A stretch of 64,000 nt of DNA from Candidatus Latescibacterota bacterium (GTDB lineage: Bacteria; Krumholzibacteriota; Krumholzibacteriia; WVZY01). The stretch lies in NCBI GenBank assembly GCA_963791045.1, contig CAWBQK010000001.1, forward strand, positions 64,001-128,000. The letters run 5' to 3'. Both the position numbers and the translations under genes were made by a program. Shown here one piece after another: positions 1 to 64,000 of the stretch. Each line of letters opens with the position of its first letter. The first letter of the stretch is position 1. Below the pieces are notes generated by a model that did not search any database, was not told the origin of the DNA, and was given only the letters and a program-made list of their open reading frames with translations.

Positions 1-34
1 CCGACAAACACAAATCAAACACGAAAGAAGAGGT

Positions 35-2421
35 ATGAAAAAAGATTCCGCTCCTGACAAAGACACGCGCGGGGATGTAAAACACAAGAACGACATGGTG
101 ACGGATTCGGTGGCTTCCCTTAACGCGTTCGATGAACTTCGAGTTGGACCCGCGCGATTGGAAGCACGGCGACTTTCCGCCGCCTACACCGTCGTTCAGG
201 GAGACAAACAAGACACGATCGACCTCGTTTACAGTTATGAAGAAAACGTTTTCGAACCAGAAAATCCCGTAGACCAGAATCTTGCCGACATGATCGCTGC
301 ACAGCTTGCTCTGAACTACGGTTTGTTTTGCACGCGGATTGTATTCGAAGGCACGTTCGATCCCGTCGATCGCCGCTTTCTCCGCGACATGGCGGAAAAC
401 ACGGCAAGAGAGATCTACGTAAACAAGTTTCTTGAGCCGAACCCTTTTCTCTTCGGACCGGCATCGCAGTTGACCCCCACTAAACTCAACCGGTTTTGTC
501 TGGCGGATCTCGTTTTCGCCAGCGAAAAACACAAACCCACAATCGGCTGGAGTCCCAAGAGAGCGCCCATAGCCGTGTCGCAATCTTGTCGAGCGGAGGA
601 AAAGACAGTTTGTTGAGTTACGGCCTATTGAATGAACTCGGATACGAAGTTCATCCCATTTTCGGCAATGAGTCGGGCCGTCACTGGTTTACCGCGCTGA
701 ACGCACACCGTCATTTTGAAGCCCACGTCCCGAACACTTCCAAGGTCTGGATGAATACGGATCGTATCTTCTCCTGGATGCTCCGCCACATTCCTTTCGT
801 CCGAAAAGATTTCGAAAACGTCCGCTCGGACGAATATCCGATCCGGTTATGGACGGTGGCGTTATTCCTTTTTGGCTCGCTCCCAATGGTCCGTAAAAGA
901 AACGCCGGCCGTATCGTCATCGGCGACGAGTTCGACACCACGGTTCGAACGTCCAAGCACGCCATCACGCACTACAATGGGCTCTTCGATCAAAGCAGAT
1001 TCTTCGACAACTATTTGAGCCGCTTCTTTTCCCGCAAACGATGGCGTTTGAGCCAGTTTTCACTCGTTCGACAACTCTCGGAACTCTTGATCGAACGCGT
1101 GCTGATCGCCCGCTATCCCGAGCTCTTCGCGCACCAGGTGTCGTGCCACGCGGCGCACATCGTCGAGTCACGTGTCCACCCCTGCGGAAAATGTGAGAAG
1201 TGCCGCCGTATCGTCGGGATGGTGGTGGCGAACGGAGGGAACCCTGGGGTCTGCGGGTACAACGAGGATCAGATCAGGAGTTGCCTGGAGTCGATCGTCA
1301 AGAAAGGCGTGCACCAGGAACGCCCGGCGGCCGAACATATGATCTGGGCACTCGCTAAACGCAGAAAAATCAATCTCCAACCGGGGCAAAAGGCAAACCC
1401 ACGCCCCGAGGTGATGAAGCTAAGATTCGACCCTATCCGATCTCCGCTCGACGGGATTCCGCAGGATATTCGTGTTCCGCTCTTCCGCGTTCTTCTTGAA
1501 CATGCGGACGGCGCCGTTCGCCGATCGGGCCGGATTTGGGTCGACTTCGACCCGCTGACCGACCCGTCGCTTCATCGCCCTTACCTGTTCGAGAGATCGC
1601 GCCCAAACCGGAACCCGTCCAGTCCGCAATCGTCCCATTCGGAAACCTACATGCTTGGCGAAATGAACTGGCCCGAGGCCCAGCGGAGACTCGCCGAGGT
1701 GGATGTTGCCTTGCTTCCCGTCGGAGCCATAGAGCAGCACGGCCCTCACCTCCCGCTGGACACCGATGCTTTCGACGCGGATTATCTCGCAAAACTCGTG
1801 GCATCTCATTGCTCGGATCCAAAACCAGTCGTGCTGCCGCTCATACCTTACGGCGTGTCCTATCATCACAACGACTTCAGCGGCACAATAAGCATCCGCA
1901 ACGAGACACTGGCGAGCATGGTGTATGAAATAGGGATGGGCGCGTCACGAAACGGCATCACAAAGCTCGTCATCATCAACGGGCACGGCGGCAATGATCC
2001 ATCGCTTCATTTTGCGGCGCAGAAAATCAATCGCGACGCCCACATTTTCGTGTGCGTCGACAGCGGAGAAACAAGCGACGTGGATATCTACGCCATGATT
2101 GACACGCCCAACGACGTCCACGCGGGCGAAATCGAAACGAGCACCAGCCTCGCAACGCGCCCGGAGTTGGTGAAGATGGATAAATTGAAGCCGTTTGTCC
2201 CGGAGTTCTCGAGCCGCTATCTCGATTTTACTTCGAAACGGGGCATCACCTGGTATGCGTTTACGAACAAGATTTCGGCATCCGGCGTGATGGGTGATCC
2301 CACCAAAGCCACCGCCGAAAAAGGCAAGAAGATGTGGGACGTGATGACGCGCAATCTGGTCGAGTTTGTGGAGGAACTCAAACAATTGACGCTCGACGAG
2401 ATCTATCAAAAACGTTACTAA
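35..2421 (+). CDS. MurL/QueC-like PP-loop ATPase domain fused to a C-terminal creatininase-family amidohydrolase; one frame break near 550-575 joins ORFs 35..616 and 496..2421
   Basis: PP-loop SSGGKDS, FSLVRQLSELLI, SCH and CGKCEKC motifs. Creatininase motifs GAIEQHGPHLPLDTD, NGHGGN and HAGEIETS. RBS (GAGG) precedes ATG 35. Confidence 0.75.
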
Positions 2422-2439
2422 ACGCATGGGACAATCAAA

Positions 2440-3504
2440 TTGAAAATCACCCGAATCGAAGCCTGGCCGGTGGAAATGCGGCTAAATGAGCCGTACACGA
2501 TCGCGTATGAGACCGTTGAAACAGCTGTCAATGTTTTCATTCGAATTGAAACGGATCGCGGAATAACCGGATACGGATGTTCCGCACCCGATCTCCAGAT
2601 CACCGGCGAGGATCCGGACGGCGTAATCGAAGCGGTGACCGTAATCGCGGAACCGATTCTCAAGGGTTCCGATCCCCTGCGGCTGGCGCGTCTTATCGAG
2701 AAACTGAAGGACCAGGTCAAGAACCAGCCGGCCGCCGTGGCCGGAATCGACATGGCGCTTCATGACATCCTCGGGAAATATTGCGGTCTTCCTCTGTGGA
2801 AGCTTCTCGGCGGATTCAGAACGTGTTTCAAAACCAGCATCACGATTGGAATCCTGCCCATCGAGGAAACACTCGACAGCGCCCGTCAGTGGTTGAGCCA
2901 AGGGTTTACAGCTCTAAAAATCAAGGGCGGGGCAAACGTCGATGAGGACATCGAGCGGCTGCGCCGGCTCAGAAAATCGGTGGGCCCACGGATTGAGATC
3001 CGCTTCGACGCCAACCAGGGGTATACCGTCGAAGAAACACTCCGGTTTGTGGAGGCCATGCGCGAAGTCAAACTCGAACTCATCGAACAACCGACCTCCA
3101 AAAACGAGCCTGATCTTCTCGGAGCCGTAACAAAAAACGTGTCTCTCCCCGTGATGGCCGACGAAAGCCTCGTAAACCTTCGCGACGCGTTCCGGCTCGC
3201 GAAGAAAGACCTCGTGGACATGGTCAACATCAAGCTGATGAAAGTTGGCGGTATCTATGAGGCCCTTCTCGTCAACGGGGTCGCTAGATCGGCGGGGCTC
3301 GAAGCGATGGTCGGTTGTATGGACGAGGCCGCTCTCAGCATCGCCGCGGGACTCCACTTTGCGCTCGCCCGCCCGAATGTCGCCTACTGTGATCTCGACG
3401 GACATCTCGCCCTCGAGGGCGACCCTTCCGACGGTGCGGTGATCATCCGGAACGGTTACCTGTATCCGACCAACAAACCGGGCCTGGGATTCGACCTTGC
3501 ATGA
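2440..3504 (+). CDS. Dipeptide (L-Ala-D/L-Glu) epimerase family, enolase superfamily
   Basis: KIK catalytic motif, DANQG, EQP, DES, NIKLMK, GCM and DLDG motifs. Confidence 0.9.
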   Translation: MKITRIEAWPVEMRLNEPYTIAYETVETAVNVFIRIETDRGITGYGCSAPDLQITGEDPDGVIEAVTVIAEPILKGSDPLRLARLIEKLKDQVKNQPAAVAGIDMALHDILGKYCGLPLWKLLGGFRTCFKTSITIGILPIEETLDSARQWLSQGFTALKIKGGANVDEDIERLRRLRKSVGPRIEIRFDANQGYTVEETLRFVEAMREVKLELIEQPTSKNEPDLLGAVTKNVSLPVMADESLVNLRDAFRLAKKDLVDMVNIKLMKVGGIYEALLVNGVARSAGLEAMVGCMDEAALSIAAGLHFALARPNVAYCDLDGHLALEGDPSDGAVIIRNGYLYPTNKPGLGFDLA

Positions 3505-3535
3505 CATTCCCTTCCCCGTGATTTTGAACGGCTGG

Positions 3536-3578
3536 ACAAGAAAAAGCATCCCTCCGCGCGAGGGATGCTTTTTCTTGT
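3536..3578. terminator. Bidirectional intrinsic terminator between convergent genes
   Basis: 19-bp perfect inverted repeat ACAAGAAAAAGCATCCCTC / GAGGGATGCTTTTTCTTGT. Confidence 0.85.
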
Positions 3579-3616
3579 ACCTCTCTAATCCGCTACTCCG
3601 GCCAAAACGCCCGTTG

Positions 3617-4828
3617 TCAGGCGAGCGCTTTCGCGATCATTTCGACGAGCCAGCCAATCTGGTCTTCATCGATGATGAGCGGCGGAGCAAAACGAATCGT
3701 CGTCTCATGGGTCTCTTTGGCGAGAATACCCAGATCTTTTAGTTTCTCGGTATACTGCCTCGCCTTCCCCGCCTCGTCCGTGAGTTCGATGGCGTTGAGA
3801 AGACCCATCCCGCGGACCTCTTTGATCTTATCGGTGTCGATGGCGCGGAGTCCTTCGCGGAACTTCTCACCAAGAACCACGGCCCGCTCGTCGAGCTTTT
3901 CGTCGATAAGAACGTCCAGAGCCGCCATTCCAACCGCGCAGGCGACCGGGTTCCCGCCAAACGTGCTGCCGTGCTCACCGGGTCCAATGACCGACATGAC
4001 ATCCTTGGACGCAAGCGCAGCCGACACGGGGTAAACACCACCGCCGAGCGCCTTGCCAACCATCATGATGTCCGGTTTTACATTCTCGTGCATCCAGCAG
4101 AACATCTTGCCCGTCCGGCAAAATCCAGTCTGGACTTCATCGAGCATGAGAAGGACGTTGTGCTTCTCGCAAATTGCTTTGACCTTTGTCAGGTAACCTG
4201 GGCTCGGGACCTTTACGCCTGCCTCGCCCTGGATCGGTTCCACCAGGAACCCCACCGTGTTCTCGGTGATGGCCGCTTCCAACGCCTCGACGTCGTCGTA
4301 CGGAATCACCTTGAACCCCGGCGTCGCGGGACCGAACCCGTCGTGCGCGATGGGGTCGGTCGAAAACCCGACAATCGTCGTGGTCCGCCCGTGGAAGTTC
4401 TCCTCGCAGACAATGATCTCCGCCTTGTTGTCGGCGACACCCTTCTTTTGGTAGCCCCATTTTCTTGCGATTTTAATTGCCGTCTCAACAGCCTCGGCGC
4501 CGGTGTTCATCGGAAGCGCGATTTCCATTTGACAGACATCGGTGAGTTGTTTGAGATACGGTCCGAGCATGTCGTTGTGGAACGCCCGGCTCGTGAGCGT
4601 CAAACGATCCGCCTGGTCCTTGAGGGCCGCGATCAACTTAGGGTGCCTGTGACCCTGGTTCACCGCACTGTACGCCGACAGGCAATCCATGTACTTCCTG
4701 TCTTCGGGATCCCACACCCAGACACCATCGGCCTTGCTTATCACGACCGGGATCGGGTGATAGTTGTGTGCACCGTACGTGTTTTCGAGATCCATGTAGT
4801 ACTGAGAGCCTTTGGCGGCTGTTTTCAT
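3617..4828 (-). CDS. rocD: Ornithine--oxo-acid aminotransferase (class III PLP)
   Basis: GAHNYHPIP, LSAYSAVNQGH, MNTGAEAVE, EPIQGEAG, DEVQTG and PGEHGSTFGGNP. Confidence 0.92.
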   Translation of the reverse strand: MKTAAKGSQYYMDLENTYGAHNYHPIPVVISKADGVWVWDPEDRKYMDCLSAYSAVNQGHRHPKLIAALKDQADRLTLTSRAFHNDMLGPYLKQLTDVCQMEIALPMNTGAEAVETAIKIARKWGYQKKGVADNKAEIIVCEENFHGRTTTIVGFSTDPIAHDGFGPATPGFKVIPYDDVEALEAAITENTVGFLVEPIQGEAGVKVPSPGYLTKVKAICEKHNVLLMLDEVQTGFCRTGKMFCWMHENVKPDIMMVGKALGGGVYPVSAALASKDVMSVIGPGEHGSTFGGNPVACAVGMAALDVLIDEKLDERAVVLGEKFREGLRAIDTDKIKEVRGMGLLNAIELTDEAGKARQYTEKLKDLGILAKETHETTIRFAPPLIIDEDQIGWLVEMIAKALA

Positions 4829-6150
4829 AGCTCCTCTTTCCTTTCCTTGAAGATCACATTGTACGGCTCGAGGGCATCAAGAATCGGATTGTAGATACCC
4901 GGGGACACCGGAACATGACAACCCTTGTCGGTGATCTTCCCATCGAGGATCATCTTGACGGCGATCGCCGCCGGAAGCGAAACGGTCCGCGCGATCGATG
5001 TGTCCTCGCCGGGAATCCCGTAATCGACGAGTGTTGACGTGAGGAACTCTTTCTTTCCGCCCGAGAACTCGGCGACAAATTCGTGATGCATGACAATCAT
5101 ATCCCGCTCATTCTCGCCAATCGACATCATGTCAAGGGTGAGAGCGTTCAGGTAATCGAGCGGATTATCCTTGTCCTTGGGCAAAGGCCGGTCGCTAAAG
5201 AGACCCAGCCAACCAAAACGCTTGATGACGGTCGCATAGGGTTCCACACCGAGGAATTTCGCCGTCGCCAGGGCAATGTCTTCGCCCGGTTTGGCGCCAA
5301 CGAGTTTGGCGGTCACATCACCATAGGTGCTCCCCGAGAAGCCGTCGACGGCATCTTCGCTCAACCATCCGAGGGCGACGATCTTGCGCATGGTCTCGCA
5401 CCAGCCGGTCATCCTGAAGGTGCCGCGGTATACGGTCTCCGAATGGTCCAGGCCGTAGATTTCTTTGTAAGGCACTGAATTCCGGTTTGGATAGTTTTCG
5501 AACGCTCCGACCTCCGGAACATTCTGAACATAGTAGTTTTCAAACAGCTGCTCGCCGGGAACGATGACTTCTTCGCCGTCCGCGAGCCAACGAGCCGAAT
5601 TCTTCGAAGCGAGAAGCACGCCGCGCGGCGACCACGAGAACTTGTACCCGAAGGGGTTCGTGTTCGCTTCGTGCGAGGGAAGCGCGCCGGTCGACGACCG
5701 GAAGCTAACAACTTTTCCGTTCCTGCCCTCGACGTCATGGATGATCCGCATCGCCGACATGTGATCGATTCCCGGATCGAGACCACACTCGTTGAGAAGC
5801 ATCACACCGGCTTCCTTCGCTTCGGCGTCGAGCGCCTTCATTTCGTCGCTGACATACGACGTCGTGACCATCTGTTTCTTGTGCTTGATACAGAACTTGG
5901 CCACCGTAACGTGGTACGCGTACGGAACGAGACTGACAACAACGTCGGAGTTCTTGATTTCGGCTTCCATGCCCGCGAGGTCCTCGACATCGAGTGTCTT
6001 GGCGATTCCACGCGGATGACCGTCGATCATTTTCTCAGCTTTGCTCACCGTTCGCGTCGCAACGACGAGTTCGATATCCGGCTGATCGAGCAAAAATCTC
6101 ACCAGCGGTCGCGTAACCAATCCGGCTCCAAACACCACTACCTTTGACAT
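4825..6150 (-). CDS. Saccharopine dehydrogenase (glutamate-forming; Lys9/AASS SDH-domain type)
   Basis: GAGLV Rossmann motif, ECGLDPGIDHM, NPFGYKFSWSPRGVL, YPNRNS, RGTFR. Confidence 0.88.
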   Translation of the reverse strand: MSKVVVFGAGLVTRPLVRFLLDQPDIELVVATRTVSKAEKMIDGHPRGIAKTLDVEDLAGMEAEIKNSDVVVSLVPYAYHVTVAKFCIKHKKQMVTTSYVSDEMKALDAEAKEAGVMLLNECGLDPGIDHMSAMRIIHDVEGRNGKVVSFRSSTGALPSHEANTNPFGYKFSWSPRGVLLASKNSARWLADGEEVIVPGEQLFENYYVQNVPEVGAFENYPNRNSVPYKEIYGLDHSETVYRGTFRMTGWCETMRKIVALGWLSEDAVDGFSGSTYGDVTAKLVGAKPGEDIALATAKFLGVEPYATVIKRFGWLGLFSDRPLPKDKDNPLDYLNALTLDMMSIGENERDMIVMHHEFVAEFSGGKKEFLTSTLVDYGIPGEDTSIARTVSLPAAIAVKMILDGKITDKGCHVPVSPGIYNPILDALEPYNVIFKERKEEL

Positions 6151-6183
6151 GCGATACCTCCCTTTACGTGTGCAATTGGAGCA

Positions 6184-7485
6184 TTAGTCCAAAAAGTTGC
6201 TAATATACTCGTAGTCCGGGGTCAGCTTTCCCCGGTGGAGAATTAAAGCTTTCTTTATCGGCGCCGGCAATTCGAGATCATCGAAGTCGACACCGAAATC
6301 CGCTTCGGCAATCGCCGGAATGAATTCCTTGAGAACATTACTGAAATACGCCGACGCGTCCCGCGGAAGTTCTGACGGGAGAATGTCCACCGCCATTATC
6401 ACGGGACCGTTGCCTTCGACGCCGTCCGTGACCGAGTCGGTGGCGGGATCCCACACAAAGCACGGATCGCCGGGCTCAGTCGCTTTGGCCGTCGCCTCGA
6501 TCGAGCCGTCGATGTCGCAGCTGATGTCGCCGATAACCTTGAGCCGCCCGTTGTTCCAGCGGTTCTTCAGGTAATCTTTTGTAACCAGCCGCGGGTACTT
6601 CTCATCCCAATAGATACAATTTACGAGAACGGACAGGTTGGGCAAATAGTTCTCGAAAATACCAACGTATTTCTCGGGATGATCATAGTAGTCCTGGAGC
6701 TCGAAAGAATCGCCTTCGTTTTTCGGAACGACCATGTCTTCTTCTTTGAACACGACTTTGAATATGGTGTTCCTCGCGCCCGGTGTGTCCGACGTAATGG
6801 ACGACAGATCGGCCGGCGACACCTCTTTTGTCGGAAGAACATCGAGCATTTCCTGCGCGCCCATCGCCACGTTTCCGTACCCGGCAAAACCGACCGTCAG
6901 TGGAAGCACCTCTTCGGGAAGCCCGCCGGACTCTATCCAATGGCCAATCACTTCGAGCGCTGTTTTGATTTCTCTTATCGAACCGTATTCGTGAGGCTGC
7001 TTGAGCGCCGTGAGAGGGTTCTTAAAACCGTCCTTCTTCAACCGCTGACCGAGCGCGACAAGTGACTCGATCATCCCTGCAACCCCAGCATGCCAACCAA
7101 AGAAAATCAACCGCCTGTTCTTGTCATCGACGACGCGTTCGTAATCGATGAGCTGACAGCCGAGCTCCATCATTCTCTTGAGCATCGCCATGTTGTAGGA
7201 TTGCCCTTTGATCGTATGCGAAAAGAAGACGTAAGTTCCGTTCTCGAAAAAGAACGTGGCCGGCATCTCCTTGACGGCAATCACAGTGGGACATTTCGAG
7301 AGGTCTTCCTCTATCGTCGCTCCCGCGGCAACATATTCATCTTCAACGATCACTCGAATGTCGGAGGGTTGGACGACGACATCGACGCCGCGCTCTTTCA
7401 ACTCCCGCACGTGTTCGGGAATAAGGGGCACACGCCGTTCCCAGATACTCTTGTCCTCACGCCTGATTCCGATGCAGTGCGACAT
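6184..7485 (-). CDS. Lysine-ketoglutarate reductase (AASS LKR-domain type)
   Basis: GIRREDKSIWERRVPLIP, FFSHTIKGQ, LIDYE, GYGNV, DISCD, AVDILPSELPRDAS. Confidence 0.85.
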   Translation of the reverse strand: MSHCIGIRREDKSIWERRVPLIPEHVRELKERGVDVVVQPSDIRVIVEDEYVAAGATIEEDLSKCPTVIAVKEMPATFFFENGTYVFFSHTIKGQSYNMAMLKRMMELGCQLIDYERVVDDKNRRLIFFGWHAGVAGMIESLVALGQRLKKDGFKNPLTALKQPHEYGSIREIKTALEVIGHWIESGGLPEEVLPLTVGFAGYGNVAMGAQEMLDVLPTKEVSPADLSSITSDTPGARNTIFKVVFKEEDMVVPKNEGDSFELQDYYDHPEKYVGIFENYLPNLSVLVNCIYWDEKYPRLVTKDYLKNRWNNGRLKVIGDISCDIDGSIEATAKATEPGDPCFVWDPATDSVTDGVEGNGPVIMAVDILPSELPRDASAYFSNVLKEFIPAIAEADFGVDFDDLELPAPIKKALILHRGKLTPDYEYISNFLD

Positions 7486-7600
7486 CGCTCACGCCTCCAA
7501 ACGAACGTGTTAAAATTATAATTACGGTGGGGGAAAGGGTCGTAGACCGCATAAAGACGGACACTCCTCAAGAGTGCCCGCTCACCGTCTGGTCCCATAC

Positions 7601-7630
7601 AGGCTAGCCGAGGTAGCCCCCGAATGTCAA
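7601..7630 (-). promoter_or_regulatory. Putative sigma70 promoter for the LKR-SDH-rocD operon
   Basis: TTGACA, 18 nt, TAGCCT on the minus strand. Confidence 0.5.
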
Positions 7631-7675
7631 GCGTGATCGGTTGTCAGGGGCGGGTTTACCGCGGATCGTTCGCGC

Positions 7676-9214
7676 TCATTCCGGGGCGGCCGTATCGGAC
7701 GCGGGCTCCTCACCGGCGCCCGAATCGAAAACGATTTCTCCATCCAGTACCGTCTTGCGAACACCGATGGCGTCGAGGTCCTCGCCCAGCGGGTTCCCCG
7801 AAAGCACGACGAAATCAGCAAGACGCCCCGGCTCGAGTATTCCGGCATTCCTCTCGTGCGCGGCGAGCGCGTGGGGCCGAGATGTGTAACACCCGATGGC
7901 GAGCTGTGGCGTCAGCCGTTCCTCTTCGACCGGATGCTCGATTGCGCCTTTCATCCCGAAAAGCGGTCCGGCAGGCATCCCGTCGGAGCCAAACACGCAC
8001 GGGATCCCCGCGTCGATCATCGACCGGTACGGATTGCACCAGCGATTGCGGTCCTTACCCAACCGCCTCTCGTTGAGGCCGGCCGGGCCGCCCCAGTTGC
8101 GGATAAAATTGGGTTGGAGAGACACGAATACCGGCGCGGATTTGAGGCTTTCAATCTGGGCCGTGCCGGCAACTTCGCAGTGTTCCATACGGAAAAGATG
8201 GCTGTCGGCCGGAAAAGTCTTGAAGACAGCTGCCGCCTGGTCGATCGCGCGGTCGCCGATCGCGTGAATGGCGAGCACATATCCGTTCTCCGAGCATTCC
8301 TCGCCCAGAGCACGGATGACTTCCTTGCGCATGAGAAGCGTGCCCCAACCGCTACCGTCCGCATAGTCGGCGTTTAGCGCGGCGGTACGCCCGCCTAGCG
8401 ATCCGTCGAGAAAGCTCTTCAACCCCGCGAGCCTCAGGTCTTTCGCCCCGGATTCCTCGCATGTCCGACGGTAATATTCGAGATGACGGGGTGTCGAATG
8501 GAGCAGGACATCGATCCTGAGCGGAACGGACGACGAAGCGACGCCCTTTGTGTAGATCTCGAAATTTTCCGGTTCCACGATGTCGTGAATCGTGGTGATA
8601 CCCAACTTGTGCAGATCCCGGATCGCCTCTTCAATGCTCGTAATGACACTTTCGGGTTCGGGCGTCCAAAGCCTTCCCGCTTCCCATAGCGCATGCTCGA
8701 CGACCGTTCCCGAATCCTCATCGATAAGATCGGGGCGTTTGGGCATACGACCGAGAAGAGTCGAATTCAGCACACCAACGTGTCCGCAAATCCGTCTCGC
8801 CAACACCGGTTTGTCCGCATTGACACCGTCGAGCATTACCCGTGTCGGGAGCCCCACCTCCTGCCAGCGGCTCTCATCGAAGTCGACACCCATAATAAAT
8901 GATGCGTCGGGATTTTCCGCCGCCCAGCCGGCAAGCAGTTCGCACACACCACGCGCCGACGTGGCGCTCGACAAATCGCAACGAAGCTTGTTGAGCGCAA
9001 CCGCCGTCAGATGGATGTGTGTATCGACAAAACCCGGCAGGACAAAGCCGAGGTCGAGATCTACACGTTCGACATCGTCTCCGAGATCATCGGGCATCGC
9101 CGCCCCGGGGCCGACAATCGCCTGGATCTCGTTGTCCGAAACAACCAGCGACGCCCTTTCGAAATCTCCGACCTCCGTATACACCCAGCCGTTTTCAAAA
9201 ATCTTTTTATTCAT
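7676..9214 (-). CDS. Metal-dependent amidohydrolase (YtcJ/Amidohydro_3-like)
   Basis: PGFVDTHIH, KSFLDGSLGGRTAAL, HAIGDRA, RMEH, FGSD, GRLADFVVL. Likely start MNKKIF at 9214. Confidence 0.88.
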   Translation of the reverse strand: MNKKIFENGWVYTEVGDFERASLVVSDNEIQAIVGPGAAMPDDLGDDVERVDLDLGFVLPGFVDTHIHLTAVALNKLRCDLSSATSARGVCELLAGWAAENPDASFIMGVDFDESRWQEVGLPTRVMLDGVNADKPVLARRICGHVGVLNSTLLGRMPKRPDLIDEDSGTVVEHALWEAGRLWTPEPESVITSIEEAIRDLHKLGITTIHDIVEPENFEIYTKGVASSSVPLRIDVLLHSTPRHLEYYRRTCEESGAKDLRLAGLKSFLDGSLGGRTAALNADYADGSGWGTLLMRKEVIRALGEECSENGYVLAIHAIGDRAIDQAAAVFKTFPADSHLFRMEHCEVAGTAQIESLKSAPVFVSLQPNFIRNWGGPAGLNERRLGKDRNRWCNPYRSMIDAGIPCVFGSDGMPAGPLFGMKGAIEHPVEEERLTPQLAIGCYTSRPHALAAHERNAGILEPGRLADFVVLSGNPLGEDLDAIGVRKTVLDGEIVFDSGAGEEPASDTAAPE

Positions 9215-9360
9215 GGCAATATTCCAGCAGTCTAGTTTTTTTTGGGCCATAAAAGTTCGAGGCTCCTGATCAAGGAGCCTCGTTCCCATTCCCGGTAAAT
9301 GCTGTTCCGGTTGGCTTGACTCGAGCACTCCACCGTCGATGCTCTCACAAGCCGATACTT

Positions 9361-9717
9361 CTAATCAATATGATTTGCTTCCGGTGGAAAACGGCGGGTT
9401 TTCAGCAAATTCCCTTCTTTATCAAACCAGTATTCGACACCCACACTGTAGTACTTCCAACGCTCGGTCTGTCGGCCGGCGGAATTGTAACGGAGACGGT
9501 GCGGGGTATACCCCAAAGTGTCGAAAATAACTAATTTATCGTTCTTCAGATTTTTACGTAACGACATTCGTCGCACGTACTTACGTCCCCTCTTGCCACG
9601 CTGGTGCTTCATGCCGTCCGGATAGGTTCTGGGCTCGCGATCGAGCCGCCCACCCGCGAAGACAGAGGTGCTAAGAAGGAAGATAAGTCCTAATCCGAGC
9701 AGAAATGCTCGTTTCAT
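9361..9717 (-). CDS. Small secreted hypothetical protein
   Basis: AGGAG RBS, signal peptide MKRAFLLGLGLIFLLSTSVFA, C-terminal G-x-x-P...ERWKY motif. Confidence 0.65.
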   Translation of the reverse strand: MKRAFLLGLGLIFLLSTSVFAGGRLDREPRTYPDGMKHQRGKRGRKYVRRMSLRKNLKNDKLVIFDTLGYTPHRLRYNSAGRQTERWKYYSVGVEYWFDKEGNLLKTRRFPPEANHID

Positions 9718-9772
9718 GGCCTTTGCTCCTTGATGCTTGCCTGTAGATGAGGCCAATTGAGTTTGATGCCTA

Positions 9773-9802
9773 ATTGTACCACAGAATCGCCCGCAAAAGC
9801 AA
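9773..9802 (-). promoter_or_regulatory. Putative sigma70 promoter with extended -10
   Basis: TTGCTT, 18 nt, TACAAT preceded by TG. Confidence 0.5.
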
Positions 9803-9891
9803 GCATAAGAAGAGGTTTAGAAACGCGTAACACCGCAAGGATATGCGGAGTTCTTGGGTTCATCATCCAGTTAACGCAAGGTCATTCCCGC

Positions 9892-9932
9892 AAAGAAAAC
9901 GGCCGCCGGACGTACTCGATGTCCGGCGACCG
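9892..9932 (-). terminator. Intrinsic terminator after the LVIVD protein gene
   Basis: GC-rich stem CGGTCGCCGGAC / GTCCGGCGGCCG followed by TTTTCTTT on the minus strand. Confidence 0.7.
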
Positions 9933-9961
9933 CTGAAGGCTTGATCCGCCCAAAATACCGC

Positions 9962-12439
9962 TTATTTCAGAAGGATCATTTTCTTCGTCAGCGTCTCCTT
10001 GCCCGCCTTCAACCGGTAGAAATAGACCCCCGAAGCCACCGGATTCCCGTTGGCGTCCGAGCCGTCCCAGGAATACTGCTTCAGTCCGGCGGCAAGATCC
10101 CCCCGGACGAGTGTCCTGACTCGCCTGCCGTCCGGTGAATAGATCGTGAGATCGGCGGCTCCCGCCTCAGGTAGAACGAACGAAATCGTCGTCGTCGGGT
10201 TGAACGGGTTCGGATGATTCTGGTTGAGCGCGAGCGCGTGCAATTTCGCCGTCACCGACTCGGGCGCCGACATCGCCTCCGACCCATCGGCAAGCACAAC
10301 GGCCAGAGTGTAAGTGTATGTCTCTCCCCCGCTCACGCTGTCGTCGATATACGATCTCTTGTCGGGTGAAATCAACCCAAGCGGATTCAGCACAGCCCCG
10401 AATCCTCGGTCGCCGTCTCCGCGGTAGATCCGATAGCCATCGATCGCCTCATCGGCGAAAACATCCCAGGCAAGTTCGACTCCCGCATTGATCGCGCGCG
10501 CCTCGAACGCCGTGACAAACACCGGGGTCGGCGGTGGCGTAAACTCAACAACGTAGACGCCCCCCGACCCATCAGACACATACGCGTCATACGAGGCCGA
10601 CACAACCACCCCTTCCGCGAACGATCCGGTTCTATAGTAACCAACGAGAGCCGGGTTTGTCGGATCGGCTACGTGAAACACCATCAATCCATCAAAGCCG
10701 GCGGCAACAAAAACATAGTTGCCCATCATGGTCACATCCTCACAATTCCCGACGTAGTAGGACCAAACCTCCGAAGTGTTCTCCGGATCCGAAACATCGA
10801 TAACCCTGAAAAGACTCCCATCCCCAAGGTAAGCGTACCCCCCATTAACATGAACGGCGGTCGCCCGTCCCGGTGAATCGAAAAAACCGACCTCCACCGG
10901 CGAAGACGGCGTGGAGACATCGACTATTCGCAGCCCCGCGGTGTTGGCGCAAACATATGCATACGCGCCTTCCACATGGACCCCTGGGATGTCGTCGGAC
11001 GCCGAGAAGTTTCCCACCTCGCCCGGCGAGAGCGGGTTGGTGATGTCGATGATACGCAAACCCTCCGTCCGATCCGCGACAAAGGCGTGCACACCATCGA
11101 TACATACGTCTTCCGCAAATCCAGGCGTATCATAGACGCCGACCTCGCTCAAGCTTGTCGGGTCCGTGCAATCGAGAATCCTCAATCCGCCCGAATACGC
11201 GGCGACATACACGTAATTGCCATCCACTTCGACATCGTACATATTCCCCAGCGTCTCGTACGTCTCCACTTGATACGGGTTCCCCTTGTTCGAAACATCG
11301 AGGACACCGACGCCGATAGAACTTCCGGCGACAAAAAGGTGGTTTTCCTTGAGGGCAAGGCCGCGGGATGAGCTCCACGTATCGTGGAATCCGATCCTCG
11401 ACGGCGAAGACATCGTTGTGATGTCCACCGCCTCGAGCCCATCCCTAACCGCCACGTAGGCACGGTTCCCCGCAATGGCCACCTTCTCCGGATACCCCGG
11501 CGTGACCAGAGCCCCCAACAACGAGGGACTCGCTGGCGTTGACACGTCGACGGTGTGGTAGTCCCCCCAGCCGTACGCGAGATGGGCCGTGGTTCCGACA
11601 ACGGTAACACCGTAGGCGACACCGCCGGGCGAGTAGAATCCAATTTCCGACGGGCTCGAAGGCGTAGAGAAATCAATGACCCTCAGACCCGCGCTGCCGT
11701 CTGCCACGAAGGCCGTCGTTCCGACGACGTCAACGCCGGTGGCCGTTCCAGAAGTGTCGTATATACCGAGTTCGGACGGCGAGGTGGGATTCTTCACGTC
11801 GAGAATCAACAAACCGCCGTTTGCCTGCGCGGCGAGCACCAGTGTATCCGCCGTGGCAACCCCATAGGTATAACTGACCGTGTCGAATTCTCCGATTTCG
11901 ACGGGTGCGGCCGGGTTCGAAATATCGATCACGCGAACGCCCTTGAAATGATCCCCGACGTACGCGTAGTTACCGTCGACAGCAACACCGTAGGCCGTTC
12001 CCGGTGTGTCGACGGCGCCGATCTCGTACGGATTCGCGGGGTCCGAAATATCGACAATTCGAAGCCCCTCTCGGGAGTTGGCGACATAGGCGTAATCGCC
12101 GGCGAGACGAATCTCGTAGATTACTGACGGTAAATCGACATGTCCGATGACGACGGGTGTCGCTGGAATCGAAAAGTCAATAATCTCGAGGCGACAACCG
12201 TTGCCCGCAACAACGGTGTCACCAGGGGCGGCCACCGCGTAGCACGGGCCTTCCGTCCACCGCCCCCACAGGTTGACATTCCACGATTCTCCGGCAGCCG
12301 GCAGCGGCCTTTCCGGAGGAGTCGCAAGATAATGATCGCGGTACGGATCCATTACCTCATCTGGGCCGGCGGCAATCGCCGATGTGGCTGCGATGGCCAA
12401 AACGGCCAAAATCAAAACGGTCAGTCTCGCAGTTTTCAC
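9962..12439 (-). CDS. Secreted LVIVD-repeat beta-propeller protein with C-terminal FlgD-Ig/T9SS type A-like sorting domain
   Basis: About a dozen AYVA..GLRIIDIS.P..P.EIG repeats. C-terminus NHPNPFNPTTTISF...WDG...SGVYFYRL...KKMILLK. Signal peptide follows GTG 12439. Confidence 0.88.
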   Translation of the reverse strand: MKTARLTVLILAVLAIAATSAIAAGPDEVMDPYRDHYLATPPERPLPAAGESWNVNLWGRWTEGPCYAVAAPGDTVVAGNGCRLEIIDFSIPATPVVIGHVDLPSVIYEIRLAGDYAYVANSREGLRIVDISDPANPYEIGAVDTPGTAYGVAVDGNYAYVGDHFKGVRVIDISNPAAPVEIGEFDTVSYTYGVATADTLVLAAQANGGLLILDVKNPTSPSELGIYDTSGTATGVDVVGTTAFVADGSAGLRVIDFSTPSSPSEIGFYSPGGVAYGVTVVGTTAHLAYGWGDYHTVDVSTPASPSLLGALVTPGYPEKVAIAGNRAYVAVRDGLEAVDITTMSSPSRIGFHDTWSSSRGLALKENHLFVAGSSIGVGVLDVSNKGNPYQVETYETLGNMYDVEVDGNYVYVAAYSGGLRILDCTDPTSLSEVGVYDTPGFAEDVCIDGVHAFVADRTEGLRIIDITNPLSPGEVGNFSASDDIPGVHVEGAYAYVCANTAGLRIVDVSTPSSPVEVGFFDSPGRATAVHVNGGYAYLGDGSLFRVIDVSDPENTSEVWSYYVGNCEDVTMMGNYVFVAAGFDGLMVFHVADPTNPALVGYYRTGSFAEGVVVSASYDAYVSDGSGGVYVVEFTPPPTPVFVTAFEARAINAGVELAWDVFADEAIDGYRIYRGDGDRGFGAVLNPLGLISPDKRSYIDDSVSGGETYTYTLAVVLADGSEAMSAPESVTAKLHALALNQNHPNPFNPTTTISFVLPEAGAADLTIYSPDGRRVRTLVRGDLAAGLKQYSWDGSDANGNPVASGVYFYRLKAGKETLTKKMILLK

Positions 12440-12669
12440 GGGAACCCCCTTCGTTGCTCGTGGGACATGCTGAACGTGCACCTGTCAGGATACAACGTAA
12501 CCTATAACGCGTCAACAAATTAGAGACGACCGACTTCCCAGAAATGTTTTGTCGTACTGTTCCCCGTTCTTCCCGGTTGTGGGGCAAAAGGCCGCATACG
12601 GCACAACAATTGCTCCATCTTGTGCGGTTCGTGTCTAAACCACTAAAAACTTACCAGATTAGAAGCGCC

Positions 12670-14492
12670 ATGAATCCGATCACAATACGAAAAATCACCT
12701 TCACGATCGACGCCGTCGCGCGGATCCTCGAGAAAGCCGGTCTGCTCAACGCCGTCCAGGCGTCCGATGTCCTCCAGACGGGAAAGAAAAAGGAATCAAC
12801 ACTCAAACGGGCGCTACGCACAAAAGACACCGACAACCCGTTCGTGTCGCCGATTGAAACCATCGCCGCGTTCGGTTTCCCAAGCGCCAATCCACGCAGA
12901 AAGATTCTCGCCGAAGACGAGATATGCGAGGCTTTCTCCCGATTGACGGAAGTGCCCTTCGAACGCATCGATCCGTTGAAGCTCGACGCGCGATCCGTTT
13001 GTGAAATCCTCTCAAAACCTTTTGCCCGTAAAAACCTGCTCGTCCCGATTCGTCTCGAAGGCGGCGGCTTGACAGTCGCGATGGTGAATCCATTCGACAA
13101 GCAAACGATCCACTGGATCGAGGATGTCACCGGCCTGCAGATCCAACCCACGCTGGGGCTGCGTCATGAAATTTTTAAAACCATTAACGAAGTTTTTGCG
13201 TTCGAACACAGCTTGATAAAGGCGGAGAAACTCAGAGGCCACGTGCCCGACCTGGGCAACCTCGAACAACTCGTCGACCTTGCGAGCGGACACGAGATCG
13301 AAGCGTCGAACCACCACGTGGTCAATGCCGTGGACCTGCTGTTTCAGTACGCGTACGACCAGCGGGCCAGCGACATCCACGTTGAACCCAAGAGAACACA
13401 CGCCGAAGTCAGGCTTCGGATCGACGGCCGGCTTCACACCACGCACTCGATCCCGAAACCGGTGTATCCGTCGTTGGTATCGCGGATGAAGATTCTCGCG
13501 AGGATGGATATCGCCGAAAAGCGCAAACCCCAGGACGGGCGCATCAAAACCAAATTCAAAGACACCGAAATCGAACTCCGTGTGTCGAGCGTTCCGATGG
13601 CGTTTGGGGAAAAGATCGTTATCAGGATCTTCGACCCCAATGTTTTGATGCAGGACCTCTCCGGGCTCGGGATATTTCCGGAACAGCTCACAGATTCTCA
13701 AAAAATGTCTCGGCCACCCGCACGGGATTATTCTGTTGACCGGACCTACGGGCAGCGGCAAAACGACGACACTCTACTCGGCACTCCGTTTTCTCGCTTC
13801 GCCCGAGGTGAACATCACAACGATCGAGGACCCGATCGAGATGGTCTACGAGCCTTTCAACCAGATCGCCGTCCATAACCAGGCGGGGCTTACATTCGCA
13901 AGCGCGCTTCGAAACGTCCTCCGTCAGGATCCGGACATCATCATGGTGGGTGAAATCCGCGACCGCGAAACCGCCGAATACGCGATCCAGGCCGCGCTCA
14001 CCGGGCATCTCGTTTTTTCAACCCTGCACACGAATACGGCGTCGGGCGCGATCACCCGTCTCCGCGATTTGGGGATCGAACCGTTCCTCCTCGCGTCGAC
14101 GCTTCTCGCCGTCATCGCACAACGGCTCCTCCGCAATGTCTGCAAAGCGTGTGACGTCCCCGCCGAGATCTCCGCCGAATCAAAACGGCTCATCGGCGTC
14201 GACAAACCCGGAATCGACCAGACAGGCTACCGCAAAGGTGAAGGTTGTGAGTCGTGCAGAAACACGGGGTACAGCGGACGCACGGCCATCATGGAGACTC
14301 CTCGAAGTAACCGAGACAATCCGGACGCTCATAAGAGACGGCGCCGACGATCAGCAGATCGAAAATGCTTCTCGCAAAGCCGGAACACAGCCGCTCATGG
14401 TAAGCGCCGCGCGAAACCTGCTCGCCGGGAAAACAACCACGGAGGAGATCTTCCGCGTGGTTCCGTTGACAGGATCGACGCCCAGGAAATAA
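12670..14492 (+). CDS. GspE/PilB-family secretion/pilus ATPase, interrupted by two +1 frame breaks (~13708 and ~14297)
   Basis: ASDIHVEP, DIAEKRKPQDGR, GPTGSGKTTTLY, TIEDPIE, LRQDPDIIMVGEIRD, TGHLVFSTLH and CxxC pairs spread over three frames. Confidence 0.85.
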
Positions 14493-14555
14493 AAAAAGGC
14501 CCCACCGTTGAATCGGCAGGACCTTTCTCCAATTCTTTTCAAAGAACAGCGTGGC

Positions 14556-15204
14556 CTATTCTTCCCAACGACCCACTTTGCCGTTGATCACATAGATGTA
14601 CTTGCTCCGCTTGGCCTCTTTGTACACCCACTGCTCTTCCTTCTCGGATCCGATTTCGCTGACGCGAACCTCATCGGGAAATCCCCATGATTCCTGCGCG
14701 GCGTCCGCCGCCATCCCGGCAAACACATCGTGATTGATCACGGCCTGCGCCGTGCGTTTCTCCCCACTGCCGAATGTAATCGACATGTCTCAACGTGGGA
14801 TCCTTGAACCAGAAAATCTCGGTCAGACGCGTTTCAATCTTTTCCGGCGTCAGAGGGCGCTCGATATCGAGGGCCACCGAGATTCGTTTTCCCGTCGGGT
14901 CGTCCACCGTCACCGCGCCGTTATAAACATAGAAGAACTCGACGATCGTGACCTTTGTGTCCCTGAGGATAATCTTCTTCTTGGGCTCTCCCGGCACCTC
15001 CACGCGCTCGGACAAGTCTTCGAGGACCGCCCGCGTCCATGCGTGTTCGCCTATGAACTTTTCATTGAGCGCAAGTTGGTCTTCGAGCGCAACATCCTTG
15101 ACCACGACTTTACTGACCTTTTTCATGCTCTTGAAGCCGCTGCACCCGGTGACACCGACCGCTACAACTAACACGACCAACGCGATCACTATGTTCTTCA
15201 ACAC
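14556..15204 (-). CDS. Hypothetical lipoprotein, one +1 frame break near 14760
   Basis: AGGAGG RBS, GTG start, lipobox VTGC. C-terminal GM....A..SWGFPD...EQWVY continues in ORF 14556..14786. Confidence 0.6.
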
Positions 15205-15269
15205 GTCAAACCCTCCTGATACGGCTGAACCTTCAAATATGGTGGGGGGCAATCAAAACCATTGCAACA

Positions 15270-15623
15270 CTAATATACCGCTTCAATATGTCGGACGACC
15301 ATTTGGCTCAAATCGTGTTCCGCGTCAATTACCACCAGATCCACCCGCGGAGACAACGACGAATGCTTCCTGCCCATGGCCCCGGTAAGCGCCTCCTGAA
15401 TCCTCGACAACTTGCGTCGGTCGACCGCTTCGATGGCGCGGCCGTATGGCGCTCCGCATCTCAGTTTTACCTCGACGGCGACCAGCCACGATCCCGTACG
15501 GGCGAGAATATCGATTTCCCGTCCCGCGTAAACGAAGTTTCTTCGAAGAATCTCGAAGCCTTTTAATACCAGGAACGATTCGGCAATCCGCTCACCGAGC
15601 TCGCCCCGACGTCTGGTGTTCAC
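15270..15623 (-). CDS. yraN: YraN/UPF0102 family nuclease-like protein
   Basis: GELGERIA, RN, EIDIL, VEVK; located after rnhB. Confidence 0.85.
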   Translation of the reverse strand: MNTRRRGELGERIAESFLVLKGFEILRRNFVYAGREIDILARTGSWLVAVEVKLRCGAPYGRAIEAVDRRKLSRIQEALTGAMGRKHSSLSPRVDLVVIDAEHDLSQMVVRHIEAVY

Positions 15624-15662
15624 CCCGCACCTCCTCATCCTCACCATCCCATCAAGGAAATC

Positions 15663-16259
15663 CTAAAACAGACGCGGCGTTTTCTCAACCGTTTTCACAC
15701 GGTAACTTTTTCTGTGGGCGGCGATCATCCCGTGCCGCTCTATCGCCTCGATATGCTCCCTCGTGCCGTACCCCTTGTTTCTCAAGAAATTATAAACCGG
15801 GTACCTGTCGTGAAGCCGTCGCATCATCCTGTCCCGCGCCACCTTGGCCACTATCGAAGCGGCCGCAATTGCCAGGCTCTGTCTGTCGCCGCCGATGATC
15901 GGAATAACTTGAGTGGTGGAATCGACCCGGTCACGGCCGTCAACCAGGATTATCGACGGTTCCAGCTTAAGGTTGCCCGCCGCGCGCGCCATTGCGATCA
16001 GCGTGGCATTCAGGATGTTTTTGTCGTCGATGAGTGTGGGGTGCCCGATGCCGATACCAACGGCGAGAGCCTTTTCGACGATTGTGGAAAACACGGTTTC
16101 CCGCTGTTTTTCGGAAAGCCGTTTGGAGTCGTCTACTCCAACGAGGTTTGAATCCGGAGGAAGAATCACCGCGGCGGCAACAACGGGTCCGGCCAGGGCC
16201 CCTCTCCCGGCCTCGTCGAGACCGGCGAGTTGCCGTTCACCACCCGGGCGATGTTTCAC
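15663..16259 (-). CDS. rnhB: Ribonuclease HII (start codon uncertain)
   Basis: GLDEAGRGALAGPV, DSKRL, DG, IAAASIVAKVARD, NKGYGT. Confidence 0.93.
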   Translation of the reverse strand: MKHRPGGERQLAGLDEAGRGALAGPVVAAAVILPPDSNLVGVDDSKRLSEKQRETVFSTIVEKALAVGIGIGHPTLIDDKNILNATLIAMARAAGNLKLEPSIILVDGRDRVDSTTQVIPIIGGDRQSLAIAAASIVAKVARDRMMRRLHDRYPVYNFLRNKGYGTREHIEAIERHGMIAAHRKSYRVKTVEKTPRLF

Positions 16260-16314
16260 GTCAAAAGCCTCGAGACGAGCGTACGTTTCGAGCGACCTTT
16301 TCCGAAAAATACCG

Positions 16315-16686
16315 CTACTTTGCCTTTGTCGGGCGGGGTGTTTTCTTCTCTGGGATTCGAGCCGCTTTCCCAACGAGATCTCTCAAATAGTAGAGCTTGG
16401 CGCGCCTGATCTTCCCGCGTCGCGTCACGGTAATCTCTCTGACATTGGGAGAGTGAAGGGGAAAAACCCTTTCGACGCCAATTCCGGAACTGATTTTGCG
16501 CACTGTGAATGTCTCGCGCGCACCGCCGCCACGCCGCTGGATAACAACACCCTGGAATGCCTGCTGGCGCTCCTTGCCTCCTTCGACGACACGAACGAGC
16601 ACACGGACGGTATCCCCGATACCGAATTCGGTCACGTCTTCCTTGAGATATTTTCTTTCGATTCTGTCCATCGTGTTCATCTTCAT
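16315..16686 (-). CDS. rplS: 50S ribosomal protein L19
   Basis: [44 protein letters not shown]. Confidence 0.97.
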
Positions 16687-16711
16687 GCCTCCCAATAATG
16701 ATTCCGCCGTT

Positions 16712-17404
16712 TTAGTTATTTTTGTCCAACAAATCAGGTCGCATTTCTTCTGTTCTTTTCAGCGAGGATGCCTTCCTCCATTTTTCGATTTCCTTATGAT
16801 GCCCCGAGATCAGTACGTCCGGAACACGCTCACCGCGATATTCGACAGGCCGCGTATAATACGCGCAGTCCAGCAGATAGTCACGTTCTTTTTCGAACGA
16901 GTCGGACTCCCATGTATCCTTGTTGCCGAGAACATCGTCCTGGAGCCTCACGATCGCCTCGATACAGACACCGGCGGCGAGTTCTCCGCCGCTCAGTATA
17001 AAATCTCCTATCGAAACGTCATCGGTAACGACCAGGTCTCTCACGCGCTCGTCGATTCCCTTGTATCGACCGCAGACGAATGTAATCTCATTGAGCGCGG
17101 CGTACTCGTGCGCAAGAGTCTGATTGAACCGTCGTCCGCCGGGGCTCAAAAGAACCACCGGGCTCCCCTCGGATATTTCGAGGGCTTCTACCGATTCGAC
17201 GAGCGGCGGAGCCATCAGAATCATCCCACCCCCACCACCGTACGGCTCGTCGTCTACAGTTTTGTGTTTGTCTTTGGCGTAGTCTCTCAGATTTACAACG
17301 TTGTATGTCACGAGCGACTTTTTTGCCGCAATCCCCAACATCCCCATCCCCAGAATATTCTCTACGACGTCGGGGAAAATTGTGATGACGTTGATTCTCA
17401 TCAA
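16712..17404 (-). CDS. trmD: tRNA (guanine37-N1)-methyltransferase
   Basis: [42 protein letters not shown]. Confidence 0.96.
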
Positions 17405-17408
17405 TTCC

Positions 17409-17927
17409 CTATCCGTCGATCAAACCGGGTATCGGCCTGATTACGATTTCTTTCGTGTCTTCGTCGAGCGAGATAACGAATTCGGAAATCGCCGGAAACA
17501 TAAAGTCCCCCGATTCTCCGGTCACCTCGTAGACATCGTGCGCGGGCGAAAAAATAACCGAGGAAACCGTTCCGAGCACATTGCCCTCTTCGTCTTTAAC
17601 GGTCATTCCCACTACCTGGAACGGGCGGCGCTGCTCGGGAAGATCGATGTCGATATTGTCGATGTCTACGATAATGTCCGTTCCGACAAGCGCTTCCGCG
17701 GAGTTCCGGTCCTTGACCCCGTCGAACGTAAACACGTAACAGTTTTTGTGCGGACGAAAGTGCTTTATCGCGAAGGGTCCTTCTTCAACACCTTCGGCAG
17801 TTTCCCGCCTGAACGTGAGTTTTTTGGAACCGAGCACGTCGTCCCAGAAATCATCGGTAGGGTTGAATTTGACTTCACCCCGTATCCCGAATGCCTTGAC
17901 CAGACGGCCGATAATTACGTCCGTCAC
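17409..17927 (-). CDS. rimM: Ribosome maturation factor RimM
   Basis: IGRLVKAFGIRGEVK, DRNSAEAL, PRC barrel; synteny. Confidence 0.92.
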   Translation of the reverse strand: MTDVIIGRLVKAFGIRGEVKFNPTDDFWDDVLGSKKLTFRRETAEGVEEGPFAIKHFRPHKNCYVFTFDGVKDRNSAEALVGTDIIVDIDNIDIDLPEQRRPFQVVGMTVKDEEGNVLGTVSSVIFSPAHDVYEVTGESGDFMFPAISEFVISLDEDTKEIVIRPIPGLIDG

Positions 17928-17938
17928 GGTGACCGTCC

Positions 17939-18193
17939 TTATTCTTTTATTTCAAATATAATCTTGTCGCCGGCCTTCGACGCCGCCGCGTTGACCAGGG
18001 TTCTGATCGCCCGCGCCGTCTGACCGTTCTTTCCAATCACCTTGCCGAGATCAGCCGAACTAACCGAAAGTTCCATTACGGTGTAGTTCTCTTTTTTTGA
18101 TTCGGAGACCTTTACGTCTTTGTCTTCCTCCACGAGGGAGGACGCTATAAATTCGATAAGCTGCTTGATTGTCGTCTTGTTGACTTCAGGCAT
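17939..18193 (-). CDS. khpA: KH-domain RNA-binding protein
   Basis: DLGKVIGKNGQTARAIRT, between rpsP and rimM. Confidence 0.88.
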   Translation of the reverse strand: MPEVNKTTIKQLIEFIASSLVEEDKDVKVSESKKENYTVMELSVSSADLGKVIGKNGQTARAIRTLVNAAASKAGDKIIFEIKE

Positions 18194-18238
18194 ATCCTCA
18201 ATCCGTTTGGTTCTGCGTTGATGTGAACGATAAATTCT

Positions 18239-18925
18239 CTATTCGTCTTTCTTGGGCTCCGAAGACTCCGCACTTTCAGGCTCCGAAGACTCCGCACCTT
18301 CGGCAGCAGGCTCGGGAGCGGGCGCAGGTTCGGCTGTTGCCGTTTCAGGAGCCGCGGGAGCTTCCTCAGCCACAGGAGCCTCAACCGCTTTGTCTTCGGT
18401 CGCGGGAGCTTCGGCAACGGGTTCCGCAGCCTCTGCTTCGGCTGCTTCGGCCGCTTTGGCCTCTTCGGCCGCCTTAGCTTCTTCAGCCGCCTTGGCTTCT
18501 TCGGCTGCCTTGGTCGCGTCGGCCTCGGTCTGGGCGGCTTCCTTGGCGAGCATCTTCTTTGATTTCTCTCCGCTCTTCGCCATATCCTTGCGCTGCGCGG
18601 TCGCGATACGCTGATTCTTGATCGCTTCTACTTTTGCTTCGAGTTCTTCGCCGGTGACGCCGGCTTTCACCAGGGTCCACTTCTGAAGCGTTCCGGTTTG
18701 CTTGAGAAGACTTGCCGCGCTCACTGTGGGCACAGCGCCGTTGCCGAGCCACTTGAAAAGGGCTTCTTCGTTAATATGGATATCGGCGGGCATCGTCATC
18801 GGGTTGTAATAACCAACCGTCTCGAGGAACCGGCCATCCCGGGGCATTCTCGAGTCGGCAGCGATCAATCGATAAAAAGGTCTTTTCTTTGAGCCCATCC
18901 GTTTGAGTCTGATTTTCACGGACAT
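18239..18925 (-). CDS. rpsP: 30S ribosomal protein S16 with long Ala/Glu/Pro-rich C-terminal tail
   Basis: [44 protein letters not shown]. Confidence 0.95.
18255..18515 (-). repeat. Coding tandem repeats in the S16 tail
   Basis: 24-bp duplication GGCTCCGAAGACTCCGCAC x2 and ~4 degenerate 18-bp units encoding KAAEEA. Confidence 0.7.
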
Positions 18926-18963
18926 TGAACACACCTCCATGTGCCAAAACGTATCATTTCATT

Positions 18964-20295
18964 CTAGAACGGAGCGAACGGCAGTTTGATTTTCTTGCCT
19001 TTGGTCTGGCCGCCGAGCATTTTCATCATCTTTTTCATATCTTGAAACTGTTTGAGAAGCCGGTTGACCGCCTGAACGTTGGTTCCGCTTCCCCTCGCGA
19101 TTCTTTTTCTCCTGCTTCCGTCGATTATCTGCGGGTGCGAACGCTCATCGATAGTCATCGAGTTGATAATCGCTTCCGCCTCGTCGAACTGGTTCTCGTC
19201 GATTCGAAAGCCCTTGAGAGCCGCCTTCGAGAACCCGGGAATCATCTTCATGATGTCCTCAATGGGTCCCATTTTACGAAGACGTTTTAGTTCTTCGAGA
19301 AAGTCGCCAAGCGAAAATGTCTGTTCGCGAAGCCGTTTCTCGAGCGATTCCGCCCGTTCGGCGTCAACGTCATCCTGGGCCTTTTCGATGAGGGAGAGCA
19401 TGTCCCCCATCCCGAGAATCCGTCCGGCCATTCGATCCGGGTGAAAGATCTCGAGGTCACCGAGTTTCTCGCCGACACTCGCAAACCGGATCTGCGATTG
19501 GGTGACCGCCGTCACCGAAAGCGCCGCGCCGCCGCGCGCATCGCCGTCGAGTTTTGTCAGAACGACCCCGGACACACCGAGCCGTTCCTGGAAAACCTTC
19601 GCAACGTTGACCGCTTCCTGGCCGGTCATACTGTCGAGCACGAGAAGAATTTCGTCGGGCTTTGAAAGCGACTTGAGCTCTTCGAGCTCCTTCATCATCT
19701 CGTCATCGACATGGAGTCTTCCCGCCGTGTCGAGAATCATCGTGTCGCACATCAACTCGCGGGCAGCGCTGGCGGCCCGTTCGTAGATAGCCTTTATGCT
19801 CTTCTCGCCGGCGTCACCACGCGATACCGGTATATCCACCTGTTTGCCGAGAATCTCGAGTTGTTCCGCCGCGGCCGGGCGGTAAACATCGAGCGCGACG
19901 AGAAGCGGCTTGCGCCCCTTCTTCTTGAGGTAGACACCAAGTTTCGCCGTGAATGTCGTCTTACCAGAACCCTGAAGCCCGACTATCATCACGTTGGGCA
20001 ATGCGCCCTGGAGCGCAAACGGCTTCGCCTCTCCTCCGAGAAGCGCGGCCAGCTCGTCGTGAACGATCCTTACGATCTGCTGCGCCGGTGTAAAACTTTT
20101 GGTGACTTCTTCCCCGACAGCGCGTTGTTCGATCCGGGAAACAAAGTCTTTTACAACCCGGTAATTGACATCGGCTTCAAGCAACGCGCGACGGACTTCA
20201 CGCGCCGTTTCAGCGATGTCTTTTTCCGAAATCTTTCCCCTATTTCTTAGCTTGGAAAGAATTCCGTCGAGCTTTTGGGTTAAATCAGTAAACAT
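18964..20295 (-). CDS. ffh: Signal recognition particle protein
   Basis: ALLEADV, GLQGSGKTT, DTAGR, TKLDGDARGG, RILGMGD, INSMT. Confidence 0.97.
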   Translation of the reverse strand: MFTDLTQKLDGILSKLRNRGKISEKDIAETAREVRRALLEADVNYRVVKDFVSRIEQRAVGEEVTKSFTPAQQIVRIVHDELAALLGGEAKPFALQGALPNVMIVGLQGSGKTTFTAKLGVYLKKKGRKPLLVALDVYRPAAAEQLEILGKQVDIPVSRGDAGEKSIKAIYERAASAARELMCDTMILDTAGRLHVDDEMMKELEELKSLSKPDEILLVLDSMTGQEAVNVAKVFQERLGVSGVVLTKLDGDARGGAALSVTAVTQSQIRFASVGEKLGDLEIFHPDRMAGRILGMGDMLSLIEKAQDDVDAERAESLEKRLREQTFSLGDFLEELKRLRKMGPIEDIMKMIPGFSKAALKGFRIDENQFDEAEAIINSMTIDERSHPQIIDGSRRKRIARGSGTNVQAVNRLLKQFQDMKKMMKMLGGQTKGKKIKLPFAPF

Positions 20296-20588
20296 ACTAA
20301 CCCGTGATCCATCGACCACTTGGTCCTGTTTTCTGCAAGTGATTGAAATAGAATGAAGTAGGCTAATATGCGGCTACATCATAGAATACTGAAATTTATC
20401 AGATTGAAGGGGGATTTGCAAGGATAAAAAACCTGTTAAACGGCTTGGGGTTACACGTGCGCCCCCCCGAAATCGACGGGCCGGCGGCGGGACCAAAATC
20501 TTGTTGCCCTGACGACCGCCCCGTGTGACACTCTTCGCCATCGTCCCTCACAACGAACGCCACTAGCGCACTTTACGAGATTATTTGT

Positions 20589-22040
20589 ATGAAACACAAG
20601 CACCTCGCCGCGGCGATCCTTCTGACCCTTGCCCTCCAGACTCTTTTTGGAGTATTGGACCGGGCCCCCGATTTCGACGAGGGAATCTATCTCAACTTCG
20701 CGCGAACGATTCACCAGAACTATTTCCCCGTCGCGCCTCATCACCCGGATGAGCCATTTTTCCGCCATCCGCCGCTCCACTATTACATAGTGTCGTTGAG
20801 TACAGCGATATTCGGTGACTCGCTCCCCGGTGCGCGGGCAGGCGTATCGATCCTGTCGATCGTACTTCTCCTGGTTTTCTACCGGTGGGTACTGAGCTTC
20901 GCCCCACGTGCGGCGGGTTGGGCGGTGATTCTGCTCGCAGTCAACCCCGCGTTCCTTTTTTACGCCCATTCTGCTTACATGGAAATCACCGTCGCGTTGT
21001 TCGCCCTCCTCGCAATTCGAGAACTTTCTGGCGAAGAGTCCGGACGCCGCTATATTCGCGCGGGAATTTTTCTCGGGCTCGCATTTGTGACGAAGTATTA
21101 CTCGGTCACCCTTGCAGCCGCGATCGGCCTTTATTTTGTTTACGCGTACGGGCTTCGGTTTCTCTCCAACGGACGCTGGACGGTTTTTGCGATCGCCGCT
21201 CTGGTACTCGGCGGGTGGTTTGGCGCGGGGTACCTTATCGACAGCGCATCGTTTGTGGCACAAACAAGGTCGTGGTTCGATGCGTCGTCGGAATCGGTGG
21301 CATCGTGGCGTTCGGTAAACAGCGTCAAATACGGTCTCGAACTTGCCGGAGTTATCACCCCCGTCGTCGCCGCGTTGGGTCTCTATGGCGTCATGCGCCG
21401 GACGGGCTGGACACCGGCGTTTATGCGCCAACACCACCACGGAGTGGCAGCTGTTTTCGTCCTCTGCCATGTCTTGTATCTCGCGGCGACGCCCATCAAG
21501 GACATCAAGTACTGCGTGCCGATTTTGCCGCTTCTTTGTGTCTACGCCGTGCTTGCGCTCGAACCAATGCGCTCTCGGCGCTGGCTCCCCGCCGTAGCGG
21601 TTTTCGTTTTTCTTTTCACCTCCACGCCGGCGGCCTGGTTTCCCAATCCGATAGACCGGTCGTGGCAAGCAAACATCTACGTATTCAGTCTCCAGCGCGA
21701 CAAGGAATACAGAAATTACAGACTGGCCGGGGAGTTCATCCGTGACACCGCCGAACGGGGCGCATGGGTCGTGTCGTCGGAACGCGCCGCCATCGTCGGT
21801 TACTACGCGAGAACCAGCTACAGGGATTTGTGGTGGGAAAAAGACGGGGAGACACTGACGGAGAGGCTTTCGCAGGCGCCCTATGTCGTTCTCAACGACA
21901 ACTCGCCCTATTTCAAGGGCGCGAACAAGGAACTGGCCGAATCATACGTGAGGGCGCATTTCGATCGGGTCGCCGACTTTGAGGGGGAGACTATCAACCT
22001 GTCGGTGTGGAAACACGCGAACAAAAGCCTGCTGGACTAA
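20589..22040 (+). CDS. GT-C (ArnT/PMT family 39-like) membrane glycosyltransferase
   Basis: DEGIY, HPPLHY, ME and K motifs; many TM segments. Confidence 0.75.
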   Translation: MKHKHLAAAILLTLALQTLFGVLDRAPDFDEGIYLNFARTIHQNYFPVAPHHPDEPFFRHPPLHYYIVSLSTAIFGDSLPGARAGVSILSIVLLLVFYRWVLSFAPRAAGWAVILLAVNPAFLFYAHSAYMEITVALFALLAIRELSGEESGRRYIRAGIFLGLAFVTKYYSVTLAAAIGLYFVYAYGLRFLSNGRWTVFAIAALVLGGWFGAGYLIDSASFVAQTRSWFDASSESVASWRSVNSVKYGLELAGVITPVVAALGLYGVMRRTGWTPAFMRQHHHGVAAVFVLCHVLYLAATPIKDIKYCVPILPLLCVYAVLALEPMRSRRWLPAVAVFVFLFTSTPAAWFPNPIDRSWQANIYVFSLQRDKEYRNYRLAGEFIRDTAERGAWVVSSERAAIVGYYARTSYRDLWWEKDGETLTERLSQAPYVVLNDNSPYFKGANKELAESYVRAHFDRVADFEGETINLSVWKHANKSLLD

Positions 22041-22043
22041 TTT

Positions 22044-22742
22044 CTATTTTGCCTCTCGAATAACGCGTATCGCCTCGGCATAATCGGGCTTCTTGAAAAC
22101 CGCAGAACCGGCAACGAGGATATCGGCGCCGGCATCGAGCGCCTGCGGCGCCGTCGAGGACGTAATCCCGCCATCGATTTCAATCGCGAAATCCAATCCC
22201 TCTTTCTCGCGAATCTCACAGGCTCGCACTATTTTTGGGAGAACTTCGGGCATGAACGACTGACCGGCATAACCGGGAAATACGCTCATGACGAGAAGCA
22301 TATCGATCGCATCAAAATAACCGGACACCTTGTCGATATCGGTGTCGGGATTGAGCGTGATCCCGGCCTTTTTCCCATTGTCGCGAATCAATTTGAGATC
22401 GCGTTCTATATCCGTGCTGGCCTCTATGTGAACCGTGATGATATCCGATCCTGCCTCGGCAAACTCGGAAATATACTTATCGGGATTTTCAATCATCAAG
22501 TGGGTGTCGAGCGGAAGTTCGGTCAGTTTGCGTATCGCTTTTACGATCATGGGGCCAAACGTGATCACCGGCACAAAATGCCCATCCATCACGTCGAGAT
22601 GCATGATATCCGCACCGGCGCTTTCCGCCGCGCTTACTTCATTCGCGAGTACGGAAAAATCCGCGGACAGCACGCTCGGCGCTATGGCAACATGGTTGTC
22701 TTTTCTAGTCGGAACCAGCCGCGACCAACTCAATCGAATCAC
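22044..22742 (-). CDS. rpe: Ribulose-phosphate 3-epimerase (start uncertain)
   Basis: IAPSVLSADF, HLDVMDGHFVP, VMSVFPG, IDGG, LVAGSA. Confidence 0.95.
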   Translation of the reverse strand: MIRLSWSRLVPTRKDNHVAIAPSVLSADFSVLANEVSAAESAGADIMHLDVMDGHFVPVITFGPMIVKAIRKLTELPLDTHLMIENPDKYISEFAEAGSDIITVHIEASTDIERDLKLIRDNGKKAGITLNPDTDIDKVSGYFDAIDMLLVMSVFPGYAGQSFMPEVLPKIVRACEIREKEGLDFAIEIDGGITSSTAPQALDAGADILVAGSAVFKKPDYAEAIRVIREAK

Positions 22743-23433
22743 CCTCCCTGATCATAACGCCGGGGCCCGGAGCCTGCCCAACGATAGTGTTCGGAAACAC
22801 GTCGTTTCGCGATTCATACCGGATATTGCTGATCCTGAACCCAAGAGACTCGAGTTTTTCTCTTATAAACAGGAGATCCTGTCCGTCGAGATCGGGCATC
22901 ATGAATTCGCGGGGTTTTCCACCGACACTGACGAGGACATCCACCTCGCCGCCCTCGACCACCTCGCTGCCCGGCGCCGGCGCGCACGCGATGACCTTCT
23001 CGCGCACATCCGACTCTTCGAGCACGCGGACGATCCGCCCCGTGTGAAGCTTGTTTCTGTTGAGCATCAGGCGGCCCTGCCTCAGGCTCAGCCCCTTGAT
23101 ATCGGGTATGCGTTGGGTCCGCGCTCCCAGGCTCATCACCACGGATACGGTTCTTCCCTCTTTGACCGTTTCGTCAACCCGTGGGCGCTGAGAAATCACG
23201 TACCCTTCGGGTATCTCGGTGTGGTACTCGCGGCGTTCAACCCGGATATTGAGCGACACGCGTTCGAGGAACTTGTCCGCCTGTTGTTCGCTCATTTGTC
23301 TGACATCCGGCACGATCACCGTGGCTCGCTGATGAATCAATAGCGGCATCACCACAAAATTCATCAGGACCGCTCCGAGAACGAATACACCGAGTACCGT
23401 GAGTATGGTTATGCCGATTGATTTGAGTTTCAT
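22705..23433 (-). CDS. PASTA-domain membrane protein (three PASTA repeats)
   Basis: N-terminal TM helix; VPDV, IPDI, MPDL repeats with VISQ.P motifs. Confidence 0.85.
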   Translation of the reverse strand: MKLKSIGITILTVLGVFVLGAVLMNFVVMPLLIHQRATVIVPDVRQMSEQQADKFLERVSLNIRVERREYHTEIPEGYVISQRPRVDETVKEGRTVSVVMSLGARTQRIPDIKGLSLRQGRLMLNRNKLHTGRIVRVLEESDVREKVIACAPAPGSEVVEGGEVDVLVSVGGKPREFMMPDLDGQDLLFIREKLESLGFRISNIRYESRNDVFPNTIVGQAPGPGVMIREGDSIELVAAGSD

Positions 23434-23483
23434 AATCCCCGTCCGTGCATTCCTGTTTGACGACAGTGCAACAGTATACGCAA

Positions 23484-24428
23484 TCAGCCGATCCGGTCAC
23501 CCTCTTTTATCCGGTATCCCGAGAGAAATGCCTTCGCGGGCATTTCCTTCTTGCCCTCCACCTTGACGGCCCGGATTTCGAGGCCTCCCTCACCGGTCCC
23601 GACCACGAGCGGCGCGGTCGAAAAGACGATTCCAGGCGCCGCGCCCTCCGTCGGCACCGCGCACGCCTCAAGGATAATCAGCCGCTTCCCCATTAGCGAG
23701 GTGAAAGCCGCCGGCCAGGGAAGCATCGCGCGAATCTGTCTGGAAATCTCCTCCGCGCCGGCCGTCCAATCGATTGCCCCGTGCTCCTTTTTGATCCTTT
23801 TTGTGTGCGATGCGCTGTCGCCGTCCTGCGGGCGGGGCTCTACGCGCCCGCTGCGGATTTCTCTAAGTGTTTTTACAACGAGCGGGGCCCCGAGTTCGGC
23901 AAGTTTTTGTTCGAGCGAACCGGCGGTGTCGTCCGGTGCGATCTCCAGCGATTCCGCGAGCAGCATGTCACCCGTGTCGACGCCCTCATCCATCATCATC
24001 GTTGTACACCCCGTGCGCACGTCACCCGACAGGATCGCCGTCTGAATCGGCGACATCCCGCGGTACATGGGCAGCAGCGACGCGTGCAAGTTCACACATC
24101 CGCTGCTGGGAATATCGAGGAGATCTTTTTTTAGAATCACGCCAAACGAAGCAACGACGACAAAGTCGGGACGAAGCCCGGCGATCCTGCCGACGACATC
24201 AGGGTAGTCTTTCCTGGTCATCGCCACAACGGGAAGCCCGTGCTCTACGGCATACGCCTTAACCGCCGTCGGAAGGAGTTTTTTCCCGCGGCCCTTGGGG
24301 CGATCGGGTTGTGTGACGACAAAAACGAGCTCCATATCCGGGGCGGATACAAGAGCGTCCAGAGTCGCCACGGCGAACTCTGGACTACCCATAAAAACAA
24401 CCCTTAGCGTCTGATCCGCCAACCCCAC
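23484..24428 (-). CDS. fmt: Methionyl-tRNA formyltransferase
   Basis: FMGSPEFA, VTQPDRPKGRG, NLHASLLP.YRG.SPIQ, DTGD. Confidence 0.96.
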   Translation of the reverse strand: MGLADQTLRVVFMGSPEFAVATLDALVSAPDMELVFVVTQPDRPKGRGKKLLPTAVKAYAVEHGLPVVAMTRKDYPDVVGRIAGLRPDFVVVASFGVILKKDLLDIPSSGCVNLHASLLPMYRGMSPIQTAILSGDVRTGCTTMMMDEGVDTGDMLLAESLEIAPDDTAGSLEQKLAELGAPLVVKTLREIRSGRVEPRPQDGDSASHTKRIKKEHGAIDWTAGAEEISRQIRAMLPWPAAFTSLMGKRLIILEACAVPTEGAAPGIVFSTAPLVVGTGEGGLEIRAVKVEGKKEMPAKAFLSGYRIKEGDRIG

Positions 24429-24440
24429 AACTCCAATCGG

Positions 24441-24965
24441 CTAAAATCGGTGCTCGGACTGTGAGATCTGTTTGAGCTTGTTTTTTAGAATGCTCTTCTG
24501 CGCACTGGAGAGGTAATCGATAAACAACACACCGTTGATGTGGTCGATTTCATGCTGAAGAATCCGGCCAAAGAGCTTGTTATTGCGAATCGTCTGTGTG
24601 TTGCCGTCGAGATCCTGGTATTCTATTTCGACTTCCCGCGCACGAAGCACGGACGCCGTAATCCCCGGAATACTCAGACAGCCTTCCTCGAACGACCATG
24701 TTTCTTTTGATTTCTCGACAACCTTCGGGTTTACAAGAACCATGGCCGGCGCGTCGTCGTCATCGATGTCTTCCATCGCGAGCGCGACGATAAGGCGAAT
24801 ACTCTCGCCCACCTGGGGCGCGGCCAGGCCGATCCCGCGTTCGATCCGCATGGTTTCGATCATCGATTCGGCAAACTCGCGCAGTTCATCGTCGAACACA
24901 TCGATGGGTTTACCCGTCTCACGAAGAACCGGGTCACCGTAATATCTCAGCAATAAATGTTTCAT
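24441..24965 (-). CDS. def: Peptide deformylase
   Basis: GIGLAAPQVG, EGCLSIPG, QHEIDHING. Confidence 0.97.
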   Translation of the reverse strand: MKHLLLRYYGDPVLRETGKPIDVFDDELREFAESMIETMRIERGIGLAAPQVGESIRLIVALAMEDIDDDDAPAMVLVNPKVVEKSKETWSFEEGCLSIPGITASVLRAREVEIEYQDLDGNTQTIRNNKLFGRILQHEIDHINGVLFIDYLSSAQKSILKNKLKQISQSEHRF

Positions 24966-25022
24966 GTTGATTCCTCCAGCGGGGGCGCTCCTGCTCGTTC
25001 CACCCTCCCGCCGGCCATCCCT

Positions 25023-25331
25023 TTAATCGGTTTTCGTCACCACCGTCGAAACGGCGTTTTTGACGACCTCGATCTTGACGTTCTCGTCGATCTTGAGGAC
25101 AACGATATCGTCTTTGATACCAACGACCGTCCCAAAGATTCCACCGCTCGTCATGACCCTGTCACCCTTCTTCAGCGCTTCGATCATCTTTTTGAGCGCT
25201 TTTTGTTTTTTCTGTTGGGGCCGGATTAGAATAAAATAAAAAATTGCGAATGTCGCAAGTATCACGAACAACAACGGCAGCTGCGACGGACCGCTTCCCG
25301 AACCACCCGCGGCGAACAAAATCGAGTTCAT
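25023..25331 (-). CDS. yajC: Preprotein translocase subunit YajC
   Basis: FYFILIRPQQKK, LKKGDRVMTSGGIFG. Confidence 0.95.
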   Translation of the reverse strand: MNSILFAAGGSGSGPSQLPLLFVILATFAIFYFILIRPQQKKQKALKKMIEALKKGDRVMTSGGIFGTVVGIKDDIVVLKIDENVKIEVVKNAVSTVVTKTD

Positions 25332-25371
25332 CGCGCCTCCTTAGTGAAAAATAAAATAGTGAATACCTCTC

Positions 25372-26517
25372 TCATGCGCCTTCAATCGCGCCCCCCAGGG
25401 AATTATACTGTTCGATAAACCCAACTCGCCATCTCGCGAATTCGTCACGCTCGATGGCCTCGCGCATCTCCTGCATCAAGTGACAATAATAATAGAGACT
25501 GTGACATGTCGCAAGCACCGGCCCAAGTATTTCTCCGGCCTGAAAGATGTGGCGGAGATACGCCCTGGAGAAATTCTGGCAGGTATAGCACCCGCAATTG
25601 TCATCGATCGGCGACGAATCCCGCTTGTGAGCGGCATTTTTGAGAACAACTTTGCCGTTAGACGTAAAGACGGTGCCGTTCCTCGCGTTTCGGGTTGGCA
25701 TCACGCAATCGAACATGTCCACTCCGCGAGCCACGCCCTCCACCAGATCCACCGGTGTCCCCATACCCATCATGTAACGCGGTTTATCCTCGGGGAGCTC
25801 CTCGGCCACATAACCGGTTAGCTCCCAGGTACGCGCCCTCTCTTCTCCGACGGCGAGCCCGCCGATGGCATATCCAGGGAAATCAATCTCGAGAATCTCC
25901 CGGCGCGAACGGTCCCGCAAATCCTCGTATGTCGATCCCTGGACGATCCCGAATATCACCCTTTCGTACCCATTCCGCTCGAAACGCGTCCCGTAGACGT
26001 CCGCTCCACGCCGCGCCCAATCCGAGGTCAGTTCCACCGCTCGCTCCGCTTCAGCCCGATCGCACGGAAACTCGGTGCAGTAATCAAAGCTCATTATGAT
26101 GTCCGCGCCGAGCCGGGCCTGGTCCTCGATCGCGCTCTCCGGCGTAAAGAGATGGAGCGATCCGTCGATGTGCGACTGAAAGGTGATTCCCTCCGGTGTG
26201 ATCTTGCGGAGGTCGGCAAGGCTCATCGCCTGAAACCCGCCGCTGTCCGTGAGAATCGGCTTGTCCCAACTCATGAAATGATGAAGCCCCCCAAACTCGT
26301 CGATGAGCCCGGAACCGGGCCTGAGCACGAGATGGTAGGTATTGGCCAGAATGATCTGAGCGCCGATTTCGGTGAGCATCCGCGGCGTGATCGATTTGAC
26401 CGCGGCTTGCGTTCCCACGGGCATAAACACCGGCGTACGGATATCCCCGTGGTCGGTCCGGAGAAGACCCGCGCGAGCTTTACCGCTCGTTTTTTGGCAA
26501 TCGAATGAAAACGGCAT
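25372..26517 (-). CDS. tgt: Queuine tRNA-ribosyltransferase
   Basis: TPVFMPVGT, NTYHL, TDSGGFQ, GIVQG, DCVMPTRNAR, CGCYTC. Confidence 0.97.
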   Translation of the reverse strand: MPFSFDCQKTSGKARAGLLRTDHGDIRTPVFMPVGTQAAVKSITPRMLTEIGAQIILANTYHLVLRPGSGLIDEFGGLHHFMSWDKPILTDSGGFQAMSLADLRKITPEGITFQSHIDGSLHLFTPESAIEDQARLGADIIMSFDYCTEFPCDRAEAERAVELTSDWARRGADVYGTRFERNGYERVIFGIVQGSTYEDLRDRSRREILEIDFPGYAIGGLAVGEERARTWELTGYVAEELPEDKPRYMMGMGTPVDLVEGVARGVDMFDCVMPTRNARNGTVFTSNGKVVLKNAAHKRDSSPIDDNCGCYTCQNFSRAYLRHIFQAGEILGPVLATCHSLYYYCHLMQEMREAIERDEFARWRVGFIEQYNSLGGAIEGA

Positions 26518-26619
26518 TTCGGCAATCTATCAATCGTTGAGGGACATGTCAGCAGAAAACTGGTCGCGGTCTCTCACGCAGGCGAACGGTGATCGAAATC
26601 CATTTCGTTCGCGGACGGT

Positions 26620-27921
26620 TCAACGGATGTAACCGAGACTCCTGAGCTTTTTGTTAAGTTCGGCGTCAACTTTGACTTCTCGCGCCGGCGGGGTGGGCCC
26701 GGCGAAATGATTGGCGAGGAGCCCAATGAGTTCCTTCGCCCGCGGGCTGGCGTCGGTGTAGAGATTATGTTTTTCTTCCGGGTCGGCCGCGAGGTCGAAC
26801 ATAAAGATCCCCGGCTCGACATTCAGGACCCGCGAGTAGGTTCCGCGGCTTGTCATCGGAATCATCGCCGTGTCGGCCAATTCCACGATGAAGAGCTTGT
26901 CATTGCCGTCGATGACACCGCGCTGAATCCACGGGGGAGGCCGGTCGCGTTCGAAAAACACGGGACCCGAGTCCGCCGTGCCGGCAAATAGATCCTTGCC
27001 GGGAAAGCCGTTGTCCACCGGGAGTCCGGCGAGACCAAGGATCGTTGGAACAAAATCAATTTGCTCGACTACTGTTTTTCTCGTACCCGGTTCGAGACCG
27101 GGGGCTTTTATAACGAGTGGGGTCCGAAGCGTTTCTTCGTAGAGCGTATAGTGATAGTGTCCGCCGTGTTCTTCGAACTCCTCACCGTGATCGGATGTAA
27201 ATACGATTATCGTATTGTCGTAAAGCCCTCTCTTCTTGAGTTCGCCGAGAAGCCTCGCGATTTGTCTGTCCGTGTATCCGATTTCCTGATCGTACCTGTC
27301 GAGCTCCGAAATTCCAAAGCTCGCCCACTCGCCGTGTTTCAAATAGGCGAAGTGCGGATCGAAGTAATGAACCCACATAAAAAACGGCTTTTCGGTCTCA
27401 GAGAGAGCATTGATAGCCAGGTCGGTGAGCGGTTTGGCTGTGGCGACATCGTGGGGATGCCCCACGTTCAAGACCGAATAATCGTATGACTTGAAACCGT
27501 CGGCGAGACCGTACTCGGGTTTGAGTATCAAGTGACTCACATAGGCGCGGGTGTCATAACCCGCCCCTTTGAGGATGCCGGCAAGCGTGGGTAGATTGGG
27601 AGCCACCGACCAGTGGAAGTCCGTCGCCCCGTGCTCTCTCGGGTGCCGGCCGGTGAATATCGTAGCCATCGACGGGAGCGTCCATCCGGACACACTGTAT
27701 ACGTTCTCAAAGAGAACGCCTTCGGAGGCGAGCTTGTCGACGGTGGGACTTGTCGGACGCGTATTCCCGTAACACCCCAACCGATCCGGACGGAGTGTGT
27801 CGACACATATAAAAAGCACGTTGGGCTGTTTCGGCTCCGAGCACCCGGCGAAAAACAACACGGCGGCCGCCGCCAGAACGGAGAACGTAATCAACAAAAG
27901 TATTGTTCGCACGGCTTTCAC
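26620..27921 (-). CDS. Sulfatase-like (alkaline phosphatase superfamily) lipoprotein
   Basis: Lipobox FAGC, VDTLRPD, WTLPS, HYFDPH, TSDHGEE, C-terminal LRSLGYI. Confidence 0.85.
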   Translation of the reverse strand: MKAVRTILLLITFSVLAAAAVLFFAGCSEPKQPNVLFICVDTLRPDRLGCYGNTRPTSPTVDKLASEGVLFENVYSVSGWTLPSMATIFTGRHPREHGATDFHWSVAPNLPTLAGILKGAGYDTRAYVSHLILKPEYGLADGFKSYDYSVLNVGHPHDVATAKPLTDLAINALSETEKPFFMWVHYFDPHFAYLKHGEWASFGISELDRYDQEIGYTDRQIARLLGELKKRGLYDNTIIVFTSDHGEEFEEHGGHYHYTLYEETLRTPLVIKAPGLEPGTRKTVVEQIDFVPTILGLAGLPVDNGFPGKDLFAGTADSGPVFFERDRPPPWIQRGVIDGNDKLFIVELADTAMIPMTSRGTYSRVLNVEPGIFMFDLAADPEEKHNLYTDASPRAKELIGLLANHFAGPTPPAREVKVDAELNKKLRSLGYIR

Positions 27922-27939
27922 AAGAAATCACTTCACACG

Positions 27940-30619
27940 TTAAAGAAGCTTGACCGCCTGCTGCACACCCGGGTCTCCTTCGATGGGACGAACGGTAAAA
28001 CCCATCCCGCGAGAAAGAGAGATCATGTTGCCGTTCTCGGTGAGTATCTCGCCTTCCATGACTTTGAGCCCGTGGGCTACGGCGGAGTCGATAAGCGCTT
28101 TCATGATTCTCGATCCGATTCCAACGCGTCTCCATTCGTCGCCGACCACGATCGCAAATTCGCAGCTCTTTCCATCGGGATTGGTCACGTAACGACCCAC
28201 AGCGATCTCGGCTTCCTTGTCGTTGATCGTCGTGGTGGCGATAAACGCCATCTCGCGGTCGTAATCAATTTGCGTGAACCGGATCAACATTTCCGGAGTG
28301 AGTTCCTGGAGCGACTGCATAAACCGGAAGTACTTGGACTGGGGAGAGAGATTCCGGACAAACGTGTCCTCGATCTCGGCATCCTCTGGACGAATCGGGC
28401 GTATCACGATATCGCGTCCATCGGGAAGCTGGAAGCTGCTCGAGAGATGGCTCGGGTATGGGTGGATCGCCATGTGATCGTAACGGCCCGCCGTCGGCGA
28501 GTGATAGTCGACAACGACACGCGCGTCCACCGCCATCGCGCCCTCTTCGTCGGCGATAAGCGGGTTGATGTCGAGTTCGCGAATGTGCGGCAGCTCGCAA
28601 ACCATCGCGGACACCCTCAAGAGCACCGCTTCAATCATTTTAACATCAACGGGCGGGAGGTTGCGGAACGCTTCGAGAAGTTTGGCAACGCGTGTCTGTT
28701 TTATCTGTTCCCTCGCGATAAATTCGTTGAGCGGCGGAAGCGCAACGGCGCGGTCCTTGAGGACCTCAACCGCGGTGCCGCCGGCGCCAAAACTGAGCGT
28801 CGGGCCAAACACCTCGTCGCGGATCACCCCGACCATCAGTTCGCGGCCGTTCACCTTCTTCAACATTTTTTCGACGGTGACACCACGAACATCGGCGTCC
28901 GGCCTCGCATCCTGGATCGAGTTGACCATTTCGGTGTAGGCGGAGCGGACGTCATGAGCACTGCCGATATTCAACCTTACGCCCCCAACATCGGACTTGT
29001 GTGTGATGTCCGGAGAGTTGACCTTCATCGCGACTGGAAAACCGAGAGACTGCGCGGCGACGAGCGCCTCATTTGCTGACCGGACTTCGACGCTTGGCAT
29101 CGTTGGTATATGAAACGCCGCGAGCAGCGCCTTCGATTCGGCCGTCGACAGCACCTTGCGGCCGTCGGAGAGCGCACCTTCAATCACCAGCCGCGCGCCT
29201 TCGACATCGGGCTCGCTCGTGTCGGCAAGCGGCGAGGGTACCTGGCGGAGCAGTTGCTGATTTCTGTGATAATGCGAAAGATATGAAAACGCCTTTACCG
29301 ACGCTTCGGGTGTCGAGAAGTACGGAAGCTTGTTTTTCGAAAAAAGTTTCCTGGCTTCGCCTGACCTGTTCCTCACCCATCCAGCACGCGATCACTGGCT
29401 TCTTGCCCTTTTTGGCGGCGGCGATAACTTGCTTCGCCGCCTCCGTTGGTTTGCTCATGGCCTGGGGGGTAAACATCGCAACGACACCGTCAACCTGGTC
29501 ACCCTCCTGGCAAGCCATGATCGCGTCCCTGTAACGTTCCGGCTGCGCGTCACCAAGAATATCGATCGGATTCCCGCGCGACCATGCGGCGGGAAGAACC
29601 TTGTCCAGTGTCTCAATTGTCTTCTTGTCAAGTTCGGGGATCAAGACGTGCGCGTCGACAGCGCTGTCCGCCGCCATGACACCCGGTCCGCCGGCATTGG
29701 TGACGACGCCGAGGCGGTTGCCCTTGACCCTGGCGCCCGTCGCAAGGACATGCGCGGCGTCGAACAGTTCGCCGATAGTCAACACACGAACAACACCGGC
29801 CCGCTGAAGCGCGGCGTCAAAAACATCGTCGGCACCAACAAGTGAACCCGTGTGTGATACGGCTGCCTTCGAACCGGCCGCATGCCGGCCCGCCTTGACG
29901 ACGACAACCGGCTTCATACGCGCGGCGACACGCAGACCGCTCATGAACCGGCGCGCGTTCCGAATTCCTTCGATATAGAGAAGAATGCTTCTTGTTTCAC
30001 CGTCGGCGGCAAGATAATCGAGTACCTCTCCAAAATCGACATCCGCGGAACCACCCATCGACACCATAGACGAGAAACCGACCTGGTTTGACAACGCCCA
30101 GTCGAGTACGGACGTGCACAACGCCCCGGACTGCGAGATTAACGCCATGTTCCCCGGGAGCGCCGCGTTATGACTGAATGTCGCATTGAGTCCGACGGAC
30201 GGACGCATGGTCCCAAGACAGTTCGGGCCGATTATGCGGAGACCGTAGTGCCGTGCCGCGTCCAGCATTTCTTCTTCGAGTCTGACACCCTTGGGTCCGA
30301 CTTCGCGAAAACCGGCCGAAATCACAACCGCGCCCCTGACACCATTTTCGCCGGCTTCGCGGATCAGCGCCGGAACGGTCGCCGCCGGAGTGACGACAAC
30401 AACCACGTCCACCGGTTTACCGATAGCTTCTATCGAAGGAAAACAGGGCTTTCCGTGGATCTCCTGGTATTTTGGATTTATCGCGTATAATTCGCCCTTG
30501 AAACCGGCCTCTATCATATTGGCGAATACCCGGTGTCCCACGGAATCTTCGCGCGTGGTGGCCCCGATGACCGCCACGGACTCGGGAGCAAACAACTTGT
30601 GCAGATAATGAGCACCCAT
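27940..30619 (-). CDS. Bifunctional acetate-CoA-ligase-like/GNAT protein lysine acetyltransferase (Pat/Pka type); one +1 frame break at ~29362
   Basis: PESVAVIGA, IIGPNCLG, SQSGA, SHTGSL, NAGG, HKSDVGGV, DINPL, then C-terminal GNAT (IRPIRPED, FTQIDYDREMAF, EFAIVV). Confidence 0.88.
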
Positions 30620-30904
30620 CTCCGCCTCCATTTCATACACAAAACAACAGCGATCGCAGCCGCAATCGCCGGGCTCGTGCACATATAAATCGTGGATTTT
30701 AGAATACTTGCCAGAGGTATATTAAGTCTCAGCCTCAATTGAATCAAGCGGTTTCGGGCGCGGCCGGCGCACGGCGCGTCCGGTGCGGTAACCACTTATC
30801 CGTCTGCGGCGGCGCCCGCGGCAAGAACCGCTTGACGGGGCGGCCTCCGCGACGGTAGATATGGAATATTGACTCTACTTATTGACGCATGAAGGAGAAA
30901 TGGG

Positions 30905-31465
30905 ATGAAGAAACCCGCGCTGGCGCTTTTGGTACTTATATTTGCATTTCAGGCCCACTCGTGGGGGCCGGCGTGTTGGTTTGGGGCTGCCAACGCCAAC
31001 GCCCAGAGCGAGAAACCCATCCAGATAGCGATTCTCAACCCCGTCCAGATTTATGGGGAAGACATTTCGATCAAAGGATTCCGGCTCAATCTGATTTACG
31101 GAGCCAACGAGAATGTCACTGGGCTCGACTTAGGGATAGTAAACGCGGTCAACGGCGACATGGACGGCGTTCAGCTGGGCGTGTTTTCAACCGTCGAGGG
31201 CAACCTTCACGGCTGGCAGTGGAGCCTCGTCAACTGGGTCGAGGGGGACGGTGACGGCGTGCAACTGTCGTCGTTTTTTAACAACGCAGGGGGAATCGAG
31301 GGTCTGCAACTGGGCCTGATCAACAACGCAGGCACGTTGAACGGTGTCCAGATTGGAATTCTGAACATGGCGGACAAAGCGCATGGTCTCCAGATCGGGC
31401 TAGTCAACATTATAAAGAGCAAGGAGAAGCTCAAGTTCTTCCCCGTAGTAAACTGGTCATTCTAA
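30905..31465 (+). CDS. Secreted/outer-membrane GxQ-repeat protein (LA_2272-like)
   Basis: AGGAG RBS, signal peptide, G.Q.GL.N repeats, C-terminal VNWSF. Confidence 0.75.
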   Translation: MKKPALALLVLIFAFQAHSWGPACWFGAANANAQSEKPIQIAILNPVQIYGEDISIKGFRLNLIYGANENVTGLDLGIVNAVNGDMDGVQLGVFSTVEGNLHGWQWSLVNWVEGDGDGVQLSSFFNNAGGIEGLQLGLINNAGTLNGVQIGILNMADKAHGLQIGLVNIIKSKEKLKFFPVVNWSF

Positions 31466-31498
31466 CAGAACGCCGTTCGCCTCGCGCGGCATCCACAC

Positions 31499-31533
31499 AA
31501 AAAGCCCGGCGATCCAACGACCGCCGGGCTTCT
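31499..31533. terminator. Probable bidirectional terminator between convergent genes
   Basis: AAGCCCGGCG / CGCCGGGCTT stem with A/T flanks. Confidence 0.65.
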
Positions 31534-31553
31534 CGATTCTCCGATCTGACGCG

Positions 31554-34500
31554 CTATTTCAACAACATCATTTTGCGCGTGCCGACAAAATCGCCCGCCA
31601 CGATGCGATAAAAATACACACCGGTCGACACCGCCACGCCCTGATCGTTCTTTCCATCCCAGACAACCGTATTGATCCCCTGGACGCCCGGCCCATCGTG
31701 CAGCAGCCGCACTCGTGACCCATTCACATCAAAAACTTCAAGACGCGCCCGAACTTGACGTTCGAGCGTGAACCGAATGGTCGTTTCCGGGTTGAACGGG
31801 TTCGGGTAGTTGGGATCCAGTCGATTGAACATTCCATCGGCGGCAATACGCGGATCGATCCCCGTCACTATGTCGATCGGCCTCGGACCGACGCACACAT
31901 CGTCGATATATGCGCCCTCCGCAACATCCATATCGCCGTCACTATAAAATCTGAATCGAAGCCACAGATTCGATCCAGCTGTATATCCGGACAGGTCGTA
32001 CGAGTACTCGAGCCAGTCGTTCCCCACCACGAGCGCACCAAGCGCTCCCCCACTTCCCAGAAAATCGAGTGTCGTCCAGGCGGACCCGTCGTCGCTCACC
32101 TCGACATACACCCCATCCGAGCCGTATGTCGCAAACTCGTACCAGCACCAGAACGACAGCCGTGTGTCGACACCGATCACGACGGGACCGGTGACGAGCG
32201 TGTCCTCCATCGAGACGCCATATTCAAAAAGACCCTCCACGCCGTTGTACCAGCTCGTCGTGCCGGAATGGCTCCGGTTCGACGATCGATGCCACATGTC
32301 AGCGGTGCCATTGTGGGTCCAGTCGCCATCGCCCCCTTCGACGTCGTCGGCCAGACCGTGTCCGCCGATCGCTACCATCACCATGTCGTTAAATTGAAGG
32401 CCGCCCGCCGCTTCGATCAGAATGTCGATCTCGGCAATCATCGGGACCGGACACGCCGGATCGACAACAAGACCCGTGTGCGCGCACCTCGTCTCATCCG
32501 GCTCAACGCCTCCACAAACCGCCATCTCGGAGGCAAAACTCAGGTGCGGACTAGTCGTTGAAAACGTTACCGTCACGTCGCCGCCCGGATCGAACCCGGT
32601 GTTCTTGACGTAGACATTGAGGTCGGCCGTCTCCCCCGGATCGACAAAACCATCGCCATCGCCGCCAGTCAAATCGAGGACACCATACCCCGCGCAGACA
32701 AAAACCGACGTCGCGCCGGTCACGCCAATCTCACCCATCCACAAACCGGCGGCGGCGGAGATTTCGGTCTCAAAAAGTATGACGTCGCCGTTTTCGATTC
32801 CCGCAACGGTGTCGAACGCGAACGCCCCCGTGACACAAACCGAATCGCCGGCGGGTATCGTCCCCAACGAAACCGTGCTGTCGGTCAACGTAACGAGCGG
32901 GTTCCCGGTACGTATAACCGCCGCAACGCCGTATGCCGGCTGACTCCCATAATTCTTGAAGCACGCATCCACGGACACCACATCGTCCGGCGCCACAAAA
33001 CCGTCATCCGATCCGTTTGCGGAATACGATGAAAGCTGGACGAAAGGATCGGTGGATTGGAGAAACGCGAACGTCACATTCGGGATCATGTTCTTCGCCG
33101 TCGCCGTCACATACACAATCGAAGCGGGATTTGTGGTCGTGATCTCGAACTGCACGCAACCGTCGACGCCGGTCAATCCGGTCTCGTAGACACCCGCGTC
33201 ATCGAGCACACACACCAGTGCCCCTTCGACCGGGGTCCCATCGGCTGTTCTCGTAACCGTGACCGGGCACAACGCCGGCCCCAGCGGGAATAGCGAAGGG
33301 CACGACACGGTCATATCGCCCGGTGTGTCGGTCCATATGGGCATCTCGGGGTCGCCGAGGAGGTTGATTTCGAACTCGCACCACCTGTACACATTGGTCG
33401 TTTGGGCAAACGGTACATACACCGACTTCGCCGCGGCGAGTGTCTGTCCAATGTGTTCGATGCCCTCATCGAAGAGCATCCTGAAAAACTGTTGATCGAA
33501 ACGGTCCGAGTATCCGTAGAGCGGATTCCCCGGGCTTCCCCAGCCATAGCGCGAGTTCCCGATGAACGCGACACCACCGCCCCCAGCGTTTGTCACAAAA
33601 TGCTCGGCGATACAATCGTTGTCGATGGCCGCGGGGAAGCATCCAATCGAATAAAGAACCGACGGGCGTTCATCGTTGTTGAGCATATCCATATCAGTAA
33701 TACGCAGGTATTCGTGATGCCCCACTCCCATAACCGTCGTGTTGGCGTGCCCGTTATGATTGACAATGTTGGGGCCGGCATTGAGCGCGTTTATTGCCGT
33801 CGTGCGGTTCTCGTTTCCCAACGATTCGTATAGTTTTGTGATCGGGTCGAAACGGTCGGGTACATAGAGTTCGTCGATATAATTCAACCCCTCACCCGAA
33901 TCGGTATACGGGTCGTCCCAGAGAATCATGGCGAGAAAAAGTATATCGAGCTCGTGGCCGCAGGCAGGCGGCTTTTCATACGTATTCATTTTGCCGATCC
34001 AGTTCGCCGCCTCCGACGCGTTTTCCACGGGCGCGCGGCCGAGAAAAACTTCGGGGTACATATCGACACCGTCATCGACTTCGCCGTAGACCCCATTCCC
34101 GTTCGCGTTCCAGTCGCCATCGAGATCGGCATAGTAGAGATCGCAGGGAATCTCGTTACTCGACGCCGCGTACTCCGCATCCATCGCGTATGCCTTGCGC
34201 TCGGGAATGACATTGGTATCCCCCCCGAGAAGAACCCACACCGTCCCCCAGTTCGCGTACGCGTCTTTTATAAAATTCCGGATCTGATCCTGAACGTCCG
34301 TACCCGTGTAGTTCGCCGTGATGTACTGAACGGTTACGATTTCAGAAGACAGTCCCTTGAGAAGTTTCCACCGCGCGAACGGTTCGAACGCGGCTACCAT
34401 CGACTCATCGGTGATGATCACGTACAAATGCTCTTCATCGGGTAGAATCGGCGACGACCGTACCGGCCCCTCCGCGAACCGCCGCGTGGCGACGGGCCCG

Positions 34501-35150
34501 CCGGTCAGTGATTCCAGAGTCTTGCGGTGAAACGACTCGGCATATACTCCCCCATCGAAACTGACCGGTTTCTCAGGCGCATCGCCGAAAGTGATTTCAA
34601 CTTCAATTAGTGAGTAAAATGTGAGCTTTTTCTCGGTGTGAGAATATTGGACGGGGTAAATCGTGAAAGCCCCGACACCAAAACCGGAAGAGAACCCATC
34701 GCCACAGACCGCGGCGATTTCCCGAGGATACGAATGCGTTCTCGAGTAGGCGACCGGATCAGCATGATCGAACGAGATCGCTTTTTCTGAAAGCGGCTGG
34801 GGTTTCTGGCATGGAAACGGGGTAAATAAACCATCGAGACCGGCGCTCTCGACGCGAACGACCTCAACCCGCGCGATCATCTTGCCCGGCGGCAACGGAA
34901 TATGCACGAGCTTCACGGGGAGCTGCGGCGAACCGATCTCGTATGTCAGTTCCAGCGATGGATACCTGACGATATCGTACGCCCCCGACCTGCCGAGTTC
35001 GAGTTTGCCGGAATCAAAACGAAATACTTCACGGACGGTTTGCGACCGTGCATCGATCGGAATCAACGACGACACGATCACCGAGAGTGCGACGACCACA
35101 ATCGTCGCCAACACCGAGACGGAAACGTTTTTTTGACCGCTGCAAGACAT
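31554..35150 (-). CDS. Gingipain-like C25 cysteine peptidase with propeptide, Ig-like domains and FlgD/T9SS-like sorting domain
   Basis: GSPQLP propeptide, LLGGD, DLYYADLD, catalytic NHNGH and SIGC, LLGDP; C-terminus NYPNPFNPETTIRF...GVYFYRI...RKMMLLK. Confidence 0.9.
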   Translation of the reverse strand: MSCSGQKNVSVSVLATIVVVALSVIVSSLIPIDARSQTVREVFRFDSGKLELGRSGAYDIVRYPSLELTYEIGSPQLPVKLVHIPLPPGKMIARVEVVRVESAGLDGLFTPFPCQKPQPLSEKAISFDHADPVAYSRTHSYPREIAAVCGDGFSSGFGVGAFTIYPVQYSHTEKKLTFYSLIEVEITFGDAPEKPVSFDGGVYAESFHRKTLESLTGGPVATRRFAEGPVRSSPILPDEEHLYVIITDESMVAAFEPFARWKLLKGLSSEIVTVQYITANYTGTDVQDQIRNFIKDAYANWGTVWVLLGGDTNVIPERKAYAMDAEYAASSNEIPCDLYYADLDGDWNANGNGVYGEVDDGVDMYPEVFLGRAPVENASEAANWIGKMNTYEKPPACGHELDILFLAMILWDDPYTDSGEGLNYIDELYVPDRFDPITKLYESLGNENRTTAINALNAGPNIVNHNGHANTTVMGVGHHEYLRITDMDMLNNDERPSVLYSIGCFPAAIDNDCIAEHFVTNAGGGGVAFIGNSRYGWGSPGNPLYGYSDRFDQQFFRMLFDEGIEHIGQTLAAAKSVYVPFAQTTNVYRWCEFEINLLGDPEMPIWTDTPGDMTVSCPSLFPLGPALCPVTVTRTADGTPVEGALVCVLDDAGVYETGLTGVDGCVQFEITTTNPASIVYVTATAKNMIPNVTFAFLQSTDPFVQLSSYSANGSDDGFVAPDDVVSVDACFKNYGSQPAYGVAAVIRTGNPLVTLTDSTVSLGTIPAGDSVCVTGAFAFDTVAGIENGDVILFETEISAAAGLWMGEIGVTGATSVFVCAGYGVLDLTGGDGDGFVDPGETADLNVYVKNTGFDPGGDVTVTFSTTSPHLSFASEMAVCGGVEPDETRCAHTGLVVDPACPVPMIAEIDILIEAAGGLQFNDMVMVAIGGHGLADDVEGGDGDWTHNGTADMWHRSSNRSHSGTTSWYNGVEGLFEYGVSMEDTLVTGPVVIGVDTRLSFWCWYEFATYGSDGVYVEVSDDGSAWTTLDFLGSGGALGALVVGNDWLEYSYDLSGYTAGSNLWLRFRFYSDGDMDVAEGAYIDDVCVGPRPIDIVTGIDPRIAADGMFNRLDPNYPNPFNPETTIRFTLERQVRARLEVFDVNGSRVRLLHDGPGVQGINTVVWDGKNDQGVAVSTGVYFYRIVAGDFVGTRKMMLLK

Positions 35151-35265
35151 TAGCGCACACTCCTGTGCAAGGGGAGGTTACCGCGACATGCGTCCGACGG
35201 CGGGGGTACTATAATAGTAACGCTATTTGGGGATTTTTTCAGGTGAAATCTTGGCCGGACCGGCC

Positions 35266-36309
35266 TCAACGGATGAGCATCGCGTCGCCGTAACTGTAAA
35301 AACGGTACTTTTCTTCGACCGCGGCGTTGTAGCAGGCCAAGGTTTTGTCCGTCCCAAGGAAGGCGGAAACGAGGAGAAGCAGCGACGACTGCGGGAGATG
35401 GAAATTTGTGACGAGCCGGTCGACGCACCCGAACTCGTATCCCGGATAGATAAAGAGCCCAGTTTGTCCCACGTACTCCCTCGCCGCGTCGAACTTGTCG
35501 ATCAGCCCCCTGGTCATTACTGTTTCGAGAACTCGCGTCACCGTCGTCCCCACGGCTACGATATTCCGCCCCTGCTGCTTTGCCTCGGCAATTACTTGAA
35601 GCGTCGAACCGTCGATGGAATACATCTCCTTGTGGAGCTCGTTCATTTCCACTTCGTCATGCTCAAGCGGCAAAAATGTTCCGAGTCCGACATGGAGCGT
35701 GAGCGACACCACGCGTATTCCTTCCGATTCGAGAACCGACACGAGATCATTGGTGAAGTGCAACCCCGCCGTCGGCGCCGCCACCGACCCCCGGTCACTG
35801 GCAAAAACGGTCTGGTAACGTTCGTGATCGAGTTCGTCATCCGGACGCTGTATGTACGGCGGGAGCGGCACGTGGCCGATCTTGTCGAGAATCTCGCGCA
35901 ACTTGTGCTCCGACGCGACTTCAACAAGCACTTCCCGGTCCCCTTCGCGTGCCAGGACGCGCACCACGATTTCCCCGGTTTCGTCGGCCAGTTCATCACC
36001 GGGCCTGATCCTCCGCATCGGATTGGCCATCGCCGAAAAGCGCGTACACCCATGGACCTGAGTAACAAAAAACTCGAAGCGGCCGCCCGACGGCTTAAAC
36101 AGAAACATGCGGGCGGGAATAACGCGGGATCTATTCGTTACGACAACGTCGCCCGCCGACAAAAGACCGGGAAGATCGCGAAACACGGCGTTGTCACGAG
36201 TGCCCGTGCCGCGATCGATTACCATGAGCCGGCTCGCGCTTCTGTCCTTGAGCGGGCGCTGCGCGATAAGGGCCTTCGGGAGATTATAGTCGAATGATTC
36301 GAGCCGCAT
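35266..36309 (-). CDS. queA: SAM:tRNA ribosyltransferase-isomerase
   Basis: FDYNLPKALIAQ, PLPPYI, RYQTVFA, AAPTAGLHF, YRFYSYGDAM. Confidence 0.97.
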   Translation of the reverse strand: MRLESFDYNLPKALIAQRPLKDRSASRLMVIDRGTGTRDNAVFRDLPGLLSAGDVVVTNRSRVIPARMFLFKPSGGRFEFFVTQVHGCTRFSAMANPMRRIRPGDELADETGEIVVRVLAREGDREVLVEVASEHKLREILDKIGHVPLPPYIQRPDDELDHERYQTVFASDRGSVAAPTAGLHFTNDLVSVLESEGIRVVSLTLHVGLGTFLPLEHDEVEMNELHKEMYSIDGSTLQVIAEAKQQGRNIVAVGTTVTRVLETVMTRGLIDKFDAAREYVGQTGLFIYPGYEFGCVDRLVTNFHLPQSSLLLLVSAFLGTDKTLACYNAAVEEKYRFYSYGDAMLIR

Positions 36310-36311
36310 GT

Positions 36312-37337
36312 TTACAGGAGACGCGGATCGCCGGGGTCGGACAGTCCGGTGAGGCCAAGGTGAGTAAGCGCGAGTGGTGTCGTCATGCGTCCGCGTGATG
36401 TTCGTTTGAGGAAACCGGCCTGGATGAGAAACGGTTCGTAGACATCCTCGAGAGTTTCGGCTTCTTCGCTCACCGCGACGGCAAGCGAATTAATACCCAC
36501 GGGCCCGCCGGCGAATTTCTCGATGATATACGACAGGATGCGGCGGTCCATCTCATCGAGCCCCTTGTCGTCCACTTTCAACCGGCCCATCGCATAATCC
36601 GCCATCGAGGCGTCGATTGTCGATTTGCCGTCGACCTGGGCAAAATCCCTTATTCGCTTGAGAAGCCTGTTGGCAATTCGGGGGGTACCCCGCGAGCGCC
36701 GTGATATCTCCGACGCTCCATCGTCCGACACGCTTATGTTAAGAAGCCCGGCCGATCTAATGACTATTTTCTTGAGTTCTTCGGGGTCGTAGAAATCGAG
36801 GCGAAACACAACGCCGAACCTGTCGCGGAGTGGAGCGGTAAGCATCCCCACACGCGTCGTCGCGCCGACGAGAGTGAACGGCTCCAGGTTCAAAGAATAG
36901 TGCCGCGCGTTAGGGCCCTTGTCGACGATGAGCTCGCATCTCAAATCATCCATCGCCTGGTAGAGATGCTCTTCGAGAATCCGGGGCAGGCGGTGGATTT
37001 CATCTATAAAAATGACCTGGTTTCGCTCAACGTGGCTCAGCACACCGAGAAGTTCGGCGGAATTCTGGAACGCCGGTCCCGAAGTATGCTTTATCGGCAC
37101 ATCGAGTTCGTTGGCCACGATATGGGCGAGCGTCGTTTTGCCAAGCCCCGGCGGGCCGTAGAAGATCACGTGATCGAGCGCTTCTTCTCTTTGCCTGGCC
37201 GCTTTGATGAACACTTCGAGATTTGCCTTCAGTTCGGACTGGCCGACAAAATCATCGAGGGATTTTGGGCGCAGCAGCGCCTCGCTCTTGACGTCATCGA
37301 TCGAGGGCTTCGGACTTGTCACTCGTTCACCGCTCAC
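36312..37337 (-). CDS. ruvB: Holliday junction helicase RuvB
   Basis: LRPKSL, GPPGLGKTT, DEIHR, GATTR, RGTPRIANRLL. Confidence 0.97.
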   Translation of the reverse strand: MSGERVTSPKPSIDDVKSEALLRPKSLDDFVGQSELKANLEVFIKAARQREEALDHVIFYGPPGLGKTTLAHIVANELDVPIKHTSGPAFQNSAELLGVLSHVERNQVIFIDEIHRLPRILEEHLYQAMDDLRCELIVDKGPNARHYSLNLEPFTLVGATTRVGMLTAPLRDRFGVVFRLDFYDPEELKKIVIRSAGLLNISVSDDGASEISRRSRGTPRIANRLLKRIRDFAQVDGKSTIDASMADYAMGRLKVDDKGLDEMDRRILSYIIEKFAGGPVGINSLAVAVSEEAETLEDVYEPFLIQAGFLKRTSRGRMTTPLALTHLGLTGLSDPGDPRLL

Positions 37338-37365
37338 GTGTTGTTCACCTCGTATTGCCGCGTCG

Positions 37366-37956
37366 TCACGACGCGCTTGCGTGTCTGAGAGCTTCCCTGA
37401 CGATTGCTTCGACGCTGGTCATGTCTGATTCGGCCCAGTCGATCCTCTCGAGCAACTGTTGAACCGCCATCCGTGTCATGCCCAACGATGTCAGCGCGAG
37501 AATCGCTTCTTCCCTGACCGCCGGCGCGAGTTCCCCGGGACCCGCTTCGATCTCGACGTCTTTGAGCTTGTCTTTGAGCTCCATGATGAGCCGTTCGGCG
37601 GTTTTCTTGCCCAGCCCGGGAAGCCCGCACAAAAAGGCGGCGTCCTCGCCGCGAATCGCGCGGACGATATTCTCGGAGGGTTGTTCGCCCATTATCCCGA
37701 GGGCGATGCGCGGACCAATACCCGACACCTCGATGAGGCGCATAAAAAGGTCCCTGTCCTCCGTCTTCAAAAACCCAAACAAAGAAATCCGATCTTCACG
37801 AACATACATGTATGTGAAGAACGCAACCTCTCCGGCCGCCTGCGTGAGGGCGCCTCGATCCCGTTCGGTCACCAGAAGTTCAAAGCCGACCCCACCGACG
37901 TCAACCACACACACCGGCGTCGCCGATATCAAATTTCCTCTTAGACGCGAAATCAT
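37366..37956 (-). CDS. ruvA: Holliday junction branch migration protein RuvA
   Basis: MISRLRG, VGGVGF, VRED, VSGIGP, PGLGKKTAER. Confidence 0.96.
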   Translation of the reverse strand: MISRLRGNLISATPVCVVDVGGVGFELLVTERDRGALTQAAGEVAFFTYMYVREDRISLFGFLKTEDRDLFMRLIEVSGIGPRIALGIMGEQPSENIVRAIRGEDAAFLCGLPGLGKKTAERLIMELKDKLKDVEIEAGPGELAPAVREEAILALTSLGMTRMAVQQLLERIDWAESDMTSVEAIVREALRHASAS

Positions 37957-38441
37957 TTAGCCGCCCATTCCCTTTTTTTGAACGCGTGGCACAATGCGAT
38001 CGCCAGCGCGTCGGACTCATCTTCATTTTCAGGAGGATGATCGAGTTCGAGTATTTTCCCAAGCATAAAATTGACCTGCGACTTATCGGCCGCGCCGTGC
38101 CCCGTAACCGATTGTTTGACCTCGCGCGGCGGATATTCGCGGATGGGGAGTTCGGCGAGAGCCGCGGCGAGGATTGCCGCTCCCCGCGCTTCTCCCAGGA
38201 TGAGCGAGCTTCGGGCATTCTTTGCGTAAAAAATGTCTTCGATGGCGAAATGAGTGGGCGAGAATTCTTTAATGACCCCGTCGATCCTCTCGAAGATCAT
38301 CCGGAGCCTGGTGAAACGGTCCGCTGATTTTGGAAGCTTGATAAAACCCGAATCGATGTACTTGAAGCTCTCCGCCTCGGCGGAGATGATTCCATACCCT
38401 GTACAGTGGCTACCCGGATCGACACCCAGAATCCTGTACAT
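37953..38441 (-). CDS. ruvC: Crossover junction endodeoxyribonuclease RuvC
   Basis: ILGVDPG, AIEDIF, LGEARG, DALAIALCH. Confidence 0.96.
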   Translation of the reverse strand: MYRILGVDPGSHCTGYGIISAEAESFKYIDSGFIKLPKSADRFTRLRMIFERIDGVIKEFSPTHFAIEDIFYAKNARSSLILGEARGAAILAAALAELPIREYPPREVKQSVTGHGAADKSQVNFMLGKILELDHPPENEDESDALAIALCHAFKKREWAAK

Positions 38442-38477
38442 CGGTTCAATTCCTCCCAACGGTGCGGTGTGACGTCG

Positions 38478-39221
38478 TCAATCGCCCTGCAGAAAATCGG
38501 GGGGAACGTCGAAGTTCGCACTGACCTGTTGAACGTCTTCCAGGTCTTCGAGAACCTCCATAAGTTTGATGATCTTCTGGGCATCGTCGCCATTCAGTTC
38601 GACGAGGGTGCCTGGGATTTTTTGAAGCTCCGCGGACTGGTAAGCGATATTCGCGTCGGCGATCGCCAGGCGGACCACTTCAAAATCCGTCATTGCCGTC
38701 TGAATCTCGAAACCGTCGCCGGTATCACGAACATCTTCCGCGCCCGCTTCCAGGGCGACATCGAGAAGTTTCTCCTCGTCGCAATTCTCGCAGAGCACGA
38801 AAATGACGCCTTTCGTCTCGAAGTTCCACGAGACGCAACCGTTTTCACCGAGATTCCCATTGTGCTTGGTAAGCGCGTGCCGAACTTCTGCCGTCGTTCG
38901 GTTTCTGTTGTCGGTCAACGTATCGATCATGAGAGCAACGCCGTTGGGGCCGTAACCTTCATAGGTTATTTCCTCGTAGGCCGCCCCGCCCGCGTCACCG
39001 GAGCCTTTCTTAATTGCCCGCATAACATTGTCGTGGGGCATGTTGTTGTCTTTCGCCGTTTGCATGGCGAGCCGCAAACGGGCATTGCCCGCTGGATCGG
39101 GTCCACCCTGCCGTGCGGCGACGGTGATCTCGCGAATCAACCGGCCGAACAACTTACCGCGGGCGACGTCTTTGGCGCCCTTTTTCCTCTTGATCTGGGA
39201 CCACTTGGAGTGACCGGCCAT
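38478..39221 (-). CDS. yebC: YebC/PmpR family protein
   Basis: MAGHSKW, YEGYGP, TDNRNRT, DVQQV. Confidence 0.95.
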   Translation of the reverse strand: MAGHSKWSQIKRKKGAKDVARGKLFGRLIREITVAARQGGPDPAGNARLRLAMQTAKDNNMPHDNVMRAIKKGSGDAGGAAYEEITYEGYGPNGVALMIDTLTDNRNRTTAEVRHALTKHNGNLGENGCVSWNFETKGVIFVLCENCDEEKLLDVALEAGAEDVRDTGDGFEIQTAMTDFEVVRLAIADANIAYQSAELQKIPGTLVELNGDDAQKIIKLMEVLEDLEDVQQVSANFDVPPDFLQGD

Positions 39222-39238
39222 CTCGCTTTACCTCACAA

Positions 39239-41308
39239 CTACGCTTTTTCTTCTTTTTCCTTCTGCGCCTCTTCAACGATCTTCGCCGTCACGTCGTGCG
39301 GGACGGGATCGTAGTGCGAGAATTCCCGCTTGTGCGCCCCGCGACCCTGTGTCATAGAGCGGAGGTGTGTCGAGTACCGGTACAGTTCCGCCTGCGGGAC
39401 CAACGCGCGGATCACGCTGAACTTGCCCTGCGGATCCATTCCCTGAATCTTGCCGCGGCGGCCGCTGAGGTCACCCATCACATCACCCATAAATTCCTCG
39501 GGCACCTTGATCTCGACGATCATTATCGGCTCGAGGAGCACCATGCGTCCCTCTTTCGCCGCTTTTCTGAAAGCCATCGAGCCCGCCATCCTGAACGCAT
39601 TCTCCGAGGAGTCGACGGTGTGAAAGCTTCCGTCATAGATCGTCACTTTGGCGTCAACGACGGGGTATCCCGCCACGACGCCTTCCTGCATCGCCGCACG
39701 GACACCCTTCTCCACGGCGGGAATAAACTTGCCCGGAACGACACCGCCAACGATCGCGTCGACGAATTCGAAATCTTCACCGCGCGGCAGCGGTTCAAGC
39801 TTGAGCCAGACATCCCCGTACTGACCGCGGCCGCCCGTCTGCTTTTTGTACTTACCCTGTGCCTCCGCCGTCTTCGTGATCGCTTCTTTGTATGGAATAC
39901 GCGGTTTCGAAAGCAGCACGTCGACGCCGTAGCGTTTTTTCAACCGGTTGACGAGAATCTCGAGATGGAGTTCCCCCTGACCGGAGATGAGGGTTTGCCT
40001 TATTTCGGGCGCAACACGGACATCAAAGGTCGGGTCTTCTTCCTTGAGACGGTTGAGCCCCGCGCCGATCTTGTCCTCATCACCCTTACCGGCCCCCTGG
40101 ATCGCGGAAAAGATAGAAGGTGTCGGATAATTCGTCTTGGGAATAACTACGGTTTTTCCCTTTTCACAAAGTGTGTCTCCGACATGCGCCAGTTTGAGTT
40201 TTACCGCCGCTCCAAGGTCGCCGGCGACGATGGTGGCCGTCTCCGTCCGGTTTTTGCCCTGGAGATAGAAGAGCTGCCCGAGACGATCGGACGAGTTTTG
40301 TGTCGAATTGAAGACGTCCTTGCCGCCGGCAAGCTTTCCCTGGTAAACACGCAGGAACAACATGTCTCCAAGGTGATCCTCGGAAATGTTTTTGAATATC
40401 TTCGCTGCCGGTGGTTTGGCGGGATCAGCTTCCAGCGTATCTTCCGAATCGACGATCGGTTGGGCCCTCAATACCGGTGACGGCATCAGGTCCGCGATAC
40501 CTTCGAGAAACTGGGTCACGCCGACATTCTTCTCCGCCGACAAACAGAACACAGGGTAGACATCGCCCGCGGCAACCCCGGCGGCAAGACCCTGAAGGAG
40601 TTCCTCACGAGTCAACGAATCGGACTCGAGGTATTTTTCCATCAGCACTTCGTCGCTCTCGGCGGCCGACTCAAACAGTTCGCGGCGCATGGATTCGACC
40701 TTGTCCGCGAGATCCGCCGGAACATCGATTTCCTTGCCCTTACCATCCGCTCCGTACTCGTACGCCTTCCCGCTCAACAAGTCGACAACACCCTTGTACC
40801 CTTCGCCCGAACCGATAGGCAACTGAACCATCACCGCGGAACGCCCTGCCATCTCGACAATCTGTTCGACGCACTTGTCAAACGCGGCGTGCTCCTTGTC
40901 CATTTTGGTGACGCAGAAAATCGAGGGTAGCTTTCTATCCCGGACATAACCCCACACTTTTTCGGTGCCGACCTCGACACCGCCATCGGCGCGGATTATA
41001 ACAGCAGCACTTTCGACTACATCGAGCGCGCCTATGACCTCTCCAACAAAATCCTCGTAACCCGGGGTATCGATGATGTTGATTTTATGGTCTTTGAATT
41101 CGGCGAAGGCCAGCGATGCCTGGATCGAAATCTTGCGTTCGATTTCCTCCGGGGACGTATCCATCATTGTGTTTCCGTCATCAACGCTTCCCATCCGGGT
41201 CGTCGCCCCGGTATCGAACAGAATTGATTCCGCCAGCATGGTCTTGCCGGTGTCCTGGTGACCGACGAGGGCTATGTTTCTGATTTTGTCAGGAGTATAG
41301 TCCTTCAC
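39239..41308 (-). CDS. Elongation factor G paralog (EF-G2/FusA2-like, outside the str operon)
   Basis: GHQDTGKT, ERKISI, DTPG, TKMD, GQGELHL, KKQTGGRGQYG, LRSMTQGRG. Confidence 0.9.
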   Translation of the reverse strand: MKDYTPDKIRNIALVGHQDTGKTMLAESILFDTGATTRMGSVDDGNTMMDTSPEEIERKISIQASLAFAEFKDHKINIIDTPGYEDFVGEVIGALDVVESAAVIIRADGGVEVGTEKVWGYVRDRKLPSIFCVTKMDKEHAAFDKCVEQIVEMAGRSAVMVQLPIGSGEGYKGVVDLLSGKAYEYGADGKGKEIDVPADLADKVESMRRELFESAAESDEVLMEKYLESDSLTREELLQGLAAGVAAGDVYPVFCLSAEKNVGVTQFLEGIADLMPSPVLRAQPIVDSEDTLEADPAKPPAAKIFKNISEDHLGDMLFLRVYQGKLAGGKDVFNSTQNSSDRLGQLFYLQGKNRTETATIVAGDLGAAVKLKLAHVGDTLCEKGKTVVIPKTNYPTPSIFSAIQGAGKGDEDKIGAGLNRLKEEDPTFDVRVAPEIRQTLISGQGELHLEILVNRLKKRYGVDVLLSKPRIPYKEAITKTAEAQGKYKKQTGGRGQYGDVWLKLEPLPRGEDFEFVDAIVGGVVPGKFIPAVEKGVRAAMQEGVVAGYPVVDAKVTIYDGSFHTVDSSENAFRMAGSMAFRKAAKEGRMVLLEPIMIVEIKVPEEFMGDVMGDLSGRRGKIQGMDPQGKFSVIRALVPQAELYRYSTHLRSMTQGRGAHKREFSHYDPVPHDVTAKIVEEAQKEKEEKA

Positions 41309-41373
41309 AATTGTCCTCCTCTAAGTGACCTCCACCCCAAAAGATAGAGCGCAGATAATTTCTTTAAACGGGC

Positions 41374-41403
41374 ATTCTAGCACCCGCGAGGCCGTGTTGT
41401 CAA
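41374..41403 (-). promoter_or_regulatory. Putative sigma70 promoter of the EF-G paralog/yebC-ruv operon
   Basis: TTGACA, 18 nt, TAGAAT preceded by TG. Confidence 0.65.
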
Positions 41404-41506
41404 CGGCGGTGAACTTGTGCGGATAGGCGGCCCAAATCCGGGTAGTGGCGTTGAAATCACACAGGGGCGCTCCCAACCATCCGGACGTTCAAGGAGCGCC
41501 GGGCGG

Positions 41507-42658
41507 CTATGGGTTCATGAGGTCCCTGACACGCCGCCAGAACGATGACGCGATGACATCCCAGTCGTTGCCTTCGGCGATTTGCCGGGCCTCCCCTGCG
41601 AGGGCGGCCGCCCGATCGGGGTCGGACTGGCGGGCGAGAAACTGTTCGCAGGCGTTCACGAATTCCTCCCCGGGCTCCACTGCTTTCACCAGATCCGGGT
41701 ATTTCTCAACTTCGGTCGAAAAGCGGGTAGCCACTACGGGAAGGCCGCAGGCGAGGTATTCGTACATCTTGTTGGGGTTGACCCCCCGTGTCAGCTCATT
41801 GTACTTGAACGGAATCAGCCCCATGCGGAACTGCCGGAGGATACCGGGCAGGCGATCATACGAGACCGCGGGGAGATGAAATACGTTGGGATGCGAGGTT
41901 AGCTCCATCACCTGGGCTTCAACGCCCAGCAGAATCGGTCCTACAAGAACGATTTCCCAATCCGGCCGGCGTTCGGCCAGGTCGGCAAGGGCATCAAAAT
42001 CGAGCCACGGCGCCAACGCGCCGATGTAACCGATCTTGGGTTTGTCGGTTTCCACTGCGGAAGCGGCCGCCTCGTCTTTTTTCTGGAAATGCTCGTAATC
42101 CACTCCGTTGCCGAGGTATTCGCACCCGTCGCCGCCTCCCCGCACTTCGACTATCTTCTCAAGTAGCGCGTCCGCCGAGGCGAAAACAGCGTCGGCATCC
42201 CGAGATGTTTTGAAAAAATAACCCTTGGTCCACGAGCGCATCCCGGGGAACGAAGAGTGATCGTCGTTGCAGTCGTAGAGGAGAAAGCGCCTCGGCAACC
42301 GCGACACGATATTCGCCGCGTAGATGTTCGAGATGACGAAACCGGTGTCGGAGGAGTCAAACCCGAGCTGTTTGAATATCCCCTGGATCCTGCGCCGGGC
42401 GACCTGGTCGACGACCCAACGGGCCGACTGCCTGTCGAGAACCGTCCGCCAGGGGAAAAAAGGGGCGGATTTGAGAAAGGGAATGGTTGCGCACGAAATA
42501 TCGCCTTCCGTCCGCAGGCGGTAGCTGTTGCGGCCCGCCCGGACGTAAGGCTCGAGGAAGAGAAGCTCGACGTCAGCCGGTTTTCGGCTGATGATTTGCT
42601 GCTTTCTCGTCTTGAGATAATTCCATTTGATTTCGGAGAACCAGACGACCTTCATCAT
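41507..42658 (-). CDS. GT-B glycosyltransferase
   Basis: YDCNDDH, NGVDYEHF, IGYIGAL, PNKMYEYLACGLPVV; AGAGG RBS before MMKVVWF. Confidence 0.85.
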   Translation of the reverse strand: MMKVVWFSEIKWNYLKTRKQQIISRKPADVELLFLEPYVRAGRNSYRLRTEGDISCATIPFLKSAPFFPWRTVLDRQSARWVVDQVARRRIQGIFKQLGFDSSDTGFVISNIYAANIVSRLPRRFLLYDCNDDHSSFPGMRSWTKGYFFKTSRDADAVFASADALLEKIVEVRGGGDGCEYLGNGVDYEHFQKKDEAAASAVETDKPKIGYIGALAPWLDFDALADLAERRPDWEIVLVGPILLGVEAQVMELTSHPNVFHLPAVSYDRLPGILRQFRMGLIPFKYNELTRGVNPNKMYEYLACGLPVVATRFSTEVEKYPDLVKAVEPGEEFVNACEQFLARQSDPDRAAALAGEARQIAEGNDWDVIASSFWRRVRDLMNP

Positions 42659-42799
42659 ACCTCTTTTCGTACTCAGAGGTAATTTAGCACGGCGACCCAA
42701 CCCGCCCAAGTGTTTTGTAGAAAGCCACCCGCCACTGCGGTATAGTCGGGTCAATAGCAGGCGCGGGTCCTGACCGACGGGCCGTAGAAAACAAGACTT

Positions 42800-43879
42800 A
42801 TGATCAAGATTGCATACATCATAGACAGCCTCGGGTTCGGCGGAGCGGAGAGACAGTTGAGCCTGCTCGTCAGGGCTCTTCCCGATCCGTTCTCCGCGGT
42901 CGTCATCTCGCTCTCCGACGACATCCACCCCTTCGGCGACGAGCTTCGCGCGGACGGCATCGATGTCGTCACGCTTCCAAGACACTCCGGTATCGATGTC
43001 GTGAGGTTGAGCGGGGCTATCGGTGCGCTGCGGGAACACCGCGTGGACCTCGTCCATGGCTTTCTCGATGCGGCGAACGCATACGCCTTTGCCGCGGGCC
43101 GTTTTCTACGAAAACCGGTCGTCCTCTCGCTTAGAAACGAACTCCTCCGTGTCCGGGGGGCAAGAGCCGGTGTGCTGACATGGATGCTCCGGCATGCCGA
43201 GCAGGTGCTCGTCAATTCAAGGGCCGGCGCCGACCATCTTCAAAACGATATCGGAGTCGACTCACAAAAAGTCCTTCACATTCCCAACTGGATCGACCCA
43301 GGAAGAATCGGCCGCGTCCGCGACATACCGCCGGCGGGCACGCCGCCGACCATCGGCTTTGTCGGAAGATTCGCAAAACAAAAACGGCTTGATATCCTTC
43401 TCGATTCCTTCGCGCGGGTTCTCGACACCGTTGGCGATGCACGACTGATACTCATGGGTGGCGGGAGTGAAAAGGACATGGTGACGACGCGAATTCGCGA
43501 TCTTGGAATCGGCGAGAACGTGGAGATCATTGAACCCAATTCCGACATCGACGCCACACTCCGCCGGCTCCACATCTTTGCCATGACATCTGATTTCGAA
43601 GGTTTGCCGAATTCGGCGATGGAAGCGCTGTCGATGGGAATTCCAATTGTGTCGACACCCGTGGGCGACGTCCGCGAACTTGTCGTCGAAGGAGAGACAG
43701 GAGTGTTTCTCGACCCTGTCGATCCCGAATCCGTCTCCGCAACACTCGTCCGCGCGTTGTCCGACAAGAGACTCCTCGAGAGATCTTTAACCGCGGGGCC
43801 GCAACTGGTCGAGAAAAAGTTTTCCCTCGACGGGGCGATCGAGAAACTCACCACCGCATACCGCGAAATTCTCGGTTAA
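42800..43879 (+). CDS. GT4 glycosyltransferase
   Basis: GGAERQ, GRFAKQK, EGLPNSAMEA. Confidence 0.88.
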   Translation: MIKIAYIIDSLGFGGAERQLSLLVRALPDPFSAVVISLSDDIHPFGDELRADGIDVVTLPRHSGIDVVRLSGAIGALREHRVDLVHGFLDAANAYAFAAGRFLRKPVVLSLRNELLRVRGARAGVLTWMLRHAEQVLVNSRAGADHLQNDIGVDSQKVLHIPNWIDPGRIGRVRDIPPAGTPPTIGFVGRFAKQKRLDILLDSFARVLDTVGDARLILMGGGSEKDMVTTRIRDLGIGENVEIIEPNSDIDATLRRLHIFAMTSDFEGLPNSAMEALSMGIPIVSTPVGDVRELVVEGETGVFLDPVDPESVSATLVRALSDKRLLERSLTAGPQLVEKKFSLDGAIEKLTTAYREILG

Positions 43880-43909
43880 CCGACCCACCACCACGGACAA
43901 GCATAGAAA

Positions 43910-43940
43910 CAGGAAAGGGCGCCCGAGGCGCCCTTTCCTG
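43910..43940. terminator. Hairpin terminator between convergent genes
   Basis: 14-bp perfect stem CAGGAAAGGGCGCC / GGCGCCCTTTCCTG. Confidence 0.75.
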
Positions 43941-43988
43941 CTTTGGAGACGAGCAGTTGTCCATCCGCTCTACTTCTGCAACCGGCAA

Positions 43989-45044
43989 CTAGGAGGATTT
44001 TTTCAGCTTCTTCATTTCTTTCCTGAGCTCTTCCATTTCTTTCTGGAGCTCTTTTACCTCTTCCCTCATCTCGTCCATATCGTCATCCGAGAACTTAAAC
44101 TTATCGATATGCGGGATGCGGATGTCGGCGTGCTTGCCGTGGCCCCTGAGGTAGATTTCCCTCATGCCCTCGTCGAGCTCGCCCTCGAGCTTGACTTGTT
44201 TGTTTCTTCTCAGGACGGTCACACCAAATTTTTCACCGGGTTCGAGATCGCCGACCGACTCGAGGAGGCTCTCAACCGAGCCGACCTTGTCGTCTTCCAC
44301 CTCGACGATGACGTCGCCCGATTTCATTCCCATCTCACCGGCAACGGATTCGTCACCCACTTCGAGAACAAGCACTCCCCCACCCTCTTCAACATCGAAG
44401 TAAGGGCCGAGATCCTCGTTGAGGTCCATCACACGGACGCCAAGCCGTCCGCGGTTGAATCCGTCGAATGCGGACACCATCCAGTTCTTGCCCTTGTCGA
44501 ACCAAACCTGGTGTTCCGGGGCGTGGATTTCTATTCTGCGCGCCGCGTGCTGTTCTGGCCACTCCGCGAGTGTCACGTCGATAGTTTTGATTTTGTCATC
44601 ACGAACGATCTTGACCTTGACGGTATCGCCGATTTTCTGGTTCGCGACATAACGTTTCAATTCGTCGGGTGAGGCGACTTTCTTGCCGTTGAATTCGACG
44701 ATCACATCGCCGTCCTCAATCCCAGCAAGCTCGGCGGGGCTGTCCTCGAAAACCGAGTTGATGAGCACACCGCTCTTGATTTTGAGATCGAGTCCCTCAC
44801 GGAGATCGGAATCGAGCTCCTGCATGGTGACCCCCAGATACGCGGTATCCGCTTTATCGTCCGAATCAACGACATAGGCCTTCGACACCGTTTTGGTCTG
44901 CTTTCCCGCGTCGGCGGCGCCGACTGTTAGAAAGGCAAAGAGAATCAGTCCCAACCCCACAATCGCCGCAACCCGCCACCCGGGAACCGTTTTCGCACGT
45001 GCTATAGCATAATTTCTCATGGCGTTCGGGCCTCTCGGACCCAT
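43989..45044 (-). CDS. Exported protein with two PDZ domains and a coiled-coil tail (no protease domain seen; start may be 45020)
   Basis: YLGV..SPAELAGIEDGDVI and RLGV..GMKSGDVI. Confidence 0.8.
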   Translation of the reverse strand: MGPRGPNAMRNYAIARAKTVPGWRVAAIVGLGLILFAFLTVGAADAGKQTKTVSKAYVVDSDDKADTAYLGVTMQELDSDLREGLDLKIKSGVLINSVFEDSPAELAGIEDGDVIVEFNGKKVASPDELKRYVANQKIGDTVKVKIVRDDKIKTIDVTLAEWPEQHAARRIEIHAPEHQVWFDKGKNWMVSAFDGFNRGRLGVRVMDLNEDLGPYFDVEEGGGVLVLEVGDESVAGEMGMKSGDVIVEVEDDKVGSVESLLESVGDLEPGEKFGVTVLRRNKQVKLEGELDEGMREIYLRGHGKHADIRIPHIDKFKFSDDDMDEMREEVKELQKEMEELRKEMKKLKKSS

Positions 45045-45126
45045 CCCTCCTTATCAGGCTGGCAAACTCCTGCAACTGGCTGTCGTCTAGTTTTACGCCG
45101 GGTGTACGGGTAAGTTTCCGATTATT

Positions 45127-46515
45127 TTATGCGGATGGGTCGGGGCGCGTAAACCGGGGGTCGGTGGCCAGCCTGCCGACGATAATCCCGCAGACCACGG
45201 GGAGCCAGAAAAGCCGGTAAAACTGGATCATCTGGAAGAAAGCCCCGATGAGGACGGCGACGAGCGAGAGGAGCAGGTAAAACGAGAGATCGTTCATCCA
45301 GCGGTTCTCGGGCGACCAGCGGGCACGGATTCCCCTGAGAAATCCCCGAAACCCCGCCGCGGGCATCGTCAGGTAGGCGATAAAACCGAACACCCCGACA
45401 CCGGTGACGATTTCGAGATAGGTGTTGTGCGCCCCCATCCGGACGATCAGTTCGTTGGCCGACCGGACAATGAAGTTGTTCAGCCCCACACCGGTGAACG
45501 GATGATCGAGGAACATGTGCCACCCCACCTGGAGCGCCTTGAAACGCATTGCGAGCGACCAGTCTATTTCGACCGCGGAGAAGACCTTGCTGATGGTCGA
45601 GATACGGTACCAGTAGTACTGAGGAGTCAGGAGGGCTCCGATGAACACCACGGCGAGGACCACCGTATAAACCCACCGGCTCCTCGCTTCCTTGAATAGC
45701 GTCGCGAGCAGCACCACGGCGAGGGGGAAAACAGCCTGCCTCGAAAACGTCATGATCGTCGCGACGACCATGCTGATCGCCGCCGCGACCAGCAGCAGCT
45801 TGAACGTCACGGGTTTGACTTTTTTGATCACGTAGATCGCCAGCGGCAGACCGGCGATCAGGTAGAGAGCCGCGTTGTTGGGGTTGATGTGGGTCGAACC
45901 GAACCGGAGCCAATTGAGGGCCGAGACGAGCACGGTCCAGTCCTCAACGATTCCGAGCTTCACATTGACCACACCGAGAATCACCGTGGAGAACGTGCCG
46001 GCAAACACGATGATGGCGAGGGTCTCGAGATCCTTGGGTTTTCGAATCAGCTGGGCGGTGAGAAACACCAGAAGCATAGACTTAACATAAAAATTGAGTC
46101 CGGACAGCGCGTGACTCATATCGTACGCGAACAGAAACGACTGAAAGACAAACACCGTAAAGATCGCCATCGCCCAGTTGAACATCGGATCTCTCAACTG
46201 AATCGAATCGCCCTGGAACAGACGCAGAAACACCGCCGCGGCGATCAAAAACATGATCGGCGCCGGCACCGGGACACTCGTATAGTACGAAAGACCGGCG
46301 AACACAAAGTAGACGCCGAAATACAACCCGTGTTTTGGATAGGAAAAAATAAGAAGCGCGCCGACAAGCCCCACAACGCCGATCATCCCGAGCTTAATCA
46401 GACCCATTGGCACGACAAGCCATACGCCAAACCCGAGCAAGAACACGCCCGCGGTGACGAACGTGAGATAAAGAAAATCTCTTTGAGAAATCCCGGGATC
46501 GCGCACGACATTCAT
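45127..46515 (-). CDS. O-antigen ligase/polymerase (Wzy_C) family
   Basis: NPN, TFSR, PFTGVGLNNF, AHNTYLE; many TM segments. Confidence 0.85.
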   Translation of the reverse strand: MNVVRDPGISQRDFLYLTFVTAGVFLLGFGVWLVVPMGLIKLGMIGVVGLVGALLIFSYPKHGLYFGVYFVFAGLSYYTSVPVPAPIMFLIAAAVFLRLFQGDSIQLRDPMFNWAMAIFTVFVFQSFLFAYDMSHALSGLNFYVKSMLLVFLTAQLIRKPKDLETLAIIVFAGTFSTVILGVVNVKLGIVEDWTVLVSALNWLRFGSTHINPNNAALYLIAGLPLAIYVIKKVKPVTFKLLLVAAAISMVVATIMTFSRQAVFPLAVVLLATLFKEARSRWVYTVVLAVVFIGALLTPQYYWYRISTISKVFSAVEIDWSLAMRFKALQVGWHMFLDHPFTGVGLNNFIVRSANELIVRMGAHNTYLEIVTGVGVFGFIAYLTMPAAGFRGFLRGIRARWSPENRWMNDLSFYLLLSLVAVLIGAFFQMIQFYRLFWLPVVCGIIVGRLATDPRFTRPDPSA

Positions 46516-46517
46516 TG

Positions 46518-47708
46518 TCAGGATTTCTTTCCGAACGGAAAGACCTTTTTAAAATCCGAAGCGATGGGCCCGAGCAACTCCGCTATCTTGCTCGAGCGTG
46601 TCCGGTCTTCGCGCCAGAGCGCGAGGAACACAACGAGAAGCGTGCTCCATCCCAACCCGACGATTCCGCCAAAAATGACGAGAATCTTGCGCTTGGGCCG
46701 GCTTCTGAGTTCGGGGACGGCAGCATGATCGAGGACCTGGACCACCCTTGTATCCCTGGCCTCTTCGATTCGCGCCTTCTCGTACTCTTCCACGAGCAGC
46801 CGGTAAACGAATTCTTCGGTTTTGACACGGCGCATGAGCCTCGCCATTTCGAGGCCCAGTTCCGGAATCGAATCGAACGTGGGAAAGTACGATCGCACGA
46901 AGTCGGTCTCGGCGCGTGATGAGTCCGCTTTGAACATTTTTAGCTGGCGCAGAACTTCGTCGTATTCCTTCTTCTTGCGGACGTATTCCTGGGATGACGT
47001 CGATGTGTACTGGCTTAGAATCTCGAGTTCCATTTCCGCCGCAACAGCTTCGGCGGTCAGGCTCGCCACGATGTCGATCGCCGCGGTGACCTGCTCGTCG
47101 AGCTTGAGCGCCTGGTTTTCCTGCTGGAATTGTTTTAATTCCTCTTCAGCGGCCGCAAGTTCCACGGCATGAATCTCGAGTTGCCTGCCCACAAATTCTT
47201 TTGTCGACGCCGCCCTCGTCACGTTGATGTCACGTGTGAAATCCTCGAGGAGCTCAACATAACGATTGGCCATTGCCGCCGCCCGTTCGGGGTCGCGGTC
47301 TTCAACACCCAGTTTCAACAAACCGTTTTCGAGCAGCGAGAAAAACGTATGAGATTGGAGCGCGCCGATCGCGTCGACGTTGAGTTCGGTGTCATAGAGA
47401 CGCTTGAGGTCAAATTCTTCGATGATCTTGTTGCTCACCTGTTCACTGAGCAATATGTCGATGTATATGGTATTGGGCCGCGCACCGACCGCGCTCGGCG
47501 TCGGGAGCGGTATCTGCAGGCTCTGCTGCAAAAGCTGGGCATAACCCGACATCATTCCGCCACCGGCATCCGGGGGAAATATCGATGTCGTGGCCGTGTA
47601 CCACGAAGGGAGAAAGAAGCTGACAGCTATCGCCAGGACGGCGGTTATAACTCCAGACGCCAGGATAAATTTCCGCGAGTGGATTATCGTCTTGAGGATA
47701 AACAACAT
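46518..47708 (-). CDS. Wzz/GumC-like polysaccharide chain-length determinant
   Basis: Two terminal TMs, YTATTSI, DPERAAAMAN, coiled coil, VLDHAAVPE..SRPKR. Confidence 0.85.
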   Translation of the reverse strand: MLFILKTIIHSRKFILASGVITAVLAIAVSFFLPSWYTATTSIFPPDAGGGMMSGYAQLLQQSLQIPLPTPSAVGARPNTIYIDILLSEQVSNKIIEEFDLKRLYDTELNVDAIGALQSHTFFSLLENGLLKLGVEDRDPERAAAMANRYVELLEDFTRDINVTRAASTKEFVGRQLEIHAVELAAAEEELKQFQQENQALKLDEQVTAAIDIVASLTAEAVAAEMELEILSQYTSTSSQEYVRKKKEYDEVLRQLKMFKADSSRAETDFVRSYFPTFDSIPELGLEMARLMRRVKTEEFVYRLLVEEYEKARIEEARDTRVVQVLDHAAVPELRSRPKRKILVIFGGIVGLGWSTLLVVFLALWREDRTRSSKIAELLGPIASDFKKVFPFGKKS

Positions 47709-47727
47709 CTCTTAACTCTTTACTCTG

Positions 47728-49020
47728 TTAGTTTTTGGCGACCTTTTCAATCAATTCCACGGGATCAAGTTCTTCAGGCTGCGGCGATCTGTTTTCTTTC
47801 GCGACCAGAGGCTCTATCGAGGTCACCACGTTGTTCCCCGAAGACCCCACCGGCGCGAATCGTGCGCTTTCCGCTTTCTCCCAGACCGTCTGCCGCGCGC
47901 CTGTGAAGAATTTGGCCATCGCAACCACTGCAGCCAGATTTACCATAGTGAAATAGAAAGGCAAATAGAAAAGAGGATGCGGCTTGCGTGTCTTCCTCAT
48001 CCGCCACCCGTTCAACGCCGCCAGGTAGATGAAAAGCTGTCCGGTGAACGCCACCGTGTAGAACGCAGAATCCCGCATCAGTATGACATTCGCGAGAAAC
48101 GTCAGAAACAGCATGGGCCCGATCGCCCATCTCATGAGCTTGTGCGAGAAGAATTGGAATCTTCGGAAGCCGCGAATTTTGCTTCGAAGTATCGAGTATC
48201 CCGTCAGTCCGCGAACGATGATCCGGACCTTGCGCTGAAACTCCTCCTGCCAGAAGATCGTCGAACTTTCGAACGCCATCGCTTCCGGTTCGTAGACGAC
48301 GCCGTAACCCTGCGACCCGATCTCCATGGGAATTTGAAAATCATTGGCAACTTCGGCAAAAAGCTTGGGAAAAAGATCGCGGCGGATGGCGAAGATCGAA
48401 CCGTTGGCGACAAGGACGCTCCCGAGCGAACTCTCGAGCATACTGAGCATTCCCTCGTACCGCCAGTAGAGCCCTTCTCCCCTGGCCACCGACGTCGTGC
48501 GACGGTCGACATACCTGAGCTTGCCCACCACGCAGCCTATCTTCGGGTCATTAAAACGCCGGGCGAGTTTTTTGAGGGCATCATCGGCGAACATCGCGTT
48601 GGCATCGGTGAAAACCACGATGTCCTCGTCAAGCGTCTTGACGACGTGATTTAGGACGTCGCTCTTACCCGATCTCGACGATCGGTGAAAAAGTTTGACG
48701 CCAAGATCTTCATAATCCTCGGCAATCGCCACCGTCCGGTCGTCCGAACCGTCAGAGGCGACAAGAATCGTCAGTTTGTCTTTTGGATAATCGAGACTGA
48801 GGCTGTTTTCGATTTTCTTGCGAATTATTTTTTCTTCATTGAATGCGGATATAAGAAGACACACCGATGGACAGTAGTTGTCATCGATTGCGTGGCGCCC
48901 GCGCCTGCTCAGCTTGGAGATGATAAAGAGGACGATGGGATAGCCGACGTATGAGAAAAGCACGACGGCCAGGCTAGACCAAAATACGAACTGCCACATC
49001 AACATACTCCCGGTCAACAC
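47728..49020 (-). CDS. GT2 glycosyltransferase (membrane-anchored)
   Basis: AFNEE, SDGSDD, FTDAN, YWRYE, ANGSIFAIR, RKVRI. Confidence 0.88.
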   Translation of the reverse strand: MLTGSMLMWQFVFWSSLAVVLFSYVGYPIVLFIISKLSRRGRHAIDDNYCPSVCLLISAFNEEKIIRKKIENSLSLDYPKDKLTILVASDGSDDRTVAIAEDYEDLGVKLFHRSSRSGKSDVLNHVVKTLDEDIVVFTDANAMFADDALKKLARRFNDPKIGCVVGKLRYVDRRTTSVARGEGLYWRYEGMLSMLESSLGSVLVANGSIFAIRRDLFPKLFAEVANDFQIPMEIGSQGYGVVYEPEAMAFESSTIFWQEEFQRKVRIIVRGLTGYSILRSKIRGFRRFQFFSHKLMRWAIGPMLFLTFLANVILMRDSAFYTVAFTGQLFIYLAALNGWRMRKTRKPHPLFYLPFYFTMVNLAAVVAMAKFFTGARQTVWEKAESARFAPVGSSGNNVVTSIEPLVAKENRSPQPEELDPVELIEKVAKN

Positions 49021-49265
49021 CGGTTGACCCTTGAGGTTGAATCACGTTAAAACGCGCCAATATGCACCGCACAACCTGTCTAACGTTCTCTAGCAGTTCG
49101 GTTCAGGCGTTCCGAAGATCCTAGCCCCACGGAGCCGGATTCTTCGAACGGTACCTCCTTGGCCTCTGAGTATGTTTCTACGCGAGTGGTTCTGCGCGGG
49201 CACTTTCTCTGGAGCGCTTCCGCGCGAGCCCGTAATTCACGGGCACTTATAGAAGATAACCGCGT

Positions 49266-51128
49266 TTACCAAAGATTTTCCAGTAAAATCCTGGATAATC
49301 CGTCTTTTTGAAAACCTACCCAAAGATGACCCTTGTTGTCCACAAGAATGGAGGTCACGTCCTTGCCCCGAAGACCGTCCCGAGGTCCGATCCATCTGGA
49401 CTCGCCGTCAGACAACAGCACAAGCCCTTGTGATGTGCCAAGATACGACTTTCCAAGCTCTCGGTCGAAACGGATTGTGCGATAGCTTCCAACTTGCTTA
49501 ATATCGGGGGTCTGGAGGACTCCCCAGCCGGTCTTGTCATCAAAAACCTTTATGCTGTCGGCAGTTACGACGACAACGCCGCCAGACGAATCCAATGTCC
49601 AATCGACGATTTCTGCCGAATCCTCGGCCGTGTCAAAGAGCGAGATATCAAACCGCTCCCAGTTCGACCCGTCGAATTTGAACACTCCCGTCGATGTCGA
49701 GACGGCCCAGGGCCGTCTAACTCCATCGACAATCAGCCCGTCTATCGGCCGATCCGTCAGTTCGCCCTTGTCGGCAAAGCGGATCCAGGTCTGACCATCG
49801 TACCGGTAAATCTCTCCAGCGTGCGTACCAACCCAGAGATTACCGGTCGAATCAAAGGCCATTGAAACAAAGAGCGGCGATCTGGGATCGATATCGGGTT
49901 TGATTTCGGTCCAGACATCCTGATCTTTGCGCCAGAGCCCCCACCGGCTGTTTGCCCACACAACCCCACCCGGTGACATCTGGATAGCAAAAAGTGAACC
50001 GAAGTCTTTTTCGATGGATATCGCAGACGCATCTTCATGTAATGAAATCAGTTGCGGGCCATTTGCCGCATAAATTCGCCCCCCAGAATCCCCCACCATA
50101 GACCCAATGTGGCCGCTGGGAAGCATCGAGGGGACAGAAATCTTCCGAATCTTTTCACCCTCAACGACGGCGATCATACCGTCGGCCGTTCCAAAATATG
50201 CGCTGCCGCTCCTCCCGATGTGCGCGGCCCGCCACCGGCCCTTATCGATTTCGGGATCACCCTCGCCGTACCTCGTCCACTCGCCGTCGGAATATTTGGC
50301 GATCCGGCCGTGCCGCCCCGCGGCCCATACGGCGCCGTCCGCCGTCACCGCCATGGCCGCGATGTCGTTCTCCGCAAAGAGACCCGCGCTCGAAAGCCTT
50401 CTCGCCCTGCGCCCATCAAAACGGTAGACGCCACGTCCGGCGACCAGCACATACATGTCGGGGATAAACCCGCCCCCCACCCGCACGCGCTTGTCGACAA
50501 GTATCAGATCGCGGACTTCGCCGCGCGGGAGTCCGGCGCCCGCCTGGAAACTCGTCCACAATGTGTCACGGAACGCGCAGAGTCCGAGTGACGTGGCGTA
50601 AAAGATCGTGTGCGTGTCGACAACGGAGACTGCGAACACTTTGTCGTCGAGAAGGGAGTCGACAGTCGTCAACCAGTGGGTGCGGCGCCCCTTGACTTCG
50701 GCAACACCATGACCGCAGGTCGACACATACATCGTCTCGGTCGGACCAAATTCGACATGGCGGACGTCCGAAAAACTCCCCCGTGGTTGAGCGGTCAGTT
50801 CCCCACCGCCCGACGCGCGGGCGAGCACCAGCCCGTCGTCGGTCCCAATGTACACACCGCCGGATCGACGGCGTAGCATTCGCACTGAGTTGCCGGGAAG
50901 CACTTCGCCGGTAACAATCTTCGCCGAGATCTCGCCGGTCACGGCATCGAGAATGAGAAGGCCCCCGTTGGTGCCGACCCACAACTCATCGCCATATTCG
51001 ACGAGCGCGCGGATATCCGCATTGTTGTCGAGGTACGTCCACTGAGCGGTGGCAATCGTTGGAAGCAGCGACAGAGCGATCCCAATCAACACGAGGGCGG
51101 CGAAGTTATTTGCAGGCGTCTTTGTCAT
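49266..51128 (-). CDS. Exported two-component-regulator-type beta-propeller repeat protein
   Basis: Signal peptide; LWVGT/GL repeats, LP.N.V and D..G.LW motifs. Confidence 0.7.
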   Translation of the reverse strand: MTKTPANNFAALVLIGIALSLLPTIATAQWTYLDNNADIRALVEYGDELWVGTNGGLLILDAVTGEISAKIVTGEVLPGNSVRMLRRRSGGVYIGTDDGLVLARASGGGELTAQPRGSFSDVRHVEFGPTETMYVSTCGHGVAEVKGRRTHWLTTVDSLLDDKVFAVSVVDTHTIFYATSLGLCAFRDTLWTSFQAGAGLPRGEVRDLILVDKRVRVGGGFIPDMYVLVAGRGVYRFDGRRARRLSSAGLFAENDIAAMAVTADGAVWAAGRHGRIAKYSDGEWTRYGEGDPEIDKGRWRAAHIGRSGSAYFGTADGMIAVVEGEKIRKISVPSMLPSGHIGSMVGDSGGRIYAANGPQLISLHEDASAISIEKDFGSLFAIQMSPGGVVWANSRWGLWRKDQDVWTEIKPDIDPRSPLFVSMAFDSTGNLWVGTHAGEIYRYDGQTWIRFADKGELTDRPIDGLIVDGVRRPWAVSTSTGVFKFDGSNWERFDISLFDTAEDSAEIVDWTLDSSGGVVVVTADSIKVFDDKTGWGVLQTPDIKQVGSYRTIRFDRELGKSYLGTSQGLVLLSDGESRWIGPRDGLRGKDVTSILVDNKGHLWVGFQKDGLSRILLENLW

Positions 51129-51132
51129 AAGA

Positions 51133-52398
51133 TTATCGGGCTCCGGTGAAACTGGTTTTTGATTTTATGCTTTCGATGAGTTTACGAACATTTTCGCGGG
51201 GAGAAAACAGTTCGTTCGCCCTTTCTTTCCCCGCACCGACGAGAGCATTGAAAAGTGTGTCGTCAGCCGCAAGACGCTCGATACAATCCGCCAGGGCTTC
51301 CGCGTTCTCCGCCTCGAAGAGCAACCCGGTTTCCCCGTCGAATACGACTTCGGGAATCCCTCCGACCGGCGCCGCGATAACCGGGGTTCCCGACATCCAT
51401 GATTCCGCGATCACTGTCGGGAGACCTTCCCGGACACCCGTAGCGGTAATTCGCCCGGGAACGACGAGTGCAAGCGCCCCGGCGAGATGACCGGCAAACT
51501 CGTTGTGCTTGTAATATCCGGGCATTTCGGTACGTCCGGCAATTCCTTTTTCATCGGCGAGCGATTCGAGGAGTCCTCGCTCGGAACCTTCTCCGAGTAT
51601 CCGGAGCCGAACATCGACACCGCGCTTGTCAAGAACGCCGACGGCGCGGACCAGTACATCGAACCCTTTCGCCGGAACGAGATTTCCCGCGGCGAGTACG
51701 AGCGGCGGTTCGGATGTTTTGTCGACTCGCGGGCGCGGGTTGAAAACCACGCAGATCCTAATCATCTCGAACTTATCGGGCGCCGCCGCGGGCGCGGTTT
51801 TTTTCAAGTGACCGAGACCATCCTCGTGAACGGCGACGACAAGATCGGCATCCTCGAGTTTGCGCCGCCGCAGCGGATCCCTGAATGCCAGTGTGTTGAG
51901 ATGGATATCGAACGAATGGTAACGAATCGAGAAACCCACCCCGAGAAGCCGCTGCCCGACCCATGCGACGGTGGCCGGTGACGAACCGAAGTCGGCGTGA
52001 AGATGGGTCACCTGTTCGCGATCGGCATCACGGAGCAAAGGGAGCGCGACAAAAAAGACGGCTGCATTCTTGAACCAGTACACCGGATTTGATCTGGACG
52101 CCCACAGAAGGGCGGCAAACGATCCAAACAAGCCCAAAGGTTTTTTAAAAAGGAAGTAAAGAAAGCCTGCAAGGATGCCCGCGTACGACCAGGAAAGAAT
52201 ATCGCCGCGAACCTCTTCGAGCCGCTCGTGCTGGATACCGGCGCCTTTCTTTCGGTAAAAAGAATAAACGCGGACCGATGGGTCCTGACGACGCAGCTCG
52301 GCGATTTCATTGATTTCAAACGTGAGCTTGTAGGCATGGGACGCAATGTACCCGAGCTTGAACCGGTCGCCGTTGTTTGTGTTTGATGGGGTATTCAT
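51133..52398 (-). CDS. GT4 glycosyltransferase (WcaL-like)
   Basis: TFEINE, HLHADF, LVPAKG, EGLPTVIAE, GGIPEVV. Confidence 0.85.
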   Translation of the reverse strand: MNTPSNTNNGDRFKLGYIASHAYKLTFEINEIAELRRQDPSVRVYSFYRKKGAGIQHERLEEVRGDILSWSYAGILAGFLYFLFKKPLGLFGSFAALLWASRSNPVYWFKNAAVFFVALPLLRDADREQVTHLHADFGSSPATVAWVGQRLLGVGFSIRYHSFDIHLNTLAFRDPLRRRKLEDADLVVAVHEDGLGHLKKTAPAAAPDKFEMIRICVVFNPRPRVDKTSEPPLVLAAGNLVPAKGFDVLVRAVGVLDKRGVDVRLRILGEGSERGLLESLADEKGIAGRTEMPGYYKHNEFAGHLAGALALVVPGRITATGVREGLPTVIAESWMSGTPVIAAPVGGIPEVVFDGETGLLFEAENAEALADCIERLAADDTLFNALVGAGKERANELFSPRENVRKLIESIKSKTSFTGAR

Positions 52399-52430
52399 AA
52401 GTTTTTGGGAATCAGCCGCTTTGACTGACG

Positions 52431-52459
52431 ATTATAGGTTTGACGTCCGCGGGCGTCAA
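52431..52459 (-). promoter_or_regulatory. Putative sigma70 promoter
   Basis: TTGACG, 17 nt, TATAAT. Confidence 0.65.
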
Positions 52460-52591
52460 GAAAACGACTCGGCACATCACCCGCCGAAAACCGTTGTTTC
52501 CGCCGGTTGCTTCCACTAATCTCATTGTGAACGGGGCGCCCAGATAGCGCGTGTCCCCCGACCCTCGACCAGGCTCTTACCCGCGATAGTC

Positions 52592-53512
52592 ATGAAGATT
52601 GCCGTTATTGTCAATCCAAACGCCGGACGCGCCCACAGGCGGCCCGGCGACGCGTCACTGCGGCGGGCGATCGAATCGCTCGGGCACAGTGTGACATTCC
52701 ACTATACAAAATCGCGCGGAGACGCCACACGCATCGCGGCCAGTCTCCCCAATGACATCGACGCGGTGGGCGTAATGGGCGGAGACGGGACGATCCACGA
52801 GACGGTCAACGGACTGCTTCCACGTCAGACCGCTTTGTTCGTAATTCCCCACGGCGCGGGCAACGACCTGGCAAGCCTGGTCTCGTGCCCGCGGACACCC
52901 GACGAACTGGCCGGCGTTCTCGATGAAGGAATGGCCGCCTCGCTCGACGTGCTTCGCTTTGGCGACCGCTACTGTGTCAACTCGGCGGGGCTTGGTTTTG
53001 AGGGAATGGTCAACCGGCACAGCCAGACCATTTCAATCGTCCGCGGACACGCGAGATATCTTCTCGCGCTTTTCAAATCTCTTAAGACTCACGTGTGCCC
53101 GCATTTCGAGATCGACGTGCATGGCGGCGAAAAGATCACAGGCAAGCGTCTCCTGGTTAGTGTCGGAAACGGTCACCGCACGGGTGGCGCATTCTATCTC
53201 ACTCCCGACGCGGTCCCCGACGACGGACTTCTCGACATCTGCATCGTCGATCCCATGAGCCGGCTGCGCATGCTCGGTCTTCTGCCCCGATCATTCAAAG
53301 GCAGCCATCCGGACCACCCCGCCGTGAGGATGATCCGCGCCGAATCACTCACCATAAAATCGGACGGGTGGTACCCGATGCACATCGATGGCGAGTACCA
53401 CGACGGCCGTGCCGATCAACTCGACATATCGGTAGTCCCCGGAGCGCTCCGCGTGCTGTGCAAACGCTTAGGCCCCAACAAGCTTCATAAAGAATTGATA
53501 AAGGTTATCTGA
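52592..53512 (+). CDS. Diacylglycerol/lipid kinase family (YegS/DagK-like)
   Basis: NPNAG, GGDGTIHE, GAGNDLA, DDGLLD, HIDGE. Confidence 0.9.
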   Translation: MKIAVIVNPNAGRAHRRPGDASLRRAIESLGHSVTFHYTKSRGDATRIAASLPNDIDAVGVMGGDGTIHETVNGLLPRQTALFVIPHGAGNDLASLVSCPRTPDELAGVLDEGMAASLDVLRFGDRYCVNSAGLGFEGMVNRHSQTISIVRGHARYLLALFKSLKTHVCPHFEIDVHGGEKITGKRLLVSVGNGHRTGGAFYLTPDAVPDDGLLDICIVDPMSRLRMLGLLPRSFKGSHPDHPAVRMIRAESLTIKSDGWYPMHIDGEYHDGRADQLDISVVPGALRVLCKRLGPNKLHKELIKVI

Positions 53513-53560
53513 CGCGTAAATCGCTGACCGGCGTGTTGGTGATGTTACGGGATTTCGCGG

Positions 53561-55282
53561 TTACTCGTACTGCAGTGTGGGATGGTTGTCCCCGCTCGCG
53601 GAGGATTTGGCAAACCCGTTGACGCGGTAAGCCGCCCAATCGGGCGCTTCCTCGATCCGGCCCTCCTCGATCGGTTCGAGACCGAGAACCACAAGCGGAT
53701 CGCGCATATGTTTCTTGCCAAAATCTCCGGTGAGAAAAAGTTCGAGCACGTTCTTGTTATCCACAATGACATCGACGCCCTCTTTTCTGAGGTAATCGCC
53801 GAGGTCGCCATTCTTGAGCGCGTCGAGCGCCTTGTTATTCACTTTCCCATCGAGATTGATGACCTTCCGGTTGGCCAGGTACCCTATAGCCCCGCTCTGA
53901 AAAACACCGATCGTATCGTCGGGCGACGTGTTCTCATCAACCCAGCAAGCCATGTCGTAAAAACAATACACGGCGTGCGAACGGCAGGCGCATGTGTACG
54001 CCATGTATCCGAACGCGCCGACATACATAACGAGCAACACGGCCACGGCGGCGCGCGCCGGGACGAGCCCGACGGGAACACGGCGAAGGACCTCTTCGAG
54101 AAAGAGCCCCGCGTAGATGCACGCGACGAAATACAGCGGAAAGTAATATCGCGCGAAGAAGAACACGCCGAAAACATAGAATGAATAGGCGGCGATCATA
54201 ACGACGGAGAAGAGAAGCAAAAACTGGAGTTCATCGAAACCTTTGCCCCCAAGACTGCGCCGACGGAAAACAACCAGGTATATAAAACCGGCCACAAGCG
54301 CGAGCCCAATGACATTCGCCACGATGGAGAGCGTACTCGCCGCGTCGAGCGAGACTCCGATCTTTTCGAGACCGCGGAAGAACGCATGAACGGGAGGCGC
54401 GAGTTTGAGCACCGAGAATGAATGAACGACGTGTCCCCACATGAAATTGATGTCGGGTCCGGAGTTCATCATGTCGGGAGTGCCGAGTCCGAAAAACGGC
54501 GCGTATGCAATCGAGAGATAACGCGTCGCCGACCCGCTGTCCTGAAAAATGTTCCCCATAGCAATCCCGCTGAAAACGAGCCACGGAGAGTAGACGGCGA
54601 GGGCAGCGCCGGCGGCCGCGCCAACATTCTTCAAAGCGCCCGAGCCCGCGCCCCGGCTCCGGAGTACGACGAGATAATCGAGCGCGATAACGAGGACGAG
54701 AAACGCCTCGTCAATCCGCGCGAGCACGGCAAGACCCGCGAGCACACCGAACCATACGAAGTGCTTGAGCGGGGGACGCTCGACCGAGCGGATCCGGCTC
54801 AGATAGAAATACACCACCGACGCAAACATACATAACGCGAGCGATGTTTCCAGACCGTTGGCCGCTTGTTTGGTGACGACCGGCGAGAAGGCCCACACGA
54901 TCGCCATGAGCGCCGCTATTTTTGTACTCGTATAACGCCCGATGATCTTGAACAACAACACCGCGGTGATGGCGGTAAGCAACGCGGAGAGAATCAACGC
55001 CGCGTAGATCGGGCCGATCAGATCGGACCCGCCGAGCGCGTAAAAAGGAACGATCATAAAGACGTACAGCGGTTGAAAACCGTTCGTCGGGTGGACGCCG
55101 TCAAAGCTCACACCATTCCCGGTGGCTATGTTCTGGGCAATTTTGAACGCGTAGAAGCTGTCGTCATACAGGAAGCCGTTCCGGGCAAGAACGGAAAAAT
55201 CCTGCGCAACGATCGCCACGTGGAAGACGAGCGCGGTTATGAACAGGCCAAGAATAAACAGCCTGGCGCGAGGGTGTGTCAT
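53561..55282 (-). CDS. GT-C-fold membrane glycosyltransferase-like protein
   Basis: DDSFY..IAQN, TNGFQPL, GLET, LARID, GAIGY, INLDG. Confidence 0.7.
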   Translation of the reverse strand: MTHPRARLFILGLFITALVFHVAIVAQDFSVLARNGFLYDDSFYAFKIAQNIATGNGVSFDGVHPTNGFQPLYVFMIVPFYALGGSDLIGPIYAALILSALLTAITAVLLFKIIGRYTSTKIAALMAIVWAFSPVVTKQAANGLETSLALCMFASVVYFYLSRIRSVERPPLKHFVWFGVLAGLAVLARIDEAFLVLVIALDYLVVLRSRGAGSGALKNVGAAAGAALAVYSPWLVFSGIAMGNIFQDSGSATRYLSIAYAPFFGLGTPDMMNSGPDINFMWGHVVHSFSVLKLAPPVHAFFRGLEKIGVSLDAASTLSIVANVIGLALVAGFIYLVVFRRRSLGGKGFDELQFLLLFSVVMIAAYSFYVFGVFFFARYYFPLYFVACIYAGLFLEEVLRRVPVGLVPARAAVAVLLVMYVGAFGYMAYTCACRSHAVYCFYDMACWVDENTSPDDTIGVFQSGAIGYLANRKVINLDGKVNNKALDALKNGDLGDYLRKEGVDVIVDNKNVLELFLTGDFGKKHMRDPLVVLGLEPIEEGRIEEAPDWAAYRVNGFAKSSASGDNHPTLQYE

Positions 55283-55357
55283 TTAAGGAGTCTCAGTCTG
55301 TTAACAGTCAGTTCCCTATCGTTTCCTCTGGTTGAAGGACGTACGCGTACAGGGTCA

Positions 55358-55386
55358 ATTGTACCGCAGAATACCCTCAATGTCAA
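55358..55386 (-). promoter_or_regulatory. Putative sigma70 promoter
   Basis: TTGACA, 17 nt, TACAAT. Confidence 0.65.
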
Positions 55387-55423
55387 TTTGGTAACCACTA
55401 AGAGATATGGTGAAACAATTTCC

Positions 55424-57502
55424 CTAACGTTTTATCAAGATAAGAGATACACCGTTTGGTTCCACCAGAGTGAACGGCACCGGATCGCCGAGCCGGTGGA
55501 CGGGCGTGAGAATGGTCGGGAGGGGCACTCTCATCCCGCTATCCCAGTGGTAAGGGAGGAGAAACGCCTCGTCACCGGGCCCGACGGCGATTTGGATTTG
55601 ATTGAAATCCGCGACGATAGCCCCGACATCCACTGTCGGCCGGTTGACACGCCATAATCTGTAATGCGGAGATGCCCACGCAATTTCGGCCGCACCACGC
55701 CCGCCGGTCTCCCAACCCGCGGGCGCCGCGCCCGCCGCCTCGGAGGCCCGGGTAATGTACGCACGGGTCGCCGGGCTCGCCGTGACGATCCACCTCACAT
55801 TGTAGAGATCGATGTAGCGCCAGAACAGGGCGGGTGAAATCTCCTCAAGCGGTTTGCCGAAGGTTTTGTCCTTTTGAAAGGTCGCGAAATGATGTTTCAA
55901 AAAGGTGAAAGGGTACGGGCCGCCAATCTGCTCGACACCGGTGTAGATGGGAAGAATCCCCGGCATGTGCGATTCCCCGTACAGCGCCGCGGGCCCATCC
56001 TCGATCATGAGCCGGCCCGAGGAATCGGTTTGATTGACGAGGACGTCGATGAGCGTCTGGACTTCGGGGGCGAACGACGTGGTGATACGGTGCTGGTACC
56101 CGGTTCTCGCCGACAAGAACGACAAGACGATGGGAGCGATGAAGAGCACTGCGAACACGGCACGTTCAAAAATGCTTCGCATGCTTGATGGCCCGGTACG
56201 GGTCCTGTCATCGGCCACCCCACGCGTGCTCGCTTCGCTCCGCCGCTCTGGGGGCCCCGCCGATGCCACCCGTACCTGTTCCGCGTGTACGGTCAAACGA
56301 CCGGGTTTTGCCGCACGGGCCACAAGCCGACCCACACCGTCGAGCGCCAGCGCGGCGCCGGCTCCGGCGAGCGGCGCCGCGAAGAACAGTGTCGTCAGGA
56401 GGAACCGCCCCGGTTCGAGGTGTTCGATGCCGGGGAGATACACCCCGTACGAGCTGATTCCGAAAAGAAACAAAACCGAGGGGATCATCACCGCCGCACC
56501 TGTGGAGCGGCGCACGCGCCACGCACCGAGCACGGCAAGCGCGAGAAAAACGAGTGCGGGGAAACATCCGGGGTGGAAGAACTCGCAGACAAAATCGCGG
56601 GCGCCGCCGGTCTGAAAAAATTCCTTGGACGACGCCTTGGCGGTCATATTGGCAAGCATCGGCAGCACCCAGATCAAGTTGACGACAATCACGACCCCGC
56701 ACCATAAGAGAAACCCGAGCGCCTTTTTGGATGTGAGTCGTTTTCGTTCCATCACGAACAACATGACGAACGGGACGGCCAGCGCGACGACGGCCGTCGG
56801 GTGAATGAGAAAGGCGACGGGCCCCAACACAAAGAACCAGAGTCTTTCTCCCGTCCGCAGAAATCGGCGAAAGAGCCCGACGACAAGAATCGAAAAGTGA
56901 CTGACAAAGATAAACTCGAACATCCCCGCGTAACGGAAGTGCGACGCATACGGCCGACCCCAGTGCCAGAAGATGAGTAGTGCCCCGACGCCGAGAAGGG
57001 ATTCCCGCCGGTCAAAGCCGAGCAATCTGGCGCCGCCGAACACCGTGAACACCATTGAAAGGTAACAAACAAGGATAAAGAACTTGAGCCCGCGCGCCAG
57101 CTGGCCCGCAGGAAAAAGCGCGCAAAACAACTCCGAGCCCTTGACATCGAGATCGAAAATCGCGCTCGGAAAGCCCGCCATGAAGTACGGGTCGTAGGCG
57201 TTGAGTCGTCCGGTCTCGAGCAGAACGTGCTTGGCCCGCCATGCCTGGTAATAGTGGAACGAGTGGTCGAGGGTGACAACGGGTTTGTCGTTCAGAATGT
57301 CACCGGGGGAGAAGAAGAAGAGTGTCGCGGCGAAGTGAACCAGGAAGAGACACAAGAGAAGCGTTTTTGTGTGGCGTTCGTAGAACGCCCCATCGGAAGC
57401 TCCGAGGAAATCGTGCTTTCGCCCCGCCCTGCGATTATCTATGATGTTGCCATCCATGAACGACACCGGCATTCTATCGAAGAACCCGAAACGGAAACCC
57501 AT
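55424..57502 (-). CDS. Polytopic membrane protein, probable GT-C fold (true start probably downstream of 57502)
   Basis: DHSFHYY, YDPYFMAGFP, many TMs, YNVRWIV. Confidence 0.6.
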   Translation of the reverse strand: MGFRFGFFDRMPVSFMDGNIIDNRRAGRKHDFLGASDGAFYERHTKTLLLCLFLVHFAATLFFFSPGDILNDKPVVTLDHSFHYYQAWRAKHVLLETGRLNAYDPYFMAGFPSAIFDLDVKGSELFCALFPAGQLARGLKFFILVCYLSMVFTVFGGARLLGFDRRESLLGVGALLIFWHWGRPYASHFRYAGMFEFIFVSHFSILVVGLFRRFLRTGERLWFFVLGPVAFLIHPTAVVALAVPFVMLFVMERKRLTSKKALGFLLWCGVVIVVNLIWVLPMLANMTAKASSKEFFQTGGARDFVCEFFHPGCFPALVFLALAVLGAWRVRRSTGAAVMIPSVLFLFGISSYGVYLPGIEHLEPGRFLLTTLFFAAPLAGAGAALALDGVGRLVARAAKPGRLTVHAEQVRVASAGPPERRSEASTRGVADDRTRTGPSSMRSIFERAVFAVLFIAPIVLSFLSARTGYQHRITTSFAPEVQTLIDVLVNQTDSSGRLMIEDGPAALYGESHMPGILPIYTGVEQIGGPYPFTFLKHHFATFQKDKTFGKPLEEISPALFWRYIDLYNVRWIVTASPATRAYITRASEAAGAAPAGWETGGRGAAEIAWASPHYRLWRVNRPTVDVGAIVADFNQIQIAVGPGDEAFLLPYHWDSGMRVPLPTILTPVHRLGDPVPFTLVEPNGVSLILIKR
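56195..56276. repeat. REP/RPE-like palindromic element inside a CDS
   Basis: Nested inverted repeats GGTACGGGT/ACCCGTACC, CATCGGC/GCCGATG and CCCCA/TGGGG around GCTCGCTTCGCTC. Confidence 0.6.
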
Positions 57503-57510
57503 CTCAACCC

Positions 57511-58407
57511 ATGAGTAACGGCCTCAAATTCATCGTTTTTAGCGCCCTCTGTCTTATCTGGAGTTCCACCTGGATAATGATCAAGGTGGGGCTGGACGGT
57601 GCCCCCCCAATAACAGCCGCCGGAATCCGATTTATCATAGCAGCTTTGATGATATTTGCAATCCTCGTCGCCAAACGAATCAAGCTACCCAGAGACAGGC
57701 AATTTTACATGCTGGCGCTGTTTCTGGGCGTTTTCCAGATGGGAATCCCTTACGCGCTCGTTTATTGGGCGGAGCAGCACATAAGCTCGGGGCTCACATC
57801 GATCCTCTTCAGCACGATGCCCTTTACCGTCGCTATTCTCGCGCGTGTTTTCATCGGTGACCCGATCACATTCCGTAAAATGGCGGGAATCATGATCGGA
57901 ACCGTGGGCGTCGCCGTCATTTTCTGGGATAGCTCAACACTTGGGGGCAGCCAAAGTGTTTGGGGGATTTCCGCGGCTCTCGGGAGCGCGATCCTCGCGA
58001 GCGTCTCGACAATCGCCATCAAAAAATATTCGCGTTCCTACAATCCCCTCGCGTCGATATTCCTCCCAATGGTTATCGGCGGCGTGGTATTGATGATCGG
58101 CAGTTTCATATTCGAGGCGGGGCGGCCCGTCACCTGGAATTTTATCACGGTAACGAGCATCCTCTATCTCGCCGGGCTCGGATCGGTGGCGGCATTCGGA
58201 CTCTACTACTGGATCATCAAACACATGGACGTCACGGTGCTTTCCTACCAAACGTTCATCATTCCGATTCTCGCATGTGTCATAGGCTGGATTTTTCTCC
58301 GCGAAACCATTACACTCAATATCGCCCTCGGCGGAGGAATGATTCTCGCAGGCATCGCTCTTGCTACGTTCCGTGGGTTCCGCAAAATAAGGAGTCCTGT
58401 TGTCTGA
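57511..58407 (+). CDS. EamA/DMT family transporter
   Basis: LIWSSTW, GIRF, AEQHISSG, ~10 TMs. Confidence 0.9.
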   Translation: MSNGLKFIVFSALCLIWSSTWIMIKVGLDGAPPITAAGIRFIIAALMIFAILVAKRIKLPRDRQFYMLALFLGVFQMGIPYALVYWAEQHISSGLTSILFSTMPFTVAILARVFIGDPITFRKMAGIMIGTVGVAVIFWDSSTLGGSQSVWGISAALGSAILASVSTIAIKKYSRSYNPLASIFLPMVIGGVVLMIGSFIFEAGRPVTWNFITVTSILYLAGLGSVAAFGLYYWIIKHMDVTVLSYQTFIIPILACVIGWIFLRETITLNIALGGGMILAGIALATFRGFRKIRSPVV

Positions 58408-59161
58408 CCTTGCGTACGCGATCGAAAAAGCGGCCGGGTATCTCAACGAGTCCCGGTCGCTCGCGGTGTCGACCGGCGCCGGGATGTCGAAGGAGAGCGG
58501 AATTCCGACATTCAGAGACGCACCGAATGCGCTGTGGGCAAATTACGACCCTGAAACTCTCGCCAGCCCCGAAGGGTGGCGGCGGGACCCAGCCCTGGTA
58601 TGGCGCTGGTATGCCGAACGCCGTCGATTGATCGCCGAGACGAAACCCCACGCGGGACACTTCGCGATCGCGGAACTCGAGGACCAGTTCGAAGAATTTG
58701 TTGTCATTACACAGAATATCGACGATCTTCACCGAAGGGCGGGGTCGCGAGAGTTAGTCGAAGTGCACGGAAATATATTCCGTTATAAGTGCTTCGACGC
58801 GGAACACGAGATCGAGACGGTCCCAGAGGGGATCGATGAACCGCCACGGTGTTCATGCGGATCGCTGGTCCGACCGGCGGTCGTCTGGTTCGGGGAAATG
58901 CTCCCCGAAGAAGCCATAAGACGTTCTTATGTCGCAATTGACTCTTGCGATACGATGCTCGTCGTGGGAACATCGGGAACCGTTTTTCCTCTGGCGGGGT
59001 TTCCGTCGCTCGCAAGACGGGCCGGCGCCCGGATCATCGAGATCAACCCGGAGATGACGCCGATCACGCAGGATGCCGACTTGTTTCTCGAGGGCCCGGC
59101 GGGCGAAGTGCTTCCCCGGCTTGTCGAAAAGTTTATCTCACTGAGGTCTTCTTCGAAGTGA
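58400..59161 (+). CDS. cobB: NAD-dependent protein deacylase (sirtuin)
   Basis: GAGMSKESGIPTFR, TQNIDDLH, HG, RPAVVWFGE, GTSG, EINP; WY..RR class III motif. Confidence 0.93.
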   Translation: MSDLAYAIEKAAGYLNESRSLAVSTGAGMSKESGIPTFRDAPNALWANYDPETLASPEGWRRDPALVWRWYAERRRLIAETKPHAGHFAIAELEDQFEEFVVITQNIDDLHRRAGSRELVEVHGNIFRYKCFDAEHEIETVPEGIDEPPRCSCGSLVRPAVVWFGEMLPEEAIRRSYVAIDSCDTMLVVGTSGTVFPLAGFPSLARRAGARIIEINPEMTPITQDADLFLEGPAGEVLPRLVEKFISLRSSSK

Positions 59162-60783
59162 CACGCTTTTTTGTGAAATCATTTCAAACCCACCGCCGGT
59201 TTGCCGCCACCGTCGCATTATTGGTATGCGCGCTCGTAGCGCTCGCCTCCCCACCCGCGCAAACGGCGGACGGGGACCTCATTCGTAGTGTCACCATCCA
59301 GCCATTCTATTTTTCGCCAGACGGCAACAGTGTCGCCGACGTCACCACCCTTCGCTTTGTGTTGAATGACACGGCGACTGTATTCCTCTTTGTAATGGAG
59401 AAAGACTCGACCACGGTCGTGGACACGCTCGTCGCCGGCGTGGAGAAACCAAATCTCACCGAGCACCTCGCGTTGTGGGACGGACGTTACTTCGACGGGA
59501 CGCCGGCGCCCGAGGATACTTTCATCGCTTATGTGAAAGCGGTAAGCGTCACCGATGCCGATTCGACGTTCTCGGCCCACTTTTTTATCGATAACACCGA
59601 CCCACAGGTGATGATCACCAATATCGCCCCCGGGTTCATCGCACCGGGTTCGAGCGACCCCGCGCAGACATCGGACACCGAAGTGACCTTCACGACATCC
59701 GACCCCCCGCCCACGGACAGCGTCGAAGTCGATATCGTCGTATACGGGCCAACGGGCGCTCGGGTCGAGACTTTCCCGGAAATACTCGTAGCGGCCAACG
59801 GCACCTACAAAGGGGTATGGAACGGGGACATCGCCACAGCCGACGGTCTCCACAAAATTGAGATCACGGCCACCGATCGCGCGCTCAATTCGAACACGAC
59901 CTGGTCGTATGTCGATGTCGACCTCGACGGACCCGAGATCGCAATTACGAATATGGAAAACAACGTAACGATCGCCGCCGTGCCCGACAGCCTCTTCGGT
60001 TGGGCATGGGATCGAAACGGCGTCCGCGATTCGCTGTGGGTCCGTTACGACCCGGCGGATGACTTCGCCGAGGTCGACACGAAGTACATTAGGGACGACA
60101 CACTGTTCTTCTCGGTGCCACTCGCGAGCCTGACCACCGAAGAGGGATCCTACACGCTTGGGTTCCTGGCAAAAGACCTGGCGGGCCAACGGCAAATCCA
60201 GGCACATGCGTTCACGTATACAACGGCGATGCCGCCCGTGCTCGACGAACCGGCCGAGCCGGTGACGCGGTCGCCCGAATTCATTCTCGACGGCACGGTA
60301 AGCGGAGCATCGAGCTTCATCTTGTACATATACCAGAACGAAACGCTCATCGATTCGATTTTCCCGAACGTCCCGGGCAACTGGCCATATCCGATGACAC
60401 TCGCCCCGGGGCTCAACCGGATCTATGCGACGATGGGTGACGACGCGGGCAATGTCAGCGCGCCGTCCAACACTATTGAAGTCACGTTTGACAACTCGGC
60501 CGGGCTTTACATCCCGCAGCCTTTTAAACAAGGGGACGCATTCCAGATCAACTTGTCGAAGAATGCGTCGTCGGTAACGCTGCGGCTTTACGATCTCGGA
60601 GGAAACCTGGTCCAGATTCTTTACGGGTCCGACATTTCGATGAATGTGTCAATTCCGTGGGATGCGCTCAATGGTGATGGCGAGGATGTCAAGAAGGGGC
60701 CGCTCGTTGCCGTTGCGGCAATAGTCTATGCGGACGGATCTGCCCGCGAGATTATAAGAGAAATCTTTGTCTGCGAACCGTGA
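59158..60783 (+). CDS. Secreted multi FlgD/Ig-domain protein with a sorting-like C-terminal domain
   Basis: GTG overlaps the cobB stop; signal peptide; FSPDGN..D, repeated W(D/N)G motifs; C-terminal LRLYDLGG.LV...WDALNGDG. Confidence 0.72.
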   Translation: MTRFFVKSFQTHRRFAATVALLVCALVALASPPAQTADGDLIRSVTIQPFYFSPDGNSVADVTTLRFVLNDTATVFLFVMEKDSTTVVDTLVAGVEKPNLTEHLALWDGRYFDGTPAPEDTFIAYVKAVSVTDADSTFSAHFFIDNTDPQVMITNIAPGFIAPGSSDPAQTSDTEVTFTTSDPPPTDSVEVDIVVYGPTGARVETFPEILVAANGTYKGVWNGDIATADGLHKIEITATDRALNSNTTWSYVDVDLDGPEIAITNMENNVTIAAVPDSLFGWAWDRNGVRDSLWVRYDPADDFAEVDTKYIRDDTLFFSVPLASLTTEEGSYTLGFLAKDLAGQRQIQAHAFTYTTAMPPVLDEPAEPVTRSPEFILDGTVSGASSFILYIYQNETLIDSIFPNVPGNWPYPMTLAPGLNRIYATMGDDAGNVSAPSNTIEVTFDNSAGLYIPQPFKQGDAFQINLSKNASSVTLRLYDLGGNLVQILYGSDISMNVSIPWDALNGDGEDVKKGPLVAVAAIVYADGSAREIIREIFVCEP

Positions 60784-60800
60784 GATGTAACAAGACAATT

Positions 60801-61724
60801 ATGAAACGATCGCTCGCATATGTTTTTGTTGCCGTCCTCGTTGTCGCGGCCGCGGCGCCGGCGTTTGCCGGGTATTCGCGCGGCGGCGGTTTTACGGCGC
60901 CCGGTTACGGCGCCCGTGCGTGGGGTCTCGGCGGCGCGGCGACGGCGATCGGCGCCGATGAAAGCGCAACCTACTGGAACCCGGCTCTGCTCTCGCACCT
61001 CGGAGAAAAACGCCTCGGATTCGCCTATGTCGACCTGGTTCCCGGAGCCGAAGCGCAGCAGTCCTATCTTGCCTTCGCGATGCCGCTAAAAGAAGGACCA
61101 CTAGAAGAACCGGGTCTCGAATACGCGACGCATGCTCTCGGGGCGATCTACGGTAACCTGTCACTCGATCTCTCGGACGGCAAAAAGTACACCGAGAACT
61201 CGCTTCTCATCGGCTACTCTTACGCGCCCGCTTATTTTATATCGGTCGGCGCGAGCTTCGGAATGCTTTTCTCGGCGGGCGACCTCGACAACTTCGACGC
61301 CAAAGGAACCACGGTCAGCGCGGGGATCCGGATCGCGCTTCTCGAGAAGCTCTCGCTCGGGCTTGTCGCGCGCAATATGTTTTCAAAAATCTTGTTCGAC
61401 AGCGGCGAAAATGTGTCGCTCGAACGCGCTTTCACGCTGGGCCTCGGCTATCAGCTCTTTGACACCGTGTCGCTCGAGGGTGATTTCGTCAATGCGTACG
61501 GGGGGCTTGCACGGATGGTTATCGGCGGCGAAGCGACGCTCTTCTCCGATCTCCTTGTTCTCCGCGGGGGGCTTTCGGCAATCACATCGGGTGAAAACAG
61601 ATCGATCCCGCATTTGGGAATCGGCGTTCATTTCAATCGGATCTACATTGACTACAACGCCAACTTCGACTCCGAAGAGGCGTTTGAAAACACACACAGG
61701 TTCTCGCTTGGCATAGGGCTATAG
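60801..61724 (+). CDS. PorV/PorQ-like (FadL-type) outer-membrane beta-barrel
   Basis: GARAWGLGGA, ATYWNPALL, LRGG, C-terminal THRFSLGIGL. Confidence 0.8.
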   Translation: MKRSLAYVFVAVLVVAAAAPAFAGYSRGGGFTAPGYGARAWGLGGAATAIGADESATYWNPALLSHLGEKRLGFAYVDLVPGAEAQQSYLAFAMPLKEGPLEEPGLEYATHALGAIYGNLSLDLSDGKKYTENSLLIGYSYAPAYFISVGASFGMLFSAGDLDNFDAKGTTVSAGIRIALLEKLSLGLVARNMFSKILFDSGENVSLERAFTLGLGYQLFDTVSLEGDFVNAYGGLARMVIGGEATLFSDLLVLRGGLSAITSGENRSIPHLGIGVHFNRIYIDYNANFDSEEAFENTHRFSLGIGL

Positions 61725-61731
61725 CAATAAC

Positions 61732-62979
61732 GTGCAAACGGCTGCCGAAAAAATAACCCGGTACCTGTGGCTCATCTCTTTTTGCGGACTCGCCCTCTTT
61801 ATTCCCTTCTCCATCTCCGGCGCCAACATCTCGATCGGGTTCGGCTTCCTCGCGTCGATTATAGCGATGATTGCGCTCCCCGACGTGCGCCGGCGTTATA
61901 TGGGGCTCTTCAAGGATCCGCTCTTCATCGCCGCGCTCTTGCTCGTCGTCTCTGCGCTCCCGTCGGTCTTTATGTCGGAGAACTTTTCTCGCGCGCGCGG
62001 TGACTGGGAATCGTACTGGCTTCTTATCATCTACTTCTTTGTCGCGTACAACCTCACATCGTTCAAGCTCCGCCGCGGTGTATACTGGATCCTCTTCGCG
62101 TCCGCTTCGATCTCGTGCCTGGTCTCGCTCGTCCAGTACCGGGGCGGTGTCGACGCCGGTTTTATCCATATTGACGGGGAGGCCCGGCCGGCGAGCACGT
62201 TATTCATCATGACGTTTGCCGGAATCCTCGCTCAAGTCATCTGCGTCAATTTCTGCGCACTCTTCAGACGGCGGCGCTTTGGCCGGATGGAGGGGCTCGT
62301 TGTTGCCGGGTTGCTCCTCCAGGCAACGGGGCTTTTTCTCACCATGGCCCGGGGCGCCTGGGTCGCGCTTCTCGGTGGGCTCGTCGTCGCGGTTGTTTTG
62401 TTGCGCCGCCGTGGGCCTCTGCTTGCCGCCGCGGCGATCCTTGCCGTCCTCGTCGCGTTTGCCGCGACCGATGACCGCGTCAGACGCAAAGCCGCGTCGA
62501 TCGTTCAGGTTTTTAACGGCCCGACCGATGTCAACGTGTCAACGCGTTTTGTGTTGTGGGATGTGTCGTGGGAGCTTTTCAAGAAGAACCCGATACTCGG
62601 CGTCGGAATGGGCGACTACACCATCGAAGCCGAAAAGCTCATCGGCGAGCGCCACGTCGAAACGGCGACCGACTCGCACAATGTCTATCTCCAGGTCCTT
62701 GTCACGCGAGGGCTGGTTGGGTTTATACCATTTCTATTCTTCTGGTACGTTCTTCTTCGAATGCTATTCAGAATCCGCGCGGCGCTCGCCGCGAATAAAG
62801 GATTCGCGTGGCACTTCGTCACCGGCGTCATCGCCGCGACCGTCGCCCTTCTCCTCGGCGCGCTCACCGAGAACAACATCGACGACAGCGAAGTGTTTAC
62901 GGTGTTTCTCTTGTTGGTGGGAATCGCGAGGAGTCTGGTGCTTTTTCCGGAAACGGAACAAGTCGAAGAACAAGTCTGA
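61732..62979 (+). CDS. O-antigen ligase family protein
   Basis: TMARGAW, R..LW, PILGVG, HNVYLQ. Confidence 0.85.
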   Translation: MQTAAEKITRYLWLISFCGLALFIPFSISGANISIGFGFLASIIAMIALPDVRRRYMGLFKDPLFIAALLLVVSALPSVFMSENFSRARGDWESYWLLIIYFFVAYNLTSFKLRRGVYWILFASASISCLVSLVQYRGGVDAGFIHIDGEARPASTLFIMTFAGILAQVICVNFCALFRRRRFGRMEGLVVAGLLLQATGLFLTMARGAWVALLGGLVVAVVLLRRRGPLLAAAAILAVLVAFAATDDRVRRKAASIVQVFNGPTDVNVSTRFVLWDVSWELFKKNPILGVGMGDYTIEAEKLIGERHVETATDSHNVYLQVLVTRGLVGFIPFLFFWYVLLRMLFRIRAALAANKGFAWHFVTGVIAATVALLLGALTENNIDDSEVFTVFLLLVGIARSLVLFPETEQVEEQV

Positions 62980-63040
62980 GCGGATATCCAATCAAACAGA
63001 TTTTTTACCGATGATCAAGAGGATCCGATCGATCGCAAGC

Positions 63041-63118
63041 GCGGCGGTGAAGCGGAATATTGACAGATTCCCTCAAGATTTCATGTTTCAACTCAACAAG
63101 GATTAATTTGTAAAAGCT
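63041..63118 (+). pseudogene. Remnant of an ORF6N-domain (phage/MGE DNA-binding) gene
   Basis: AVKRNIDRFPQDFMFQLNKD* resembles the ORF6N core; N-terminus absent and TAA follows the motif. Confidence 0.7.
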
Positions 63119-63387
63119 ACGACTTGATCTGACAGACAATCGCCGGAGCGGAGTACCTGTCCGATCAAGTACTGACTTCTACATATTATCTCATTCTCAT
63201 GTTTTTTTTGTTTTGTCCTTGACGGGTTTTTGAAAGCGCCGTTTGCGATGTCTCGAATAGGCTGTGTTTTCGATACACACGCGCGATTACGTAAAAGCAC
63301 AGCCGCCCTCTTTTTAAGTTTGACGCTTTTGTTCCGACGGGTTGTTTTGTGTCGGCACGCGCCGCGCACGGTCCTCGAAAACCCCCA

Positions 63388-63396
63388 TGTTATAAT
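63388..63396 (+). promoter_or_regulatory. Extended -10 promoter upstream of the edge ORF
   Basis: TGTTATAAT, within the palindrome CATGT-TATAAT-ACATG. Confidence 0.55.
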
Positions 63397-63478
63397 ACAT
63401 GTGTTGACGATCCTCCCCGTTGACACTTGCAGCTGTCGTAAGTCAACACACACGACGCCGTTCCCCGGGAGGTTCCTT

Positions 63479-64000
63479 ATGGCCCGCCGATCGCTTTCCA
63501 ACTTGTCCGACAACGTTCTTCTCTCGCGTCTTCACGAGCTCGTTAAGAACGAAAAACAAACCACCCTCTCGATCCTTCGTCATCTCGCCGAGGTCGACCG
63601 ACGTGATCTCTATCTCGCGTATGGGTTCAGTTCGCTCTTCGATTACTGTGTCGGCGCCCTCGGGTACTCCCGGTCCGCCGCCGGAAGAAGGATCGCATCG
63701 GCCCGTTGTCTTCGCCGATTCCCCGAGGTACACGATCTTCTTGAGTTGGGCGAGGTGAACCTGACGACCATCGGACATGTCGCGTCGATCCTGAACGACG
63801 AGAATAGAGATCTTCTTCTTCGGGAGATCCGGGGCAAGACCGAGCGACAGGTCGAGTCGATTGTCGCCCGTTACAAGCCTCCCGTCGCCTACCGAGATCG
63901 TGTGAGACCGGTCCGCGTCACCGTCCCCGATTTGGGTCCAAACTCCAAAAATCGATGTAACTCGTTGATTCTTAACTCCCGGTCCGGGAGTGGCAATCGA
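63479..64000 (+). CDS. N-terminal part of a DUF222-like/HNH endonuclease family protein, truncated by the window end and absent from the ORF track
   Basis: GGAGGT RBS; MARRSLSNLSDNVLLSRLHELVKNE...HLAEVDRRDLYLAYGFSSLFDYCVGALGYSRSAAGRRIASAR...FPEV; open to 64000. Confidence 0.75.
   Translation, partial: MARRSLSNLSDNVLLSRLHELVKNEKQTTLSILRHLAEVDRRDLYLAYGFSSLFDYCVGALGYSRSAAGRRIASARCLRRFPEVHDLLELGEVNLTTIGHVASILNDENRDLLLREIRGKTERQVESIVARYKPPVAYRDRVRPVRVTVPDLGPNSKNRCNSLILNSRSGSGNR

Follow-up and report, generated by a model that had tools for sequence, protein, structure and literature searches.

To our knowledge, MurL is the sole known ATP-dependent peptide epimerase. In the DgcN-DgcA D-glutamate route, a DUF1611 N-acetyltransferase is combined with an enolase-type N-acetyl-D-Glu racemase. 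Creatininase opens a five-membered cyclic amide. Extracts of PMC5808125 describe MurL as dependent on ATP and Mg, as producing AMP and as acting in the L-to-D direction only, and in reviews from 2018 and 2021 the enzyme is said to have no known conserved domains and an unclear mechanism. The DgcN-DgcA pathway is named in extracts of PMC10845958, and the roles of dipeptide epimerase residues are given in extracts of bioRxiv 10.1101/2022.05.01.490185, where Arg24 of the Bacillus subtilis enzyme is stated to bind the Glu side chain.

The locus described here brings relatives of these enzymes together in a four-gene operon that encodes a ThrC-like pyridoxal phosphate (PLP) enzyme, a DUF1611/DgcN-like protein, a fusion protein (the third gene) and a dipeptide epimerase. 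The window, the whole stretch of 64,000 nucleotides that was analysed, opens within the second of these genes. A preliminary description had taken the fusion and epimerase genes for a two-gene pair and had suggested DUF1611/DgcN for a neighbourhood survey; the unit in fact begins upstream of the window, and a gene of that family lies directly upstream of the fusion gene, its TGA overlapping the fusion's ATG at 35. The DUF1611/DgcN-like protein matched Pfam DUF1611 (E 6e-59) and DUF1611_N (E 1e-25), and the PLP enzyme scored 414 bits against the PRK06381 'threonine synthase' model, whose cut-off is 266. At the other end of the fusion gene, the stop codon occupies 2419–2421 and the epimerase starts with a TTG at 2440, which leaves the gap of 18 bp already described.

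Table. Features of the operon and its borders. Coordinates are window positions unless a locus or contig is named.
Feature	Coordinates	Strand	Evidence
Threonine-synthase-like PLP enzyme	L002:11814-12938 (upstream of DUF1611 gene, outside window)		PRK06381
DUF1611/DgcN-like gene, 3' end	1..38 (whole gene G000:C1:62935-64038 = L002:12935-14038)	+	Pfam DUF1611, DUF1611_N
Fusion gene piece 1: MurL_N-like N-terminal domain	35..556	+	tblastn: P0012 residues 26-172, P0002 residues 1-177
Frame break: loss of a single base compared with all relatives examined	557..559	+	tblastn HSP boundaries
QueC/MurL-like PP-loop ATP pyrophosphatase domain (predicted), then helical C-terminal subdomain and linker	559..1659	+	VIA, alignment A2, NF041275
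Creatininase-family (MftE-like) metal amidohydrolase domain (predicted) and stop codon	1660..2421	+	Pfam PF02633, NCBIfam MftE, motif alignment
Enolase-superfamily dipeptide epimerase	2440..3504	+	MR_MLE_N, MR_MLE_C
Symmetrical hairpin (A-run, GC stem, T-run)	3534..3581	.	RNA fold

The four-gene order, as scored by tblastn, was found in 21 of the 22 genome loci, and it was also present in the majority of 80 metagenome loci. Among metagenome loci, the fusion gene was adjoined by DUF1611 in 56 of 60, by the PALP gene in 48 of 51 and by the epimerase in 44 of 49, and the creatininase sequence adjoined in 65 of 67, with an in-frame fusion in 61 of 64. Both the fusion and its linkage to the epimerase are thus conserved. 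One locus (L037) contained no PLP enzyme gene inside 19.8 kb. A scan of 106 flanking ORFs, from which 8 very long ORFs were left out, revealed no family common to most loci, and no transporter, peptidase or regulator was kept beside the operon in these ORFs; a catabolic and a biosynthetic role therefore cannot be distinguished from the neighbourhood. RiPP or mycofactocin-type maturation was rejected, given that the flanks held no precursor peptide or radical-SAM gene.

Downstream of the epimerase gene, the hairpin at 3534–3581 had a folding energy of −34 kcal/mol (z −7.57), with none of 200 shuffled sequences folding as well, in agreement with the strong terminator previously proposed to close the unit. 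A consensus terminator scan called no terminator, this hairpin included, probably because the stem continues into the T-run. The hairpin probably serves as a bidirectional terminator between the operon and a convergent aminotransferase gene.

Window positions 35–2421 encode one protein of about 795 amino acids that is split across two overlapping ORFs, 35..616 in frame 2 and 496..2421 in frame 1. With the intact homologue P0012 as tblastn query, residues 26–172 aligned in frame 2 up to nucleotide 556 and residues 174–795 in frame 1 from nucleotide 559. Given these boundaries and the single unaligned query residue, one base has been lost at about 557–559, and the bridging of the break in the preliminary description was correct. 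The N-terminal domain and the PP-loop share one frame without stops in all 80 metagenome loci, for which reason a programmed frameshift was rejected, and no internal stops were present in matches from the phylum. The best public sequencing runs matched no more than 0.19 of the sampled words, and no contig from them covered nucleotides 470–631. In our view, the break stems from faulty assembly or from an inactivation that happened very recently. A true pseudogene in a decaying operon, as opposed to a sequencing or assembly error, appears doubtful: the break is part of the deposited sequence, the collection's gene call at this position is a 603-amino-acid product (P0001) starting downstream of the PP-loop, and another genome (L006/G208) carries a truncated stand-alone variant, but the lesion is a single one, both pieces share 60–77% identity with P0002 and preserve every motif, the other three operon genes are intact, and the source genome was binned from a metagenome and carries 5.8% contamination.

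Judging from sequence, the NH2-terminal ~520 amino acids of the fusion protein constitute a MurL/QueC-type PP-loop module, with a predicted N-domain, ATP pyrophosphatase core and helical tail, and the COOH-terminal ~250 amino acids an MftE-like amidohydrolase. The N-domain was modeled by AlphaFold with pLDDT values of >90 at residues ~30–160, and the named ESM Atlas clusters for this domain were MurL_N (score of 0.86–0.87), a match that we treat as a lead. The PP-loop SSGGKDS is encoded by nucleotides 589–609 and the SCH and CGKCEKC motifs by 1144–1203; together with FSLVRQLSELLI and the complete creatininase domain, all of these previously named elements fall in the frame-1 ORF. In alignment A2, S185-G186-G187 and S190 of the SGGxDS motif, which opens the Rossmann-like core, are present in at least 90% of sequences. 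The core is followed by a C-x12-C-x2-C-x2-C cluster in which C369, C382 and C385 never vary and at least 90% of sequences keep C388, and these four Cys residues form a probable zinc site. QueC has a comparable Cys zinc site. The amidohydrolase domain matched profile positions 2–238 of 238 in Pfam Creatininase PF02633 (240 bits, E 2e-71), and its E-x-H, D, GHGGN and H..E.E metal and catalytic motifs aligned with those of creatininase 3a6e and 3no4.

Structural comparison of the core domain with VIA gave Cap9 (9nto_B; Z of 13.1, rmsd of 2.6, 178 aligned) and QueC (3bl5_A; Z of 12.8, rmsd of 3.2, 191 aligned), with other PP-loop enzymes at Z ≤9.6. A Foldseek comparison, as had been proposed earlier for the NH2-terminal ~540 amino acids, returned QatC (E 6e-6 across 472 columns) and QueC (E 4e-4). 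The closest fold of the modeled core is thus that of QueC/Cap9.

Among characterised proteins, MurL is the closest in sequence to the NH2-terminal module, but the fusion protein is not a MurL orthologue. The NCBIfam MurL equivalog NF041275 matched the window ORF and intact homologues locally, with E values of 8e-7 to 5e-4, but the window ORF scored 22.1 bits and the intact homologues 18.6–27.9 versus a cut-off of 700, and coverage in the intact homologues was limited to about model positions 246–335. Local matches at E ≤1e-3 were obtained for the window ORF, for each of three intact homologues and, among 26 remote relatives, for six, with P0257 matching at E 7e-10 over model positions 130–354, PP-loop included. 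The relatives of P0257 are six proteins without names. Overall, the similarity to MurL is weak (15–38 bits) and local. Indirect evidence for a place in the MurL superfamily came from ESM Atlas features, where 27 of 30 matches belonged to MurL_N (PF26299)/MurL_epimerase_C (PF26298) clusters (0.96 for the whole module), and from Pfam DUF6395 at E 0.0035. The resemblance to MurL and QueC noted in the preliminary description therefore holds for the nearest sequence relative and for the fold, but not as MurL orthology (15–28 bits against 700).

The best genome-wide match to NF041275 scored 15.4 bits and fell at the fusion gene itself, and the source genome accordingly contains no true MurL; the model matched in none of 14 control genomes. 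MurI (TIGR00067) scored above cut-off in the source genome (G000, C13:29599-30300), and across the phylum it did so in 192 of 208 genomes. The fusion protein is therefore no MurI substitute. The setting of MurL, with MurD2 beside it in a genome that lacks glutamate racemase, was not found here, given that MurI is present and the flanks contain no Mur ligase.

The best solved relatives of the operon epimerase were the dipeptide epimerases 3rit (6.5e-73), 3jva (2.6e-72) and 1jpm (2.5e-68). Residues K162, K265, D190, E216, D241 and D318-x-D320, which make up the KxK motif and second Lys, the three Mg ligands and the DxD ammonium clamp and were mapped to K162, K268, D191, E219, D244, D321 and D323 of the B. 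subtilis enzyme, are kept in all 23 operon copies. Position 24, however, is Glu in 22 copies and Gln in one, and the pocket is acidic, with D295-E296 in all 23 in addition to E24. The presence of Glu where Ala-Glu epimerases have Arg24 makes a basic or neutral dipeptide likelier than Ala-Glu. Scores against the NCBIfam L-Ala-D/L-Glu epimerase equivalogs were 231 versus a cut-off of 500 (Thermotoga; the best NCBIfam score) and 92 versus 343. The enzyme is thus unlikely to be the Ala-Glu epimerase that it had been called.

Among 7999 proteins scored, 3162 matched the fusion protein at E ≤1e-3, and 117 of the 120 matches listed were 747–839 amino acids in length; the fusion arrangement is therefore not due to chance. 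Members of the family, at 55–70% identity, occur in many sediment phyla, most of them uncultured, a spread that suggests a useful, mobile trait. Stand-alone relatives of the NH2-terminal module are 460–520 amino acids long and, as a lead from the ESM Atlas, cluster partly in the wall-less Thermoplasmatota; in another arrangement (P0124), DUF1611 is itself fused to the PP-loop module. In a Zixibacteria genome, a dienelactone (five-ring lactone) hydrolase rather than a creatininase domain comes after the stand-alone PP-loop module, an anecdote that would fit the cyclic intermediate considered below. Literature searches found no paper combining creatininase with a PP-loop, nothing relevant on DUF1611, only the two MurL reviews for MurL-like/PF26299/DUF6395, and nothing relevant among the matches listed that combine two of the three subjects creatininase, epimerase and QueC. 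We thus describe a large and widely conserved protein family for which no published study was found, and the earlier statement that no enzyme with such a fusion has been characterised agrees with this search.

We tentatively favor, at somewhat below an even chance, the view that the operon carries out an ATP-driven variation on the 'acylate, racemise, deacylate' logic of DgcN-DgcA, a scheme in which we infer all substrates and reaction steps and can only guess at the sequence of those steps. The DUF1611 protein would add an N-acyl or N-aminoacyl group to a small and probably basic amino acid, and the enolase-type epimerase would invert the product at its C-terminal α-carbon. The PP-loop module would adenylate the carboxylate, converting ATP to AMP and PPi, and the tethered creatininase-family hydrolase would then cut the amide. 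Such activation of the carboxylate with ATP would make the route directional, as ATP use does in the MurL reaction. The DxD clamp of the epimerase suggests a free α-ammonium group, that is, a true dipeptide, with the result that a ligase role for the DUF1611 protein would fit better than the reported acetyltransferase role of DgcN. Two stereo-active enzymes acting on one C-terminal residue would be partly redundant and the PLP enzyme has no explained part, both of which count against this scheme, as does the weakness of the local MurL similarity.

The operon might alternatively be biosynthetic, building a small amino-acid amide or dipeptide such as a compatible solute. The PP-loop module would then behave like QueC, Cap9 and QatC, adenylating a carboxylate for coupling to an amine or to ammonia. 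The creatininase domain would release this nucleophile by amide hydrolysis or strip a protecting acyl group, and the PLP enzyme would make an unusual amino acid. Glutaminase domains fused to PP-loop synthetases provide an analogy for such nucleophile supply, but we know of no creatininase-fold ammonia donor. The closest folds are indeed those of carboxylate-amine ligases or nitrile synthases (QueC, Cap9, QatC), the operon is self-contained without uptake or peptidase genes, and PLP enzymes of the ThrC-like kind typically serve amino-acid synthesis. Genes near the operon at L003, L039, L041, L042, L045 and L047 also encode mechanosensitive channels, CorA or DUF5698/DUF2179 membrane proteins, with DUF5698/DUF2179 in 6 of 80 metagenome loci, but these neighbours occur in a minority of loci, mostly in related genomes. 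Given that MurL is closer than QueC both by sequence and by ESM features, and that an epimerase has no obvious role in plain amide synthesis, we consider this ligase or amidotransferase role unlikely. Recycling or remodeling of peptidoglycan peptides (L-Ala-D/L-Glu or UDP-MurNAc peptides), with the fusion protein as a MurL-type Glu epimerase plus amidase, is very improbable. MurL as closest characterised relative, the Thermotoga L-Ala-D/L-Glu model as best NCBIfam score of the epimerase (231 bits) and an L,D-transpeptidase near one locus (L051) would speak for it, but that score is far under its cut-off and Arg24 is replaced by Glu in nearly every copy. The lack of a true MurL in the genome and the partial clustering of stand-alone relatives in Thermoplasmatota, a lead, also argue against it; and the absence of a Mur ligase or amidase from the 106 flanking ORFs scanned, together with the wide occurrence of MurI, renders the muropeptide substrate put forward in the preliminary description a weak proposal.

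It is also conceivable, if improbable, that the fusion protein is a self-contained, ATP-driven stereo-inverting machine operating through a five-membered cyclic intermediate. An N-acyl or N-aminoacyl amino acid would be adenylated at its C-terminal carboxylate by the MurL-like module, this intermediate would collapse to a five-membered ring (oxazolone or imidazolone) with loss of configuration, and the creatininase-fold domain would open the ring stereoselectively. A basic amino acid or dipeptide would thereby be pumped irreversibly to the other configuration. Such an intermediate, if real, would also explain the mechanism of MurL itself.

All five modules of the operon belong to well-known superfamilies, and no described pathway unites them. 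The QueC-type PP-loop fold predicted for these nearest relatives of MurL provides a concrete framework for MurL chemistry. Were the substrate identified, dipeptide or D-amino-acid metabolism would gain a new route, and thousands of genes that carry no more than the label 'creatininase family protein' could be annotated.

Among known systems, QueC, Cap9 and QatC have the PP-loop SGGxDS motif in common with the fusion protein. Sequence similarity to QueC is negligible, however, with Pfam QueC (PF06508) reaching at best 13.1 bits versus a gathering score of 22 (E 0.068) in one of three homologues; the fusion protein adds the N-domain and helical tail, and its locus has no 7-deazaguanine or defence-system context. 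With MftE and creatininase it shares the full-domain PF02633 match and the metal and catalytic motifs. Scores against the MftE model (TIGR03964) were 149–160 bits, the value of 156 bits being just below the cut-off of 172, but the flanks contain no mft genes and no precursor peptide or radical-SAM enzyme is encoded near the fusion. The creatininase equivalog gave 105 bits versus a cut-off of 235, and the domain, unlike MftE and creatininase, is covalently joined to an ATPase.

MurL is similar in size to the stand-alone relatives (447-position model), model matches span the PP-loop to the Cys-cluster region, and the use of ATP and Mg with AMP formation, as given in the same extracts of PMC5808125, is as expected of a PP-loop enzyme. 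In contrast to MurL, the fusion protein is joined to a hydrolase, its gene adjoins those for DUF1611, the PLP enzyme and the enolase epimerase rather than MurD2, its host genomes keep MurI, and its substrate is probably not a Glu-terminated muropeptide.

The operon epimerase resembles YkfB (B. subtilis 1jpm/1tkk), 3rit (M. capsulatus) and 3jva (E. faecalis) over its full length (E 1e-68 to 1e-73), and the two catalytic Lys residues, the Mg ligands and the DxD motif are the same. Its position 24 is Glu rather than Arg, and it shares a C-M-D-E segment with 3rit, whose structure presumably contains a basic dipeptide. The two protein families of DgcN-DgcA are neighbours in this operon as well, and the proposed logic, in which an amine is modified, the Cα is inverted and the group is removed, would also be the same. 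The equivalog cut-offs were nevertheless not reached (144 versus 480 bits for DgcN and 156 versus 400 for DgcA), the DxD clamp of dipeptide epimerases and a Glu at position 24 are both present in the operon enzyme, and the operon adds PP-loop and creatininase modules and a PLP enzyme to the DgcN-DgcA pair.

In the window, the gene for the MurL-like/creatininase fusion is divided between two overlapping + strand open reading frames, 35..616 and 496..2421, which lie in different frames. For two intact homologues of 795 aa each, P0002 and P0012, alignment to the first frame ended at nt 556-565, and alignment to the second began at nt 442 for P0002 and at nt 559 for P0012, with one P0012 residue left unaligned. 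The open frames and these alignment ends place the lesion, the loss of a single base, at about 557-559; without it the protein is predicted to be ~795 aa. The motifs named in a preliminary description of this DNA were located: the PP-loop SSGGKDS at 589-609, FSLVRQLSELLI, SCH and CGKCEKC at 1144-1203, and a complete creatininase domain (Pfam profile positions 2-238 of 238, E 2e-71). Given that the N-terminal domain and PP-loop share one open frame in 80/80 metagenome loci (the best 80 of 582 confirmed), the break is peculiar to the window's genome bin, which is 80.9% complete and 5.8% contaminated. Internal stops were absent from all matches of the fusion in the phylum (208 genomes; E<=1e-20), and no reads spanning nt 470-631 were present in the public runs examined. 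That the window copy is a real pseudogene, a question separate from that of mechanism, is unlikely. Because of the frame break, the deposited annotation lacks the ATP-binding motif and the entire N-terminal domain, the public gene call (P0001, window 610-2421) being a 603-aa protein that starts after the PP-loop.

The epimerase gene begins 18 bp past the fusion stop codon, as previously described; the unit is not limited to these two genes, given that genes for a PLP enzyme and a DUF1611 protein, the latter suggested beforehand, precede them in the 14 kb upstream (L002) of the window start (G000:C1:64001 in the source bin). The PLP enzyme scored 414 bits with the NCBIfam 'threonine synthase' model (cut-off 266), and threonine synthases rank first among its relatives of solved structure (E 3e-24). 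The DUF1611 protein reached 144 bits with the DgcN model (cut-off 480), with 2g0t as best solved relative (E 1e-38). The stop codon of its gene overlaps the fusion ATG at window 35, and the fusion is translationally coupled to it. The strong terminator claimed for the unit corresponds to a symmetrical hairpin (-34 kcal/mol, z -7.6), without a call from the consensus terminator scan.

Coordinates of genes and of the hairpin in and around the operon
Feature	Position	Strand	Remark
MarR-family regulator	L002:11181-11672	-	Divergent, upstream of PLP-enzyme gene
Threonine-synthase-like fold-type-II PLP enzyme	L002:11814-12938	Same as fusion	NCBIfam PRK06381
DUF1611 protein	L002:12935-14038	Same as fusion	After PLP-enzyme gene
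Dipeptide epimerase	Window 2440..3504		
Symmetrical hairpin	Window 3534-3581		Separates epimerase gene from convergent aminotransferase gene
Ornithine--oxo-acid transaminase	Window 3617-4828	-	TIGR01885, 568 bits, over cut-off; converges on operon
Saccharopine-dehydrogenase-family gene	Window 4825-6150	-	Converges on operon

A word-seeded search with the fusion returned 3162 proteins at E<=1e-3 among 7999 scored. The relatives listed were 747-839 aa long in 117 of 120 cases, were named, where named, only 'creatininase family protein', and came from Latescibacterota, Eisenbacteria, Gemmatimonadota, Planctomycetes, Chitinivibrionia and others. Within the window's phylum, 43/208 genomes matched at E<=1e-20; by table count, the MurL-like/PP-loop part is present in 37 of these, the source bin among them, and the other 6 match the creatininase part only. 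We compared 22 genome loci, comprising flanks from 20 of the phylum's matching genomes together with L003 (Latescibacterota) and L005 (Acidobacteria), and found the order PLP enzyme, DUF1611, fusion, epimerase on one strand in 21. The exception, L037 (G207:C73:19800-39600), has a three-gene operon of DUF1611, fusion and epimerase, with no PLP-enzyme gene found within the 19.8-kb locus. Among the best 80 of the 582 confirmed metagenome loci, the creatininase domain lies downstream of the PP-loop in 65/67 testable loci (fused in frame in 61/64), the epimerase downstream in 44/49, and DUF1611 and the PLP enzyme upstream in 56/60 and 48/51, respectively.

No Pfam or NCBIfam family was assigned confidently to the N-terminal module. 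Its sole recurring match was NCBIfam MurL (NF041275), obtained for the window ORF (E 4.5e-5), 3/3 intact homologues (E 8e-7 to 5.5e-4) and 6/26 remote relatives, in every case around the residues that precede the Cys cluster; for the remote relative P0257 (E 7e-10) the match covered model positions 130-354 with its PP-loop inside. All scores were far below the 700-bit cut-off, so that the module was rejected as a true MurL, and no true MurL was found in the window's genome. Exhaustive phmmer with the 540-aa module yielded 483 representative clusters at E<=1e-3, including many stand-alone proteins of 460-520 aa and the remote creatininase fusions P0147 and P0160. An AlphaFold model based on 22 aligned sequences was confident (pLDDT 89.3, pTM 0.89), and its core (residues ~176-402) resembled Cap9 (Z 13.1, rmsd 2.6, 178 aligned) and QueC (Z 12.8, rmsd 3.2, 191 aligned), with other PP-loop enzymes clearly lower (Z <=9.6). 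Foldseek ranked QatC top (E 6e-6, 472 columns), and the N-terminal domain alone led to MurL_N clusters at 0.86-0.87 in the ESM Atlas, a result that the tool itself grades as no more than a lead. The module is likely a member of the MurL superfamily. In passages of two papers, MurL is described as lacking known domains and as requiring ATP and Mg, forming AMP and acting from L to D only (PMC5808125; PMC8788868); a QueC-type PP-loop fold, as modeled here, would account for that AMP.

In P0124 (855 aa), also among the phmmer hits, DUF1611 is fused N-terminally to the MurL-like module, whereas a search for a creatininase domain gave no match; gene fusions thus join the PP-loop module to either neighbor, depending on lineage. 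In the Zixibacteria genome G208 (L006:5656-8010), the module is a stand-alone 495-aa gene with a dienelactone-hydrolase-family gene 82 bp 3' of it, followed by ArsR, ArsP and thioredoxin genes; neither creatininase domain nor epimerase is present at this locus. Three other genomes of that phylum (121 sampled) have the usual ~800-aa fusion.

The COOH-terminal domain scored highest with MftE (156 bits, cut-off 172), with no mycofactocin context around the operon, and reached 105 bits with the creatininase model (cut-off 235). The domain has retained the E-x-H, Asp, GHGGN and His/Glu motifs, which in alignment coincide with the metal ligands and the region of the catalytic His in creatininases of solved structure, and it looks catalytically competent.

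The epimerase has both halves of the mandelate racemase/muconate-lactonising-enzyme fold. As previously proposed, it is closest to dipeptide epimerases, three of which are its best solved relatives (E 1e-68 to 1e-73); N-acylamino-acid racemases gave only about 1e-21. We compared 23 operon-linked epimerases (the window and 22 loci; 21 of those belong to one phylum, which makes them non-independent). All 23 keep KxK, the second catalytic Lys, three Mg ligands, D295-E296 and D318-x-D320, and Glu occupies position 24 in 22 copies, the remaining one having Gln. For the B. subtilis enzyme, a preprint names Arg24 as the ligand of the Glu side-chain carboxylate and D321/D323 as those of the dipeptide alpha-ammonium (bioRxiv 10.1101/2022.05.01.490185). 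Set against these residues, the kept D318-x-D320 and Glu24 suggest that the substrate should be a true dipeptide with a free NH2-terminus and that an acidic COOH-terminal residue should be disfavored, a basic or neutral one being more likely. This speaks against calling the enzyme an 'Ala-Glu' epimerase.

Flanks differ from one of the 22 genome loci to the next. A DUF5698+DUF2179 membrane protein adjoins the operon at L003:13596-16464, L039:4526-6146, L041:4810-7780, and L045:7213-7797 and 16113-17174; three of these four loci also have a CorA Mg2+ transporter close by, and two have MscS. Across the 22, CorA occurs in four, and MscS/MscL channels and MFS transporters in three each; DUF5698/DUF2179 occurs in 6/80 metagenome loci (best 80 of 582). 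These neighbors might mark a transport or osmotic link, or nothing. A MarR gene accompanies the operon in the window's own genome and in L003 and L037, the latter two being genomes of the same family, and L037 has GroEL and MarR upstream, as does L003. The convergent aminotransferase and saccharopine dehydrogenase genes recur in metagenome contigs L059 and L062 (70-76% nucleotide identity), possibly reflecting a basic-amino-acid link or plain lineage synteny. All flank associations are in the minority, and common ancestry may lie behind them.

What the sequences show is a QueC/MurL-type ATP pyrophosphatase module in one polypeptide with a metal amidohydrolase that looks competent, followed by a dipeptide epimerase that has an acidic pocket. 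In the proposed pathway, the DUF1611 protein would acylate or aminoacylate an amino acid that the PLP enzyme may make or consume; the epimerase would equilibrate the COOH-terminal stereocenter, the PP-loop module would adenylate the carboxylate and so give the route direction, and the hydrolase domain would cleave the amide. This general logic of acylation or aminoacylation, epimerization, adenylation and cleavage is plausible, though tentative. Its main rival, a biosynthetic scheme in which a carboxylate-amine ligase or amidotransferase operates, we consider less likely. A role on muropeptides is very improbable: no conserved Mur ligase, amidase or peptide transporter was present among 106 flanking ORFs scanned. 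Given that glutamate racemase scores above cut-off in 192/208 genomes of the phylum, the window's included, the operon was also rejected as a MurI substitute of the MurD2/MurL kind.

We found no literature on the fusion or operon in sources outside subscription journals and supplements, and regard the operon as an orphan pathway worth experiment. As equivalogs of MurL, QueC proper, MftE, creatininase proper, DgcN/DgcA or Ala-Glu epimerase, its proteins each missed a tested threshold or defining residue; they clearly belong to the superfamilies of these enzymes.
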